NCBI GenBank assembly: GCA_046597055.1
Contig: JBKJLC010000222.1
Location: 25,586 to 89,585, forward strand
DNA length: 64,000 bases
Reading direction: 5' to 3'
Source of the DNA: Kofleriaceae bacterium
GTDB taxonomy: Bacteria > Myxococcota_A > Polyangia > Haliangiales > Haliangiaceae
The notes below the pieces were generated by a model, which did no database searches, was not told the DNA's origin, and saw only the letters and a list, made by a program, of their open reading frames with translations. This document shows, one piece after another, positions 1 to 64,000 of the stretch (positions are counted from its first letter, which is position 1; every line of letters starts with the position of its first letter). Position numbers and translations under genes: made by a program.

Positions 1-506
1 TTGTGGCCGATCGCGTAGACCACGCCGGCGATGCCCGACAGCGGCAGCACGACCATGAGCACCGGCATCAACAGGAACATGGGGATGATCGAGGTGACGA
101 TCGCCGTCAGCAGCACGTAGATCACCGAGGCCGGCACCGCCTCGCGCCACGCGCCGGCGTACAGCCAGCCGAGCGGCCCGAACAGGAACGAGGCGCCGCC
201 CGAGATCAGCCACGACTTCTCGCCAGCCTCGCGCGGCCGGCTGAGCTCGTGCTTGGCGTCGGCGGCGCGGCGCGCCAGCGCGAGCGCGTCGTCGAGATCC
301 GCGCCCGTGCGACCGCGCGGCCTGGCCTTGACGATCGCGGCCTGGCGCGACCGCAGCTCGTCGGCGTCAGTCTGCGACCGCGCCCGCTGGGCGCGAACCT
401 TCGCTTCGGCGTCGGTCTTGCGGCGGCGGGCCCCATCGGCCTCGGCCTTGACCTCCGCCTCGAGCCGGCCGAGCCGGGCCAGCGCGTCGTCTTCGTCGGT
501 CGCCAC
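1..506 (-). CDS. Membrane protein with N-terminal coiled-coil and C-terminal TM helices (runs off left edge)
   Basis: Not in ORF track (no stop in window). Reads from GTG 506: MATDEDDALARLGRLEAEVKAEADG...EKSWLISGGASFLFGPLGWLYAGAWREAVPASVIYVLLTAIVTSIIPMFLLMPVLMVVLPLSGIAGVVYAIGH; GC3-rich codons. Confidence 0.75.
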   Translation of the reverse strand, partial: MATDEDDALARLGRLEAEVKAEADGARRRKTDAEAKVRAQRARSQTDADELRSRQAAIVKARPRGRTGADLDDALALARRAADAKHELSRPREAGEKSWLISGGASFLFGPLGWLYAGAWREAVPASVIYVLLTAIVTSIIPMFLLMPVLMVVLPLSGIAGVVYAIGH

Positions 507-577
507 CCGCGAACTATGGCATGATCGCGCGTTCCGGCCGCAACGGAGCTCCAACCACGATGATGCAAGCTGCTGTC

Positions 578-946
578 ATGAGGTTGCTGATGGTCTCCCT
601 CGTGTCGCTCGCGACCGCGGCGTGCGGCGGTGATCCGCTGCCGGCCGCGGGCCCGGCGCGCAGCCGCACCGCCACGGCGGGCGCGGCCAGCAAGCCGGCC
701 GCGCCGGGCAAGGGCGAGGCCGCGCGCCGCGCCCGCGCGGAGCACCGCACCGCCGAGCCCGACGACGTGCCGTCGAAGGGCAAGAAGTGGGGCGGCTGGA
801 AGTACCAGGGCCCCGCCGACGACTGCTTCTACCTCGTCAAGCGCAAGTGCTTCACCGCGCTCGACGACGCCTGCGACGCGGCCCGCTGCGGCAAGAAGAC
901 CTGCGTGCCCGAGGGCGCCGGTCCCGCCAGCGTCCGCTGCGAGTGA
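578..946 (+). CDS. Small Cys-rich lipoprotein
   Basis: MRLLMVSLVSLATAAC lipobox; Cys-rich C-terminal domain (CFYLVKRKCF...ACDAARCGKKTC...C). Confidence 0.7.
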   Translation: MRLLMVSLVSLATAACGGDPLPAAGPARSRTATAGAASKPAAPGKGEAARRARAEHRTAEPDDVPSKGKKWGGWKYQGPADDCFYLVKRKCFTALDDACDAARCGKKTCVPEGAGPASVRCE

Positions 947-962
947 CCGCTGCGAGTGACCG

Positions 963-2024
963 TCAGGCGGCGGCGCGGTAGCCGCGCGCGGTGACGACCT
1001 TGGGGATCCGGACCCGCGGGCCGACCTTCACCGAGATCCGACGCACGTTGCGGTAGTACTCGCCGTCGATCACCGGCTCGAGCAGCTCGTCCGACGTGGC
1101 CTCGATGACCATCTCGCGGCAGGGCCGGTCGACGATGGCGCGCCCGCGCATCTCACCGCCGCGCGCCATGCGCGGCAGGTTCATGGCGACGCCCCACGGG
1201 CTCGGGGTGCCGACGATCGCGTTCATCAGGCCCGCGTGATCGGCCTTGCCGAAGAACTTGAGCACGTTGCCCAGGTTGATCGACATCGACGCGACGTGGA
1301 TGCCGGTGAACTCGTCGCCGGGCAGGATCATCCCGTCGACGGTCACGCGGGCCTTGGTCGGACGGAAGATGTCGTCGGCGTAGCCGGCGAGCTGACGCAC
1401 GCCCGGCACGTGGCGCAGCGCGGTCATCGCGACCGGCATCGAGAGGATCGTTCGACCAACGACCTTCATGATTGTGCGCGGGTTGGGATCGGCATCCTCG
1501 TAGTACTTGGCGAAGAAGCGCTGGCCGACGCCGCCCGCCGCGACCGCGAAGCCATAGGTGCGGAACGGACGATCGCCGTCCGGGGTCGCCTCGATGCCGT
1601 CGATCACCATCGAGTCGACCTCGGTCTCCTCGACCCGCAGGCCACCCTCGATCTTCGCGCGCAGGCTGGCGAGCAGGCCCTCGGCGTCGCCCTTGATGCC
1701 GACGTTGTTGGCGATGAAGTCGATGGTCCCGCCGTTGGTCGGCATGGTCAGCGGCATTGTCACCTGCTCGCCGGCGAACTCCTCCTCCTGGAGAACCTCC
1801 ATGCCCATGCGCAGCATCCAGTGCAGCGCGCCGTCACCGCCATCGGCGACCCAGTAGCGCGCGCGCTTGCGCAGGAAGTCGCGCAGCACCGGCTTGATCG
1901 ACTCGAGCGTCTGGGTCTCGTGGACCTCCCCGAGGTCGCCGACGATCGACTGCAGACGGCGCGCGCGATCTGGCTTGCCCTTGTTCTTGCGACTGTTGGG
2001 GTTGGTGATGACGCCGATTTGCAT
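963..2024 (-). CDS. Diacylglycerol kinase family (YegS/DgkB-like) lipid kinase
   Basis: MQIGVITNPNS, DGGDGA, PTNGGTIDFIANNVG, IDGE motifs; GGAG SD before ATG 2024. Confidence 0.85.
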   Translation of the reverse strand: MQIGVITNPNSRKNKGKPDRARRLQSIVGDLGEVHETQTLESIKPVLRDFLRKRARYWVADGGDGALHWMLRMGMEVLQEEEFAGEQVTMPLTMPTNGGTIDFIANNVGIKGDAEGLLASLRAKIEGGLRVEETEVDSMVIDGIEATPDGDRPFRTYGFAVAAGGVGQRFFAKYYEDADPNPRTIMKVVGRTILSMPVAMTALRHVPGVRQLAGYADDIFRPTKARVTVDGMILPGDEFTGIHVASMSINLGNVLKFFGKADHAGLMNAIVGTPSPWGVAMNLPRMARGGEMRGRAIVDRPCREMVIEATSDELLEPVIDGEYYRNVRRISVKVGPRVRIPKVVTARGYRAAA

Positions 2025-2231
2025 GTGGGTTACTCCGCTGGCCGACACGCGCCGGGCAGTCCCGCTATTTGCAAGAACCAGGCGCATCGACGCGGTGCGT
2101 AAACCGTCGGAAAGACGCGCATAGGCTAACGTCGTTCAGCCTCCAGGCGCGAAATCGGTTACGCGATCGCGTCGAGAGTGTGTAGCGGCTGTGGCGGGCA
2201 CGGCGCCCGGCGCCTCACCGCGGCGGAGGGA

Positions 2232-3014
2232 TCAACGCCCAGTGAACGTGGGTGTGCGCTTCTCGAGCAGCGCCGCGATGCCCTCGCTGGCATCGTTCGA
2301 CTGCAGTGACTCGGCCTGTGCGAACGACTCCGCGTAGGCGGCGTCGCGCACGTTCCAGCCCAGGCCGCGATAGAGCGAGCGCTTGGTCTCGCGCACCGCC
2401 GCCGGCGCCGAGGTCGCGATGGCCGCGGCGAGCTCGAGCGCGCGCGGCAGGACCTCGTCCGCGGGCACGGCCGATGACAGGAGGCCGATCCGCTCGGCCT
2501 CGTCACCCTCGACCAGCCGGCCGGTGAACAACATCTCGGCCGCGCGCGAGACGCCGACCAGGCGCGGCAGGACATAGGAGATGCCCATGCCGGAGGTCAG
2601 GCCGAGCCGCGTGAAGTTGGCGCCGTAGCGTGCGGCGCGCGCCCCGATGCGGATGTCGCAGCACAGCGCCAGGCCGAAGCCACCGCCGACGGTGTGACCG
2701 TTGAGCGCGCCGATCACCGGCACCGCCAGGTCGGTCACCGACAGGAACGGCTGGTACATCGCGAAGCTGCGCTCGTGCGCGGTGCGGGCCGGACCGTCGT
2801 CGCGCTGCACCCCCGACTTGAAGTCGGCGCCGGCCGAGAAGCACGGCCCGGTCCCGGTGATCACGAGGCAGCGCAGCTCGGCGGTGCGGGCCTGGTCGAC
2901 GGCGCGCGCGAACGCGTCGAGCAACTCGGGCGTCATGCTGTTGCGGTTGTCGGGCCTCGACAGGGTGATGATCCCGATCGCACCCTGCATCTCGAACACG
3001 ACGGCGTCGCTCAT
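2232..3014 (-). CDS. Enoyl-CoA hydratase/isomerase family protein
   Basis: ITLSRPDNRNSM, FSAGADF, PVIGALNGHTVGGGFGLALCCDIR, C-terminal PTFTGR. Confidence 0.92.
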   Translation of the reverse strand: MSDAVVFEMQGAIGIITLSRPDNRNSMTPELLDAFARAVDQARTAELRCLVITGTGPCFSAGADFKSGVQRDDGPARTAHERSFAMYQPFLSVTDLAVPVIGALNGHTVGGGFGLALCCDIRIGARAARYGANFTRLGLTSGMGISYVLPRLVGVSRAAEMLFTGRLVEGDEAERIGLLSSAVPADEVLPRALELAAAIATSAPAAVRETKRSLYRGLGWNVRDAAYAESFAQAESLQSNDASEGIAALLEKRTPTFTGR

Positions 3015-3181
3015 TGCCACCATCTACCACCGCGCCAGGCCGGCCGTCGATCATCGAGCGGGGCGCGCGCCGGTGACGGTGGCTCGGACCGGCTGCTGAG
3101 GCATGCACCCCGCAGGCCGAGAGAGGGATTGTTTGGCTCGCGTCCGGTCGCGCCCGGGCGGCCGGCCATAGAGTCCGACCC

Positions 3182-3646
3182 ATGTTCCTCCGAGCCCCCG
3201 TGTGGGCGGCCGCGGCCCTGGTCGCGATCGCAGCATGTCAATCAGGTCCGCCGCAGCGCGCCGAGCCCGCCGCGAGCGCGCATCCCAAGCCGAGCGCGCC
3301 GGTCGCGGTGAAGGTCGACGCCCAGCCGCTCGGAGGCAACGCCTACCAGGTCACGATGACCGCGACGCCCGCGGTGGCGGTGCCGTCGCTCGAGCTCGAG
3401 CTCGACGGGCGCCGCCAGGTGGTGGGCCCGACCGCCGCGGGTCAGCCGCGCGCGATGACCGCGCGGGTCCAGCTCGGCGTCGGCCGTGGCCGCGAGGTCG
3501 CGGCCAGCGCCTCGGTCATGGTGGGCGGACATCGCCGCCGCGCCGCCGCGGTCGTGCAGGTGGGGACGGTGCCGGTGGTGGCGCGCGAGCGGATCAACAT
3601 CGTCCGACTTCCGGACGGCTCCGAGGCGGCCGAGGTGCGCCAGTGA
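3182..3646 (+). CDS. Lipoprotein, beta-rich, unknown function
   Basis: Signal peptide with IAAC lipobox; GTGA overlap with next gene. Confidence 0.7.
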   Translation: MFLRAPVWAAAALVAIAACQSGPPQRAEPAASAHPKPSAPVAVKVDAQPLGGNAYQVTMTATPAVAVPSLELELDGRRQVVGPTAAGQPRAMTARVQLGVGRGREVAASASVMVGGHRRRAAAVVQVGTVPVVARERINIVRLPDGSEAAEVRQ

Positions 3647-5298
3647 AGCGCGCGCTGTGCGCGCTCGCCTTGCTCGCGGGCGCCTGCGGCGGCGATGACG
3701 ACGACGCCGGTCAGACCGGACCCGACGCCGGCGAGCTCAGCCCCGATGCGGCGACCTGCGGGATCGCGCCGGGCGGCGCGTGCGCTGATCAGACCCTGCA
3801 GACCTGCGTCGGCGGCGAGCTCCAGACCCAGGACTGTCGCGCCACGATGGCGACCTGCCGCTTCGACAGCGCCGCCGGTGCCGCGGCCTGTATCGACGAG
3901 TGCGCCGCCGCCAGCGTCGACGCGGCCGGCACCTGCGTCGACCGCTCGGTGCGCCGCTGCGAGGTGGTCGACGGGCGCAACACCGTGGTGAGCGACACCT
4001 GCGGCGCGGGCGAGACGTGCGCGCCCGCGGGCCAGCCCGCGGCCTGCATCGGCGATCCGTGTCGCGACCTCGGCCCCCAGGGCAAGTGCGACGGCAACAC
4101 GCTGCTCCGCTGCGTGGGTGGCGCGCCCTCGCCCACCGACTGCGCCGGCACCAGCCAGGTGTGCGCGTACGTGGACAACACCGCCGGCTACGCCTGCGTC
4201 GCGCCCGCGGCGACCGGCGCGATGGTGGTCACCGGGACCGTCCGCTACGAGGACCGGGCGCCGCTCAACGACGGCGCGCTCGGCGCGATCACCGCGATGG
4301 ACGTCCGGGGCGCGCTGATCACCGTGGTCACCGACGCCGACAGCATGGTGGTCGCCACCGCGCTGACGTCGGATGACGGCAGCTACACGCTGCGCTACGA
4401 CGCCGCGGTCGGCACGATGGTGCACGTCATGGTGACCGCGCACAGCCCGCTGCCGGCGCGGCCGGTGCGGGTGCTGCGCAACCAGACCCAGCTGCACGGG
4501 TTCGGCGGGGCCAGCTTCGCCGCCGCCGCGAGCACGACCCAGGACCTGCTGGTCACCGATGCGTCAGCCGCGTCCGAGGCGTTCAACATCCTCGACCAGA
4601 GCGTGCTGGCGATGGACACGATCCGGACCGCGATGGGCAACCCGACCCCGACGCCGCTCACCGCGCGCTGGTCGCGCGGCTCGAACCAAGGCACCTACTA
4701 CTCCAACCGGACGATCTTCCTGCTCGGCTCCACCTCGGACGACGACGGCTACGACGACACCGTCATCCTTCACGAGATCGGCCACTTCGTGGAGGACACC
4801 GAGGGTCGCTCTGACTCGCCCGGTGGCGGCCACGACGGCTCGCCGACCGATCCGACCCTGGCGTGGAGCGAGGGCTTCGCGACCTACTTCGCGATGGCCA
4901 CCCGCGGCGCGCCCTACTACATGGACTCGAACTCGGGCGGCGGCTGGGGCTACGACGCCGACACCTCGCTGACCCGGGCCCAGGCCGCGGGCGCGCTCGA
5001 CCAGAACGTGAGCGAGGACATGGTGAGCCAGATCCTGTGGGACCTCGGCGACGGCGGCAGCAACGACGACGATCCGCTGAGCTCGTCGATGCACGCGACG
5101 CTGCTGCGGATCCAGCCGAGCTACCTGGCCCGGGTCATGCTGCGCTCGGTCGGCGCTGACGGGGTCGACCTGGTCGACTTTCTCGACGGCTGGTTCCTGC
5201 GCGGGGGACTGTCGACCTGCGCGGGCGTCCGGTCGGTCGTCTCGACCACGCGGACGTTTCCGTACGACTACGCCGGTCCCGGCGGCCGCTGCCCGTAG
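3643..5298 (+). CDS. Lipoprotein with Cys-rich repeats and C-terminal gluzincin-type zinc metallopeptidase domain
   Basis: GTG start MKRALCALALLAGAC; about 3 Cys repeats; VILHEIGH plus downstream AWSEGFATYF. Confidence 0.8.
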   Translation: MKRALCALALLAGACGGDDDDAGQTGPDAGELSPDAATCGIAPGGACADQTLQTCVGGELQTQDCRATMATCRFDSAAGAAACIDECAAASVDAAGTCVDRSVRRCEVVDGRNTVVSDTCGAGETCAPAGQPAACIGDPCRDLGPQGKCDGNTLLRCVGGAPSPTDCAGTSQVCAYVDNTAGYACVAPAATGAMVVTGTVRYEDRAPLNDGALGAITAMDVRGALITVVTDADSMVVATALTSDDGSYTLRYDAAVGTMVHVMVTAHSPLPARPVRVLRNQTQLHGFGGASFAAAASTTQDLLVTDASAASEAFNILDQSVLAMDTIRTAMGNPTPTPLTARWSRGSNQGTYYSNRTIFLLGSTSDDDGYDDTVILHEIGHFVEDTEGRSDSPGGGHDGSPTDPTLAWSEGFATYFAMATRGAPYYMDSNSGGGWGYDADTSLTRAQAAGALDQNVSEDMVSQILWDLGDGGSNDDDPLSSSMHATLLRIQPSYLARVMLRSVGADGVDLVDFLDGWFLRGGLSTCAGVRSVVSTTRTFPYDYAGPGGRCP

Positions 5299-5307
5299 AC
5301 TCGGGGC

Positions 5308-6873
5308 GTGCGCGGCCCCGGACTGGACGAGCTGATCGCGGCCGCGTACGCGGTCGAGGTCGCCACCGGCCCGGTGCTGGCGGGGGTGACGCGGGCCGAG
5401 GGCCTGCTGGCCGCGGCGGCGCAGCTTGCCGGGCTGATCGGGGCGCGGCGGGCGGTGGCGCGTGCGCCGGCGGAGCCGACCTGGTCGGCGCTGCCGGCAC
5501 GGTCGGGGCCAGCGGTGGACGCGGCCGCGCGCGGGGCCGCGCTCGAGCGGATGCTGGCGTGGGCGGCCGCGGGTGGCGCCGATGCCGACGCGCTCGAGTT
5601 TCGCGTGGACGCCGACGGCGGCTGCACCGCGCACGCGCGCCGTCCGATCGCGGCCGGCACGCGGGTGGTCACCGTGCCGCGGCGGCTGATGATCGTCGAG
5701 GACGACCTGGCCGCGTCCTCTACCGGCGCGGTCGATCCGTTCGGGCCCATGCTCCGCAGCGCCCGCGACACCCTGGCCGCGTGGCTGCCGCTCGAGGCGG
5801 CGCGCGCGGACTCGCCATGGCGGCCGTTCCTGGACGTGCTCCCGACCGCCCTGCCCGACCTGCCGGTCTTCCACGGCGACGCCGATCTCGACGAGCTGGC
5901 CGGCACCGTGGCGCGCGGCCTCGCGGCCGCCGCCCACGAGGACATCGGCAGCACCTATGGGCTGTTGCAGGACGGCCTCCAGGAGCGGGTCTCGCTGGTC
6001 GACTTCGCCTGGGGCCGGGCGATCGTGCGCTCGCGTGGGTACAACGTCGAGATCGGCGGCGAGGCGCGGGTCGCGTTGATCCCGATCGTCGATCTGTTGA
6101 ACCATCGACCGGGCGACACCACGTGGAGCTACCACCCGGACGAGGCGGCCTACGGGATCACCACGCTGCGCGCCTTCGAGACGGGCGACGAGGTGCACGC
6201 CACCTACGGGCCCTATGGCAACGCGAAGCTGCTGGTCGGGTACGGGTTCGCGCTGGACGACCACGGCGTGGACGAGGCCGCGCTGGTGTTCGCGCCGGCC
6301 GGCGATCCCTGCACCGACCTCGCGGGGCACCTGGTGTGGCGACAGCCCTTCGCCGCGCCCGCGGCGATCGCGGTCGGGACCCGCTTCGACTGGCGGTTCC
6401 GGCGGGCACTGTCGGTCGCGCGCCTGCGCGCCGCGCCGTGGGCCCGCGTGCGCGCCGCGGCCGACCGCGGGCTGCCGGGCCGCGAGCTGCCCTGGCTCGG
6501 CGCCGCGATCGAGCGCGTTGCGCTGGCGGAGCTCGCCACCGCAGCCCGGGCCGGGATCGAGCGGCTCGACGAGAATGGGCCAGACGTGGAGCCGGTCGGC
6601 GGTACCGGCGCGGTGAACCCGGCGGCGACGTCGTGGCGGCGCGCGTGTGGCCTCGTGCGCCGCGGCGAGCGCGCGCTGCTCCAGCAGATCCTGGCGTTCG
6701 CGGCCGAGGCGGCGACCCACGTGGACGCTGCCGACGCGGCGACCCGCGTCGGCGTCGCCGAGCCCGAAGCCGTGCGCCGGGTCGCCGACGCGGTCGCGGC
6801 GGCGCAGGCCGGGCCGCCGCCGCCGCTGGTGAGTGAGTACCTGTGCACGCTCGCCGACGAGCTGATGGACTGA
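5308..6873 (+). CDS. SET-domain protein-lysine methyltransferase, Rubisco-LSMT/SETD3-like
   Basis: SPWRPFLDVLP, FAWGRAIVRSR, ALIPIVDLLNH, GDEVHATYGPYGNAKLLVGYGF. Confidence 0.8.
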   Translation: MRGPGLDELIAAAYAVEVATGPVLAGVTRAEGLLAAAAQLAGLIGARRAVARAPAEPTWSALPARSGPAVDAAARGAALERMLAWAAAGGADADALEFRVDADGGCTAHARRPIAAGTRVVTVPRRLMIVEDDLAASSTGAVDPFGPMLRSARDTLAAWLPLEAARADSPWRPFLDVLPTALPDLPVFHGDADLDELAGTVARGLAAAAHEDIGSTYGLLQDGLQERVSLVDFAWGRAIVRSRGYNVEIGGEARVALIPIVDLLNHRPGDTTWSYHPDEAAYGITTLRAFETGDEVHATYGPYGNAKLLVGYGFALDDHGVDEAALVFAPAGDPCTDLAGHLVWRQPFAAPAAIAVGTRFDWRFRRALSVARLRAAPWARVRAAADRGLPGRELPWLGAAIERVALAELATAARAGIERLDENGPDVEPVGGTGAVNPAATSWRRACGLVRRGERALLQQILAFAAEAATHVDAADAATRVGVAEPEAVRRVADAVAAAQAGPPPPLVSEYLCTLADELMD

Positions 6874-6993
6874 AGCCAGACCGCAGGTAGCAGCTGCCTG
6901 CGCAGCGAGCGCGAGCTGGCACGCGCCAACCCGGTCCCATGGGACAGCGGCCGCCGCCGACCGGCAGGCCTCGCGGTTACCGCGGCTTCGGTC

Positions 6994-7695
6994 GTGGTCA
7001 CTGCGCTCGGCGGCTGTGAGCTCCTCGACCTCGCCACCGCCGACAGGCTGGACCCGACCCAGACCACCGCGCTCGGGGATCTCATCGGGCAGACCGGCTC
7101 GCTGGCCGCGGTGATCGCGGACCCCGACGAGGCCAGCGGCGCCGAGCTCGCCGACGCGCTCGCCCTCGATCACTTCGTCCACCTGGTCCGGCCCGACGTG
7201 CCCGCGACCGGGGCCGCGTCCCGCCTGGCGCGGCTGGCAGCCGCCCCGCCCCCGGAATGTATCGTCGACGCGGGCGGCATCCTGACCGCGACCGAGTGCG
7301 AGATCCCCATCGGCGAACGCACCTGTCGGGTCAACGGCACGATGCGCTCCACCCCCGGTGGAACCAGCACCCGTTACGCTGGCGAGCTGGCGGTGACCGG
7401 CGAGGGCTGTCCCGGCCGAGCCATCATGTTTGACTTCGACCTCGCCGGCCCGACCTCGAAGCCGACCGGGCTCGACGGTCAGGTCGACTTCAGCGAGGAC
7501 CGCCCGCCGGGCAACGTCTACCGCGGTCGCCTGGTCTTCCGGGGCATCGGCCTGGCCGGCTCGTGCGACCGGCCGTCGAAGGGCACGCTCGACGTGCGCG
7601 TCGATGGAGTCTACGGCGGTGAGGCGATCGCCGACGATATCACGGTGTCCTTCAACGAGAGCCCGGAGTGCGGCGTCATCCTGATCGAGGACTGA
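6994..7695 (+). CDS. Lipoprotein, unknown function (true start uncertain, probably about 6939 via a 1-nt frameshift)
   Basis: LGGC lipobox; upstream in-frame RRRPAGLAVTAASVVV completes a signal peptide but has no ATG/GTG/TTG. Confidence 0.6.
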   Translation: MVTALGGCELLDLATADRLDPTQTTALGDLIGQTGSLAAVIADPDEASGAELADALALDHFVHLVRPDVPATGAASRLARLAAAPPPECIVDAGGILTATECEIPIGERTCRVNGTMRSTPGGTSTRYAGELAVTGEGCPGRAIMFDFDLAGPTSKPTGLDGQVDFSEDRPPGNVYRGRLVFRGIGLAGSCDRPSKGTLDVRVDGVYGGEAIADDITVSFNESPECGVILIED

Positions 7696-7746
7696 CCCGA
7701 TCGCCGCCGCCGGTGGCCGCGGCGGGTGGAGTAGCATCGCGCGCCA

Positions 7747-9096
7747 ATGACGGGCGGGCCCGCCGACACCACGGTCGCACCTTCGACGCCGGCGCCGAGA
7801 CGTCGCCGTCCCGGTGCCCGTTGCCACGTCGTCTACCCGCCGGCCATGATCAGGGTCATTCCGCTGGTCGGCGCCGAGACGATCCTGGGCCGCGACCCCG
7901 GCGAGAACGGGGTCGCGATCCCGCACCCCACGGCCTCGCGCCGGCACCTGGCCATCCGCTGGGAAGCCCGAGTGGAGCAGCACACCGTGGTCGATCTCGG
8001 CTCCAAGAACGGCGCCTCGGTCGATGGCACGCGGCTCGGTGACACGCCCCGGCTCCTCGACGACGGCGCGGTGGTTCGGGCCGGCGATCTGCTCCTCGTC
8101 TACGAGACGTTCGACGACGAGGTCGCCGACGACGAGGTCGGGGCCGCGATCCCCGGCATCGCGGCGACGACGCGCCAGCTGCGCGCCCTGATGCGGCGCG
8201 CCGCCGAGGATCCGGCCCACGTGCTCCTCCTGGGTGAGACCGGCACCGGCAAGGAGCACATCGCGCGCGAGCTGCACCGGCGGTCGGGACGGACGGGACC
8301 GTTCCTCGCGGTCAGCTGCGCCGAGCTCAACGCGGAGCTCATGACCAGCCAGCTCTTTGGCCATGTGCGGGGCGCCTTCACCGGCGCCCAGCAGGCGCAG
8401 CCGGGCCTGTTTCGCGCCGCGGCCGGCGGCACGCTCCTGCTCGACGAGCTCGGCGAGCTCGCCGCGGTGGTGCAGCCCAAGCTCCTGCGCGTCTTGCAGG
8501 AAGGCGAGGTGCTGCCGGTCGGCGAGGGCCGGGCGGTCCCCATCGACGTCCGGGTGATCGCCGCGACCAACGCCGATCTGCCGGCGCTGGTCGAGGCCGG
8601 CGGGTTCCGCCGCGACCTGTACGCGCGGCTCGCCTTCTGGGAGATCGTGGTGCCGGCGCTGCGGGCGCGGCGCGCCGATATCCTCGGCTGGCTCGAGCTG
8701 CTGCACGACCGCTTCGTCGAGCGCCGCGCCGGCGTGCGCACCCCGCTGCTGCTCGACGCCGACGCCGCCGAGACCCTCCTGCTGGCGCCCTGGCTCGACA
8801 ACCTGCGCGGCCTGGATCGGGTGATCCACCGGCTGGCCGCCAGTCGATCGCCGGGTACCGTCGTGACCCGCGCCGAGCTGGTGGCGCTGCTGCCGACGAC
8901 GGCGACCGCGAACGCGACCCCGGCGGGACCGACGTCTTCGCCGACCCCGGCGCCCCCGCCCCCGCCCCCGCCCGCGACCCGCGCCGAGCTCGAGGCCGCG
9001 CTCGCCGAGCACGGCAGCGTCCGCGCGGTCGCCAAGCACTACCGGCGCGATCGGCGGCAGGTCTACCGCTGGCTCAAGGATCTCGGCCTGCGCTGA
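7747..9096 (+). CDS. FHA-domain sigma54-dependent transcriptional activator (bEBP)
   Basis: FHA (LGRD, ASRRH, DLGSKNG), [30 protein letters not shown]-terminal HTH. Confidence 0.92.
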
Positions 9097-9130
9097 CCGC
9101 GGGTCCCGGCGGTGGGCGCCGGCCCCGCGG

Positions 9131-12100
9131 TCACCGCGCCGTGCGGCGGGCGAGCACGACGTAGCCCTCGGCCTCGGCCTGCCGGCGCGCGGCCTCGAAG
9201 CGCTTGCGACCCTTGCCCAGCTGCGCCTCGAGCTGACCGAGCGTCACGCGCAGCGCCAGCGCGCGCCCGCCGAACCCGTGGCGCTCGGCGTCGGCCAGCG
9301 CCGCGGTCACCACCGGCACCGCCGCGCGTCGTTCGGCTGCGCTGCCGGCCGTCGCCACCTGGCCGGCGGCATCGGCCACGACCATCCGGACATCGAACAC
9401 CTCGCTGGTCTCTACCAGCGCGAGCGCCCGCGCGGCCAGCGGCGCGGCGGCCTCCGGGGCCAGCGCGCGCGCCTCGACCGCGAGGGCGACGGCGACGCCC
9501 TCGGCCAGCTCGAAGCGCGCGTAGCTGGCGCCGGCGTCGCGGGCCAGCCGGGCGGCCTCGGCTGGCTGGCCGGCCTGGAGCGCGATCTCGGCCAGCTGCA
9601 GCACGCCCAGCGGCTCGGTCATGCGCTGCCCGGACTCGCGCCGGATCCGTTGCACGCGGTCCACCAGCGCCCGGGCTTCGTCGAGCCGGCCGTGCGCGAT
9701 GGCGATGTCGGCCAGCCACTGCAACGGAAACGCCGCATACGGCTGCGCGGTGACCTCGAGCTGCGCCAGCAGGCTGTTCAGCTCGGCGACCGGCTCGTCG
9801 AGGCGGCCGCGGGCGCGCTGCACCAGCGCCAGCCCCATGCGCGGGAACGCCGTGTACGGCAGGTTCCCGTGGCGCTCGAACGTCTGCCGCGATCGCTCGG
9901 AATAGGCCGCCGCAGCGTCCAGCTCGCCGGCGAACACGTACGCCAGGCCCAGGTAGTACTCCGCCCACCCGGTCCGGTGCGACGACCCGATGGCGGTGCC
10001 GATCGCCAGGGCCTCGTCGGCATGGCCGCGCGCCACGGTCAGTCGCCCGGCCGACATCTCGAGCCACGACAGCTCGGACAGCATCTCGCTGATCGCCGCC
10101 TGGTTACCGACCTCGCGGCGGATCGCCAGCGACGCCTCGTACAGGGCGCGGGCGACCCGCGGCTCGCCACCCTGCAGGCGCACCAGGCCGAGCGCCATCA
10201 GCGCTTCGCTCTCGAGGCTGCGCGCGTTCAGCTCCGACGCGATCATGCGCTGCTCTTCGAACGCCGCCGCCGCCGCGGCGATATCGCCGAGGAAATAGCG
10301 GGCCCAGCCCTCCTCGGACCGGCCGGCGGCGATGGTCAGCCGCGCACCGCGCACCCGCCCCTTGCGCACCGCCTCCGCCGCCGCCCGCAGGCGGAGCTCG
10401 GCGTCGCCGAGGCCGGCGGCGCCGGCCGCCTCGAGCAGATCGATGAGCGGGCTATCCCCGAGCGGCGGCGGCAGCGCCCGCAGCGCGGCCACCGTCTCCA
10501 GCGCGGCCGGGCCCTGGCCGGCGACGAACTGCGTGCGCGCCAGCATGAGCCCGTGGTCGAGGTTGTCGGGAAAGAACCGCCACAGCGTCTGGTAGATCTC
10601 CAGGGCCTGCTCGGTGGCCCCGAGGGTGGAGCGGTAGCGCGCCTCGATGACCAGGCGATCCTCGCGGGTCAGCCCCTCCGACCGCTCGTAGGCGCGCCGG
10701 GCCGCCTCGGCGGCACGGCCGTCATACCCGAGCTGCCACCACGCTTCGGCGAGCGCGGCGTGGGCGACCGCGAGCCGGTCATCGGCGGCGATCGCGGCGA
10801 TGAACGCATCGCGGGCCGCCAGCGGGTCGAACCGACGCAGCGCCGCCGCACCCTCGGCGTAGCGCTGCATCGCCTCGGGATTGCGCGGGAACGCCGCCGG
10901 CTGGCGCTCGACGCTGGTGCCAGCCGGCTGGGCGACCCCCAGCCGCGCGCGCACGCGGGTCCCGAGGCGAGCCACCATATCGAGCAACTCGCGGCCCGTG
11001 CCGCTCTCGGCGAGCCCGGCGACGATCGCCGTCGACTCCTGGATCCGCACGTCGACGCGCAGCTGGCCACCGACGTCGACATACTGGCCGTAGATCAGCA
11101 CGTCGGCGCCCAGGATCGTCCGCAGCCGGGCGCGGGTCGCCACGCCATCGGGTGCCTGCTGCTCGGCGCGGGTCAGCTCGAGCGCGGCGCGCGCCACCTG
11201 ATCGCGCGGGATCACGCGCAGCGCCTCGCCGGCCCCCAGCTCGGTCGCCAGCATCTCGGTCAGGCCGGCGCCGATCCACGCCGCGTCCGGCTGACCGGAC
11301 AGGTTGCGGAAGTCGAGCACCGCCACCGAGCGCCGGGCCACGACCGCCGACGACGACGACGACGGCGCCAGCGCCGGCGCGCGCCCGCGGCTGGCCACCA
11401 GCGCCAGCCCGGCCGCCATCACCAGCGCCGTGACCGCCAGGTAGACGCCGCGGCGGCGCGGCGGGCTCAGCCGCCTCGCCAGCGCGGCCGGCGGCGGCCG
11501 GCGCGCCGGATCGCGCGCCAGGCAGGCGCGGATGACGTCATCCCAGCGCCGCTCGAGCGCGGGGACCAGGCTGCGCGGCGACGGCTCGGCACCTACCTGC
11601 GAGCTCGGGGCCGGACGACGGCCGGTCACCAGCTCGAACAGGACGACGCCGAAGGCGTAGACATCGGTCGCCGGCGTGGCCTCGCCACCCGCGGCCTGTT
11701 CGGGTGCCATGTACGCCGGCGTCCCGGCGACGCCGCCGTGGGCGTCCGGACCCGGCTCGTCGAGCGTGTCGTGGGCCAGGCCGAAATCGGTGACGACCGC
11801 GCCGCGGGTCGTCAGCACCACGTTGGCGCTCTTGAAGTCGCGGTGCACCACGCCGGCGCCGTGGGCGGCGTCGAGCGCCGCCGCCATGTCGCGCACCAGG
11901 GGCAAGGCGTCGCGCGGGTGGAGCGGACCCGTGCGGACCAGCCGCTGGGCGAGCGTCTCGCCGTCGAGCAGCTCCATGGTCAAGAAGGTCGTGTCGCCGT
12001 GGCGACCCAGGTCGAACGCGCGGCACACGTGGGGATGGGTGATCTTGCGCGTGAGCAAGATCTCGCGCTTGAACCGCTCGAGGATGCCGGGGCGGTCGAG

Positions 12101-12295
12101 GACGGCGGCCCGCACCGTCTTCAGCGCCACCCGATCGTGCAGCTCGAGATCGTCGACCTCGTAGACCTCACCCATGCCGCCCTGCGCGAGAAAGCGCACC
12201 ACCCGGTAGCGGCCGGCCAGCAGATCGCCGGCGGCGAAGACGGGCGCGGCCTCGCTCCGGCTCGGGGTGCCCACGGCACTTTGGGTCTCGTCCAT
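9131..12295 (-). CDS. Membrane Ser/Thr protein kinase with TolB/FlgO-like and TPR domains
   Basis: LAQGGMGEVY, VALK, HRDFKSANV, DFGLA, GTPAYMAPE; TM helix; SVAVLDFRNLSG; TPR-like repeats. Confidence 0.92.
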   Translation of the reverse strand: MDETQSAVGTPSRSEAAPVFAAGDLLAGRYRVVRFLAQGGMGEVYEVDDLELHDRVALKTVRAAVLDRPGILERFKREILLTRKITHPHVCRAFDLGRHGDTTFLTMELLDGETLAQRLVRTGPLHPRDALPLVRDMAAALDAAHGAGVVHRDFKSANVVLTTRGAVVTDFGLAHDTLDEPGPDAHGGVAGTPAYMAPEQAAGGEATPATDVYAFGVVLFELVTGRRPAPSSQVGAEPSPRSLVPALERRWDDVIRACLARDPARRPPPAALARRLSPPRRRGVYLAVTALVMAAGLALVASRGRAPALAPSSSSSAVVARRSVAVLDFRNLSGQPDAAWIGAGLTEMLATELGAGEALRVIPRDQVARAALELTRAEQQAPDGVATRARLRTILGADVLIYGQYVDVGGQLRVDVRIQESTAIVAGLAESGTGRELLDMVARLGTRVRARLGVAQPAGTSVERQPAAFPRNPEAMQRYAEGAAALRRFDPLAARDAFIAAIAADDRLAVAHAALAEAWWQLGYDGRAAEAARRAYERSEGLTREDRLVIEARYRSTLGATEQALEIYQTLWRFFPDNLDHGLMLARTQFVAGQGPAALETVAALRALPPPLGDSPLIDLLEAAGAAGLGDAELRLRAAAEAVRKGRVRGARLTIAAGRSEEGWARYFLGDIAAAAAAFEEQRMIASELNARSLESEALMALGLVRLQGGEPRVARALYEASLAIRREVGNQAAISEMLSELSWLEMSAGRLTVARGHADEALAIGTAIGSSHRTGWAEYYLGLAYVFAGELDAAAAYSERSRQTFERHGNLPYTAFPRMGLALVQRARGRLDEPVAELNSLLAQLEVTAQPYAAFPLQWLADIAIAHGRLDEARALVDRVQRIRRESGQRMTEPLGVLQLAEIALQAGQPAEAARLARDAGASYARFELAEGVAVALAVEARALAPEAAAPLAARALALVETSEVFDVRMVVADAAGQVATAGSAAERRAAVPVVTAALADAERHGFGGRALALRVTLGQLEAQLGKGRKRFEAARRQAEAEGYVVLARRTAR

Positions 12296-12452
12296 ATGCA
12301 GCCGGGCGCGCGCGGCACGGCGCAGCGCCCGACCATACATACCATCGGGGTCGCGGGTCGGCCGGCCCCCAGCTATGTCGGCGACGAACCTCCCGAGCTG
12401 GCGAGGGTCGACCGCAGCGCCGCAGCGGCGCCGGCGCGTGGCTGCCCAGCGG

Positions 12453-13631
12453 TCAGAAGCGGATCTGCCAGCGCTGATCGTAGGCGGCGGGCGTCGCGCA
12501 GGTCCGCTGCTCGACGGGACGCACCTGGTTGCGGTTCCAGCCGTCGACCGACAGGCACAGCGAGGGCGCCGAGAGCGGCGACAGCCGCTGGTAGGCCGGG
12601 CCCGGCCAAGTCGAGCCCGGCCAGCTGGAGATCGCCCAGCGCTGGTTGGTCGTGCCGTTGCAGTGAGCCTGCTGGAGGTCGCGGCCGCTGACCGTCGAGG
12701 TGTCAGGCACGTCGACGCACATGCCGCTGGTGTCGGCGACGATCTGCGGGGTGGTGGCGCCAGTCGAGCGGTCGAGCCAGAACCGCTGGGCCTGGCCGCC
12801 GTGGCACGGGACGTACTGGATCGACGCGCCCGCGAACGGGCTGCCGTCGGCGACGTCGAGGCAGCTGTTGACCTCGGGTGGCAGCGGGGCGCGGCCGCCG
12901 AGGAGGAACTGGGTGGAGATCCGCACCGGGCGCGCGCCGGGCACCCGGCGCAGCGCGGACAGCGCCGAGATGCGCGCGATGAAGTCGGCGTCCGCGGCGT
13001 AGGGCCGGACCCGGATCCCGCCGCCGGGCGCGACCACGACGTAGCCAACCGACCTGGGTGCCGCCGGCGACGGGTCGATACACGGGATGCCGGCGTCGAT
13101 GGCCGTGATCCGCGAGCGGGCATCGGCCATCGTGACGGTGAGCTCGCCGTCGACCACGCCGGCAGTGACCACCGCCGAATTGATCTGCACCGGCGTGCTG
13201 CCGCCCGCCGACAGGCCGACACAGCGCAGGTTGCGGCCGAGCCGCAGCGGCGTCGCCACGTCGATCGCCGGCCCCGGCGTGAGGAACTGGCTCGCGACCT
13301 GGATGATCGCGCCGGGTCCGATCATGTTGATGTGGCGCGCGGCGAGCACGAGCGGCGGGTTGCTGTCCCACTGCTCGACGGTGACGCCGGCCGGCGCGAC
13401 GCCGTCGACCCAGAGGTCGTGCACGAACACCAGATCGGGCGCGATCACCAGCGCGGCGTGGCGATCGCCGCCGGCGACCCGAACGCCGACGTACCAGGAC
13501 TCGTTCGGCGATCCGTTGCCGCTGTTGAACACGGCGCCCGTGTCGGGCTCGTCGAGCGCGGGCTGGTCGAGGCAGGCCGAGGTGCCAGCGAGGAGGGCGA
13601 GGAGCGGGATCGGAAGGTGGCGATGGTTCAT
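12453..13631 (-). CDS. Lipoprotein with degenerate trypsin-like region and C-terminal ricin-B lectin domain
   Basis: GTSAC lipobox; CLDVAD...AQRFW, GMCVDV...NQRW, LCLSV...DQRW (QxW repeats). Confidence 0.8.
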   Translation of the reverse strand: MNHRHLPIPLLALLAGTSACLDQPALDEPDTGAVFNSGNGSPNESWYVGVRVAGGDRHAALVIAPDLVFVHDLWVDGVAPAGVTVEQWDSNPPLVLAARHINMIGPGAIIQVASQFLTPGPAIDVATPLRLGRNLRCVGLSAGGSTPVQINSAVVTAGVVDGELTVTMADARSRITAIDAGIPCIDPSPAAPRSVGYVVVAPGGGIRVRPYAADADFIARISALSALRRVPGARPVRISTQFLLGGRAPLPPEVNSCLDVADGSPFAGASIQYVPCHGGQAQRFWLDRSTGATTPQIVADTSGMCVDVPDTSTVSGRDLQQAHCNGTTNQRWAISSWPGSTWPGPAYQRLSPLSAPSLCLSVDGWNRNQVRPVEQRTCATPAAYDQRWQIRF

Positions 13632-13646
13632 CGTGGACGGCGGTAG

Positions 13647-13662
13647 TGCAACCCGAGCGCCA
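13647..13662 (-). promoter_or_regulatory. sigma54 (-24/-12) promoter of ricin-lectin lipoprotein gene
   Basis: Minus strand TGGCGCTCGGGTTGCA = TGGC-N7-TTGCA, 15 nt before ATG. Confidence 0.7.
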
Positions 13663-13890
13663 GCCGCCTGACGGCGGAACTCCTCGAGTTTCCGCCGCCG
13701 GTCACAGGAGGGCCGTGGCGCGCGCCGCGACGTCCCATGGGACATGCGCCAGGACTTCGGGCGCCGGGTGCAGCGCGTGAGGCTCGGCAACGCGAGGGCT
13801 TCGAGCCGAGCGTCGTCGGGGTCGCGCCAGGACGCGCCAAGGCGCGGCGCCGGACCTGACGGCGCCCGTACTCGATGCCATGCTGCGCAC

Positions 13891-14870
<980 letters not shown>

Positions 14871-14874
<4 letters not shown>

Positions 14875-15596
14875 CCGCGGCGGTCGTCAGGTTCGACCGG
14901 CCCGATCGGCTCGCCCGCGCCGCCGCCGACCAGCTCGCGGCGATCGCGACCGCGGCGGTCGCCGCGCGCGGCGGCTGCAGCATCGCGCTGGCTGGCGGCT
15001 CGACCCCGCGGCGGCTGTACCAGGTGCTGGCCGCGCGCGGGCGCGCGGCGCTGCCGTGGGACGCGGTCGATCTTTGGTGGGGCGACGAGCGCACCGTGGC
15101 GCCCGATCACGCCGACTCGAACTACGGGACGGCGCGGGCGGCGCTGATCGAGCCGCTCGGCCTGGCGCCCGATCGGGTGCACCGCATCGCCGGCGAGCAC
15201 GCCGACCCCGAGGTGGCGGCGGCCGCGTACGAGCGGGCCCTGGTCGCCGCGCTCGGGGCACCGCCGGTGTTCGACCTGGTGCTGCTCGGCATGGGCGCCG
15301 ACGGTCACACCGCGTCGCTGTTCCCGGGCAGCGCGGCGCTCGCCGAGACCGCGCGCCTGGTCGTCGCCAGCCGGGTGACCTCGCCGCTGGTCGGCGGCGC
15401 GACGACCCGGATCACGCTGACCGCGGCGGCGCTGTCAGCGGCGCGGCACACGCGCTTCCTGATCACCGGCGCCGACAAGGCCGCGGTGGTGGCCGCCGTG
15501 TTGACTGGCCCACCCGGTCGGTTTCCGGCCCAGCGGATCGCCGGTCCCGATCTGGTCTGGCTGATCGACGAGGCGGCCGCTGCCGGCCTGCCGTGA
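14871..15596 (+). CDS. pgl: 6-phosphogluconolactonase
   Basis: [40 protein letters not shown] overlap with gnd. Confidence 0.95.
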
Positions 15597-15634
15597 CCAC
15601 CGTGCCCAGGCGCGCCACCAAAGGAGCAACCTTC

Positions 15635-17194
15635 ATGACGGCACCCGAACCTCCGCGCCCCCTGGCCCCGATCCCGTCGGTGATCGGCGAGATCCTGGGC
15701 GAGGCGCCCGGCAAGCGGCGGCGTCCCGATCCGATGGCGATCGTGATCTTCGGCGCGACCGGTGACCTCACCAGCCGCAAGCTGGTGCCGGCGCTCTACA
15801 ACCTGATGGTCGACCGCTTGCTGAGCGAGCCGACCGTGATCATCGGCCTCGGCCGCAACGACCTCGGCGCGGCGGCCTTCGCGGCCCAGCTGCGGCCGGC
15901 GGTCATCGAGCACTCGCGTCAGCCGGTCGAGCCCGCCGCGTGGGACAAGTTCGCCGGCATGCTCGACTTCATCGGCGGCGAGTTCGCCGACGACGCGATC
16001 TACCTCGCGCTCAAGACCCGGCTCGAGGCCGCCGCCGCCCAGGGCACCCAGGGCAACCGGATCTTCTACCTGGCCGTGCCGCCGGCCGTGTTCACGCTCG
16101 TGATCGAGAAGCTGCACCAGCACCAGCTGGTCGAGCGCGCCCCGAAGGGCGCCGGTGGCCCGGCGTGCCGGGTGATCGTCGAGAAGCCGTTCGGTCGCGA
16201 TCTCGCCTCCGCGCGCGCGCTCAACGAGCTGATCGGCCGCTACCTCGACGAGCGCCAGATCTACCGGATCGATCACTACCTCGGGAAGGAGACGGTCCAG
16301 AACATCCTGGTGCTGCGCTTCGGGAACTCCATCTTCGAGCCAATCTGGAACCGCAACCACGTCGACTTCGTCGAGATCACCGCGGCCGAGACGATCGGCA
16401 TCGAGGGCCGCGGCGGGTTCTACGAGTCGACCGGCGTGCTGCGCGACGTCATCCAGAACCACCTGCTCCAGGTCATGTCGCTGGTGACGATGGAGGTGCC
16501 GGCATCGTTCTCCGCCGACGACATCCGCGACGAGAAGGCGCAGGTCCTGCGCTCGGTGCGGCCGCTGACCCTCAACGAGGTCGCCAACGACTGCGTGCGC
16601 GGCCAGTATCGCGGCTACCGCGAGGAGCACGGCGTCGCGCCCGACTCGCAGATACCGACCTACGCGGCGATGCGGTTCATGATCGACAGCTGGCGCTGGC
16701 AGGGCGTGCCGTTCTACCTGCGTGCCGGCAAGGGCCTCGCCGAGCGGGTCACCGAGGTCCTGATCCACTTCAAGTCGGTGCCGCTGATGCTGTTCAAGGA
16801 AGAGGCCGCCGGCAGCGTGCTGCAGCCGGCGGTGCTGACCTTGCGGATCCAGCCCCAGGAGGGCGTCTCGCTGCGGTTCATGGCCAAGGTGCCGGGCGAG
16901 AACATCCAGGTCGGCAGCGTGGTGATGACCATGAACTACGCCGACGCGTTCCACCGCCCGATCGCCGAGGCCTACGAGCGCCTGCTGCTCGACTGCATGC
17001 GCGGTGACGCGACCCTGTTCAACCGGCGCGACACCGTCGATCGCGCCTGGCAGCTGATCGAGCCGGTGCTCCAGGTCTGGGAGGCCACCCCGGGCGTCCT
17101 CAGCTACGAGCCGGGTAGCTCGGGCCCGCCGGCCGCCGACGAGATGATGGGCCGCGACGGCCGCAGCTGGCGCGAGCTGGTCAAGACGCCCTGA
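15635..17194 (+). CDS. zwf: Glucose-6-phosphate 1-dehydrogenase
   Basis: IFGATGDL, EKPFG, YRIDHYLGKE, RDVIQNHLLQ, WQGVPFYLRAGK; AAGGAG SD. Confidence 0.97.
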   Translation: MTAPEPPRPLAPIPSVIGEILGEAPGKRRRPDPMAIVIFGATGDLTSRKLVPALYNLMVDRLLSEPTVIIGLGRNDLGAAAFAAQLRPAVIEHSRQPVEPAAWDKFAGMLDFIGGEFADDAIYLALKTRLEAAAAQGTQGNRIFYLAVPPAVFTLVIEKLHQHQLVERAPKGAGGPACRVIVEKPFGRDLASARALNELIGRYLDERQIYRIDHYLGKETVQNILVLRFGNSIFEPIWNRNHVDFVEITAAETIGIEGRGGFYESTGVLRDVIQNHLLQVMSLVTMEVPASFSADDIRDEKAQVLRSVRPLTLNEVANDCVRGQYRGYREEHGVAPDSQIPTYAAMRFMIDSWRWQGVPFYLRAGKGLAERVTEVLIHFKSVPLMLFKEEAAGSVLQPAVLTLRIQPQEGVSLRFMAKVPGENIQVGSVVMTMNYADAFHRPIAEAYERLLLDCMRGDATLFNRRDTVDRAWQLIEPVLQVWEATPGVLSYEPGSSGPPAADEMMGRDGRSWRELVKTP

Positions 17195-17442
17195 CCGGGG
17201 ACGACCGATCCGGCTCGGTCTGCGAGCCCGACCCCGGAACTCGAGGTCGACGCCCGGGAGCGAGCGCCCCAGCCTCAACCCGCGAGGGTCGCGTATCCGC
17301 AAGCACATGATCCAGCATGCCGGTAGCGGGGCCCTGAGAAGATCTGCTGTGTCGAAATGCTGTCATCTGGAGGAACGAGCGGGCGGTGATTGCCATTCGG
17401 CCGCGCCGGGACCATCGTGCCGTCAACCTTGGGGAGGTCCTT

Positions 17443-18222
17443 ATGATCCGAGCTCTGTTGGCATTCCCGTGCTGTGTCTTCACCCTGCTTGCCACGACCG
17501 GCTGCATGACAGATGAGCTGGGCAGTACCCAGCAGGAGTCCCATTCGTGGGGCGGCTATCACTGGGCACGAACCAGTAATCCGTTCCGCCTCCAGATCGG
17601 AGACAACGTCTCGAGTCAGTGGGACGCCTACCTGAACACGACCGTCAGCGACTGGAGCAAATCGACGGTGCTCGACACGGTCAAGGTCGTCGGCGCCGCC
17701 TCCGGCCGACGCTGTCGGGGCACCACCGGCCGGGTCGAGGTGTGCAACGCCGCCTACGGCAGCAACGGTTGGCTGGGCGTCGCGTCGATCTCGGCCAGCG
17801 GCGGCCACATCACGCAGGGGACGGTGAAGCTGAACGACACCTACTTCAGCACGGCGAAGTACGACACCCCGGCGTGGCGCAACCTGGTCAGTTGCCAGGA
17901 GGTCGGCCACACGCTGGGGCTCGATCACCAGGACGAGAACTTCGAGAACACGCCGCTCGGCACGTGCATGGACTACTCGAACGATCCGGTACCCAACCAG
18001 CACCCCAACACCCACGACTACGACCAGCTCCAGACGATCTACCAGCACCTCGACTCGACGACCACGGTCGGTGCGGCGACCACGAACACCAACGGCGCGG
18101 GCGACGCGCCGGCCGACTGGGGCCGTCTGGTGTCGTCCACGCGGAATGGCCAGCACGAGACCTACGTCCATCAGCACGGCGATCAGACCGTCGTCACGTT
18201 CGTGACCTGGGCCGAAGAGTGA
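17443..18222 (+). CDS. Secreted/lipoprotein matrixin-like metallopeptidase homolog (QExxH variant)
   Basis: GGAGG SD; TTGC lipobox-like; CQEVGHTLGLDHQ plus Met-turn GTCMDY. Confidence 0.75.
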   Translation: MIRALLAFPCCVFTLLATTGCMTDELGSTQQESHSWGGYHWARTSNPFRLQIGDNVSSQWDAYLNTTVSDWSKSTVLDTVKVVGAASGRRCRGTTGRVEVCNAAYGSNGWLGVASISASGGHITQGTVKLNDTYFSTAKYDTPAWRNLVSCQEVGHTLGLDHQDENFENTPLGTCMDYSNDPVPNQHPNTHDYDQLQTIYQHLDSTTTVGAATTNTNGAGDAPADWGRLVSSTRNGQHETYVHQHGDQTVVTFVTWAEE

Positions 18223-18344
18223 CCTGCCGTCGACGCTCGCCACCGACCTGACACCGACCTCCGAGCCCGCCGCCACGTCCCGATGAACAGGGGCGATCGC
18301 GACCGGCGTCGCGGCCACCCGGGCTCGGGCGGATCCAGCCGGCC

Positions 18345-18809
18345 TCAACGGATCACGAATGAGAGCCGCGTCCGCGTCACGCCGTCGAGCCCGGGCTCGA
18401 GCTGCTCATCCGCGCCGGCGACGGTCGCGCGCCAGAAGTCGAGCGCGCTGGCGTTTTCGGGACGGACGGTGAACGTCCACGGGCCCGGGCGGGTCGAAAA
18501 CATCGCCCGCGCGGCCGCGTCGCCGACGCCCGCCCGGCGGGCACCGGCCACGACGAAGAACTCCTCGACGTGCCAGCGCCCGCCGTCGTCGCGTCTCACC
18601 AGCGCGAAGCCGAGCGGCCTGCGCTGGTCTCCGAGGAACAGGAACGCCGCGCGCGACGCTCGATCCCGGTAGTCGGGCAGCTCGTCATAGACGAACAGGG
18701 CGTCCTCGCCGATCGACGCGGGAAGGAGCGCGCTCCACTCGTGCATGTAGAGCTGGAGCAGGCGCCCGAGCCGGGCGTCGTCGGCGTCGACCTGGACCAG
18801 CTCGACCAT
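18345..18809 (-). CDS. GNAT family N-acetyltransferase
   Basis: EEFFVVAGARRAGVG, NASALDFW. Confidence 0.85.
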   Translation of the reverse strand: MVELVQVDADDARLGRLLQLYMHEWSALLPASIGEDALFVYDELPDYRDRASRAAFLFLGDQRRPLGFALVRRDDGGRWHVEEFFVVAGARRAGVGDAAARAMFSTRPGPWTFTVRPENASALDFWRATVAGADEQLEPGLDGVTRTRLSFVIR

Positions 18810-18941
18810 CGCGAACCCAGGATGCCACACGGGGCCGGGCTGACACCGGACGGCGCGCGCCCCGTCCGACGTCTGCCAGGTAGTCGCGCCGTCAGCTCCC
18901 GCGCAGGGGTGACGGCGCGCTCGGCCACAGCGCCGCGCCGG

Positions 18942-26738
<7,797 letters not shown>

Positions 26739-26951
26739 GATCCCTCTGCGGCGCGGGCGAAGGTCCAGAGCGGGAGCCGCGTCTCGCGCGCCTCCCTCCG
26801 AGGCACGTCCACGCAGTCCCGCAGCTGCCGAATCCGGCTCGGAGCGTAACACCGCGCGCGACGTCGTCACGACGCGGCGGCCGCGAAAACGCGAGTGACT
26901 GCCGCCGGCTTCGCCGGGTGAGAGCCGCACGCACCGTGGTAAGCAAACGCC

Positions 26952-27725
26952 GTGGTGCCGGTCGAACCGCTCGCTGACGTCCTGTACGAAGACGCCGAGC
27001 TGATCGCGGTGGCCAAGCCCGCGGGAGTCGCGGTCGTGCCCGAGCGCGACGAGGCGGCGACCGCGTGTCTGCGCCACCAGCTGGAGGCCGCGCGTGGTGA
27101 GCCACTGTGGGTGGTCCACCGCATCGACAAGGACACGTCGGGGCTCGTCCTGTTCGCGCGGTCGGCCGCCGCGCACCGGTGGATGAACGACGCGTTCGCC
27201 GAGCGGCGAGTCGCCAAGCGCTACGTGGCATTCGCAGCCGGCGACCTGCCGGGCGAGCGAAGCGTGGACCTCGTGCTGGTGCCGGCGCGGCGGGGCAAGG
27301 CCCGGCCGGCGGCGGCGGGCGAGGCCGGGGGCAAATCCGCGGTCACGCATCTGCGGGGCGTGCGGCGGTGGCGGCGGGGCGATGATGTGGTGACGCTGTG
27401 CGAGGCGCGGCCCGTCACCGGACGGCATCATCAGATCCGCGTGCACCTGCGCAGCCTGGAGGCGCCGATCCTGTTCGATCCGCTGTACGGGAAGCGGACG
27501 CTGCGCGGGGCTTACGAAGGCGCGCCGGCCGGGCGGCTGGCGTTGCACGCGGAGGCGATCGAGCTGCGGCGGCCTGACGGGCGGGTGCTGTCGGTGGTCG
27601 CGCCGTGGGCGGCGGATCTGATCGCGCTGCGTGGGTGGCTGGATGGGACGTGGACGGAGGTGGGGACGGAGAGGGACGGGGAGATCGGGACGGAGATGGC
27701 GAACGAGAAAGAGACGAGTTCATGA
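26952..27725 (+). CDS. RluA-family RNA pseudouridine synthase
   Basis: VLYEDAELIAVAKPAG, VHRIDKDTSG, TGRHHQIRVH, DPLYG, LALHA. Confidence 0.93.
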   Translation: MVPVEPLADVLYEDAELIAVAKPAGVAVVPERDEAATACLRHQLEAARGEPLWVVHRIDKDTSGLVLFARSAAAHRWMNDAFAERRVAKRYVAFAAGDLPGERSVDLVLVPARRGKARPAAAGEAGGKSAVTHLRGVRRWRRGDDVVTLCEARPVTGRHHQIRVHLRSLEAPILFDPLYGKRTLRGAYEGAPAGRLALHAEAIELRRPDGRVLSVVAPWAADLIALRGWLDGTWTEVGTERDGEIGTEMANEKETSS

Positions 27726-28702
27726 AGGCATGGGTGCTCGATGTGATCGCGTGCGCGGCGTGCGGTGGCCGGCTGGCCGGCGCGGGGCTGCTGCTGGCGT
27801 GTCGCGGCTGCGGCGCGCGGTATCCGCTGCTGGCCGACGTACCGGTGGTGGTGCCATCGCCCGCCGACTACCTGGCGGGTTATCGCGACGCGACCCTGGC
27901 GACCCTGGCCAGCCACGGCCAGGCCACCCGCGCCGCGGTCGAGGTGGTCGACGCCTTTGCCGAGGCGGTCGGGCGCACCGAGCCGCTGGCGTTCGGCGAC
28001 GACTGGGTCGGTCGCGAGGGCGGCGCGATGCCGGCGCCGGCCGGTGACGACGGGGCGGCGCGCGCGTTCGCCGGGTTCCTCGCCCAGGCCCGCGGCATCG
28101 ACGACGCGATCGTCCGGCTGTGCGGCGACCGCGCCGGCACCGTGGTCGAGATCGGCTGCGGCGCCGGCACCCTCGCCCGCCAGCTGGCCACGCGCGCCGA
28201 ACGCCTGCTGGTCACCGACCTGTCCCTGCGCGCGGTCCTGCGTACGACCGAGACCGCGGGCATGACGGGCGCCCGTCGACCTCGCGGCGGGGCGAACCGG
28301 GGTGGGCCGCGAGGACGCGCCGCGCCGGCGGCCCGGCCGAGCGCCGACCTTGCCGGGGCTGTCGTCGACGCCGACGCGCTGGCGCTGCGGCCGCGCTCGG
28401 TCGATCTGATCGTCGCGGCCGAGCTGATCGATCTGCTCGCCGCGCCCGACGACTTCCTCGAGTCGGCCGCGGTCGCGCTGCGCGCCGGGGGCCGGCTGGT
28501 CCTGGCGACGCCGGATCCCTCGCTCGGCACCGGCGACGACGACGCGCTCGGCACGCGGCTGCGCCACGGCGGATGGACGATCACCACCGAGGACCGCGGC
28601 GTCGCGTGGGTGCGGCCGCACGGACCGCGCCACTATCAGGTCTACTTCGCGGACGTCATCGTCGCGACCCGGGGGCCGCGTCGCCGCACACCGCGCCGCT
28701 GA
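27722..28702 (+). CDS. Class I SAM-dependent methyltransferase with N-terminal Trm112-like Zn ribbon
   Basis: LDVIACAACGG...LACRGCGARYP..DVP; VVEIGCGAG; LRAGGRL; ATGA overlap with rluA-like gene. Confidence 0.8.
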   Translation: MKAWVLDVIACAACGGRLAGAGLLLACRGCGARYPLLADVPVVVPSPADYLAGYRDATLATLASHGQATRAAVEVVDAFAEAVGRTEPLAFGDDWVGREGGAMPAPAGDDGAARAFAGFLAQARGIDDAIVRLCGDRAGTVVEIGCGAGTLARQLATRAERLLVTDLSLRAVLRTTETAGMTGARRPRGGANRGGPRGRAAPAARPSADLAGAVVDADALALRPRSVDLIVAAELIDLLAAPDDFLESAAVALRAGGRLVLATPDPSLGTGDDDALGTRLRHGGWTITTEDRGVAWVRPHGPRHYQVYFADVIVATRGPRRRTPRR

Positions 28703-28714
28703 CCGCGCCGGGCG

Positions 28715-29161
28715 TCAGTGCTCGCGATCGGGGCCGTGATCGTGATCCGGCCCGTGGTCGTGATCGTGGTCGTGGTTGCAGCCGGGACCGTGCTCGTGCT
28801 CGGCCTCGTGCGCGGCCATCTCCTTCTTGACCACCTCCATGTCCAGGCCCTTGGCCTTCTCGACCAGCTGATCGAGCGCGGCCGCCGGCAGGGCACCCGA
28901 CTCGCGGTAGAGGAGGACCCCATCGCGGAACAGCATCAGGGTCGGGATCGACTGGATCCCGGCGGCGGCAGCGAGCTCTTCCTGAGCCTCGGTGTCGATC
29001 TTGCCGAAGGTGATGTCACCGTGCTTGTCCGAGGCGGTCTCGAAGACCGGCGCGAACATCTTGCACGGGCCACACCAGTCGGCCCAGAAGTCGAGCAGGA
29101 CGATGCCGTCCTTCTCCACGGTGGCCTGAAAGTTCTCGAGGTTGATCTCGACAGTCGCCAT
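28715..29161 (-). CDS. trxA: Thioredoxin with His/Asp-rich C-terminal tail
   Basis: DFWADWCGPCK, IQSIPT; tail HEAEHEHGPGCNHDHDHDHGPDHDHGPDREH. Confidence 0.92.
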   Translation of the reverse strand: MATVEINLENFQATVEKDGIVLLDFWADWCGPCKMFAPVFETASDKHGDITFGKIDTEAQEELAAAAGIQSIPTLMLFRDGVLLYRESGALPAAALDQLVEKAKGLDMEVVKKEMAAHEAEHEHGPGCNHDHDHDHGPDHDHGPDREH

Positions 29162-29262
29162 GACGGACCTTTCGCTGCGTCGGCGGACGACGAAGAATTC
29201 GGCGGCCGGTTCGCCACCATACTGCGCACGTGCTGGGTTGTCCGCCCGATTTCGGCCCGGTT

Positions 29263-29940
29263 TCAGCCCAGCCAGCGGCGCGCCAGGGACCGCACCCGGT
29301 AGCGCGCCCGCACGTCGGCGATCGGCTCGGACCACCGGTCCTCCCACCGCACGGCGAGCAACGGCGCGGCGTCGCGCCCGACCTCGTACGCCTCGCGCAA
29401 GGAGTGCCGCAGCGCCCCCCAGCGCTGCTCGAGCACGATGTGCTTGACCGACCCGAACAGCACCACCATCGCGGACACCGGGAGGCGCAACTGCCCCCAC
29501 GAGAAGGCGTGGATGATGACCTCCTCGTGGCCGGTGATCCCGAGGCCGAGCAGCACGTGCCAGACGTCATGGGTCTGACGAAACCGGCGCATGAGGTACG
29601 CCATCTCCTCGTCCTCGACGTGGCGGGTGCGGGCCGCCTGGTAGTCGGCGGTGATGCCGTTGTCGTCGAGATGCCGGGCGTAGGCACCGCCGAGCGTGGT
29701 CGCCGGCGAGCGGCGCAGCGCGTCGAAGTCGACCACCTCGCTCGACAGCTCGGGACGCTCGGCGAGGATGCGCCGCCCCTCGGGATCGCCCCGCATCCAC
29801 GCGACCAGCTTCCGGTAGGCCGGCCGCCCGGTGATCTCCTCGACCCGATGGATCTCGTGGGTCTTCGTCGAGTCGGCGAGGACCCGGACGACGGCGCGTC
29901 CGACCAGGTAGCCATCACGCACCGTGTCGGCGACTGCCAT
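29263..29940 (-). CDS. Coq4-family protein
   Basis: DPEGRRILAERP, TLGGAY, YLMRRFRQTHDVWHVLLG...EE (HDxxH-x-E); start could be TTG 29976. Confidence 0.85.
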   Translation of the reverse strand: MAVADTVRDGYLVGRAVVRVLADSTKTHEIHRVEEITGRPAYRKLVAWMRGDPEGRRILAERPELSSEVVDFDALRRSPATTLGGAYARHLDDNGITADYQAARTRHVEDEEMAYLMRRFRQTHDVWHVLLGLGITGHEEVIIHAFSWGQLRLPVSAMVVLFGSVKHIVLEQRWGALRHSLREAYEVGRDAAPLLAVRWEDRWSEPIADVRARYRVRSLARRWLG

Positions 29941-29983
29941 GAGGATGAGCGTGGCTCGCCCGGCCGGCAGGGTCAACCGCGAG

Positions 29984-31309
29984 TCACTCGCAGGGCAGCG
30001 CGCAGCGAACGTCGAGGCTGGTATCGAAGGGCAGCAACCGGTCGCCCAGCTCGGCCCGGACCGCGACCAGGGGGCCAGGACAGGCGAGGTCGTCCACACC
30101 AGCGCGCAGGCACGGCGTGCCGTCCGCATGACCGGCGGCGCCGCACCAGGGCAGCGCGGCGATCGACACCCGCTCGCCCGAGGGCAGCTCCCGCACCAGC
30201 TCCGCCGTACACTCGGCCTGCACACCGGGCACCAGCGGCACGCGATCGAGCTCGTCGTCGAAGCAGACCGCATCGCCGACGAGCGGACGGGCGTTGCCGA
30301 ACAACAGGAACGCCTGGACCCAGTCGGTTTCGGCGCACACGTCGACCGGGGTGCTCGTGTCGAGCGCCGCGAGCCCGGCCAGGCGCGGTGCCGGCCCCAC
30401 ACCGGCCCCACTCGCGCAGACCGTGGCGAGCTTCGGCCCGGGCGCGACCAGGACCTCGGCGCGCCCCGACACCACCGCGAAATGCACCAGGCGCGCATCG
30501 CCGTAGGCGGTCCGTTGGATCAGGTGCGCGATCGTGGCCTGGACGTCGACGAGGCCGCCATCGCTGCGCGCGACACAGTTGGTGCGGGGCCCGGGCGCGG
30601 CCGGGTCGGCCGGGTCGCAGCGGACGCCACGGGCAAAGCACTGGAAGTCGACCGCGGCCTCGACATCGGCGGCGCCGGCCACACCGGCCAGCACGCCGGG
30701 TTCGACCAGCGAGCAGTCGTCGCTGTCGGTGATGATCGCCACCAGAAGCCGTGCGTGCTCCCGGCGGAAGCCATCGTTGGCGGGCTGGCTGCCGTCGAGC
30801 GCGAGCGTCGCAGCAGCCAGTGGCTGACTGACGGGACAGGTCGACCGCGGCACGTCGAGCAGGCACGCGAACGCGTCGGTGAGCTCGCCCGGGTAGTTGC
30901 GCACGTGGCTGTCGTCGTTCAGCCGTCGGTCGGTCAGGAACGCGCCGGTGAGGCCGCAGCGGGCTCCGCCCTGCATCGCCCCCGGCGCGCGCGGGGCCTC
31001 GCAGCCGGGCACGGCGGCGGCACCGAGATCGCTGGCGACCACGCCCACGTGCATGTCGATGCCACCTTCGCGAGCGAGCAAGGCGACCTCGCGCAGGTTG
31101 GCCGCCAGCGTGGGCGTCTGGTCGGCCATCGACGGGGAGACGTCGACCACGAACAGAACGTCGAGCGCCGCCGGTGGATGGATCGGCCAGACGAGCCGCT
31201 CCTCGATGGCGCAGACCTGCGGCAGCTCGTCCGCGGTGTCGGCGTCGAGACAGGCGCCGAGCAGCAGGACTGCCAGCCAGGCAAGGAGCGCAGTGAAGCA
31301 GCGCGACAT
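29984..31309 (-). CDS. Cys-rich vWA-like lipoprotein (myxobacterial type)
   Basis: LGAC lipobox; LDVLFVVDVSPSM (MIDAS DxSxS), IITDSDDCS; many Cys. Confidence 0.8.
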   Translation of the reverse strand: MSRCFTALLAWLAVLLLGACLDADTADELPQVCAIEERLVWPIHPPAALDVLFVVDVSPSMADQTPTLAANLREVALLAREGGIDMHVGVVASDLGAAAVPGCEAPRAPGAMQGGARCGLTGAFLTDRRLNDDSHVRNYPGELTDAFACLLDVPRSTCPVSQPLAAATLALDGSQPANDGFRREHARLLVAIITDSDDCSLVEPGVLAGVAGAADVEAAVDFQCFARGVRCDPADPAAPGPRTNCVARSDGGLVDVQATIAHLIQRTAYGDARLVHFAVVSGRAEVLVAPGPKLATVCASGAGVGPAPRLAGLAALDTSTPVDVCAETDWVQAFLLFGNARPLVGDAVCFDDELDRVPLVPGVQAECTAELVRELPSGERVSIAALPWCGAAGHADGTPCLRAGVDDLACPGPLVAVRAELGDRLLPFDTSLDVRCALPCE

Positions 31310-31322
31310 GACAGCCCCGTAC

Positions 31323-31338
31323 TGCAACCGACGTACCT
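31323..31338 (-). promoter_or_regulatory. Putative sigma54 promoter
   Basis: Minus strand AGGTACGTCGGTTGCA (GG-N10-GC), 13 nt before ATG 31309. Confidence 0.5.
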
Positions 31339-31439
31339 GTCGGCGCCGAGAGGTTGCAGCCAGTTGCCGAGCTCCGCGCTGCCAACATGCGTGCGACCGC
31401 CAACCGCGTTGGCGGGCGGCTCGTCTACGATGCCGGCTC

Positions 31440-32189
31440 GTGCCGCTCTCCACCGACGAGCTGATCGTCCTCGCGCTCGTGCTCGGCGCCGGCAGCTTCG
31501 TCGAGGCGGTCGCGGGCTTCGGCGGCACCGTCCTCGCGCTCTCGCTCGGCGCGCGCTGGTTCACGATCGAGCAGCTGCTCGGCTGGTTCCTCCCGATCAA
31601 CCTGATCTTGTCGACCACGCTCGCGGTGCGCGGGCGCCGGTCGATCGAGGGCCACCTGCTCGCGACCCGCATCCTGCCCATAATCCTGATCGGGCTGGCC
31701 GGTGGCACCGCGCTGGCGTGGGTGGTCGACGCCCAGCGGGCGCGCGCCCTGTTCGCCGGCCTGGTCATCGTGGTCGCGCTCGCCGAGCTCGGTGGTCACC
31801 TCCGCGCCGGCGAGCGTCGGCCCCCACCACCCACGATCCAGCGCGGGCTGCTGCTCGGGGCCGGCGTGATCCACGGCCTGTTCGCCACCGGCGGACCCCT
31901 CGCGGTGGCCGTGATCGCGCGGCTGATCACGACCAAGGCGGCGCTGCGCGCCACGCTTGCCGTGATGTGGCTGACGCTCAACGTGATCGTGCTGGCCCGC
32001 CTGGCCAGCCGCGGCCACCTCACCGCCACCACGCTCACGGTGTCGGCGCTGCTGCTCCCTGCGATGCTGACCGGCCTCGGCGTCGGCGAGCTCGTACATC
32101 ACCGGGTCAGCGAGCACGGCTTTCGCCGCGCGGTCGCCGTGCTCCTGCTCGTCACCGGCGTGCTGCTGCTGCTCGCGTCGCTGCGGTGA
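31440..32189 (+). CDS. TauE/SafE (TSUP) family membrane transporter
   Basis: About 8 TM helices; AGFGG, GLFATGGP motifs. Confidence 0.85.
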   Translation: MPLSTDELIVLALVLGAGSFVEAVAGFGGTVLALSLGARWFTIEQLLGWFLPINLILSTTLAVRGRRSIEGHLLATRILPIILIGLAGGTALAWVVDAQRARALFAGLVIVVALAELGGHLRAGERRPPPPTIQRGLLLGAGVIHGLFATGGPLAVAVIARLITTKAALRATLAVMWLTLNVIVLARLASRGHLTATTLTVSALLLPAMLTGLGVGELVHHRVSEHGFRRAVAVLLLVTGVLLLLASLR

Positions 32190-32283
32190 CCGGGCCGCCA
32201 CCCCGACGGCGCCGCCAGCGATCTGCCGGGTCTTGCGCGAAACTGCGCGACCGCGACGAGCCCGAGGACGCTACCAACAAGGC

Positions 32284-32847
32284 ATGCAACCACGGTTCAT
32301 GCTGGCCGGCCTGTGCCTCGCGACCGTCCTTGCGCCCGGCTCGGCTGGCGCCGACGCGCGTCGGCACGCCGCCCACGGCATCCTCGGCGTCGCGACCCCG
32401 GTCGGTACGCTCGGCGGCGAGCTCGAATGGATGGTGGCCGACGAGCTGAGCCTGTCCGGAGGCATCGGTGTGTCCGGGTCCGGGCCGCAGATCGCCGTGA
32501 TGCCGCGGTACCAGCTCCCGGTCGGGACGCGCGCCTGGCTCGGGCTTGGCCTCGGGCTGTCCGGCGGGCCGTACACGTGGAAGGAATTTTGCCTGGGCGG
32601 GTCCGGCTGCACCGAGCGGACGGCGACCTTCGCCCTCTGGGGCAACGCCGAGCTGTCGGGCGCCTGGCAGTGGCGCAACGGCATGAGCCTGCGGATCTTC
32701 TTGGGCGTCGGGCAGGTCCTCAACCCGGGCGCGCTGACCTGCGACTTTTACGATCGCTCCAACTACTGCAAGGCCGAGGACGAGGCGTCCGGCGAGCGGT
32801 TGCCCTCGTTCGGGCTCGCGTACGGCGGCGCGTTCGGCCCGCGCTGA
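32284..32847 (+). CDS. Secreted/outer-membrane beta-strand protein, unknown function
   Basis: Signal peptide ending AGA; amphipathic Gly/aromatic strands; Cys pairs in loops. Confidence 0.65.
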   Translation: MQPRFMLAGLCLATVLAPGSAGADARRHAAHGILGVATPVGTLGGELEWMVADELSLSGGIGVSGSGPQIAVMPRYQLPVGTRAWLGLGLGLSGGPYTWKEFCLGGSGCTERTATFALWGNAELSGAWQWRNGMSLRIFLGVGQVLNPGALTCDFYDRSNYCKAEDEASGERLPSFGLAYGGAFGPR

Positions 32848-33081
32848 GGAGACGAGCGCCCGGCTGTGACGCCACGCGCGCCGGCGGTCATTCCGACGGG
32901 GCCGCGGCCAGCGTCTGCTCCGCCGCGGCCAGCTCGTCGGCAGACATCCGCCGGTAGTACTGGCCAGCCAGCGCCTCGTCATCGATCTCCGGCGCTGCAG
33001 GGGCAGCAGTCTCGGCGATCGCACGCGGGGACCCACGGGCGGCCGCGCGCCCACCGTCCCGAAGGGGAGATATAGGTGACA

Positions 33082-33096
33082 ACGTAAACTTTACGT
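33082..33096. promoter_or_regulatory. Probable TetR operator (perfect 7-1-7 palindrome)
   Basis: ACGTAAA-C-TTTACGT in an AT-rich patch 15 nt upstream of tetR start. Confidence 0.65.
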
Positions 33097-33111
33097 CGTA
33101 CATCTTCACTC

Positions 33112-33744
33112 GTGGGTCGTGCCGCGCTGACCGCCGAGGACCATGCCGCCTTCCGTCGGGCGATGCGGGACGTCGCGACCCGCCGGTTCGCCGACCACGG
33201 CGAGCGCGGCGTGACGATGCGAGGGCTCGCCGAGGACCTGGGCTGCAGCCCGATGACGCCGTACCGGTACTTTCGCGACAAGGACGAGATCCTCGGGGTG
33301 GTGCGCGTGGCCGCCTTCGAGGCATTCGCCATCGCGCAGGAGCTCGCGTTCGCCACCGAGCGGCACCCGGTGCGCCGGCTGCACGTGCTGGCCCGCGCCT
33401 ACGCGACGCACGCGCTCGCCCACGCGGATGAGTACCGCGTGATGTTCCAGCTCGTGCAACCGGAACGCGACAGCTCCGACCTCGGCCGCGTCGTGCGCCG
33501 CGGCTGGCTGCCGTTGCGTACGACCGTGGACGAGGCCATCACCGCCGGCGCGATCGCGGGCGACCCCGACGAGCTGGCCCACGTGTGCTGGGCCGCCCTG
33601 CACGGGCTGGTCACGCTGCACCTCGCCGGCAAGCTGCGGCTCGGTCGCGAGCTCGAGCACCTGATCGTTCCGATGATCGACCGCCTGTGCGGCGTCCGAT
33701 CATCAGCGCGCAAGCCGACCCCACCCCGAAAGAGATCGCGATGA
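33112..33744 (+). CDS. TetR/AcrR family regulator (WHG-type C-terminus)
   Basis: VTMRGLAEDLGCSPMTPYRYFRDKDEI HTH; CWAALHGLVTL. Confidence 0.92.
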   Translation: MGRAALTAEDHAAFRRAMRDVATRRFADHGERGVTMRGLAEDLGCSPMTPYRYFRDKDEILGVVRVAAFEAFAIAQELAFATERHPVRRLHVLARAYATHALAHADEYRVMFQLVQPERDSSDLGRVVRRGWLPLRTTVDEAITAGAIAGDPDELAHVCWAALHGLVTLHLAGKLRLGRELEHLIVPMIDRLCGVRSSARKPTPPRKRSR

Positions 33745-34181
33745 GCAACCTTTCCCGTTTCCTGGCGTACGCCGCAGCCTTCGAACAGACCTACCTCGAC
33801 GACGACTGGAGCCGGCTCGCGCCGTTCTTCACCGAAGACGCCGTGTACGAGGTGACCGGCCTGGGCAAGCCGTACCTGCTGAGGGGTCGGGACGAGATCT
33901 TCCGCGGCATGCGGCGCTCGCTCGACGGCTTCGACCGCCGGCTGGACGGCCGCGAGATCGTGCCGTCGGCGCCGCCGTCGGAAGTGGATGGACGGGTGAA
34001 CCTGACCGGCGTGGTCCGCTACCGCCGGGCCGGCGCGCCCGACGGCGAGCTCGCAGCCACGATCGTCGCGGTGTTCGACGGAGATCGTATCTGCCACATG
34101 CACGACACGTTCACCCTCGATCACCCTGCGATAATCTGGCTCGCCACCCACGCCGCCGACCTCGACGGCTCGTACGCCTGA
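33741..34181 (+). CDS. SnoaL-like/NTF2-family protein
   Basis: LAPFFTEDAVY, GRDEI, FDGDRICHMHD; ATGA overlap with tetR. Confidence 0.8.
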   Translation: MSNLSRFLAYAAAFEQTYLDDDWSRLAPFFTEDAVYEVTGLGKPYLLRGRDEIFRGMRRSLDGFDRRLDGREIVPSAPPSEVDGRVNLTGVVRYRRAGAPDGELAATIVAVFDGDRICHMHDTFTLDHPAIIWLATHAADLDGSYA

Positions 34182-34406
34182 GCGCCGTGCCAGGCACCAG
34201 TGCACCGCAGACGCTGCCGCGCACTCGCGCGATCCATTGAGGCTGCCGATCATCGAACCTGCCCGATCGTGGTGCTCCTCGGACCGCACGAGCGCGGTCC
34301 CTGCCGGACGGCCCGAGGTCGGCCAGGCGGCATTCGCTGGCAACCAGTCGCTACCGCCGAGAACACCGGCACTCGCCGCCCCGCCGCGCAGTACCGTGGC
34401 GTCCCC

Positions 34407-34787
34407 ATGCGCTCCGCCGCCGTCGCCCTCGCCCTCGTCGCACTCGCCGCTTGTGGCGACAGCTCGTCGTCGCGAACCGTCGACGCGGCGACCGGCGGAC
34501 CCGCCATCGCGGCCTGCGCCGACGTCGACGCGACCACGCTGACCAGCGCCACGATCGACGACCTGGTCGCGCGGTACCAGGGGCGCGCCTGTACGAGCCC
34601 GCTGGCTGGGGGCGACCGGGGCCTCCAGCAGGAGTGTCAGTACGGAGCCCAGCTCTCGGTCTGCGGCCAGAGCGCGGGGCTCGCCCAGCTCGGCTGCCGG
34701 TGCGAGGAAGGGGGCCTGTTCTGCTCCAACGGCGAGGCCATCAAGGCCGGGCAAGAGCGCCTGTGCGGCGATGCCGGCGTAGAGTGA
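34407..34787 (+). CDS. Small Cys-rich lipoprotein
   Basis: MRSAAVALALVALAAC lipobox; multiple Cys. Confidence 0.7.
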   Translation: MRSAAVALALVALAACGDSSSSRTVDAATGGPAIAACADVDATTLTSATIDDLVARYQGRACTSPLAGGDRGLQQECQYGAQLSVCGQSAGLAQLGCRCEEGGLFCSNGEAIKAGQERLCGDAGVE

Positions 34788-34928
34788 CACCGCGCCGACG
34801 CCCCGGGGCGCGCTGGGCATCTGCATCAGGAGCCCGCATGAGCCGAGGATCGCACCCCGGCAGCCCATCACTGAACGGCCCGTCCGCGCGCCGGCGCACC
34901 GTGCCGGGTGCGCCGGCGCAGGCTCACG

Positions 34929-36392
34929 TCAGGGACCGTAGAGGGTGCCCTGCGGGGCGCCGGTTTGCATGAGGCGCAGCAGCTCGCGGCCCAGCGCGAC
35001 CTCGACGTCGAGCGCGGGCTCGGCCAGCGCCGCGGCGTCGGCCTCGAAGCGATCGGCCGCGGCCTGCATGATCGCCAGTGCCGCGTCCCGGTCATTGCCG
35101 TACTGGTCGGCGGCGTCGTGCATGCCCGACACCAGCAGCGCCAGCGCGGTCGTGCGCGCGGTCGACGCCTGCGCGAACCACTGGCCGCGGTCGTCGAGGT
35201 TGCCGTCACGCGCGACGTGGAGCGCGCTGGTCCGCGTCACGCCGGCCGGGTTCCGCCACGACAGGTCGAGGTCGGCGGCGAGCCCGTCGAGCGCGGCCAG
35301 CTCGGTCTCGCGCAGCGACACCAGCAGGGCGCCGCGTCGCTTCGACAGGAACACGGTCGCGACCTCGAGGCTGGGATCCTCGGCGAAGCCGGCCGGGAAG
35401 CCGTAGCCATCGGCGATCGCCAGTCCGGGCGCCGGACGCACCGCGACCGCGAGGTCGTAGGCGATCGGCGCGGTGAACCACGGGAACTCGTCCGCGATCA
35501 GCGCGCTGACGTGCTCGGGCCTCTGGAGGCTGAACGCGTTGGCGCCGCGCACCTGCGCCATGCTCTGCAGCACCTCGGGGCCGACGCCGAGCCCGAGCGC
35601 GAGCACGGTCAGGTGCACGCCGTCGTCAGCACCGGCCGCCGCCATCTGCTCGAACTCGCTGGGCGCGGTCGCGCCGACGTTGGGCTGCACGTCGGTGAAC
35701 AGCACCAGCCGCACGTTCTGCTGCCCGGCGGCGCGCGCCTGCCGGCCGAGCTCGTAGGCGCGGCGCAGGCCGCCCTCCATGTCGGTCGACCCGGCCTCGC
35801 GCAGCTGATCGATCGCCGCGCTGATGCGGGCCTGGTCCGAGCCGCGGGTCAGGCCCAGCGGGGTCGCGATCTCGCTGCCGTACGTGACGATGGCGACCTG
35901 ATCGCCGGCGTCGACCTGATCGGCGAGCGCGTGCAGGGTCGCGCGCGACAGCCAGCCCGGGGTCGGGTACGCCTCGCTGCCGTTGCTCCAGCCCATCGAT
36001 CCCGACACGTCGACCGTGAAGATGAAGGTGGTCGGCGGCCGCACGAACCGGTCGGGATCGACGTTCGACGACATCCCGACCTGCAGCCAGCCGCGCGCGG
36101 CACCGGCCCGGTCGGGCGCGACCCCGGCCGCGGCCCGCAGGCACAGCGTGTCGTTGCAGGGCGCGCCGGTGAGCCCGAGGTCGTGCTCGGCGAACATGCC
36201 CTCGACCAGCAGCGCGCCGGGAGGCGGGACCCGGCCGCTCGCGATCAGCTCGCGCGCCAGGCTCATGTCTTTCACGCCGCCCGGGGTCGCGCCGAAGTCG
36301 CCGCCGGTGGGGCTGCCACTGTAGGCATCCACCGAACCGCACGCGGCCACCAGGGTCAGGAATAGATACCGGAGCGAGCGGAGCGGCTTCAT
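34929..36392 (-). CDS. vWA-domain lipoprotein (YfbK-like)
   Basis: LVAAC lipobox; FTVDVSGSM, GSTDMEGGL, LVLFTD. Confidence 0.85.
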   Translation of the reverse strand: MKPLRSLRYLFLTLVAACGSVDAYSGSPTGGDFGATPGGVKDMSLARELIASGRVPPPGALLVEGMFAEHDLGLTGAPCNDTLCLRAAAGVAPDRAGAARGWLQVGMSSNVDPDRFVRPPTTFIFTVDVSGSMGWSNGSEAYPTPGWLSRATLHALADQVDAGDQVAIVTYGSEIATPLGLTRGSDQARISAAIDQLREAGSTDMEGGLRRAYELGRQARAAGQQNVRLVLFTDVQPNVGATAPSEFEQMAAAGADDGVHLTVLALGLGVGPEVLQSMAQVRGANAFSLQRPEHVSALIADEFPWFTAPIAYDLAVAVRPAPGLAIADGYGFPAGFAEDPSLEVATVFLSKRRGALLVSLRETELAALDGLAADLDLSWRNPAGVTRTSALHVARDGNLDDRGQWFAQASTARTTALALLVSGMHDAADQYGNDRDAALAIMQAAADRFEADAAALAEPALDVEVALGRELLRLMQTGAPQGTLYGP

Positions 36393-36406
36393 GAGCCGTG
36401 GCCCAT

Positions 36407-36422
36407 CGCATCCGGCGTACCA
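36407..36422 (-). promoter_or_regulatory. Putative sigma54 promoter
   Basis: Minus strand TGGTACGCCGGATGCG (GG-N10-GC), 14 nt before ATG 36392. Confidence 0.55.
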
Positions 36423-36517
36423 GGTGACCGCCACGGGTTCCGCATCGTTGGCGCCGGCGCGCTGCGATCGCCCGGCAGGTTCCGGACATCCATGTCACGG
36501 GCCTATACTCGCGCGCG

Positions 36518-39500
36518 ATGGAACCTGACGCGCCCGCTCCTCGCCGTGGTTCGGCCACCGCTCGCCGGCGCCGCAAGGTCGCGTGGACCAAGCGGCTGCG
36601 CCGGGTCGGGATGGCCTGGCAGAACGCGCTCGAGATCATGCGCGCCGGCCGGCTCACCGCCCCCTACGGCGCGCCGTTCGAGGTCGTCCACGCGACCCCC
36701 ATCTACCGGCTGCGTCATTACCGCAACAGCGACACCACGCCCGCCACCACGCCGCCGCTGCTGCTGGTGCCGCCGCTCATGGTCGCCAGCGAGGTCTACG
36801 ACATCGCGCCCGATGTGAGCGCGATCGCGTACCTGACCCGCAGCGGCGTCGACGTGTGGGTCGTCGACTTCGGCGCCCCCGAGCGCGAGGAGGGCGGCCT
36901 CGAGCGCACGCTCGACGATCACGTGCGCGGGGTGTCCGAGGCGATCGACCAGGTCCGCCAGCGCACTGGCCAGGACGTCCACCTCGCCGGCTACTCGCAG
37001 GGCGGCATGTTTGCCTACCAGGCGGCGGCCTACCGGCGCAGCGCTGGCATCGCGTCGATCATCACGATGGGCAGCCCGGTCGACATCCACCGCACGGTGC
37101 CGCTCGCCGAGCAGCTGGTCGAGCGCATGGTGTCGGGGCTGTCGCGCGCGATCGCGGGACCACTCGCGCACATCGACCGCCTGCCCGGCCGGGTCACCTC
37201 GACCGGCTTCAAGCTGCTGAGCGTGCGCAAGGAGGCCGGCCAGCTGGTCGAGTTCGTGCGCAAGCTGCACGACCGCTCGGCGCTCGAGAAGCGCGAGGCC
37301 CGGCGCTTGTTCCTGGGCGGTGCCGGCTTCGTGGCCTGGCCGGGCCCGGCGCTGCGCAAGTTCATCAGCGAGATCGTGGTCGCCAACCGGATGACCTCGG
37401 GCGGCATCGTGATCGACGGCCACACCACGACCCTGGCCGACATCGACTCGCCGATCCTCTACTTCTTCGGCGAGCGCGACACCATGGGCCGGCCCGCGGC
37501 GGTGCGCGGCATCCGCAAGGCGGCGCCGGCGGCCGACATGATCTACGAGGTGGCGGTCAAGGCCGGCCACTTCGGGCTGGTGGTCGGCTCGACCGCGCTG
37601 ACCGTGACCTGGCCGACCGTGGTCGAGTGGATCCGCTGGCAAGCCGGCGACGGCCCCCGCCCGGCGCGGATGGTCGAGCCCGGCGCCACCACGTCGATCC
37701 CGACGATCGGCCCCGACGACGAGGACGCGGACGACGACGTCGAGGACGATGACATCGACACCGCGTTCGGCGAGATGCAGTTCGATCTCGAGCTGGTGCA
37801 GGACGTGCTGGGCAAGACCGCGCGCGCGGTGATGGAGCGGGTCGGCGACGTCACCCAGGACGTGTCCGACTACCTCGACAACCTGCGCTGGCAGGTGCCG
37901 CGCCTGCACCGGCTGCGCAGCCTGCGCGACGACACCGCGATCTCGCTCGGCAAGGAGCTCGCCGAACAGGCCCGCGAGATCCCCGATCAGACCTTCTTCA
38001 TGTGGCGCGACCGCGCGTTCACGTACGCCGACGCCAACCGCCGGGTCGACGCGGTGGTCCGCGGCCTCATCCAGTCCGGCGTCCGCCCCGGCCACAAGGT
38101 CGCGGTCGTGATGCAGAGCCGGCCCAGCTACCTGTCGGTGGTCGCCGCGCTGTCGCGGCTGGGCGCGGTCGCGGTGCTGATCGCGCCGGCGACGCTGGCG
38201 TCGGCGCTCACCCGCGCGCTCGACGTCGGCGAGGCCGAGCGGGTGATCACGGATCCCGAGACCGTGGCGGCGGTGCGGACCAGCTGGGCCGGGCCGCTGT
38301 TCGTCCTCGGGGCCGCCCACGACCAGCGCGCGCTGCCGCCCGGCGTGGTCGACCTCGAGCAGATCGATCCCGACGCGGTCGTGATGCCGACCTGGTTCCG
38401 TCCGGATCCCGGACGCGCGCGCGACCTGGCGCTGGTGTTCGTGTCCGGCGGTCGCTTCGAGACCCCGCGGGCCAGCCGCATCACCAACCGGCGCTGGGCG
38501 TTCTCGGCGCTCGGCGCCGCCGCCACCTGCACGCTGACCAACCGCGACACCGTGTATTGCTGCCTGCCGCTGCACCACCCGACCGCGATGCTGGTCGCCG
38601 CCGGCAGCGCGCTGTGCGGCGGCGCGCGGCTGGCGCTGGCGTCGCGGTTCGCGCCCGACGTGTTCTGGGCGGAGGTCCGGCGCTACGGCGTCACCGTGGT
38701 CTTCTACGCCGGCGAGATGTGCCGCTCGCTGGTGCGGGCGCCGTTCGCGATCGGCGAGCAGAACCATCCGGTCCGCCTGTTCGCCGGCTCCGGCATGCGC
38801 CCGGATCTCTGGCGCAAGCTGACCGAGCGGTTCGGCTCGGGCGTGCTCGAGTTCTACGCGTCGACCGAGGCGTCGGCCGTGCTCGCCAACGCCTCGGGCG
38901 AGAAGATCGGCGCGGTCGGCCGGCCGCTGCCCGGCAGCCCCGAGCTGGCGATCGCGGCCTACGACTTCGACGCCGACGACCTGGTGCGCGACGGCAACGG
39001 CCGGGTGACCCGGGCCCGGGTCGATCAGCCCGGCATGCTGATCGCGCGCCTCGACACCGCGCGCGGCATCGCCGATCTCGCGCATATCGCGCCGACCCGG
39101 CTGCTGCGCGACGCGCTGGCCCCGGGCGACACCTGGTACGCCAGCGGCGATCTGCTCAAGATCGACGGCGACGGCGACCACTGGTTCGTCGACCGGCACG
39201 GCGACATGATCCGGACCACGGGCGGACCGGTCGCCAGCCGCCTGATCGAGGACGCGCTCCACCAGGTCCCGGGCGTCGACGCGTGCGTCGCGATCGGGTT
39301 GGCCGACGTCGAGCGCGTCGGCAAGCAGGTCGCCGCGGCCGCGTTCGCGCTCGCGCCCGGCGCCACGCTGGACTTGACCGCGCTCGGCCAGGCGATCGCG
39401 ACCCTGCCCGACCACGCCCGCCCGCGCCGGCTACGCCGGGTCGAGGCGATCCCGATGACCGACGGCTTCCGCCCGCTCAAGAAGCCGATCCGCGACCTCG

Positions 39501-39613
39501 GCTTCGGTGACGGTCCCGACGTCTGGGCCTGGGACCCGGCGACCGCGAGCTTGCGCACCACCGCCCGCACCGCCAGTCCGCCGCCGGCGCCGACCCACGA
39601 CGCCCGGCCCTGA
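36518..39613 (+). CDS. Fusion of PhaC-like alpha/beta hydrolase and FATP-like acyl-CoA synthetase (Rv1683-like)
   Basis: PLLLVPP, AGYSQGG, GERD, GHFG; acidic linker; YCCLPLHH, FYAGEMCR, EFYASTE, SGDLL, FVDRHGD. Confidence 0.88.
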   Translation: MEPDAPAPRRGSATARRRRKVAWTKRLRRVGMAWQNALEIMRAGRLTAPYGAPFEVVHATPIYRLRHYRNSDTTPATTPPLLLVPPLMVASEVYDIAPDVSAIAYLTRSGVDVWVVDFGAPEREEGGLERTLDDHVRGVSEAIDQVRQRTGQDVHLAGYSQGGMFAYQAAAYRRSAGIASIITMGSPVDIHRTVPLAEQLVERMVSGLSRAIAGPLAHIDRLPGRVTSTGFKLLSVRKEAGQLVEFVRKLHDRSALEKREARRLFLGGAGFVAWPGPALRKFISEIVVANRMTSGGIVIDGHTTTLADIDSPILYFFGERDTMGRPAAVRGIRKAAPAADMIYEVAVKAGHFGLVVGSTALTVTWPTVVEWIRWQAGDGPRPARMVEPGATTSIPTIGPDDEDADDDVEDDDIDTAFGEMQFDLELVQDVLGKTARAVMERVGDVTQDVSDYLDNLRWQVPRLHRLRSLRDDTAISLGKELAEQAREIPDQTFFMWRDRAFTYADANRRVDAVVRGLIQSGVRPGHKVAVVMQSRPSYLSVVAALSRLGAVAVLIAPATLASALTRALDVGEAERVITDPETVAAVRTSWAGPLFVLGAAHDQRALPPGVVDLEQIDPDAVVMPTWFRPDPGRARDLALVFVSGGRFETPRASRITNRRWAFSALGAAATCTLTNRDTVYCCLPLHHPTAMLVAAGSALCGGARLALASRFAPDVFWAEVRRYGVTVVFYAGEMCRSLVRAPFAIGEQNHPVRLFAGSGMRPDLWRKLTERFGSGVLEFYASTEASAVLANASGEKIGAVGRPLPGSPELAIAAYDFDADDLVRDGNGRVTRARVDQPGMLIARLDTARGIADLAHIAPTRLLRDALAPGDTWYASGDLLKIDGDGDHWFVDRHGDMIRTTGGPVASRLIEDALHQVPGVDACVAIGLADVERVGKQVAAAAFALAPGATLDLTALGQAIATLPDHARPRRLRRVEAIPMTDGFRPLKKPIRDLGFGDGPDVWAWDPATASLRTTARTASPPPAPTHDARP

Positions 39614-39708
39614 CCGCCGCCAGCGCGCGCCGAGCCGTTCGGTCCGCGACCGGGGGTCGGGTGCGAACGAGGCTCGTCTCGTATAGATGAGGAGACGTCC
39701 GGAACGTC

Positions 39709-39742
39709 GAAGCCCCGCTGGGTGAGCAGCGGGGCTTCTTTC
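39709..39742. terminator. Intrinsic terminator-like hairpin between convergent CDS and tRNA pair
   Basis: GAAGCCCCGCTG-ggtgag-CAGCGGGGCTTC 12-bp stem followed by TTT on +. Confidence 0.7.
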
Positions 39743-39755
39743 GTTCAGTCCCGGG

Positions 39756-39827
39756 TGAGGGCGGTCAGACTCGAACTGACAACCAGCGGATTAAGAGTCC
39801 GATGCTCTACCATTGAGCTACGCCCCC
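39756..39827 (-). tRNA. tRNA-Lys (anticodon CUU), CCA not encoded
   Basis: GGGGGCGTAGCTCAATGGTAGAGCATCGGACTCTTAATCCGCTGGTTGTCAGTTCGAGTCTGACCGCCCTCA folds as cloverleaf. Confidence 0.95.
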
Positions 39828-39869
39828 GGAATTACTTACTTCTTAGTCTAGTCTCGGTACCTTTTCAAG

Positions 39870-39943
39870 TGAGCTCGGGGCGACTCGAACGCCCGACCTA
39901 CGGGTTCGAAGCCCGGCGCTCTATCCAACTGAGCTACGAGCCC
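39870..39943 (-). tRNA. tRNA-Arg (anticodon UCG), CCA not encoded
   Basis: GGGCTCGTAGCTCAGTTGGATAGAGCGCCGGGCTTCGAACCCGTAGGTCGGGCGTTCGAGTCGCCCCGAGCTCA; loop CT-TCG-AA. Confidence 0.93.
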
Positions 39944-39961
39944 TGGCGAGGCCGGGCGGAT

Positions 39962-39990
39962 AGATAGTGCCGCACGCTGCGATCTGTCAA
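39962..39990 (-). promoter_or_regulatory. sigma70-type promoter of the tRNA pair
   Basis: Perfect TTGACA, 17-nt spacer, then CTATCT, 18 nt upstream of tRNA-Arg. Confidence 0.55.
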
Positions 39991-40258
39991 GCGGCGGCCG
40001 AAATGATCGTGCCCGCGGCGGCATGGCGCACCCCTCCGTGGGGTAGCGCCTCTGGGGGTCAGCCCCCAGACAAGCGACCTCACGCACGTCTCCCGGGGGC
40101 AAAGTCACCAGGAACACGCGCAGTTTTCAGCCCTTAGGGAGTAAGAACGAGCTTCCAAAAAGCGGTCAGGCCGCATTAGTATTGCCTCGCCTTGCCGGTG
40201 AACGGGGATCGCGTCAGCGACCGCCCCAGGTTCACCGACTACCCGAGGGGGACTATCC

Positions 40259-43200
40259 GTGTTCAGCAAAGACCGCCGCATCAACCTGGTCCTGTCCCTC
40301 TTCTTCTTGCTGCTGAGCGCCTGCGGAGGCCTCGGCAGCGGCTGCGGCTGCACGACGCAGCCGTTGCCGGCCGGCGGCCTTCCCAGCGACCAGACCATCG
40401 AAGGCGGCGGTCAGATCCGGGTGACCCGGGCCGGCTTCGCCAAGCTCACCTCGGTCATCCCCGCGCTGCTCAACGATCAGCTGTCCGACGGCTTCTGCAT
40501 CGGGCAGCAGAGCATCCTCGGCGCCAACGTCTGCTACGAGAACCAGGGACCGACCTGCAACCCGGGTTGCCGGGTCAACGTCGCGCTGCAGGAGACCCGC
40601 CTGCAGGTCACCAACGCGCAGACGCTCAACGTCTACATACGCGCCAACATCAGCGTGCCGGTCCGCATCGACCCGCCGATCTTCGGCGCGTGCACGATGA
40701 CGGTCACCGCCAACAACCTGTCGGCGGATCTCGATATCGGCTTCGGCATCAACCCGACCACCGGCGAGATGACGCTCCGGCTGAATCGCATCAACAGCTA
40801 CGACCTGTCGGGCGTCAGCTACTCGGGCTGCACCGTCATCAGCTTCCTCGCCTCGCTGGTCACCAGCCTGGCCGGCACCATCCTCGGCGAGTTCGTGGTC
40901 GACCTGCTGACCCCGACGATCAACGATCTCATCCAGGGCTTCCTGCCCAGCCCGCTCGGCATCGAGGGCATGGTCGACGTCGGCGCGCTGCTCGCGGGCG
41001 TGTCGCCCGGCACCGAAGGCTTCATGGAAGCGCGCATGGTCCCAGGCGGATACGTGTCGCTACAGAACAGCGGCATGTCGCTGGGGCTCATCACCGGCCT
41101 CAACGCCGACCAGGACCCGACCACCCGCACCGCGCAGCTCGACAGCGAGCCGGCCTACTGCGTCCCGCCGATCCCGGCGCCGGACTTCGCGGCCGCGCCC
41201 GCCAGCCTGCCCCGCGTCGCCGGCCGCAACACCTTCACCTTGGCCGCGGCCGAGGAGTTCCTCGGCATGCCCGAGCCGGCCGACGATCTCGTGATCGGCC
41301 TGTCGGAGACGATGCTCGACCTCGCCGGTCACCACCTGGTCACCTCGGGCGGCATGTGCCTCGGCGTCGGCACCTCGCTGATCGCCCAGCTCAAGCTCGG
41401 CACGATCGGCCTGCTGGTCCCGTCGCTCGGCGAGCTCGGCAAGGGCGACGAGCCGCTCTTGCTGGTCACCCGGCCCCAGCGCGCGCTCGACTTCACGGTC
41501 GGCGAGGGCACCGAGGCGTCGCCCGCGTTCACGATCCACATCAAGGAGTTCGAGGTCGACTTCTACGGCTTCATCTACGAGCGCTACACGCGCGCGTTCA
41601 CGATGTCGCTGGACCTCGACGTCGGCGTGAACCTCGAGTTCGTGCAGATGCCGGGCATGCCGGCCCAGGTCAAGCCAGTCCTGGTCGGCCTGACCTCGTC
41701 GAACATCGACATCACGGTGCTCAACAACGAGTTCGTGAAGGAGACCCGCCAGCAGCTCGAGGCGGTGCTGCCGACCGTGTTCGACCTGGCGCTGCCGCTG
41801 CTCGGCGACGGCCTCGGGCCGATCGACGTGCCGTCGTTCGCTGGCTTCACGCTCAACAACCTGCGGGTCCAGAAGGTCGTCACCGCCCAGGACGAGTTCG
41901 TGGCGATCTACGCGTCGCTGGGCGCGTCGCAGATGATGCGCACCACCGCGGCCGATCAGTATCCGTCGCTCGGCCCGGTGGTCGACCGCCTCGACCAGGG
42001 CGTCGGCATGCCGAGCTGGCCGTCCCGGGTCGAGACCCCGATCGCGAGCCTGCGCTCGGTGGTGGTGCCGACCCCGGCCCAGATCCGCGGCGCGCTGATG
42101 GGCGAGGCCGGCGGCGCGCTGCCGACCGTGACCATCGAGGTCGCGCACCGCGACGACCACGGCCGCGAGCTCGAGTGGAGCTACAACCTCGACAACGGCC
42201 TGTGGCGCCCGTACTCGTCGGCCACGCCGCTGGTGATCGCCGACCGCGCGTTCGCCTGGCAGGGCCACTACACGATCGGCCTGCACGCCCGGGTCAAAGG
42301 CGACTACCGGACCACCGCGGTCCAGCGGATCGACCTGCCGGTCACGATCGACTCGATGGGCCCGAAGATCCGCGTCGACGAGGCGCGGCTGACCGACCGC
42401 GGCCTGTACGTGCCGGCCACCGACGCGGTGTACGAGGACGGCCTCGAGTGGGCGTTCGGCACGATCACCTCGGACCAGCCGGTCACCGGCTGGCAGCCGT
42501 CGCCGACCCTGGCTCGCGCCCAGGTCACCGCGCTCGAGACCGACGGCGAGATCCTGGTCTTCGTCCGCGACCCGAGCGGCAACGTCTCGATGGCGATCGC
42601 CCGCAGCAACTTCCACGGCGCGGCCGGCGAGGGCGGCTGCAGCTGCCGCTCGACCGGCGGGCCCGACACCGGCTCGATCCTGCTGCTGATGCTGGTCGCC
42701 GGCGTCCTGCTGGGGGCGGGGCGGTCGCGCCGCCCTTTTGCGCGGCGCGCGGTCGTCGCCCTCGGGGCGGTCGCGCACAAGGCTAGCCGGACCGTGCGGG
42801 CGGGCGGGCGCCTGGCGCCGATGCTGGCGGTGTGGGCCGGCCTGAGCCTGGCGCTGTCGATGGTCCCGGGCTGCTCGTGCGGCTCGGCCGCTGGCCACGC
42901 CTGCGAGCTGTCCGAGGACTGCGACGACCTCGAGTGCCCCGAGGGCCAGATCGCGATCTGCTTCGAGGGCGAGTGCCTGTGCACCGACGACGTGCCGTAC
43001 GGCAAGATCGGCCTGATGTCCGACGTCGCGGTGGCGCCCAACGCCGACGTGGTGGTGTCGGCCTACGCCCAGAACCACGGCGACCTGGTGGTCGCGCGCT
43101 TTGCCGGCGCCGGCCGGATCGCCGACGAGGCCTGGGAGTTCGTCGACGGCGTCCCCGACGGCCCGGTCGCCCTGCCCGAGTCCGATGTGCGCGGCGGCAT

Positions 43201-44242
43201 CCTCGACCCCGGCCCCGACGTCGGCCTCTACACCTCGGTGGCGATCGGCACCGCCGACGTGCCGATGGTCGCGTACCACGACAAGACGACCGGCTCGCTC
43301 AAGTTCGCGGCGAAGTCCGGGGGCGCCTGGCAGAACCACGTGGTCGATGCCGGCACCGGCACCATCGCCCCCGAGATCGGCGGCGAGCAGGTCGGGCTCT
43401 ACAACGCGCTGTCGCTGCGCACCGACGACGGTCGCCCGGCGATCGCGTACCTCGCGATGATCTCGCAGGGCGACGGCCTGGTGGTCGGCGAGGTCCGCTT
43501 CGCCCAGGCCACCAGCGCCTTGCCGGCCGGCTCCACCGACTGGCAGGTGACCGTGATCGACATGATGGCGCTGCCGCCGGTCGACCCGCTGAGCCCCGAC
43601 CCGTACCCGATCCCGGCCGGCATCGGCCTGTTCATCGAGATGGCCCGCGACGCCGCCGGCAACCCGGCGATCGTCTACTACGACCGCCAGGGCGGCAACC
43701 TCAAGCTCGCGCGGTGGAGCACGGCCAACAGCCGCTTCGACCTCAGCGTCATTGCCGGCCAGACCGGCGATGACGGCTGGTACCCGTCGATCGCCTTCGA
43801 CGCCCAGGACGTGGCCCACATCGCCTACCAGGGCGCCGACCACGACGACGTCTTCTATCTCAACACCATGTCGAACACGCGCGAGCTGGTCGACGACGGC
43901 TACCGGATCGTCGGCACCACTCCCGAGGGGCTGCCAAAGCCGGAGTTCCACTTCGTCGGCTCCGACACGCAGATCGTGACGACGTCGACCGGGCCGTACG
44001 TGATCTACCAGGACTCGACCAGCCACGAGCTGCTGTACGCGAGCAAGCAGGGTGACGACTGGGTCCCGACGCCCCTGGCCGGCAACGAGATGACGTTCCA
44101 GGGCGCCTACGGCTTCTATGCGTCCGCGGTCGCCGGCGGCAACGAGGTGGTCGTCTCGACCTGGGTGATCCACCAGCAGCTCGTCGACAACTGGGTCGAG
44201 GTGTTCCGGATCCCGCTCGGCACCGGCCGCATCCTGGACTGA
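40259..44242 (+). CDS. Large surface lipoprotein: BPI/LBP(TULIP)-like region, Ig-like region, internal MYXO-CTERM, second lipoprotein signal, beta-propeller-like C-terminal domain
   Basis: GAGGGG SD and GTG; LSAC lipobox; GGCSCRSTGG-TM-RSRR near aa 792-824; LAVWAGLSLALSMVPGCSC near aa 856-874; repeated GLYTSVAI/PAIAY blades. Confidence 0.85.
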   Translation: MFSKDRRINLVLSLFFLLLSACGGLGSGCGCTTQPLPAGGLPSDQTIEGGGQIRVTRAGFAKLTSVIPALLNDQLSDGFCIGQQSILGANVCYENQGPTCNPGCRVNVALQETRLQVTNAQTLNVYIRANISVPVRIDPPIFGACTMTVTANNLSADLDIGFGINPTTGEMTLRLNRINSYDLSGVSYSGCTVISFLASLVTSLAGTILGEFVVDLLTPTINDLIQGFLPSPLGIEGMVDVGALLAGVSPGTEGFMEARMVPGGYVSLQNSGMSLGLITGLNADQDPTTRTAQLDSEPAYCVPPIPAPDFAAAPASLPRVAGRNTFTLAAAEEFLGMPEPADDLVIGLSETMLDLAGHHLVTSGGMCLGVGTSLIAQLKLGTIGLLVPSLGELGKGDEPLLLVTRPQRALDFTVGEGTEASPAFTIHIKEFEVDFYGFIYERYTRAFTMSLDLDVGVNLEFVQMPGMPAQVKPVLVGLTSSNIDITVLNNEFVKETRQQLEAVLPTVFDLALPLLGDGLGPIDVPSFAGFTLNNLRVQKVVTAQDEFVAIYASLGASQMMRTTAADQYPSLGPVVDRLDQGVGMPSWPSRVETPIASLRSVVVPTPAQIRGALMGEAGGALPTVTIEVAHRDDHGRELEWSYNLDNGLWRPYSSATPLVIADRAFAWQGHYTIGLHARVKGDYRTTAVQRIDLPVTIDSMGPKIRVDEARLTDRGLYVPATDAVYEDGLEWAFGTITSDQPVTGWQPSPTLARAQVTALETDGEILVFVRDPSGNVSMAIARSNFHGAAGEGGCSCRSTGGPDTGSILLLMLVAGVLLGAGRSRRPFARRAVVALGAVAHKASRTVRAGGRLAPMLAVWAGLSLALSMVPGCSCGSAAGHACELSEDCDDLECPEGQIAICFEGECLCTDDVPYGKIGLMSDVAVAPNADVVVSAYAQNHGDLVVARFAGAGRIADEAWEFVDGVPDGPVALPESDVRGGILDPGPDVGLYTSVAIGTADVPMVAYHDKTTGSLKFAAKSGGAWQNHVVDAGTGTIAPEIGGEQVGLYNALSLRTDDGRPAIAYLAMISQGDGLVVGEVRFAQATSALPAGSTDWQVTVIDMMALPPVDPLSPDPYPIPAGIGLFIEMARDAAGNPAIVYYDRQGGNLKLARWSTANSRFDLSVIAGQTGDDGWYPSIAFDAQDVAHIAYQGADHDDVFYLNTMSNTRELVDDGYRIVGTTPEGLPKPEFHFVGSDTQIVTTSTGPYVIYQDSTSHELLYASKQGDDWVPTPLAGNEMTFQGAYGFYASAVAGGNEVVVSTWVIHQQLVDNWVEVFRIPLGTGRILD

Positions 44243-44347
44243 GCGCAGGCTCGGAGGCGGCCGGCAGCCCCCGCGGCAGGATCCCGGGTGTGTTGCGGGG
44301 CGGCCGCCGCTGTACAGGGGATCCCCGGCCTGTCATGCTTCAGGCCG

Positions 44348-45037
<690 letters not shown>

Positions 45038-45040
45038 CGG

Positions 45041-45661
45041 TCAGGGCAGCAGCATCTCCGCGCCCATGGTCACGAACATGCCGAGCTGACCGGCGCTGCC
45101 GACGCCGTTGCCCAGCCAGGCGGTCCCGGCAAACGCGCTGAACGCGCCGACCACGCGCACGTCGTGACCGACCGCGGCGGCGACGCCGCCGCCGAGCTCG
45201 AGGCCGAGCGCGGCGCCCGACACGTCGTCCTGGTCGAAGCGGAGCACCCGGGCAAACCCACCCCCGCGCACGAACGGCGCGAACCCGTCCTGCCCGGGCA
45301 GCTCGCGGCGCACGCCCAGCGACAGGTCGCCGGCGAAGCCGTCGGTGACCCCGTGGTCGCAGCGCATCGCGTCGGGTGGGACCCGGCCGCAGCCGGCGCC
45401 GGGCTGGCCGAAGGTGAAGGCGACCCCGCCGTCGAACCAGTCGCGGTCGGCGAGGCGGTAGAGGTAGCGGCCGCCGACCCGCAGGCCGCCGGGGGTGTGG
45501 CCACCGCCGCCGGCGGCGCCCACCTCGGCCGCCAGCGCGACCTGCGGGTCCTGGCCGCTGCGCTCGAGCGGCTGGTCGGTGATCGCGGGCTCGTCGGCAT
45601 GCGCGGGGGCGACCCCGATCAGGGTGACGCCGAGGACGGCAAGGACGGTCGACCGGATCAT
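45041..45661 (-). CDS. Small outer-membrane beta-barrel-like protein
   Basis: Signal peptide ending AHA; amphipathic strands (LRVGGRYLYRL, PFVRGGG). Confidence 0.65.
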   Translation of the reverse strand: MIRSTVLAVLGVTLIGVAPAHADEPAITDQPLERSGQDPQVALAAEVGAAGGGGHTPGGLRVGGRYLYRLADRDWFDGGVAFTFGQPGAGCGRVPPDAMRCDHGVTDGFAGDLSLGVRRELPGQDGFAPFVRGGGFARVLRFDQDDVSGAALGLELGGGVAAAVGHDVRVVGAFSAFAGTAWLGNGVGSAGQLGMFVTMGAEMLLP

Positions 45662-45717
45662 CCCCGCAGGGTAGGTGGGACCGGGGTGCGGGGCCATTTT
45701 TCGGCCCGGCCCCGGCG

Positions 45718-45746
45718 TTGAGCACGGCTCGCGAGGGGCATAGAGT
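45718..45746 (+). promoter_or_regulatory. sigma70-type promoter, leaderless geometry
   Basis: TTGAGC-N17-TAGAGT, then 7 nt to ATG 45754; no SD. Confidence 0.6.
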
Positions 45747-45753
45747 GCGCGCC

Positions 45754-46590
45754 ATGCGCAAGACCCTCCTGCTCTCGCTGAGCGCCCTCGCCTTTGCTGG
45801 CTGCGCCAAGCCGCGCACCTCGGCGGCGACCCAGCCGTCGCTCGCCGCGTTCGACCCGGCCCAGTCCGATCCCAAGGCGGTCGCGATCGTCGACGCCGCG
45901 GTCACCAAGCTCGGCGGCGCCGACAAGTGGACCGGCCTCAAGCAGCTGCGCTTCACGTCCGCGTACAAGCAGGACGGCGTGCTGAAGGCGCGCTTCGAGC
46001 ACGCCTGGGACCGCTGGAACGGCCGGCACCTGTTCATTTCGCTCGACATGCAGACCGCGGCGGCCGAGCCCGACGACCGCAAGTACCTCGAGGTCCGCCA
46101 CGACCTGTTCGACCAGGACGCGGCACCGTCGGCCAAGTACGACGGTGGCGCGCTGATGCGGGCCGAGGCCGGCACCCACGCCGACACCGCCACCAAGCAC
46201 CTGACCCAGGACCTCTACTTCCTGGCGATCGTCCACAAGCTGAAGGATCCGGGCGTGAAGCTCGCGGTCGACAACGCCGAGGTCGTGATCACCGACTCGG
46301 AGCTGTGCAAGCCGTCGTGCACCTCGGTCAAGGTCACCTTCGATCCCGCGATCGGGACCGACACCTGGTACGTCAGCTTCAACAACGAGTCCCAGCTGCC
46401 CCAGGTGGTCGAGCTGCAGAAGGGCGCCGGCCGCATCGGCTACGAGCTGGCGGGCTGGGTCGATGCCGGCGGGCTCAAGTGGCCCAGCAAGCTGCAGAAC
46501 ATCGGCTACAAGGGCGAGGTCATCGAGCTCACCGACATCGCGGTCGGCGACGTCGACGACGGGCTGTTCGTGCCCAGCGTCGGGCACTGA
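45754..46590 (+). CDS. Lipoprotein, beta-rich (LolA-like/DUF6503-like fold possible)
   Basis: FAGC lipobox; LGGADKW, KLKDPGVKL, VKVTFDPAIGTD. Confidence 0.7.
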   Translation: MRKTLLLSLSALAFAGCAKPRTSAATQPSLAAFDPAQSDPKAVAIVDAAVTKLGGADKWTGLKQLRFTSAYKQDGVLKARFEHAWDRWNGRHLFISLDMQTAAAEPDDRKYLEVRHDLFDQDAAPSAKYDGGALMRAEAGTHADTATKHLTQDLYFLAIVHKLKDPGVKLAVDNAEVVITDSELCKPSCTSVKVTFDPAIGTDTWYVSFNNESQLPQVVELQKGAGRIGYELAGWVDAGGLKWPSKLQNIGYKGEVIELTDIAVGDVDDGLFVPSVGH

Positions 46591-46662
46591 TCGCGCGTCC
46601 GAACGCCGGTTGCGCCACGGCGTACACGCGCGGTGGTAGCCTGGCGGACCTCCGGAGGTTCC

Positions 46663-47607
46663 ATGGCCAAGCCCCTGGTCTACAACGCGACCCTGCTCGA
46701 GCGCGTCGACGTCACCGACGCGCTCACCCTGTTTCGGGTCATGCCCGACGAGCGTCCGGCGCCAGGGTGGTTCACCCCCGGCCAGTACTGCGTGCTCGGC
46801 ATGAACAACCCGGCCAAGCCCGAGCTGGGCTCGGTGCGGCGCTCGATGTCGATCGCGTCGGCGCCCGAGGACGATGGCGCGATCGAGTTCTACATCCGCT
46901 TCGTCGCGAAGCCGGAGAGCGAGAACCCGCTCACCCACCTCTTGTGGACGCTGAAGGACGGCGACCGCATGTACATGCGGCCGGTCGCGGCGGGCGTGTT
47001 CACGGTCAAGGACACCGTCGGCCTCGACGACCCGCGGTTCCGGGTGGCGGTCGCCGCCGGCACCGGCTCGGCGCCGTTCGTGAGCATGGTGCGCAGCGAG
47101 CTGCGCCGTGACCCGGCGGCCGATCTGTCGAAGTACGTCATCCTGCACGGCGCGTCGTACCCGTCGGATCTCGGCCACCGCGACGAGCTGCTCGGCATGG
47201 CCGCACGCAACGGCCTGCACTACTGGGGCACGGTCAGCCGGCCCAAGGAAGCCCCGGACTGGTCGGGCGACACCGGCCGGGTCGAGAACTACTTCGGCGG
47301 GGAGCGGCTGGCCGAGCTCGAGCGCCGGCTCGGGATGACGCCGGGCGGCTTCACCCCGGCGACCGCGGCGGTGTTGATCTGCGGGCTGCAGGGCACGATC
47401 GGCACGACCATCACCCACCTGTGCTCGCGCGGCTTCGTGCCCGACCACAAGCGGATGCGCGAGGCGCTGGGCGCCCCGCCCGAGGTGCCGGCCAGCCTGT
47501 TCTACGAGCAGTACGACACCGAGCCGGTGATCAACATCAAGGATCCGGCCGTGGTCGATCCGCTCAAGGCCGAGCTCGCGTCGGCGCTCGCCCGCCAGGG
47601 TCGCTGA
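46663..47607 (+). CDS. fpr: Ferredoxin/flavodoxin-NADP+ reductase family protein
   Basis: FTPGQY, RRSMSIAS, AAGTGSAPFVSM, LICG; GGAGG SD. Confidence 0.85.
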   Translation: MAKPLVYNATLLERVDVTDALTLFRVMPDERPAPGWFTPGQYCVLGMNNPAKPELGSVRRSMSIASAPEDDGAIEFYIRFVAKPESENPLTHLLWTLKDGDRMYMRPVAAGVFTVKDTVGLDDPRFRVAVAAGTGSAPFVSMVRSELRRDPAADLSKYVILHGASYPSDLGHRDELLGMAARNGLHYWGTVSRPKEAPDWSGDTGRVENYFGGERLAELERRLGMTPGGFTPATAAVLICGLQGTIGTTITHLCSRGFVPDHKRMREALGAPPEVPASLFYEQYDTEPVINIKDPAVVDPLKAELASALARQGR

Positions 47608-47609
47608 CG

Positions 47610-48308
47610 GTGGCGCCGGTCGCGTTCGTCGCCGGGGCGACCGGGTTCGTCGGGCACGCGGTGGTGACCACGCTGCGCAAACGCGGCGTGCGAACGCTGG
47701 CCCACGTGCGGCCGGACTCGTCGAAGCTGGCGGTCTGGCGCGAGCGCTTCGCGCAGGGCGGCGCCGAGATCGACACCACGCCCTGGGAGCAGGGCGCGCT
47801 GACCGAGACCCTGCGCGCGCAGGCGGTCACCCACGTGTTCGTGCTGATCGGCACGACCCGGGCGCGGGCGAAGGCCGACGGGGTCGAGGGCGACATCTAC
47901 GAGGCGATCGACGTGGGCCTGACCCGGCTGCTGGCCGGCGCCGCCGCCGCCGCCGGGACCCGGCCGCGGCTGGTGTACCTGTCGTCGATCGGCGCGTCCG
48001 AGCAGGCCGCGTCGGCCTACCTGCGGGCCCGCGGCCGCGCCGAGGCGGCGGTGCGCGCCGCCGGCGTGCCGTGGGTGAGCGCGCGCCCGTCGTTCATCAG
48101 CGGGCCCGGCCGGGAGGACGCCCGGCCCGGCGAGCGGATCGCCGCCACCGTCGCCGACGGTGCGCTCGCGCTGGTCGGGTTCCTCGGCGGCCGCCGCGTG
48201 CGCGCGAAGTACGCGTCGACCACGCCCGACGCCCTGGCGGTCGCGCTGGTGCGACTCGGCCTCGACGACGCCCGGGACGGCGTCTTCGAGGGCGCCGACC
48301 TGCGCTGA
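47610..48308 (+). CDS. NAD(P)H-binding atypical SDR / epimerase-like oxidoreductase
   Basis: FVAGATGFVG, VYLSSIGA, YLRAR, RPSFISG. Confidence 0.85.
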   Translation: MAPVAFVAGATGFVGHAVVTTLRKRGVRTLAHVRPDSSKLAVWRERFAQGGAEIDTTPWEQGALTETLRAQAVTHVFVLIGTTRARAKADGVEGDIYEAIDVGLTRLLAGAAAAAGTRPRLVYLSSIGASEQAASAYLRARGRAEAAVRAAGVPWVSARPSFISGPGREDARPGERIAATVADGALALVGFLGGRRVRAKYASTTPDALAVALVRLGLDDARDGVFEGADLR

Positions 48309-48341
48309 TCAACGCCTCTCGAGTGCCGGGATGCAGCGGGG

Positions 48342-49523
48342 TCACTCGAGCGTGACGAGCGCGAAGCGAGGCCAGTACAGGTCGCGCATGCCGGCCGCGG
48401 TGAACAGGTCGGCGAAGGTGAAGCTGCTGGCGACGTAGGTCATCGCCAGGCCCGGTGCGGTGAGCTCGGGATGGGCCTTGCCGGCGTAGACGAAGGGACG
48501 GGTGCCGCCCGACTCGGCGGGGGTGAAGACGGCGACGGGCGCCGTCCACGGGCCGTCGAGGCGCGGCGCCTCGCGCACCGCGAGGGTGGTCGCACCGAAG
48601 CCATGGCTCGCGGTGACCAGCCAGCGCTCGAGCGCCGGGTCGTGGTGCAGCGAGGCCTCGCTGGTACCGTCCGGAAATGCGGTGGCGGGCGCGCCGGTCA
48701 GGCCGGCGGCGGCGACCCAGGCGCCGCCGTCCCACCACTCGACGGCGTCGAGCTGACCGGCGCCGAGCGCCGCGACCGGCCAGCGGGCCAGGTAGGTCGG
48801 GCGGGTGCTGCCGGTCCCGGTCGCGAGCGCGACCACGTGATCGCCGACCAGCGCGGCGGCGACGCCGACCGTCGCCGGGACGGCCTGCGCCGGTGGCTCG
48901 ACCAGGCGCACGGTCCAGCCGGCCGGCGCGCCCGCCGGATCGTCGATGATCGCGAGCCGCCAGCCATCGCCGGCGAAGCCGAAGCCCTGTCCGGGTGTCG
49001 GACGGAAGACGCCGAGGAAGATCACCAGCCGGCCGTCCGGGAGTCGGACACCCCCGCCAGGCCAGTGCCAGCGGTCGCCGACGCCGGGGAAGAATGGCGC
49101 GGGCACCGCGCTGGCGTCAGTCCGCCACACCGGCGCGAAGCTGGCGACCACCGGGTCGCGGCCGTCCTGGATCGCGACCGTGTTGCGAACGATCCGCGCC
49201 TCGCTGCGAGTCAGCGCGGCGGAGGTCGCGACGAAGGTATCGCCGAACATCCACAGGATACGGCCGTCGCCGAGGTCGACCGAGTACGCCGCGTCGGCGC
49301 CGAGCCAGCGCGGATCGCCGCGGTGGAACAGCGCATCGGCTTCGGGCCACGCGCGCCCGGTCCCGGTGACCGGACCGCGCATGGCGTCGGGCGGCGCCCC
49401 GTCTGACCCGGTGCCGTCGATCTGCGGAGCAGCGTCGACGGGGGTGACCGGGGTAGCGTCGTCGGGGTTGCCGCACGCGGCGAAGACCGCGGCAGCGATC
49501 AGCGCAAAGCTCCAGCTCCTCAT
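48342..49523 (-). CDS. DUF4185/DUF5005-like beta-propeller lipoprotein (possible glycoside hydrolase)
   Basis: FAAC lipobox; WLGADAAYS, LWMFGDTF, GPW, YAGKAHP. Confidence 0.75.
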   Translation of the reverse strand: MRSWSFALIAAAVFAACGNPDDATPVTPVDAAPQIDGTGSDGAPPDAMRGPVTGTGRAWPEADALFHRGDPRWLGADAAYSVDLGDGRILWMFGDTFVATSAALTRSEARIVRNTVAIQDGRDPVVASFAPVWRTDASAVPAPFFPGVGDRWHWPGGGVRLPDGRLVIFLGVFRPTPGQGFGFAGDGWRLAIIDDPAGAPAGWTVRLVEPPAQAVPATVGVAAALVGDHVVALATGTGSTRPTYLARWPVAALGAGQLDAVEWWDGGAWVAAAGLTGAPATAFPDGTSEASLHHDPALERWLVTASHGFGATTLAVREAPRLDGPWTAPVAVFTPAESGGTRPFVYAGKAHPELTAPGLAMTYVASSFTFADLFTAAGMRDLYWPRFALVTLE

Positions 49524-49668
49524 GTGGGGCAGAGATTCACACGCTGGGCCAGCTGCAACACACCGGAATCAAACTCACATTCGCATCTCGGTGCGGCGGC
49601 GGGCCGACGATCTGTCCGGTTGTGGACGGTTCTGCACGCCGGCCGCCAGGGCGGGCGCGCGGCACCGG

Positions 49669-49851
49669 TCAGCAGGCGCGGGTGAACAACCAGACCACGA
49701 GCAGCAGCGGCAGTGGCACGCCCAGGACCCAGGCCAGCGCCCAGCCGGCTCGACCCGATTGGCGCTGGCGCACCAGCGCCTTGCTCTCGCCTTCGACGTG
49801 GGGAACGAGGATCTCGTACTGCTCGTAGTTTGCTTGGGGTTGCATCTGCAT
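49669..49851 (-). CDS. Small membrane protein (60 aa)
   Basis: GGAG SD; C-terminal hydrophobic WALAWVLGVPLPLLLVVWLF; preceded by sigma54-like promoter. Confidence 0.65.
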   Translation of the reverse strand: MQMQPQANYEQYEILVPHVEGESKALVRQRQSGRAGWALAWVLGVPLPLLLVVWLFTRAC

Positions 49852-49877
49852 GGGTCGTTCTCCTGCGAGATCGCCTT

Positions 49878-49893
49878 TGCAGCCGACATGCCA
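49878..49893 (-). promoter_or_regulatory. Putative sigma54 promoter
   Basis: Minus strand TGGCATGTCGGCTGCA (TGGC-N7-CTGCA). Confidence 0.6.
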
Positions 49894-49976
49894 CGCACGC
49901 TGCGTGCGTTGACGGCAGCTTCGCCGCGCGCAGGGCGACCGTTCGCGACACCCGCGCACATGAGTGCGCTCGGTGG

Positions 49977-52706
49977 TCAATCCCAGCCCTGGGCCGAGCC
50001 GTAGCTACCGGCCGGGGGCTCAGGCTTCGTCGGAGGCGTCGGGGGTCGAGCCGGGCTCGACGGGCGCGACGTGACCGCCGGCGGCGGCGTCCGCTCGAGC
50101 GCGCGCAGGAGCTGGTCGACCTCGCCGGCCAGCACGGCGCCGGCATCGCTGTCCGGAATCGCCGCACGGGCCTCGCTGACCAGCGTCCTGGCCCGGGCGC
50201 GCTGACCGCCTGCGCGCGCGGCATCGGCGGCGTCGAGCAGCGCGCGGGCGAGGCGCTCGTGCCGGGGCGGCAGCTGCCCGCGATAGCCGGCGATCGCCTG
50301 CTCGAACCAGCCCAGCGCGGCGGCGAGGTCGCCGCGGCGGCGCGCGAGCGTGCCGAGGTTGGCCTGCGCGATCGCCAGGTCACCGTGTCCGGCCGCGGCG
50401 AAGATGCGCCGAGCCGCCTCGAGCTCGCGGGCCGCGTCGTCGTGCGCGCCGCGATCGAGCGCGACCAGGCCGAGGCTGTTGTGGGTGAGCCCGACCTCGG
50501 GGTGATCGGCGCCGAGCGCGCGGCTGCGGATCGCGAGCGCCTCGCGGTAGTGCCGCTCGGCCTGATCCAGCTCGCCGGCGAGCCGCAGCACGCCGGCCAG
50601 GTTGTGCAGGTCGCGGCCGACATCGGGGTGGTCGCCGCCGAGCGCGGCGCGATCGATCGCGAGCGCTTGCGCGTGGCGCGCCCGCGCCCCCGCGGGGTCG
50701 CCGCGGAGCCGGGCGACGTGGCCGAGCCCCGACAGCGTGCGCGCGACCGCGACGTCGGGGCGATCGCCGGCGAGCGCCTGACGCAGCGCGAGCGCCGTGG
50801 CCAGCTCGCGCTCGGCGTCATCGAGCCGGCCCAGGTTCATCGCCAGCAGGCCGGCGCCATTGGCGAGGCGTGCGCGCAGCTCGGGCGGCGCCCCGGCCCG
50901 GTCGATCGCGGCGCTGGCCAGCTGTAGCCACTCGTCGGCGGCGCCCAGATCGCGGCGGTCGCCGGCGGCGCCGAGCCGCGCGATCCAGGCCCTGGCCGCG
51001 CCGAGATCGTCGTGGCCCCGCTCGGCCGCGACGATCGACGCGCGCGCCGCCCGATCGGCGCCGGCGTAGTCGCCGGCCCGGCGCCGCACCTCGGCCTCGA
51101 CCAGGTGCGCGCGCGCCAGCGTCGGCGCGTGGCCGGTGGCGGCCGCCGCTCGCACCAGCGCGGCGCCGTGGTCGGGCGCGATCGGCCCGGCGCCCACCAG
51201 GCGCGCGCGCACCCCCGCGACCTCGCGCTCGACCGCCGCCACCGCCGCGCGCTGCGCGACCGGCACTGGCGCCAGCAGGGCCAGCGCCGGCGAGCCCGCG
51301 CACTCGTCGGGTTCGGTGAGCGCGTCGACCGCGTCGGTGACGTGGGCGACCGCGCCCGGCTCGGTGCGCGCGAGCACGTCCGTGAGCGCGGCCAGCTCGG
51401 TCCGTCCGCGCTCGAGGCAGCGCTGGCGCACGTCGAGCAACCCCTCGGACTGGGCCCCGCGCACGCGGGTCGCCTGGCAGATCGTGACGCGCGCGATGCG
51501 CCAGCGCGCGGCCCAGGCGGCGAGGCGCTCGGCCGAGACCGCGTCGCCCCCCGCGGCCAGGCGCGCGCGCAGCACCGCCTCCACCGACGAGCTCCACGCC
51601 GGCGCGAGCTCGCCGGCGGCCGCGCGACATGGATCGACCGGCGTCACGCCGGGCCGCACCAGCCAGAAGATCGCGACGGCGATCGCGGCGGTCGCGAGCG
51701 GCGCCAGCCAGCGCCAGGGCCGGCGCGGCTGCCACGCCAGCGCCGCGACCAGCGCGTCCACCGACGGCCAGCGCGCCGACGGGTCGACCGCCAGTGCCCG
51801 CGTCAGGGCCCGCGTGATCGACGCCGGCACCGCGCGGCCGGGCGCGGCCGGTCCGCGCGCGATCGCGGCCGCCAGCTCGGCGAGGTCGCGGCCGTCGAAC
51901 GGCCGGGTCCCCACCAGCACCTCCCATGCGGTCACCGCGAGGCCGAACTGATCGCTGGCCGCGCTCGCCGGCCCGCCGCGCAGCTGCTCGGGCGCCATGT
52001 ACGCGGGCGTCCCGATCACCGTGCCGGTGCGGGTGAGCGTCGTCACCAGCGCACCGTCGGGCGGTCGGGCGCGCTCGCCGGGCGCGGTCTGGGCCAGCCC
52101 GAAGTCGCCGATCCGCGGCCGATCGTCGGCGCCGACGATCACGTTATCGGGCTTCACGTCGCGGTGGACCAGGCCGGCGGCGTGGGCCGCGGCCAGGCCG
52201 TGCCCGACCGCGCGCACCGCGGCGAGGCGGGCGCGCCAGGGCCGCGCCACCGCCCAGGTCCGCAGCGTGGGCCCGTCGACCAGCTCCATCGCCACGAAGA
52301 CCTGGTCGCCCGCGGTGCCGACATCGTGCACGGCGACGACGTTCGGGTGCTGCAGCCGCGCCATCGACTGCGCCTCGCGCAGCAGGCGATCACGCCCGCC
52401 GCCGGCCTCGGGCCGCAGCAGCTTGAGCGCGACCTTGCGGTCGAGCTCGGCGTCGTGGGCGGCGTAGACCACCCCCATCGCGCCGCTGCCCAGCCGACCG
52501 AGCACGACGTAGCGATCGACCGCGTCGCCGCGGCGCAGCTCGTCGGTCGCGGGCGCCTCGCTCGGGTCGCGGCCGCGGGCCACCGCCGCGATCAGCGCGC
52601 GGCAGGCGGCGCAGCGATCGAGGTGCCCATCGGCCGCCGACAGCTCGTCGCCGCCGAGCCCGCCCTGGATCAGCCGCAGCACCAGACTGTCGTCGAGACA
52701 CGCCAC
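49977..52706 (-). CDS. Membrane Ser/Thr kinase with N-terminal ZAS (HxxxCxxC) anti-sigma finger and C-terminal TPRs
   Basis: CLDD...GHLDRCAAC; LGSGAMGVVY, HRDVKPDNV, DFGLA, GTPAYMAPE; TM; DHPDVGRDLHNLA repeats; start GTG 52706 or ATG 52769. Confidence 0.9.
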   Translation of the reverse strand: MACLDDSLVLRLIQGGLGGDELSAADGHLDRCAACRALIAAVARGRDPSEAPATDELRRGDAVDRYVVLGRLGSGAMGVVYAAHDAELDRKVALKLLRPEAGGGRDRLLREAQSMARLQHPNVVAVHDVGTAGDQVFVAMELVDGPTLRTWAVARPWRARLAAVRAVGHGLAAAHAAGLVHRDVKPDNVIVGADDRPRIGDFGLAQTAPGERARPPDGALVTTLTRTGTVIGTPAYMAPEQLRGGPASAASDQFGLAVTAWEVLVGTRPFDGRDLAELAAAIARGPAAPGRAVPASITRALTRALAVDPSARWPSVDALVAALAWQPRRPWRWLAPLATAAIAVAIFWLVRPGVTPVDPCRAAAGELAPAWSSSVEAVLRARLAAGGDAVSAERLAAWAARWRIARVTICQATRVRGAQSEGLLDVRQRCLERGRTELAALTDVLARTEPGAVAHVTDAVDALTEPDECAGSPALALLAPVPVAQRAAVAAVEREVAGVRARLVGAGPIAPDHGAALVRAAAATGHAPTLARAHLVEAEVRRRAGDYAGADRAARASIVAAERGHDDLGAARAWIARLGAAGDRRDLGAADEWLQLASAAIDRAGAPPELRARLANGAGLLAMNLGRLDDAERELATALALRQALAGDRPDVAVARTLSGLGHVARLRGDPAGARARHAQALAIDRAALGGDHPDVGRDLHNLAGVLRLAGELDQAERHYREALAIRSRALGADHPEVGLTHNSLGLVALDRGAHDDAARELEAARRIFAAAGHGDLAIAQANLGTLARRRGDLAAALGWFEQAIAGYRGQLPPRHERLARALLDAADAARAGGQRARARTLVSEARAAIPDSDAGAVLAGEVDQLLRALERTPPPAVTSRPSSPARPPTPPTKPEPPAGSYGSAQGWD

Positions 52707-52767
52707 GCCGCCGTCCAGGATAGCGCGGGGTGGCGCCGGCCGGCCGACGACCGTATCGTCAGCCGGC

Positions 52768-53688
52768 ATGGAGACCCCGCTCGCCGCGGCCTTTCTCGCC
52801 GCGCGGTCCGGCGCCACCGCCGGTGGCGGCCTCGCGCCTGACGACGCGGACGATCGCGGCGGGCTCGAGGCGAGCCTCGCCGCCGCGTGCGCCGCCGCCG
52901 AGCGCGCCTGGCCGGGCGTCACCGTCGATCGCCTGGCGCTGGCCGCGGCGCTGGGCGCGCTGGCCACGCCGACCGCGGCGGTGCCGATCACCGACGAGGC
53001 CGCGGTCGAGCTCGCGCTCGCGCTGGCGTGCGCGCGCGGCGAGCGGGCCGCGCTGCTCGGGTTCGACCGCGCCTACCTCGCGGGCGTGCCAGCCGGGCTC
53101 GCGCACATGCGGCTCGACCCCGCGCTGGTCGTCGATCTGGTCCAGGACGTGCGCACCAAGCTCCTGGTCGGCACCGCCGACGCGCCCGCGCGCATCCTCG
53201 CGTATGCCGGGCGCGGCACCCTGCGCGGCCTGACCCAGGTGATGGCAGCCCGCGCCGCGCTCGATCATCTGCGCGGACAGCGCCGGCACGACTCCGACGA
53301 CGAGCTGGCCGTGCTCGCCGCGGCCGGCGACGATCCCGAGCTCGCCTTTCTCAAGGCCCACTACCAGGGCGCGTTCAAGGCCGCGTTCACCGCCGCCGCC
53401 GCCGGGCTCGACGCCCGCAGCCGCAACCTGCTGCGCCTGCACCACCTCGACGGCGTCACCCTCGAGCAGCTCGCCGCGATGTACGGCGTCCACCGCGCCA
53501 CCGCCGTGCGCTGGCTGGCCGAGGTCCGTCGCCGCCTGCTGGCCGGCACCCGCGCCCAGCTGACGACGACGCTGGCGGTGTCGACCGACGAGCTCGACAG
53601 CATCATGGCGCTGATCGGCAGCCGACTCGACGCCAGCGTGCGTCGCCTGCTCGGCGCGGTCGGCGAGCCGGGACCCGATCACGGCTGA
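52768..53688 (+). CDS. ECF-type sigma-70 factor, Myxococcales kinase-associated type
   Basis: ELALALACARG, DVRTKLLVG, YAGRGTL, DPELAFLK, LLRLHHLDGVTLEQLAAMYGVHRATAVRW. Confidence 0.88.
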   Translation: METPLAAAFLAARSGATAGGGLAPDDADDRGGLEASLAAACAAAERAWPGVTVDRLALAAALGALATPTAAVPITDEAAVELALALACARGERAALLGFDRAYLAGVPAGLAHMRLDPALVVDLVQDVRTKLLVGTADAPARILAYAGRGTLRGLTQVMAARAALDHLRGQRRHDSDDELAVLAAAGDDPELAFLKAHYQGAFKAAFTAAAAGLDARSRNLLRLHHLDGVTLEQLAAMYGVHRATAVRWLAEVRRRLLAGTRAQLTTTLAVSTDELDSIMALIGSRLDASVRRLLGAVGEPGPDHG

Positions 53689-54048
53689 CTACACCCGCCG
53701 CGCGACCTTGGCCGCCGGCGCCCGGACCGGGAACGACCAGTCGACCACCTGCCACCCACCGGCGCGGCGCGCGAGCACGTAGGTCTGGCGGGCGCGGGCG
53801 CGGCGGCCGCCACCGGCATCGGCGTCGTACTCGATCATCACCCGCGCACGGTCGGCGGTGATACGCGGCGGGCCGACCGCCACCCGCGCGCCGAGCGGGC
53901 CGAGGAACGCAGTCAGCGCGGCCTGGACGCGGTCGGCGTCGGAGACCTGCTGGTAGCCGCCACAGGCGGCGGCGGCGGTGGGTGCCGCGACCAGCGCGGC
54001 GGTGCCGAGGCCGAAGGACAGGACGAGCGTACGGGCGAGAGAGGTCAT
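53689..54048 (-). CDS. Small secreted protein (NTF2-like C-terminus)
   Basis: AAGGAG SD; signal peptide; YVLARRAGGWQVVDW. Confidence 0.7.
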   Translation of the reverse strand: MTSLARTLVLSFGLGTAALVAAPTAAAACGGYQQVSDADRVQAALTAFLGPLGARVAVGPPRITADRARVMIEYDADAGGGRRARARQTYVLARRAGGWQVVDWSFPVRAPAAKVARRV

Positions 54049-54169
54049 CGATAGCTCCTTGGTTCATGACGAGAACGCGGAGCCCGGACGACCGGCGCAC
54101 GCAGATCGACCTGCCTTTTTCCGGTGTCCCTGAGCCGGCGCTACGCGCCGTGTCGAAGGGCAGCGCTCG

Positions 54170-54279
54170 GGATTGATCACAAGTAGTCATGTGATCGGAA
54201 GCGCTCACCCTTTCGATCACCGGCAGACCTCAGGATTGATCACGACTCGCCAGGTGATCGAAAGCGCTCCGCCTTTTCG
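54170..54279. repeat. Two direct repeats (63-bp period), each containing GATCAC-N10-GTGATC
   Basis: GGATTGATCAC aagtagtcat GTGATCGgAAGCGCTC at 54170 and GGATTGATCAC gactcgccag GTGATCGaAAGCGCTC at 54233. Confidence 0.8.
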
Positions 54280-54303
54280 TGCTGGATCTCGAGGGCGGAC
54301 GCG

Positions 54304-54792
54304 TCACGCCGCGGACGCGGCGAGCAGCTTGCGGAACATCACCATGTCGACCGCGGGCGCGTAGTAGTCCGGCACGCGCGCGGCCTGCGCGTACCCGCAC
54401 CCGAGGTAGAAGCCCCGGGTCCTCGCGTAGCTGTCCTCGCCGGAGGTCTGGACCAGCAGCAGCCGCTGACCGCGCTCGACGAGCAAGCGCTCGACATGGC
54501 GGAGGAGCGCCGCGCCGCGACCGCGCCCCTGGTGGCGCGGCTCGACCGCGATCATGAGCAGCTCGCAGGTGCCGTCGGTGGCTCGCACCGGCTCGACGTA
54601 CGCCATCGCGACGCGCTCACCGGCGCCGTCCGGCTCGTCGATCAAGCACAGGTGTCCGGCGTCCTGGTGGCCCGCGAAGTAGCCCGCCATCATGCCGTCG
54701 GTGATGCTCGTCTCGTCCGCGGCGAACATGCCGGCGGCGACCCCGACCGCGCTCACGAAGCCGGCGTCGTCGGGGGTGGCGAGCCGGATCAT
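54304..54792 (-). CDS. GNAT family N-acetyltransferase
   Basis: IAVEPRHQGRGRG, LVQTSG, TRGFY..CGY, DYY. Confidence 0.9.
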   Translation of the reverse strand: MIRLATPDDAGFVSAVGVAAGMFAADETSITDGMMAGYFAGHQDAGHLCLIDEPDGAGERVAMAYVEPVRATDGTCELLMIAVEPRHQGRGRGAALLRHVERLLVERGQRLLLVQTSGEDSYARTRGFYLGCGYAQAARVPDYYAPAVDMVMFRKLLAASAA

Positions 54793-54852
54793 CGCGCACC
54801 GCGCGCAGGGGTCGGGCGGTCGAGCATCGCCATCATCATGGCAGGATACGTA

Positions 54853-55740
54853 CTACCGGACCGGCGGGGCGGCGTAGCGGCGTAGATCGCCGGGCTCGAT
54901 CGCGAAGGTGCGGTCATCGATCAGGACGCCGACGGCGAGGCGCACGGCCGGGATGACCAGCGGGCCGCGGCGGACCGGGCGACCGAAGCGGCGGGCCAGG
55001 CCGCGATAGGCGTCGGCCGACGCCGCTCGGAAGCCGGTGATCGCGCCGCTGCCGCCGAACGACAGGGCGCGCTCGGCCGCGAGCGCTTGCACCGCGGCGG
55101 TCGCCTTGGCGCTGACCACCAGCACCGGCCAGCTCACCGCCGGCAGCGTGGTGACCCGGGTGACGCCGGCGGGCAAGGTCAGGCCGCCGGGGACCACCGC
55201 GGCGTCGGCCTTGCCGAGACCGAGCGCCGTGACCGCCGACAGCACGTCGGGCGAGGCCTCGACCCGGAAGAAGTCGGCGGGCAGCTCACCGCCCAGCATC
55301 GCCTCCAGCACGAACTCGCGCTCGCGCCCACCCACCGACGGCACCAGGACCTTCTTGCCCGCGAGGCCGAGCAGGCCGGCCGCGCCGGCGGCGCCGCTGC
55401 GCGCGACCAGCTCCCAGCCGACCCGGGTGTCGCCACCCCGCACCGCGACCGCGACCACCGCGACCGACGCGGTGGTCGACGCCAGGTAGCTCGCTTCGAC
55501 CACGGCCACGTCGATGTCGCCCTTGCGCAGCGCCGACGCGAAGTCCCCCGCCCGACCGTAGACCTTGCCGACACCCTGGCCACCTCCGATGTGGGCCGCC
55601 AGCCGGTTGGCGAACTCGAGCCGCGCGCCGGCGCCCTCGAACGGCGTCGCCGGCACGAACACGCCGACCCGCACCGGCTCGGCGGCCGCCGCCGCCGCGG
55701 CCAGCGCGACCATCACCGCCGCGAGCAGGACGCGGCTCAT
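54853..55740 (-). CDS. PhnD/phosphonate-binding-like periplasmic binding protein
   Basis: Signal peptide; ALRKGDIDVAVV, LAGKKV, VTALGLGKADAAVV; ATGA overlap with TPR gene. Confidence 0.7.
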   Translation of the reverse strand: MSRVLLAAVMVALAAAAAAAEPVRVGVFVPATPFEGAGARLEFANRLAAHIGGGQGVGKVYGRAGDFASALRKGDIDVAVVEASYLASTTASVAVVAVAVRGGDTRVGWELVARSGAAGAAGLLGLAGKKVLVPSVGGREREFVLEAMLGGELPADFFRVEASPDVLSAVTALGLGKADAAVVPGGLTLPAGVTRVTTLPAVSWPVLVVSAKATAAVQALAAERALSFGGSGAITGFRAASADAYRGLARRFGRPVRRGPLVIPAVRLAVGVLIDDRTFAIEPGDLRRYAAPPVR

Positions 55741-58190
55741 CGCGCGCCTCCCCAGATCCGCTCCTTGGCCGCGATCCACTCGTCGAGCGGCGCGAACCGC
55801 GCACCCTGCTGGCGGGCGCGGCGCCAGGCCTCGAGCGCGCGCGCGCCGTCGCCCTGGCGGTCGCGGACCACGCCCAGGCTGATCAGGGCCTCGGGCAGCT
55901 GGGGCGCCAGCCGCTCGAGCGCGGCAGCGGCGCCGGCGAGCTTGCCGTCGGCGACGTCGATCACCACCCCGGCCAGCCTGACCTCGTCCTCGGCGGCGCG
56001 GCTCTCGGCCTTGCGCGCGACCGCGAGGTACGTGCGGGCCAGGCCGAGCTTGCCGCCGCGGTAGGCGTCGTCGGCCGCGTGCAGCGCGATGACGCGGGTC
56101 GCGGTCGCGAGCAGCTGCTGGGCCGGCCCGGTTGCCTTGCGCTGGAGCGCGGCGAGCTGAACGAGCGCGCGCGCCGCCCGCCGCGGTTGCAGGCCCTCGA
56201 CGAACGCGATCAGCACCGGCACCGCCTGGGTGTCGGCCGGCGCCGGGAACGGACACGCGACCCGCGCGATCGCCTTGAGTCGGGTCAGCGCGCGCTCGCG
56301 GTCGCCGGCGGCGACCGTGGCCAGCGCGAGATCGCAGCGGATCGCGACCTGGACCGCGCCGGTAGTGTCCTCGCCCGCCGCCTCGAGCAGCGCGACCGCG
56401 CGCGCCGCCTGACCGTCCCGCAGCGCGGCGAGCCCCGCGGCGTGCCGGGCGGTCGAGCGCGCCTGCTGCCAGCGCGCGGTGGTCTCGCCGCCGAGCTTGC
56501 CGGCGATGGGCGCGACCTCGGTCAGCGCCGCGAGCGCCTCGGCGGCACGACCGGCGGCAAGCTCGAGGCTGGCCAGCTCGAGCGCGGCGTCGACCGCGAT
56601 CGGCTGGCCCTTGCCGGTCGTCAGCCCGCGGGTGAGCGCCGTCCGCGCCGCCGCGAGGTCGCCACGCGCGACCTGGGCCCGCCCCAGCAGGATCCACGTG
56701 GCCGGGTCGCCCGACTCGCTGCTGCGCTCGAGCGCCGCGACCGCGGCCGGCGCGTCGCCGCTGGCGAGCTCGACCAGCCCGAGGTTGCGCAGCACCGCCG
56801 GGGTCGGCTCGACCGCGGCCGCCCGCACCAGCGCGACCCGCGCCGGCGCCCACTGGCTGTTGGTGATCGACGGCGCCGCCACCGCGAGCAGCGCGCTCGC
56901 CAGCAGCGCGCGGGTGCGCGGGCTGGGCGAGGCCGCCAGCGCGACCTCGAGCTCGATCACCGCGCCTGCGGCATCGCCGCTGCGCAGGCGGCCGGCGCCG
57001 ACCACGGTCCGCAGCTCGCTGTTGCCGCCCAGCGCGGCGACCGCGGGCCCCAGCCGGGTCGCGACCGCGGCGGCCTGGCCGTCGGCGAGCAGCGCCTCGC
57101 CCAGCTCGATCCAGTAGCCGGGGTCGTCGCCAGCCTGGGCCGGCGCGCCGATCGCGTCGAGCTCGACCAGCGCCGCCGCCGGGTCCTGACCGAGCCGGAG
57201 CACGCGCGCGAGCCGCACCGCGAACCGCCGGCGCCGCGGCTCGAGCGTACGCGCCTTGGTCAGCGACGTCCGCGCCGCCGGCAGGTTGCCGCGGACCGCC
57301 TCGGCCTCGCCGACCAGCGCGTGCCCGGCCGCGCTGCGATCCTCGACCGCGCGCAGGTAGCCGCGGGCATGCCGCACCGCCTCGGCCGGGTCGCCGAGCT
57401 CGAGCGCGCACTGGCCGCGCACCAGCTCGACCTCCGGCGGCGCCGTGGGCAGCCGCGCGAGCTTGGTCAAGAGCGGCTGGGCCTGGCGACAGTCGACCGC
57501 CGCGGTCGCCCAGGCCAGGCCCATGTGCGCGGTCAGCCAGTCGCGGTGGCGAGCGGCGATGCCGCGGTAGAGGTCGCGCGCGCGGGCCGGCTGCCGGGTC
57601 CGCAGGTAGGCCTCGGCGAGATCGAGCCGGTGGCGATCGTCGCCGGCCGCGAGCTGCGCCGGGCGCGCGGCGAAGTAGCGCTCGAGCGCGACCGCCGCGT
57701 CGGCCCAGCGCTCGGCGTCCGCGTAGTGATGGCCGAGCAGCACGCTCGCCTCGTAGCGACGCGGCGACCGCACCACCACCTTCTCGAGCAGCGGCACGCC
57801 CTCGGCCGGCGCACCGGCCAGCACGAGCTGGGTGCCGAGCGCGCTGAGCACGTCGTCGTCGTCGGGCGCCAGCTCGCGGGCCCGACGCATCACCGCGACC
57901 CCGAGGGCGTGCTCGCCGAGCGCGGCGTGGACGGCCGCTCGCAGCACGTAGGCCTCGAGCCGGCGTGGGTTGACCGCCAGCGCCTCGTCGAGCGCGCGCG
58001 CGGCCGCGCGGTAGTCGCGCGCGGTCAGCGCTTGCCGGCCGTCGGCCACCAGCGCGCCGCTCTCGTCGTCGCCCTGGGTCGGACGTTGCGCGCGCGCCGC
58101 CGCTGGGGCCACCGCCAGCACCGTCAGTCCCAGGGCGACCGCCAGCGCCCGGCGAGGCGTGCGGTCAGTAGCGATAGCCGAGGCGCGCAT
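55737..58190 (-). CDS. Periplasmic TPR-repeat protein
   Basis: Signal peptide ending ARA; multiple TPR-like repeats. Confidence 0.82.
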   Translation of the reverse strand: MRASAIATDRTPRRALAVALGLTVLAVAPAAARAQRPTQGDDESGALVADGRQALTARDYRAAARALDEALAVNPRRLEAYVLRAAVHAALGEHALGVAVMRRARELAPDDDDVLSALGTQLVLAGAPAEGVPLLEKVVVRSPRRYEASVLLGHHYADAERWADAAVALERYFAARPAQLAAGDDRHRLDLAEAYLRTRQPARARDLYRGIAARHRDWLTAHMGLAWATAAVDCRQAQPLLTKLARLPTAPPEVELVRGQCALELGDPAEAVRHARGYLRAVEDRSAAGHALVGEAEAVRGNLPAARTSLTKARTLEPRRRRFAVRLARVLRLGQDPAAALVELDAIGAPAQAGDDPGYWIELGEALLADGQAAAVATRLGPAVAALGGNSELRTVVGAGRLRSGDAAGAVIELEVALAASPSPRTRALLASALLAVAAPSITNSQWAPARVALVRAAAVEPTPAVLRNLGLVELASGDAPAAVAALERSSESGDPATWILLGRAQVARGDLAAARTALTRGLTTGKGQPIAVDAALELASLELAAGRAAEALAALTEVAPIAGKLGGETTARWQQARSTARHAAGLAALRDGQAARAVALLEAAGEDTTGAVQVAIRCDLALATVAAGDRERALTRLKAIARVACPFPAPADTQAVPVLIAFVEGLQPRRAARALVQLAALQRKATGPAQQLLATATRVIALHAADDAYRGGKLGLARTYLAVARKAESRAAEDEVRLAGVVIDVADGKLAGAAAALERLAPQLPEALISLGVVRDRQGDGARALEAWRRARQQGARFAPLDEWIAAKERIWGGAR

Positions 58191-60240
58191 AGACCTCCCT
58201 CCCCTCGCCCGGCACGGTCGCGAGCACGGTCGGTGCGCCGGCGTCGTCAGTGCGATCGAAGTCCTCGGCGGCCGGCACCTGTTCGCGCACGCCGAGCAGG
58301 TTGCGCACGCCGATCGTGAGATCGAGCTTGCGCAGATCGGGCGCGTACAGCGCCACCCCGACCCCGGCATAGGGGTCGGTCTCGCGCGGCGCGGCGCCGT
58401 CCGCGACCCGGACCGGCCGTGGCCCGATCGCGTGGACCTCGGTCGACAGGTGGACCTCGCCCCACAGCCGCGGCGACGACACCCCGAGCACGCCCGACAC
58501 TGCCGGCGCACCGTAGGCGACGTCGACCGTCATCGGGTCGCCATCGTCGGCGGTGACCTCGGTGATCGCGGCGCCGCCGAAGCCGAACCAGCCGTCGGCG
58601 TGGCGGTAGCTCGCCTCGAGCTCGAGGCCGACCGACTCCAGGGTGCCGACGTTCTGGAACTGCAGCTGCTCCATGCCGTCGACGTCGATCGGCTCCTGCT
58701 CGACCAGGCCGTCGGCGACCCACGAGAACGCCGACAGCCGCGCGGTGAGCCCGCGCAGCGGCCGGCCCCACATCACCGCCTCGAAGCTGCGGATGGTCTC
58801 GGCCTTGATCAGCGGGTTGTTGGTGAAGTCGATCTCGTCCTTGAAGAACGCCTCGAACGCGCTCGGGTTGCGGAAGCCCTCGGAGTAGAGGAGCTTGGCG
58901 CCGTAGCGGTCCTTCTTGCTGGCGAACAGCGCGGCCCGCGGCGAGACCCGGTCGTCGAGCAGCGAGTGGCGATCGAAGCGGACCCCGGCGGTGAACGCCA
59001 GCCACGGCAGCGGCGCGCCGTCGAGCTCGGCATACACGCCCTCGACGTCGAAGTTGGTCTCGACCTCGACCGGTGGCTCGCCGCTGTTCTCGAGCCAGGC
59101 CTGGCTGTCGGTGCGGATCAGCGTCGTCTCGCCGCCGGTGGTGACCCCGAGCCGATCGCCGTCGAGCAGCTCGAGCCGGCCGCGCAGCTCGACGCCGGCC
59201 CAGGCCGAGTCGCCGATGTCGGCGAACACCCCGGTGCCATCGGCCAGCGTCAAGAAGTCGCGGAAGCGGTAGCGGTTCAGGTACAGGCGCCCGGTGACCG
59301 TGACCCGATCCGACAGCTCGCGGGTGTAGCCGCCTTCGATCATCAACTGGGTGTCGATGTTGCGATTGTCGGGCTCCCCGATGTCCGACGAGTACGGCGC
59401 GAACGCCAGCTCACGCTCGCGGCGCACGAACCGCACCTGCGCGAACGCGCCCTCGTACACGCCGACCAGGCCGGCGTTGATCGCCCGCATGCCGTCGGCG
59501 TCGATGCCGTCGCCCAGCTCGGGCACGTCGAGGACCTCGCCGCCGCGGCCGGTGGCCGCGACCGAGCCGCGCAGCTGGTGATCGACGTCGCCGGTGGCAA
59601 ACCCGGCGGCGAACGAGCCCGACGTGAACTGGCCGGCGCCGATGCGCCCCCACGCGCGCGGCGCCTCGGTCGCGCCGCGGGTGACGATGTTGATGATCCC
59701 GAAGAACGCGTTGGTGCCGTACACCGACGACACCGGGCCGCGGATGACCTCGACCCGGGCCACGTCGTCGATCGACACCAGCGTGTCCCAGCCGAGCCCG
59801 GCGAACTGGTTCCACGGCTCGTTGACGGTGGCGCCGTCGATCAGCACCAGCACGCGGGTGTTGAAGTCGCCCAGCACCTGCAGCCCGCGCACGCCGACCC
59901 GCTCGGTCAGCCGGTCGTCGGCGATGAACACGCCGGCGACGCCGCGCAGCGCCTCGGCCACGGTCCGGTAGCCCATGCGGCGCAGCCGATCGCCGCTGAC
60001 CACGGTCACCGCCGACGCGACGTTGCCGAGCGACTGCTCGCGCTTGGCGGCGCCGACCACCACGTCCTCCTCGGTGCTGGTCGCCGACAGCACCGCGAGG
60101 TCGGCGTCCTGGCCGAGCGAGGCCTCCTCGTCCGGCAGCGGCGGCAGGTCCTCGACCTCGACCCGCGGCAGCTCGTCGGCGCGCGCCGGTCCCCCGGTCA
60201 GCGCGGTGACCACCACCAGCACCGCCGCCGCCCGCCTCAT
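58165..60240 (-). CDS. TonB-dependent receptor
   Basis: Plug motifs SAVTVVS, VLVLIDG, RVEVIRGPVSSVYG; barrel SPRAAL, NLL, C-terminal GREVYARLGYRY. Confidence 0.93.
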   Translation of the reverse strand: MRRAAAVLVVVTALTGGPARADELPRVEVEDLPPLPDEEASLGQDADLAVLSATSTEEDVVVGAAKREQSLGNVASAVTVVSGDRLRRMGYRTVAEALRGVAGVFIADDRLTERVGVRGLQVLGDFNTRVLVLIDGATVNEPWNQFAGLGWDTLVSIDDVARVEVIRGPVSSVYGTNAFFGIINIVTRGATEAPRAWGRIGAGQFTSGSFAAGFATGDVDHQLRGSVAATGRGGEVLDVPELGDGIDADGMRAINAGLVGVYEGAFAQVRFVRRERELAFAPYSSDIGEPDNRNIDTQLMIEGGYTRELSDRVTVTGRLYLNRYRFRDFLTLADGTGVFADIGDSAWAGVELRGRLELLDGDRLGVTTGGETTLIRTDSQAWLENSGEPPVEVETNFDVEGVYAELDGAPLPWLAFTAGVRFDRHSLLDDRVSPRAALFASKKDRYGAKLLYSEGFRNPSAFEAFFKDEIDFTNNPLIKAETIRSFEAVMWGRPLRGLTARLSAFSWVADGLVEQEPIDVDGMEQLQFQNVGTLESVGLELEASYRHADGWFGFGGAAITEVTADDGDPMTVDVAYGAPAVSGVLGVSSPRLWGEVHLSTEVHAIGPRPVRVADGAAPRETDPYAGVGVALYAPDLRKLDLTIGVRNLLGVREQVPAAEDFDRTDDAGAPTVLATVPGEGREVYARLGYRY

Positions 60241-61898
60241 CGTCCGCCGTCCGCACCGGCCACCCGCAGCGGCTGCTCGCCGGCCACGGGTGGATCGTAC
60301 TGGCACAGCACGAACGTGATGTCGTCTTGCACCGCGGTGCCTTCGGCGAACTTGTCGATCGCGCCGCGGACCAGCTCGCGCAGCCCCGGCAGCGCGCCGG
60401 GATCGGTCGGCACGTCGCGCCCGGCGAAGATGTTGCGCAGCCGGCGATCGCCGAACAGCTTGCCGCTGGGCGCCTGCCGCTCGACCACGCCGTCGGTGAA
60501 CGCGACGAACAGGTCACCGGGCTGCAGCTGGACCGCGCCGCGCCGGATGTCCTGGCGAACCAGGCGGTCGCCGAGCGGGTTGCCGCTGGCCGCGATGATC
60601 ATGCTGTCGCCCAGCGTGCGGCCCTGCTTCATGCGCATGACATACGGGAAGTTCTGGCCGGCGTTCGCGTACTGGACCTGGCCGGTCTGCGAGTCGAATA
60701 CCGCGGCGAACGCGGTCATCAGCAGCGAGTGCTCGCCGACGTTCCGGATCGACGCGTCGATCGACTTGAGCACCTGCTCGGGCGTCAGCAGGCGCTCGTC
60801 GACCTCGGCCAGCGCCTCGACCGCGCCGCGCGCGGTGCCGGCCAGGATCGCGGAGTGAACGCCGTGGCCGGTGGCATCGCCGATCACGATCAGCATCCGC
60901 CCGCCCGACATCGGCCGGAACGTCCACCAGTCGCCGCCGCAGCTGGTCGCCGGCTCGCAGTAGCCGACGACCTTGAGGTTGCCGTGGTGCACCATCTCGG
61001 GCGGCGGCAACATGCTCTGCTGGACCGAGCGCGCGAGATCGAGCTCGCGCTGCATCATCGCCTTCTGGGTCTGCTCGACCATCAGCGCGCCCAGCTGGGT
61101 CGCCATCCGGTTGAACTCGCGGGCCAGCACGCCCAGCTCGTCGCGTCGCTTGTCGGGCACCCGCTGATCGAGGCTGCCCTGGGCGATGCGGTGGGCCTGG
61201 GTCGCGAGCTGGCGCAGCGGCCGCGCGATGCCGATGCCCTGCAGCGCGGCCAGCACGACCCCGATCGCGAGCAGCGCGGCCGCGACCAGCCACACCGTCT
61301 GCATCGATTCGTCGGCGCGGCGCCCGGCCGCGGCCAGGGCCGCCTGCAGCTCGCGATCGAGATCGGCGGTGGTCACGCCCATCCGGAGCTGACCGACCAG
61401 CTTGTCGTCGAGCCGGACCGTGGTCGCATAGACCCAGTCGGGGCGCCCGTCGACCACCCGGCGGTGCGCGACCGCGCGATGTTCGGGCGCGTCGCCGGCG
61501 GCGCGGGTCTCCGGAAAGTCCTGGAAGTCGACCGCGGGGGCGCCCGGCGTACCGGCGACGGGCTGGCCGGTCTCGGTGCCGACCACCACCCACTGGATCC
61601 GCGGGTACTCCCGGATGGTCGAGGCCAGGAGCGGCCCGACCTCGCCGTAGGCCTGCTGCGCCATCGCGATCTTCGAGCCGGCGGCGATGTTGCGCGCGAG
61701 CAGCTCGGACTCGCGGACGATCGCGGCCTCGCCGCGCACCCGGCGCACCGCGGCATCGTCGCGCGCCAGGTCCCGGATCGCCGCTTGCCCGAACCAGGCC
61801 GAGGCGGCCACCGATGCGGCCACCACGATCGACGTGGTGAGCATCAGCTTGAGGGAAAGCGGTACTCCCGCTCTCTCCGCTGGGGTAACTCCGCCCAC
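60237..61898 (-). CDS. Membrane sensor with HAMP and PP2C/SpoIIE (RsbU-like) phosphatase domains
   Basis: 2 TM; RRDELGVLAREFNRM; ARSVQQSMLP, GGDWW, IGDATGHG, FTDGVVE, QDDIT. Confidence 0.93.
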   Translation of the reverse strand: MGGVTPAERAGVPLSLKLMLTTSIVVAASVAASAWFGQAAIRDLARDDAAVRRVRGEAAIVRESELLARNIAAGSKIAMAQQAYGEVGPLLASTIREYPRIQWVVVGTETGQPVAGTPGAPAVDFQDFPETRAAGDAPEHRAVAHRRVVDGRPDWVYATTVRLDDKLVGQLRMGVTTADLDRELQAALAAAGRRADESMQTVWLVAAALLAIGVVLAALQGIGIARPLRQLATQAHRIAQGSLDQRVPDKRRDELGVLAREFNRMATQLGALMVEQTQKAMMQRELDLARSVQQSMLPPPEMVHHGNLKVVGYCEPATSCGGDWWTFRPMSGGRMLIVIGDATGHGVHSAILAGTARGAVEALAEVDERLLTPEQVLKSIDASIRNVGEHSLLMTAFAAVFDSQTGQVQYANAGQNFPYVMRMKQGRTLGDSMIIAASGNPLGDRLVRQDIRRGAVQLQPGDLFVAFTDGVVERQAPSGKLFGDRRLRNIFAGRDVPTDPGALPGLRELVRGAIDKFAEGTAVQDDITFVLCQYDPPVAGEQPLRVAGADGGR

Positions 61899-61931
61899 GG
61901 CCTGAATCCTCGTCGGTGACCGACGCTGGTG

Positions 61932-62552
61932 TCAACCGTCCCGGCGTCGCGTCTCGGCGTGGCTCCCGTCGCGCCACGGCTCGGCACCGGGGAGCGGTCG
62001 CCCGGCTCGCTGCATGCGCGCGACCGCCGCCTCGAACACCCGCACCAGCGGGTCGGACGCCTCGGATCCCTCGAGCAGCTGGAGGGCCCCGGCGATCGCC
62101 TCGATGGTCGAGACCATGCCGGGCGCGGGCGCGCGCCGCATCCGGACCGCCGCCGGCACCGGCGCCACCGACAGCACGGGCACCCCGCGCAGGCCGGTCA
62201 GCCGCTGGCGCATCCGGCGCGCCTGGGCCCAGGTCGCGTCGAGCACGACCACCGTGGCCGGGGCCGGCACCGGCGCGACCGTCCGCGCCGCGCCCTCGGG
62301 AAACAAGAGCCAGGCGCCCGCGCCCAGCGCCAGATCCGCGTGGCGATCGGTCTCGCCGGGGCCGAACAGGTCGCGCAGCTCGCTGTTGGGCAGCGCCAGG
62401 TGGGCGAGCCGCCCCGAGTTGCTCGACCGATCGTGCTCGCCGTGGTGGCGCAAGATGACGATCCGGGTCCGGGTCTCGACGCGCGGGATCTCGCCGCACA
62501 GGCAGACCTCGCGGCGGAACGTGCAGCGTGGGCACCGGGCCGGATCGAGCAC
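61932..62552 (-). CDS. DTW-domain tRNA-uridine aminocarboxypropyltransferase (TapT/YfiP-like)
   Basis: RCPRC..CLC, SNSGRL, LLFP, VLDATW, STIEA; start GTG 62552 or 62567. Confidence 0.88.
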   Translation of the reverse strand: MLDPARCPRCTFRREVCLCGEIPRVETRTRIVILRHHGEHDRSSNSGRLAHLALPNSELRDLFGPGETDRHADLALGAGAWLLFPEGAARTVAPVPAPATVVVLDATWAQARRMRQRLTGLRGVPVLSVAPVPAAVRMRRAPAPGMVSTIEAIAGALQLLEGSEASDPLVRVFEAAVARMQRAGRPLPGAEPWRDGSHAETRRRDG

Positions 62553-62720
62553 GCGGCCGTGTAGCACGACTCGTCACCGGTCCGGCCGGCGTCCGACCGG
62601 CGGACGCCGGCGCCGCTCCCGCCTCGCGGACTCGGCCGCGGACCTCTCGACCGCGACAGCGCTGTCTCGATCGACACCGCAGGTTCGACATCGGCTGTGA
62701 GGTGACGCGGGATTGGCTGG

Positions 62721-62736
62721 TGGCATCGCCGTTGCT
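62721..62736 (+). promoter_or_regulatory. sigma54 promoter
   Basis: TGGCATCGCCGTTGCT = TGGC-N7-TTGCT, 13 nt before ATG 62750. Confidence 0.72.
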
Positions 62737-62749
62737 TAGGCTCAGCACC

Positions 62750-63391
62750 ATGCGCAGCCTCGCCGCCGCCGCCGCTCTTGCCGCCCTCGTCGCCGGACCC
62801 CGCCTTGCCGGCGCCGAGGGCAACTACTTCTCGTTCGGGCTGGGCCCCACCACGGTCGAGGACGAGCTGGCCACCGAGACCGGCACCGACGGCATGCGCC
62901 TCCGCATGGCGGTCGGCCACCGGATGGGCAACCTCGCCTTCGAGGGCTTCATCGCGCCCGAGTTCTTCGACGTCGGGTTCACCACCGGCGTCGGCGTCGG
63001 CCTCGATGCCCGCTACATCCTGCCGGTGTCGAGCGGCCTCCAGCTCTACGTCCGCGGCAGCGTCAGCCGGCTGTCGACCACGCTCGACGACGGCTACGGC
63101 TACGGCGCGCCGCCCGACGGCAGCTCGACCTGGGGCAGCGCCAGCCGCGACTACGCCGGCCGCGGGCTCGGCGGCGGCGTCGGCGTCCAGCTGCGCGGCA
63201 AGGTCCGCGCCCTCGGCTTCCTGTACTGGCCGCTGTTCTTCATCCCGGCCGGGCCCAAGGTCAACGCCGCCCTGTTCATGGACCACGGCTACGACTTCTA
63301 CCGGCTGCACGCGAGCGACGATCGGGGCGGCTCGCTCGACGCCCGGGTCACCCGCCTGACCGTCGGCTTCAACGTCGGCACCGACTTCTGA
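62750..63391 (+). CDS. Outer-membrane beta-barrel protein (small, OmpA/OmpW-like)
   Basis: Signal peptide; amphipathic strands; C-terminal Phe (FNVGTDF). Confidence 0.75.
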   Translation: MRSLAAAAALAALVAGPRLAGAEGNYFSFGLGPTTVEDELATETGTDGMRLRMAVGHRMGNLAFEGFIAPEFFDVGFTTGVGVGLDARYILPVSSGLQLYVRGSVSRLSTTLDDGYGYGAPPDGSSTWGSASRDYAGRGLGGGVGVQLRGKVRALGFLYWPLFFIPAGPKVNAALFMDHGYDFYRLHASDDRGGSLDARVTRLTVGFNVGTDF

Positions 63392-63442
63392 GCCGGGCTC
63401 CCGGCTTGCGCACGCCGCGCGCGCCGCTCACGATGCGCCGGC

Positions 63443-63928
63443 ATGGCGAAGCGCGCGATCGAGCAGCGTGACACCGCGGCGCCCGCCCGCGTCGAGGTGC
63501 TGACCACCGCCCGCGACGCGAGCCACCCGGCCGGCCGCATGGTCGTGACGTCGCCGCGCGAGCTCGACGGCATCATCCGCCGCATCCCCGAGGGCCGGGT
63601 CCTGACCCTCGGCACCCTGCGCGCCAGCCTCGCGCGCAACCACCGCGCCGACTACACCTGCCCGACCACCACCCCCAGCTTCCTGCGCGTGGTCGCCGAC
63701 GCCGCCGAAGAAGAGCGCGCCGCGGGCGCCGGCCGCATTGCCCCGTGGTGGCGGGTCGTGCACGACGACGGCGGCCTGTTCGAGCACCTGCCCGGCGGCG
63801 TCGCCGCCCAGACCCGGCTCCTCACGGTCGAGTCGATCGACGTCCTGCACATGGGCAAGACCCCGCGGGTCACGCTGGTCGAGCACTTCGCGTGGACGCC
63901 GCCACCGCTCGGCCGCAAGACCCGCTGA
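63443..63928 (+). CDS. MGMT-family alkyltransferase-like DNA-binding protein
   Basis: IRRIPEGRVLT; PWWRVV (Trp in place of catalytic Cys of PCHRV); QTRLLTVE. Confidence 0.78.
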   Translation: MAKRAIEQRDTAAPARVEVLTTARDASHPAGRMVVTSPRELDGIIRRIPEGRVLTLGTLRASLARNHRADYTCPTTTPSFLRVVADAAEEERAAGAGRIAPWWRVVHDDGGLFEHLPGGVAAQTRLLTVESIDVLHMGKTPRVTLVEHFAWTPPPLGRKTR

Positions 63929-64000
63929 CCCGCGCACGCGCGCCACCGATTGCGCCGATGTGGCATTGGTCACCCACTGCCACCTGCTGTGGGCACCGAG

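Follow-up and report, generated by a model that had tools for sequence, protein, structure and literature searches.

A BPI-type double-TULIP protein of Myxococcota with predicted membrane anchors and a second module

Sequence profiles and a predicted structure confirm a two-domain fold of the BPI/LBP/CETP type in the TULIP part (aa 46-555) of a long exported protein encoded in the window, the whole 64,000-nucleotide stretch of DNA analysed here. This part is homologous to BPI, LBP and CETP at the profile level and is not a member of their families at the Pfam level. By analogy with other TULIP and surface proteins, the protein may be a lipid shuttle that is anchored in the membrane at the cell surface and works with a propeller partner, the double TULIP being joined to a second module; this reading is given even odds (about 0.5).

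Gene layout and the BPI-type fold

The open reading frame (40259-44242, +) was called with a GTG start and encodes 1327 aa. Close homologues (1270-1360 aa) share the start position, a GTG/ATG site, and the GC content of the frame is approximately that of the whole window. The preliminary description had placed the protein at 40259-41925, which correctly delimits the TULIP part (ending at about 41925) but not the gene: the frame continues for 772 codons past that point, and an internal MYXO-CTERM signal and a second module were missed. All features of the frame lie on its strand (+). The N-lobe (aa 46-228; 40394-40942), assigned from the secondary structure of the model and the profile match to the BPI N-lobe, runs in the order strand, helix A, long beta meander and helix B, with conserved Cys92, Cys104, Cys145 and Cys191. 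It is followed by a central sheet, a Pro-rich linker and the C-lobe (aa 235-555; 40961-41923), assigned from the alignment, the model and a PF02886 match in the homologue P0402; Cys301 and Cys367 are near-invariant here in the family alignment. The next approximately 200 residues (aa 590-785; 42026-42613) form a stalk that is likely composed of Ig-like beta sandwiches, as suggested by weak matches to Big_13 in P0402 (E 0.017) and to a PDB sequence (E 0.58).

As a single sequence, the TULIP part has no Pfam or NCBIfam match and no PDB match at E<=10. The relation to BPI proposed in the preliminary description was thus not seen with the Pfam models PF01273 (LBP_BPI_CETP) and PF02886 (LBP_BPI_CETP_C), as the query falls below the cut-offs of both, but it was recovered with family profiles. 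A 30-row profile searched against the PDB gave human BPI as its sole match (E 5.8e-4), with both lobes in order, and a wider profile including distant members reached BPI at 1.9e-12 and LBP at 2.8e-6. Because three rows of the wider profile had come from a PF02886 search, it was rebuilt without them, and the result stood: among 177,635 PDB sequences, a 46-row profile free of rows picked with BPI Pfam models matched BPI (3.6e-12 and 4.1e-12), CETP (3.5e-5) and LBP (7.1e-5) as the top four of five matches, the fifth having E 0.066. The profile alignment spans BPI residues 3-328. A profile of solo TULIP proteins alone (9 rows) did not retrieve BPI. The five peptides quoted in the preliminary description lie in this one frame and in the order given (aa 50-71, 343-368, 378-393, 510-538 and 545-554); the first three, paired with BPI by eye, are paired likewise by HMMER, and the last two fall beyond the profile alignment and inside the structural one.

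The predicted model has two lobes, each made of a helix, a long beta meander and a further helix, with a central sheet joining them. A structural search found BPI as the closest solved structure, and the double-TULIP alignment places BPI chain residues 1-454 against model residues 27-535, in agreement with the two-domain architecture proposed earlier; single-TULIP structures match model residues 33-216. Identity to BPI is 12-14%, and the alternating hydrophobic strands are conserved in the TULIP family alignment. The distant homologue P0402, whose alignment to the family has 98% probability, exceeds the PF02886 cut-off (28.5 vs 23). A PF02886 search of 251 phylum genomes yielded four weak matches, none over the cut-off, three of which are family members, and in scans of individual members the BPI-family matches were all sub-threshold (3/30 and 3/31 members). 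In the ESM Atlas, Myxococcota clusters come first, followed by a mainly Bacteroidota cluster (PF02886 on 57% of its members) and a eukaryotic LBP/BPI cluster.

Sorting signals and the second module

Three lipid anchors are predicted along the chain. The first is a lipoprotein-type signal peptide (aa 1-21) ending at Cys22 (40259-40324); this cysteine is present in 266/266 aligned rows that have a residue at the position, and it supports the lipid anchor proposed in the preliminary description. Signals were counted in 226 fused homologues with the author's own patterns, and close relatives are over-represented among them; on these counts, a lipobox-like start is found in 187/226, an internal CTERM-like motif in 205/226 and a second signal in 176/226. 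The second predicted anchor is an internal MYXO-CTERM signal (aa 791-825; 42629-42733; TIGR03901, 20.7 bits vs a cut-off of 20) with Cys794, Cys796, a hydrophobic helix and an Arg cluster. At this place in a chain of 1327 aa, the tag is not C-terminal, whereas it is terminal in short and split relatives, and natural homologues of about 800 aa (many 770-880 aa) stop directly after it. A basic stretch separates it from the second hydrophobic stretch, a lipoprotein-like signal (aa 852-871) ending at Cys872 (42812-42874), which is the third predicted anchor. Its lipobox is non-canonical, with Pro at -2 in 97 of the 176 homologues, and it corresponds to the N-terminal signal of the separate C-module gene in split relatives.

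MYXO-CTERM proteins are cleaved by MrtX and then displayed at the cell surface, according to the available text of PMC11980579, and the source genome encodes a myxosortase core (103.5 bits vs a cut-off of 100). Internal MYXO-CTERM tags find no mention in the accessible portions of PMC11980579 and 10.1101/2023.06.07.544157; a tag with a second helix after it may escape cleavage. An exosortase fused to a CAAX-type protease is also encoded in a myxobacterial genome (L078:85-1827, +; G000:C108), with VPEID-CTERM exosortase E as the best model, over its cut-off.

Following a Cys-rich acidic linker (aa 873-912; 42875-42994), the C-terminal module (aa 913-1327; 42995-44239) comprises 415 aa with six repeats found by profile at about aa 917, 988, 1044, 1122, 1171 and 1233, some 55-80 aa apart. 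It is likely a beta-propeller, as the repeats suggest together with weak BNR_4 matches in 4/27 members and weak neuraminidase-type matches (E 0.03-0.47); a trimmed profile of the module gave no match in the PDB. The TULIP part is shown to pair with this module in one chain or as an adjacent gene. The two are fused in 226/419 stored proteins. Of eight loci selected because their TULIP frame is short, five have the module as the next gene; there it carries a signal of its own and starts between -5 and +2 relative to the TULIP stop, with overlapping stop and start codons. Two have no partner gene in the retrieved stretch and one lies at a contig end. As the split genes break exactly between the MYXO-CTERM and the second signal, the long form is best described as two exported proteins fused into one chain, with both sorting signals retained. 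A frameshift artefact is unlikely as the cause of the split genes, given the position of the start and the separate signal in all five; L074, which is broken inside the module and may be such an artefact, was left out of the split count.

Other arrangements also occur. Two loci (L035:1667-9042, -, and L037:2732-9893, -) carry a TULIP-propeller fusion, a solo propeller lipoprotein gene and a solo TULIP-like lipoprotein gene consecutively, and solo TULIP+CTERM proteins, about 560 aa long, have no further domain. In L032 (2429-5712, +), two very acidic solo double-TULIP proteins are encoded in tandem, both with a CTERM-like tail at the end. Giant frames of 2366 and 3065 aa (L063:1-7098, -, and L064:1602-10796, -) contain a double-TULIP-like region amid many Ig repeats; the L064 giant has a weak peptidase match.

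Distribution and gene surroundings

The best 120 matches, with the window's own record excluded, are 55-83% identical over the TULIP region. Named taxa among them are Kofleriaceae, Myxococcales, Myxococcota or Deltaproteobacteria, as they are for the eight named loci, and the myxobacterial host assumed in the preliminary description is borne out by the closest named relatives (Kofleriaceae or Myxococcales); Kofleriaceae are placed in Haliangiales, Myxococcota. A single-protein search matched 149/401 phylum genomes and a profile search 271/401, leaving 130 with no match to the family profile. About 118 of the 271 (a hand count) match at E below 1e-45, and the remainder are distant forms, among them solo TULIP+CTERM proteins and the giants that contain Ig repeats. 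At 50% identity, 2,049 clusters match the family at E<=0.001. In a quick, unrooted tree without eukaryotic rows, the window's order falls into one supported group and the solo forms into another. Neither the wide spread nor the lineage-coherent groups of this tree call for a recent horizontal transfer from eukaryotes.

The source genome has one full copy of the gene. It also encodes a 545-aa distant TULIP-like lipoprotein (L031:4756-6393, -; G000:C145) that carries a Glucodextran_B Ig domain at its N-terminus and is matched weakly, in three parts, by the family profile (E 0.0017).

Upstream of the TULIP gene lies a divergent pair of tRNA-Lys(CTT) and tRNA-Arg(TCG) genes (39754-39943, -). The pair is found upstream in 9/10 loci of close relatives (two of these seem to be the same contig, and at the tenth the contig breaks off) and in 0/8 distant loci, and it marks a fixed locus in close relatives. 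Beyond this pair, no shared neighbourhood was found across distant loci, where 55/104 picked ORFs and the TULIP ORFs were scanned. No lipid-metabolism neighbour is conserved across the loci examined, and a promoter scan found no promoter. Just upstream of the tRNA genes, the window encodes a 1031-aa protein in which a PhaC-like alpha/beta hydrolase is fused to an acyl-CoA synthetase domain (36518-39613, +), and a similar gene lies upstream in L046. The window also has a VWA-domain lipoprotein gene (34929-36434, -); in L040 a related gene directly follows the TULIP gene. Downstream, the window (44288-48308) carries phoU and genes for a 200-aa exported protein that is uncharacterised, for a lipoprotein, for a ferredoxin-NADP reductase-like protein and for one more enzyme; the genes at the end of this stretch recur in L045, L047 and L048.

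Function and comparison with known systems

The surface-shuttle reading is preferred because lipid carriage is the common function of the TULIP fold, as described in the accessible part of PMC5507252, and has been shown for the bacterial double TULIP TipA, and because MYXO-CTERM proteins are displayed at the surface. PE, PG and cardiolipin co-purify with TipA, which also binds bilayers, as described in the available preprint text (10.1101/2025.09.09.675085). The lipid shuttling between cells suggested in the preliminary description is likewise plausible by family analogy. In such a mechanism, the chain would be exported by Sec and lipidated at Cys22. Cuts by myxosortase at the internal MYXO-CTERM and by signal peptidase II at Cys872 would then yield two products, a TULIP-stalk protein with an anchor at either end and a propeller lipoprotein; type II secretion would carry both to the surface, as it does other MYXO-CTERM proteins. 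The hydrophobic tube could pick up phospholipid from touched membranes (prey debris, vesicles) and pass it to the cell's own outer membrane, and the propeller might dock on or gate the TULIP part, as TipB does with TipA. Points against this scheme are the non-canonical lipobox at Cys872, the lack of conserved lipid-metabolism neighbours, the 130 phylum genomes that the family profile does not match and the two short forms with no partner gene in the retrieved stretch. It is unlikely that the family amounts to a widespread two-part lipid-harvesting machine of the myxococcotan surface, in which a doubly lipid-anchored BPI-fold tube and a propeller, made in many lineages as a polyprotein cut by myxosortase and signal peptidase II, would strip lipid from prey membranes during contact feeding. 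Cultured Kofleriaceae lyse prey, and Gram-negative prey best, according to the portion of PMC8397742 available. This agrees with the probable predator host of the preliminary description and keeps a feeding role plausible, but no result ties the TULIP gene to predation.

The anchors predicted at both ends of the TULIP-stalk part would also suit a protein of envelope upkeep, in which an uncut chain with its helix pair in the inner membrane and its N-terminal lipid in the outer membrane moves phospholipid across the periplasm by means of the TULIP part and stalk. The single full copy, the fixed tRNA locus and the supported order-level group of the tree fit a housekeeping gene of this kind. However, short and solo forms found in nature have the MYXO-CTERM, which is a surface tag, in its ordinary place at the C-terminus, the family is unmatched in 130 of the 401 phylum genomes, and Mla/Pqi/Lpt-type neighbours were not seen at the examined loci. 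Envelope upkeep is considered somewhat unlikely.

A BPI-like weapon or LPS sensor, binding prey lipid A and permeabilising the prey outer membrane on contact, is considerably less probable. BPI is the nearest solved structure, the Gram-negative preference of Kofleriaceae would suit this role, and TipA is secreted into prey and inserts into and disrupts POPC:LPS bilayers, as the available preprint text reports (10.1101/2025.09.09.675085). The bactericidal action of BPI depends on its cationic N-lobe, as set out in the accessible part of PMC8187252. In contrast, sequence counts give 9 K/R against 13 D/E in the present N-lobe (net -4, pI 4.6) and a net charge of -26 over both lobes, and only 2/288 homologues are net positive. 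The BPI mechanism is therefore without its basis here, and the LPS recognition or permeabilisation proposed in the preliminary description is not supported; the acidity itself is no special trait, because it is usual for CTERM-like proteins of the source genome. Lipid exchange or adhesion between kin cells, with the propeller recognising a neighbour and the TULIP part passing lipid alongside outer membrane exchange, is very improbable. The sorting route is that of TraA, as described in the available text of PMC11980579, and propeller-type repeats would suit a binding role, but no traAB-like neighbour was seen at the examined loci and the TULIP part is conserved at the 55-83% noted among the best 120 matches.

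Under the surface-shuttle reading, this large family is a testable candidate for prey-lipid uptake in abundant soil predators. With its clear profile homology to BPI, LBP and CETP, it offers an outgroup among bacteria for tracing how these immune and lipid-transfer proteins arose, and the fused form is a test case for whether a sorting tag can act within a chain so that one gene gives two lipoproteins.

The closest eukaryotic systems are human BPI (1BP1/1EWF), LBP (4M4D) and CETP (2OBD), described by PF01273 and PF02886. Compared with these, the myxobacterial protein adds membrane anchors, a stalk and a fused second module; compared with BPI, its N-lobe is acidic and not cationic, and it has its own set of conserved cysteines. 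Among bacterial BPI-like double TULIPs in the literature found, only TipA has been studied by experiment. Compared by description in the available preprint text, Bdellovibrio TipA (with TipB, bd2538/bd2539) is secreted, hairpin-dimerised and has a small C2-like partner, whereas the myxobacterial protein is predicted to be lipid-anchored and has a 415-aa repeat partner. TipA is absent among the PDB profile and structural matches, though the two may still be alike. Its authors report double TULIPs fused to beta-rich domains, and the available text nowhere mentions myxobacteria (10.1101/2025.09.09.675085); the fusions in figure EV2 or the supplement may include the present family. DUF4403 (PMC6791001) and bacterial members of the AlphaFold DB BPI cluster, e.g. 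A0A2D5ZNG0 (PMC10584675), are likewise full-length two-lobed BPI homologues, but the accessible descriptions give them no MYXO-CTERM or propeller partner; the DUF4403 Pfam model matched nothing in any scan of query, members or neighbours. MYXO-CTERM surface proteins such as TraA (TIGR03901; PMC11980579, as far as available) share the tripartite Cys motif, helix and Arg cluster and a myxosortase in the genome, whereas the TULIP protein carries its tag internally, with a lipoprotein N-terminus before it and a second signal and 455 residues after it. No paper on a myxobacterial BPI-like protein was found in a search mostly outside subscription journals, and neither BPI nor TULIP occurs in one supplement file of the myxosortase paper. 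BPI-like proteins of bacteria are already known; new here are the anchors, the partner module and the arrangement of the two parts, fused in one chain or split into two genes.

Follow-up and report, generated by a model that had tools for sequence, protein, structure and literature searches.

Can one bacterial gene supply the cell envelope with two separately anchored proteins by means of sorting signals placed in its middle? The question is raised by an open reading frame (ORF) in the window analyzed here, a stretch of 64,000 nucleotides from a Kofleriaceae bacterium, where a MYXO-CTERM sorting tag leads into a second, lipoprotein-type signal. Bacterial polyproteins are thought to be rare. 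In Bradyrhizobium japonicum, the fbcH gene, which encodes a cytochrome b plus c1 precursor, reportedly yields two envelope proteins via an internal signal sequence, with a cut said to be of the signal peptidase I type and to involve neither a sorting tag nor lipidation. An earlier note, made from the letters of the window, had read the present ORF as a possible polyprotein. The sequence comparisons below support that reading, which has outlived every refutation tested (a stop codon near position 42730, or homologues existing solely as split genes). We consider it likely that the ORF specifies a single precursor, which a myxosortase and signal peptidase II would cut into two lipid-anchored proteins.

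The reading frame and its TULIP half

The ORF occupies positions 40259..44242 on the + strand, from a GTG start to a TGA stop, and its 1327 residues form the predicted precursor of two exported proteins. A Shine-Dalgarno (SD)-like site (40245..40252, +) precedes the GTG, and such a motif together with a GTG 21-22 codons before the first lipobox cysteine recurs in 30 of 30 close loci (L001-L030); a sigma-70 promoter was looked for and none was found. As the earlier note had stated, the frame runs on past the MYXO-CTERM. It has no stop codon anywhere, including the surroundings of 42730, a position spanned with zero differences by contigs of three runs (X1, X3, and X4, all from one study, X1 possibly being the source). 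With a host genome in 303 contigs (94% complete, 7.55% contamination), one might suspect an assembly error or two genes recently joined by chance read-through. However, this explanation, which has practically no chance of being correct, is already refuted by the agreement of the three runs and by the same fusion in more than 100 other genomes, complete ones included; the homologue search likewise returned full-length homologues.

The N-terminal half opens with a lipoprotein signal peptide (40259..40324, +), recognized in the sequence and the homologue alignment, whose lipobox is LSA-C22. Cys22 is present in 113 of the 120 listed homologues, the other seven having a gap there. The model predicts a double TULIP fold like that of BPI, LBP, and CETP for approximately residues 46-556 (40394..41926, +), followed by two β-rich domains, sandwich or Ig-like by their modeled secondary structure, at approximately residues 596-782 (42044..42604, +). 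The earlier suggestion of a TULIP part upstream of the tag is thus borne out by a confident model (pLDDT 90.5), whose five best Foldseek matches are BPI, LBP, and CETP (E 5.8e-19 to 3.3e-15), among them BPI 1bp1 (E 5.8e-19, TM 0.57 by target length), LBP 4m4d (E 1e-17), and CETP 2obd (E 3.3e-15). At E up to 1e-30, the family counts 985 representatives. According to the accessible part of PMC6791001, the double TULIP fold is common to BPI, LBP, CETP, and bacterial DUF4403. Unlike BPI, LBP, and CETP, to which it is 12-13% identical, the protein has extra β-sandwich domains, predicted lipid anchors at both ends, and no Pfam match; indeed, a Pfam search matched no family in either half of the ORF, and Atlas matches, all below 0.9, serve as leads only.

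The internal tag and the host myxosortase

The tag (42629..42733, +) consists of the motif G-C794-S-C796, a transmembrane helix at approximately residues 806-821, and the basic RSRR, much as the earlier note had described it. TIGR03901 matches residues 791-825 with 20.7 bits on the whole ORF, just over the cut-off of 20, and the excised segment, which the note had proposed as a check, with 25.1 bits. There are 502 residues C-terminal of the tag, so it is not terminal in the fused ORF, and a terminal position is found only in split or stand-alone relatives. The host genome has 37 TIGR03901 matches over cut-off, of which 35 are no more than 23 residues from a stop and two are internal, namely the present one and C138; the counts rest on TIGR03901, as a purpose-built junction HMM was insensitive to terminal tags (12 matches). 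Cys796 is found in all 120 listed homologues, the query being one of them, and a hydrophobic helix followed by an Arg cluster in the 102 fused ORFs (seven annotated by hand). An N-terminal lipobox is also carried by four of the 35 terminal-tag proteins of the host.

The host genome encodes a myxosortase core that scores 103.5 bits with NF040914 (cut-off 100) and falls below the MrtX, MrtC, and MrtP cut-offs. Among the sampled genomes, 102 of the 239 with a myxosortase have the TULIP half, versus 2 of the 62 without one, kin not being independent. These observations bear on the possibility of a single cut, in which LspA would free the propeller lipoprotein while the myxosortase spares the internal tag, leaving the TULIP part held in the inner membrane by a hairpin. 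Such an arrangement would fit an N-terminal half that is already lipid-anchored at its N-terminus, and cleavage of an internal MYXO-CTERM is, in the accessible part of the MXAN_5598 report (PMC11980579), a proposal. On the other hand, the tag cysteine is invariant, an ordinary terminal tag closes the split and stand-alone relatives, and hardly any genome without a myxosortase has the family, so we regard a single cut as improbable.

The junction and its natural variants

The tag tail merges into a basic loop, residues 822-851 (42722..42811, +), which is predicted to be cytoplasmic and also contributes the n-region of the second signal. Across the 102 fused ORFs, the loop has a net charge of +2 to +12 and a length of 2-76 residues, and it is the least conserved region, with a mean consensus agreement of 0.27 versus 0.69-0.71 for the TULIP and propeller regions. 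The spacing from tag cysteine to lipobox cysteine varies from 49 to 91 residues across the 120 listed homologues. A second hydrophobic segment with the lipobox VPG-C872 follows (42812..42874, +), identified from sequence and alignment as an internal lipoprotein-type signal and ending in V869-P870-G871-C872-S-C874, with Cys872 at nucleotide 42872. Neither Cys872 nor Cys874 is missing from any of the 120 listed homologues, the query again included. The -1 residue is G, A, or S in 101 of the 102 second lipoboxes, although this residue is part of the calling rule, and the h plus c regions span 9-32 residues with an acidic residue in only two of 102, a property partly built into that rule.

The strict lipobox pattern is [LVI][ASTVIG][GAS]C. 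It fits 21 of the 102 second lipoboxes and is missed by VPGC, which has Pro at -2; of the lipobox-like PGC that the earlier note had placed after the tag, the cysteine is fully conserved, whereas agreement with the strict pattern is lacking. Pro occupies -2 in 39 of the 102, this one among them. Because Pro at -2 also occurs in 13 of the 262 N-terminal lipoprotein signals predicted for the host genome, and because the split relative L032 opens with an NPG-C signal, the objection carries less weight. Classic lipoboxes (LAAC, LGAC, LAGC) are frequent in distant members. The host genome contains an LspA gene. Full-length Lgt was not found in the 94% complete assembly, which gave one partial match of 25.8 bits (cut-off 118.9); longer Lgt-like matches occur in 20 of 20 relatives searched, and only four of the 21 genomes pass the cut-off.

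The propeller lipoprotein might instead be translated from an in-frame start, GTG 42794 (V846) or ATG 42821 (M855), besides the long product, as the earlier note had offered for an alternative. Both codons are indeed in frame, and the loop of 47 of the 102 fused genes holds some ATG, GTG, or TTG. However, no position is conserved: 55 of 102 genes lack such codons in the loop, 14 between the tag cysteine and the last basic residue, and seven between the tag cysteine and 10 residues before the lipobox, and the GTG is missing from the closest relative, L002. Nor are GTG, TTG, and ATG enriched at the junction, GTG making up 80 of 223 Val codons there versus 4031 of 10067 elsewhere. Junction start codons are preceded by an SD motif in 8 of 102 genes, compared with 63 of 88 true starts; counted by codon, the motif stands before 5 of 149 at the junction, compared with 708 of 7009 elsewhere. 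Judging from these counts, which cover ATG, GTG, and TTG, with neither a conserved position nor ribosome-binding signals, an internal start for the propeller is unlikely, and the chance that it accounts for the locus is very slim.

Whether homologues are fused or split, another question posed at the outset, has a clear answer in that most are fused, which excludes a family that is never fused. The 110 loci from the order and phylum searches comprise 101 fused (102 ORFs), two split, five with the N-terminal half alone, and two frameshifted, and a second set includes the fused gene of Sorangium cellulosum So ce56 (CAN93762.1 / A9GSE4). Of the 150 top-ranking representatives at 50% identity, the fused ones number 110 with an automatic lipobox call and four without, 26 end at the MYXO-CTERM, one passes the lipobox without a propeller match, and nine are apparently truncated or uncalled. 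Six relatives are split precisely at the tag/lipobox junction. In these, the first gene stops at its MYXO-CTERM and the second begins over the stop codon (TGATG three times, ATGA twice, GTGA once) with a lipoprotein signal of its own; the second signal, which is internal and without its own N-terminal start in fused genes, thus has its own start in all six. They represent five changes on the tree, all forced by strongly supported branches. From these naturally split relatives it is evident that both halves have a complete sorting signal. A conserved operon was sought around the gene and none was found; the neighbors (for the order, divergent tRNA-Lys and tRNA-Arg genes; for Polyangia, PfkB-family genes among others) give no functional hint.

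The splits also bear on whether the protein is cut at all. The conserved junction signals could equally serve an uncut inner-membrane protein, anchored by a two-helix hairpin with its large parts in the periplasm and its cysteines used for acylation or disulfides. The fusion is kept in many families, where the covalent link could matter, and VPG-C872 is non-canonical. Yet the link appears dispensable, because the junction has been split five times independently; the helices and loop are poorly conserved and variable in spacing, unlike a structural hairpin, and distant members retain classic lipoboxes. We accordingly give an uncut protein little credence. Mutual information across 413 fused sequences revealed no coherent signal between the halves above phylogenetic noise. 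A disulfide between the two products through their paired CxC motifs was considered but found no support: the raw agreement of 76 of 101 did not hold in independent-pair tests (median p 0.5-0.6).

Two putative products, their precedents, and their meaning

The C-terminal half consists of a six-cysteine module, residues 882-908 (42902..42982, +), whose cysteines are invariant in alignment A2, and a β-propeller at approximately residues 913-1326 (42995..44236, +), so that the Cys-rich module and propeller-like domain foreseen in the earlier note are confirmed by the model (propeller pLDDT 93.1) and, for the propeller, structure searches. VIA-align places CylK first (Z 30.3, rmsd 3.1, 320 aligned), ahead of the lectins BP39L (Z 29.1) and PLL (Z 27.5), numerous unrelated propellers reach Z 21-26, and Foldseek finds PLL/PHL lectins at E ~5e-11 with 10-13% identity. 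The modeled domain shares its β-propeller fold with the PLL/PHL lectins; we do not file it as a lectin, an enzyme, CylK, scoring as high as the lectins do (Z 30.3 vs 29.1).

For the two-product precursor, we infer the membrane topology and both cleavages from the order of these signals. The N-terminal lipoprotein signal would start Sec export of the TULIP and β-sandwich part, which the MYXO-CTERM helix would end by acting as a stop-transfer segment. The Arg-rich loop would remain cytoplasmic and provide an n-region to the second hydrophobic segment, and this segment would restart export for the last 456 residues. Lgt and LspA would then lipidate the chain and cut it between Gly871 and Cys872, yielding the propeller lipoprotein, and the myxosortase would cut after a lipidated Cys794/Cys796, yielding a TULIP protein of ~775 residues anchored at both ends, while a helical hairpin of ~75 residues would be discarded. 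Together, the products probably function 1:1 as a unit of the envelope or surface, in which the TULIP part may take up or move lipid where the propeller recognizes sites, although the partnership of the halves, their surface location, and lipid transfer are speculative.

Internal sorting tags as such are already published, being proposed in MXAN_5598 and cleaved in HVO_0405. In MXAN_5598 of Myxococcus xanthus, an internal MYXO-CTERM likewise lies between two exported parts, and myxosortase processing and an origin by gene fusion have been proposed (Guo, Haft and Wall 2025, PMC11980579). Downstream of its tag, however, lie an outer-membrane barrel and an OmpA domain, and the accessible text describes no second signal peptide, whereas here the tag leads into a lipoprotein signal, a double TULIP is joined to a propeller, and the fusion, repeatedly split, extends through the phylum. 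Haloferax volcanii HVO_0405 also has a tripartite sorting signal mid-protein, with a central site cleaved by the sortase-like enzyme ArtA (PMC7157517), but it is an archaeal, strain-specific fusion for which that source, in its accessible part, describes no second export signal. With the TraA/MrtX pathway, the standard route for MYXO-CTERM proteins, which involves myxosortase cleavage and display on the surface via type II secretion, as far as the accessible reports go (PMC11980579; 10.1101/2023.06.07.544157), the ORF shares the Cys motif, transmembrane helix, Arg cluster, N-terminal signal, and genomic myxosortase; it differs in its tag, 502 residues from the C-terminus, and in the N-terminal lipobox. 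TipA/TipB of the predatory Bdellovibrio bacteriovorus include a BPI-like double TULIP whose gene lies immediately upstream of its partner's and overlaps it by 4 nt, much as in some split relatives (bioRxiv 10.1101/2025.09.09.675085), but they are separate genes, and the words myxo, propeller, and lipoprotein are absent from the preprint text. The literature search, chiefly of the main text of openly available papers, yielded among the papers listed no description of a MYXO-CTERM joined to a lipoprotein signal or of the TULIP/propeller family.

It is conceivable, if rather doubtful, that the tag plus second signal peptide serves Myxococcota generally as a polyprotein cassette that can be reused, here, in an old and widespread family, coupling a doubly lipid-anchored BPI-like lipid-transfer tube to a lipidated propeller in a fixed 1:1 ratio, as an undescribed surface machine that takes lipids from the membranes of prey or neighbors. 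Provided that the cuts are genuine, a myxosortase and LspA, both housekeeping proteases, would make two lipid-anchored envelope proteins from each such ORF in many Myxococcota, and the annotation of these genes as single proteins would therefore be wrong. The large size shift would also offer a means of studying MYXO-CTERM lipidation and cleavage, as HVO_0405 has for archaeosortase. The unannotated BPI-like TULIP family could itself take part in the lipid traffic of predatory bacteria.

The fused reading frame and its distribution

The ORF runs from a GTG at 40259 to a TGA at 44242 (+ strand) and is a single frame of 1327 residues in the window. As the earlier note had claimed, a MYXO-CTERM tag lies in mid-frame with no stop behind it: residues 791–825 match the TIGR03901 HMM, barely over the cut-off, and 502 residues follow. 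Of the 37 matches over the cut-off in the whole genome, 35 end within 23 residues of the stop and two are internal. The tag is followed by a basic loop and then by a second hydrophobic segment ending in VPG-C872, the lipobox-like PGC described earlier. Upstream and divergent (− strand) are genes for tRNA-Lys(CTT) (39754–39827) and tRNA-Arg(TCG) (39869–39943), a pair present at all of the 13 order-level loci checked and missing from the 17 loci outside the order; they are preceded by a 1031-aa fusion (36518–39613, + strand) that joins an α/β-hydrolase domain to an AMP-binding (acyl-CoA synthetase-like) one. A stand-alone phoU (44348–45037, + strand; PF01895) lies directly downstream of the ORF. 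Gene neighbours gave no functional clue at the loci compared.

A protein search, within a length window that left out short split forms, yielded 357 relatives, with Kofleriaceae among their source-given names, of which 120 (including the query) were aligned. Across these 120 of 357, Cys796, Cys872, and Cys874 are invariant, and conservation is lowest in the loop. Within the order, 139 of 147 genomes had a match to the protein, a tally that takes in the unpublished genomes G037 and G038, on which none of the conclusions rests; among 301 sampled genomes of the phylum, 104 matched the N half and 166 the C half. Of 110 loci chosen among top-scoring and divergent matches, 101 are fused (102 ORFs, one from G038), two are split, five encode the N half alone with a terminal tag, and two are frameshifted; a further 80 named loci comprise 73 with a fused ORF, four split, two cut by a contig end, and one frameshifted. 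Homologs are thus mostly fused rather than always split. Among the 150 best-matching representatives at 50% identity, 114 are fused to the propeller and 26 end at the tag. Cultured carriers include Sorangium cellulosum So ce56 (CAN93762.1, annotated as a hypothetical protein; 25–30% identity to the window protein) and Polyangium fumosum DSM 14668. A stop near the junction, which the earlier note had named as a possible sign of assembly error, did not appear: contigs of three runs from one study, one run possibly being the source, cross it without differences. Given these contigs and the prevalence of fusion, the chance of an artefact is negligible; the internal-tag, two-signal layout is real.

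Split relatives and the second signal

At the level of sequence, the strongest evidence for a second lipoprotein signal comes from six split relatives (loci L032, L045, L132, L138, L187, and L190). In all six, the first gene stops soon after the Arg cluster of the tag, and the start codon of the second overlaps that stop and is followed by a complete lipoprotein signal. On an unrooted FastTree tree of 170 N halves, from which nine records of the second locus set that duplicated earlier ones were left out, the six require five changes, every one forced by well-supported branches; five lie within fused clades, and L187 sits on a long branch. Because split relatives nest in fused clades of this unrooted tree, we infer that the direction was fission. 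The same tree gives three separate origins for loci with a TULIP half, an ordinary terminal MYXO-CTERM, and no downstream propeller gene (L102, L103, L104, L109, and L110).

In distant members the Arg cluster leads straight into the second hydrophobic segment, with as few as 14 residues between the cluster and the lipobox (e.g. LAAC, LGAC). The strict lipobox pattern fits 21 of the 102 fused ORFs, and Pro stands at −2 in 39, as it does in 13 of the 262 ordinary lipoprotein signals predicted in the genome. In the distant members L063, L068, L070, and L074–L083, the second lipobox is separated from the propeller by long inserted stretches of cysteine-rich repeats.

Translation and proposed processing

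The alternative that the C half arises from an internal start, for which GTG 42794 and ATG 42821 had been put forward, fared poorly and is very improbable. Fused genes share no start codon at a conserved position; the loop lacks ATG, GTG, and TTG in 55 of 102, and in 14 of 102 they are missing all the way between the tag cysteine and the final basic residue. The junction shows no enrichment of these codons, and 8 of 102 genes have an SD-like word ahead of a junction codon, versus 63 of 88 true starts (those with an N-terminal lipobox called). Since junction start codons are unconserved, unenriched, and mostly without SD-like words, both halves are likely to come from a single translation product.

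We consider it probable that this product is processed twice, both cleavages being predicted. The tag helix would act as a stop-transfer element, the second hydrophobic segment would restart export, Lgt/LspA would cut between Gly871 and Cys872, and myxosortase would cut after Cys794/796. The Lgt/LspA step follows standard lipoprotein biogenesis, applied here by analogy. The myxosortase step, likewise by analogy, is modelled on Guo, Haft and Wall (PMC11980579). That the product is cut only once seems unlikely, and that it is not cut at all somewhat less likely still.

The genome encodes one myxosortase-core protein and LspA; no full Lgt was found in the assembly (94% complete). Longer Lgt-like matches occur in 20 of 20 relatives searched, mostly under the cut-off. 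In each of the 12 same-genus genomes searched, the Lgt-like genes fall far short of the TIGR00544 cut-off, which suggests a divergent Lgt in this genus. In one genus, two Lgt-like genes lie ~5 kb downstream of the orthologue (G140:C24 and G141:C111). Of the sampled genomes, 102 of the 239 that have a myxosortase core carry the N half, versus 2 of the 62 that lack one, counts in which kin are not independent.

The two halves and related tag-to-signal joins

The N half (residues 22–796; model pLDDT 90.5), whose model holds a BPI-like double TULIP, begins with its own lipobox. The model of the C half (872–1327; pLDDT 93.1) contains the small cysteine module and β-propeller that had been anticipated behind the second lipobox. 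A Pfam search returned no family for either half. Lectins and the enzyme CylK match the predicted propeller with similar scores, and we therefore assign it no specific role. The modelled fold of the N half suggests lipid uptake or transfer, for which Bdellovibrio TipA/TipB (bioRxiv 10.1101/2025.09.09.675085) offer an analogue. Co-variation over 413 fused sequences yielded no consistent link between the two halves beyond phylogenetic noise.

The literature searched contained no description of the TULIP–propeller family or of a tag joined to a lipoprotein signal. Internal tags as such are published for MXAN_5598, with processing proposed only (PMC11980579), and for archaeal HVO_0405, which is cleaved (PMC7157517). 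Two more genes of the MXAN_5598 type occur in the genome (G000), each with its tag leading into a signal peptidase I-like signal. The first (G000:C138:3341–10375, − strand) holds the second internal TIGR03901 match over the cut-off (tag 5174–5263); its protein begins with a lipobox, and the Arg cluster of the tag continues into a signal ending AAA-Q, followed, as judged by eye, by a barrel-like region and an OmpA-like tail, a layout like that of MXAN_5598. The other (G000:C6:1548–6380, − strand) has a tag-like motif absent from the TIGR03901 matches, which leads into a signal ending GVA-Q and an OmpA-like tail. Because these two further genes also join a tag to an export signal, the tag-to-signal join is, as judged from sequence, a recurring design.
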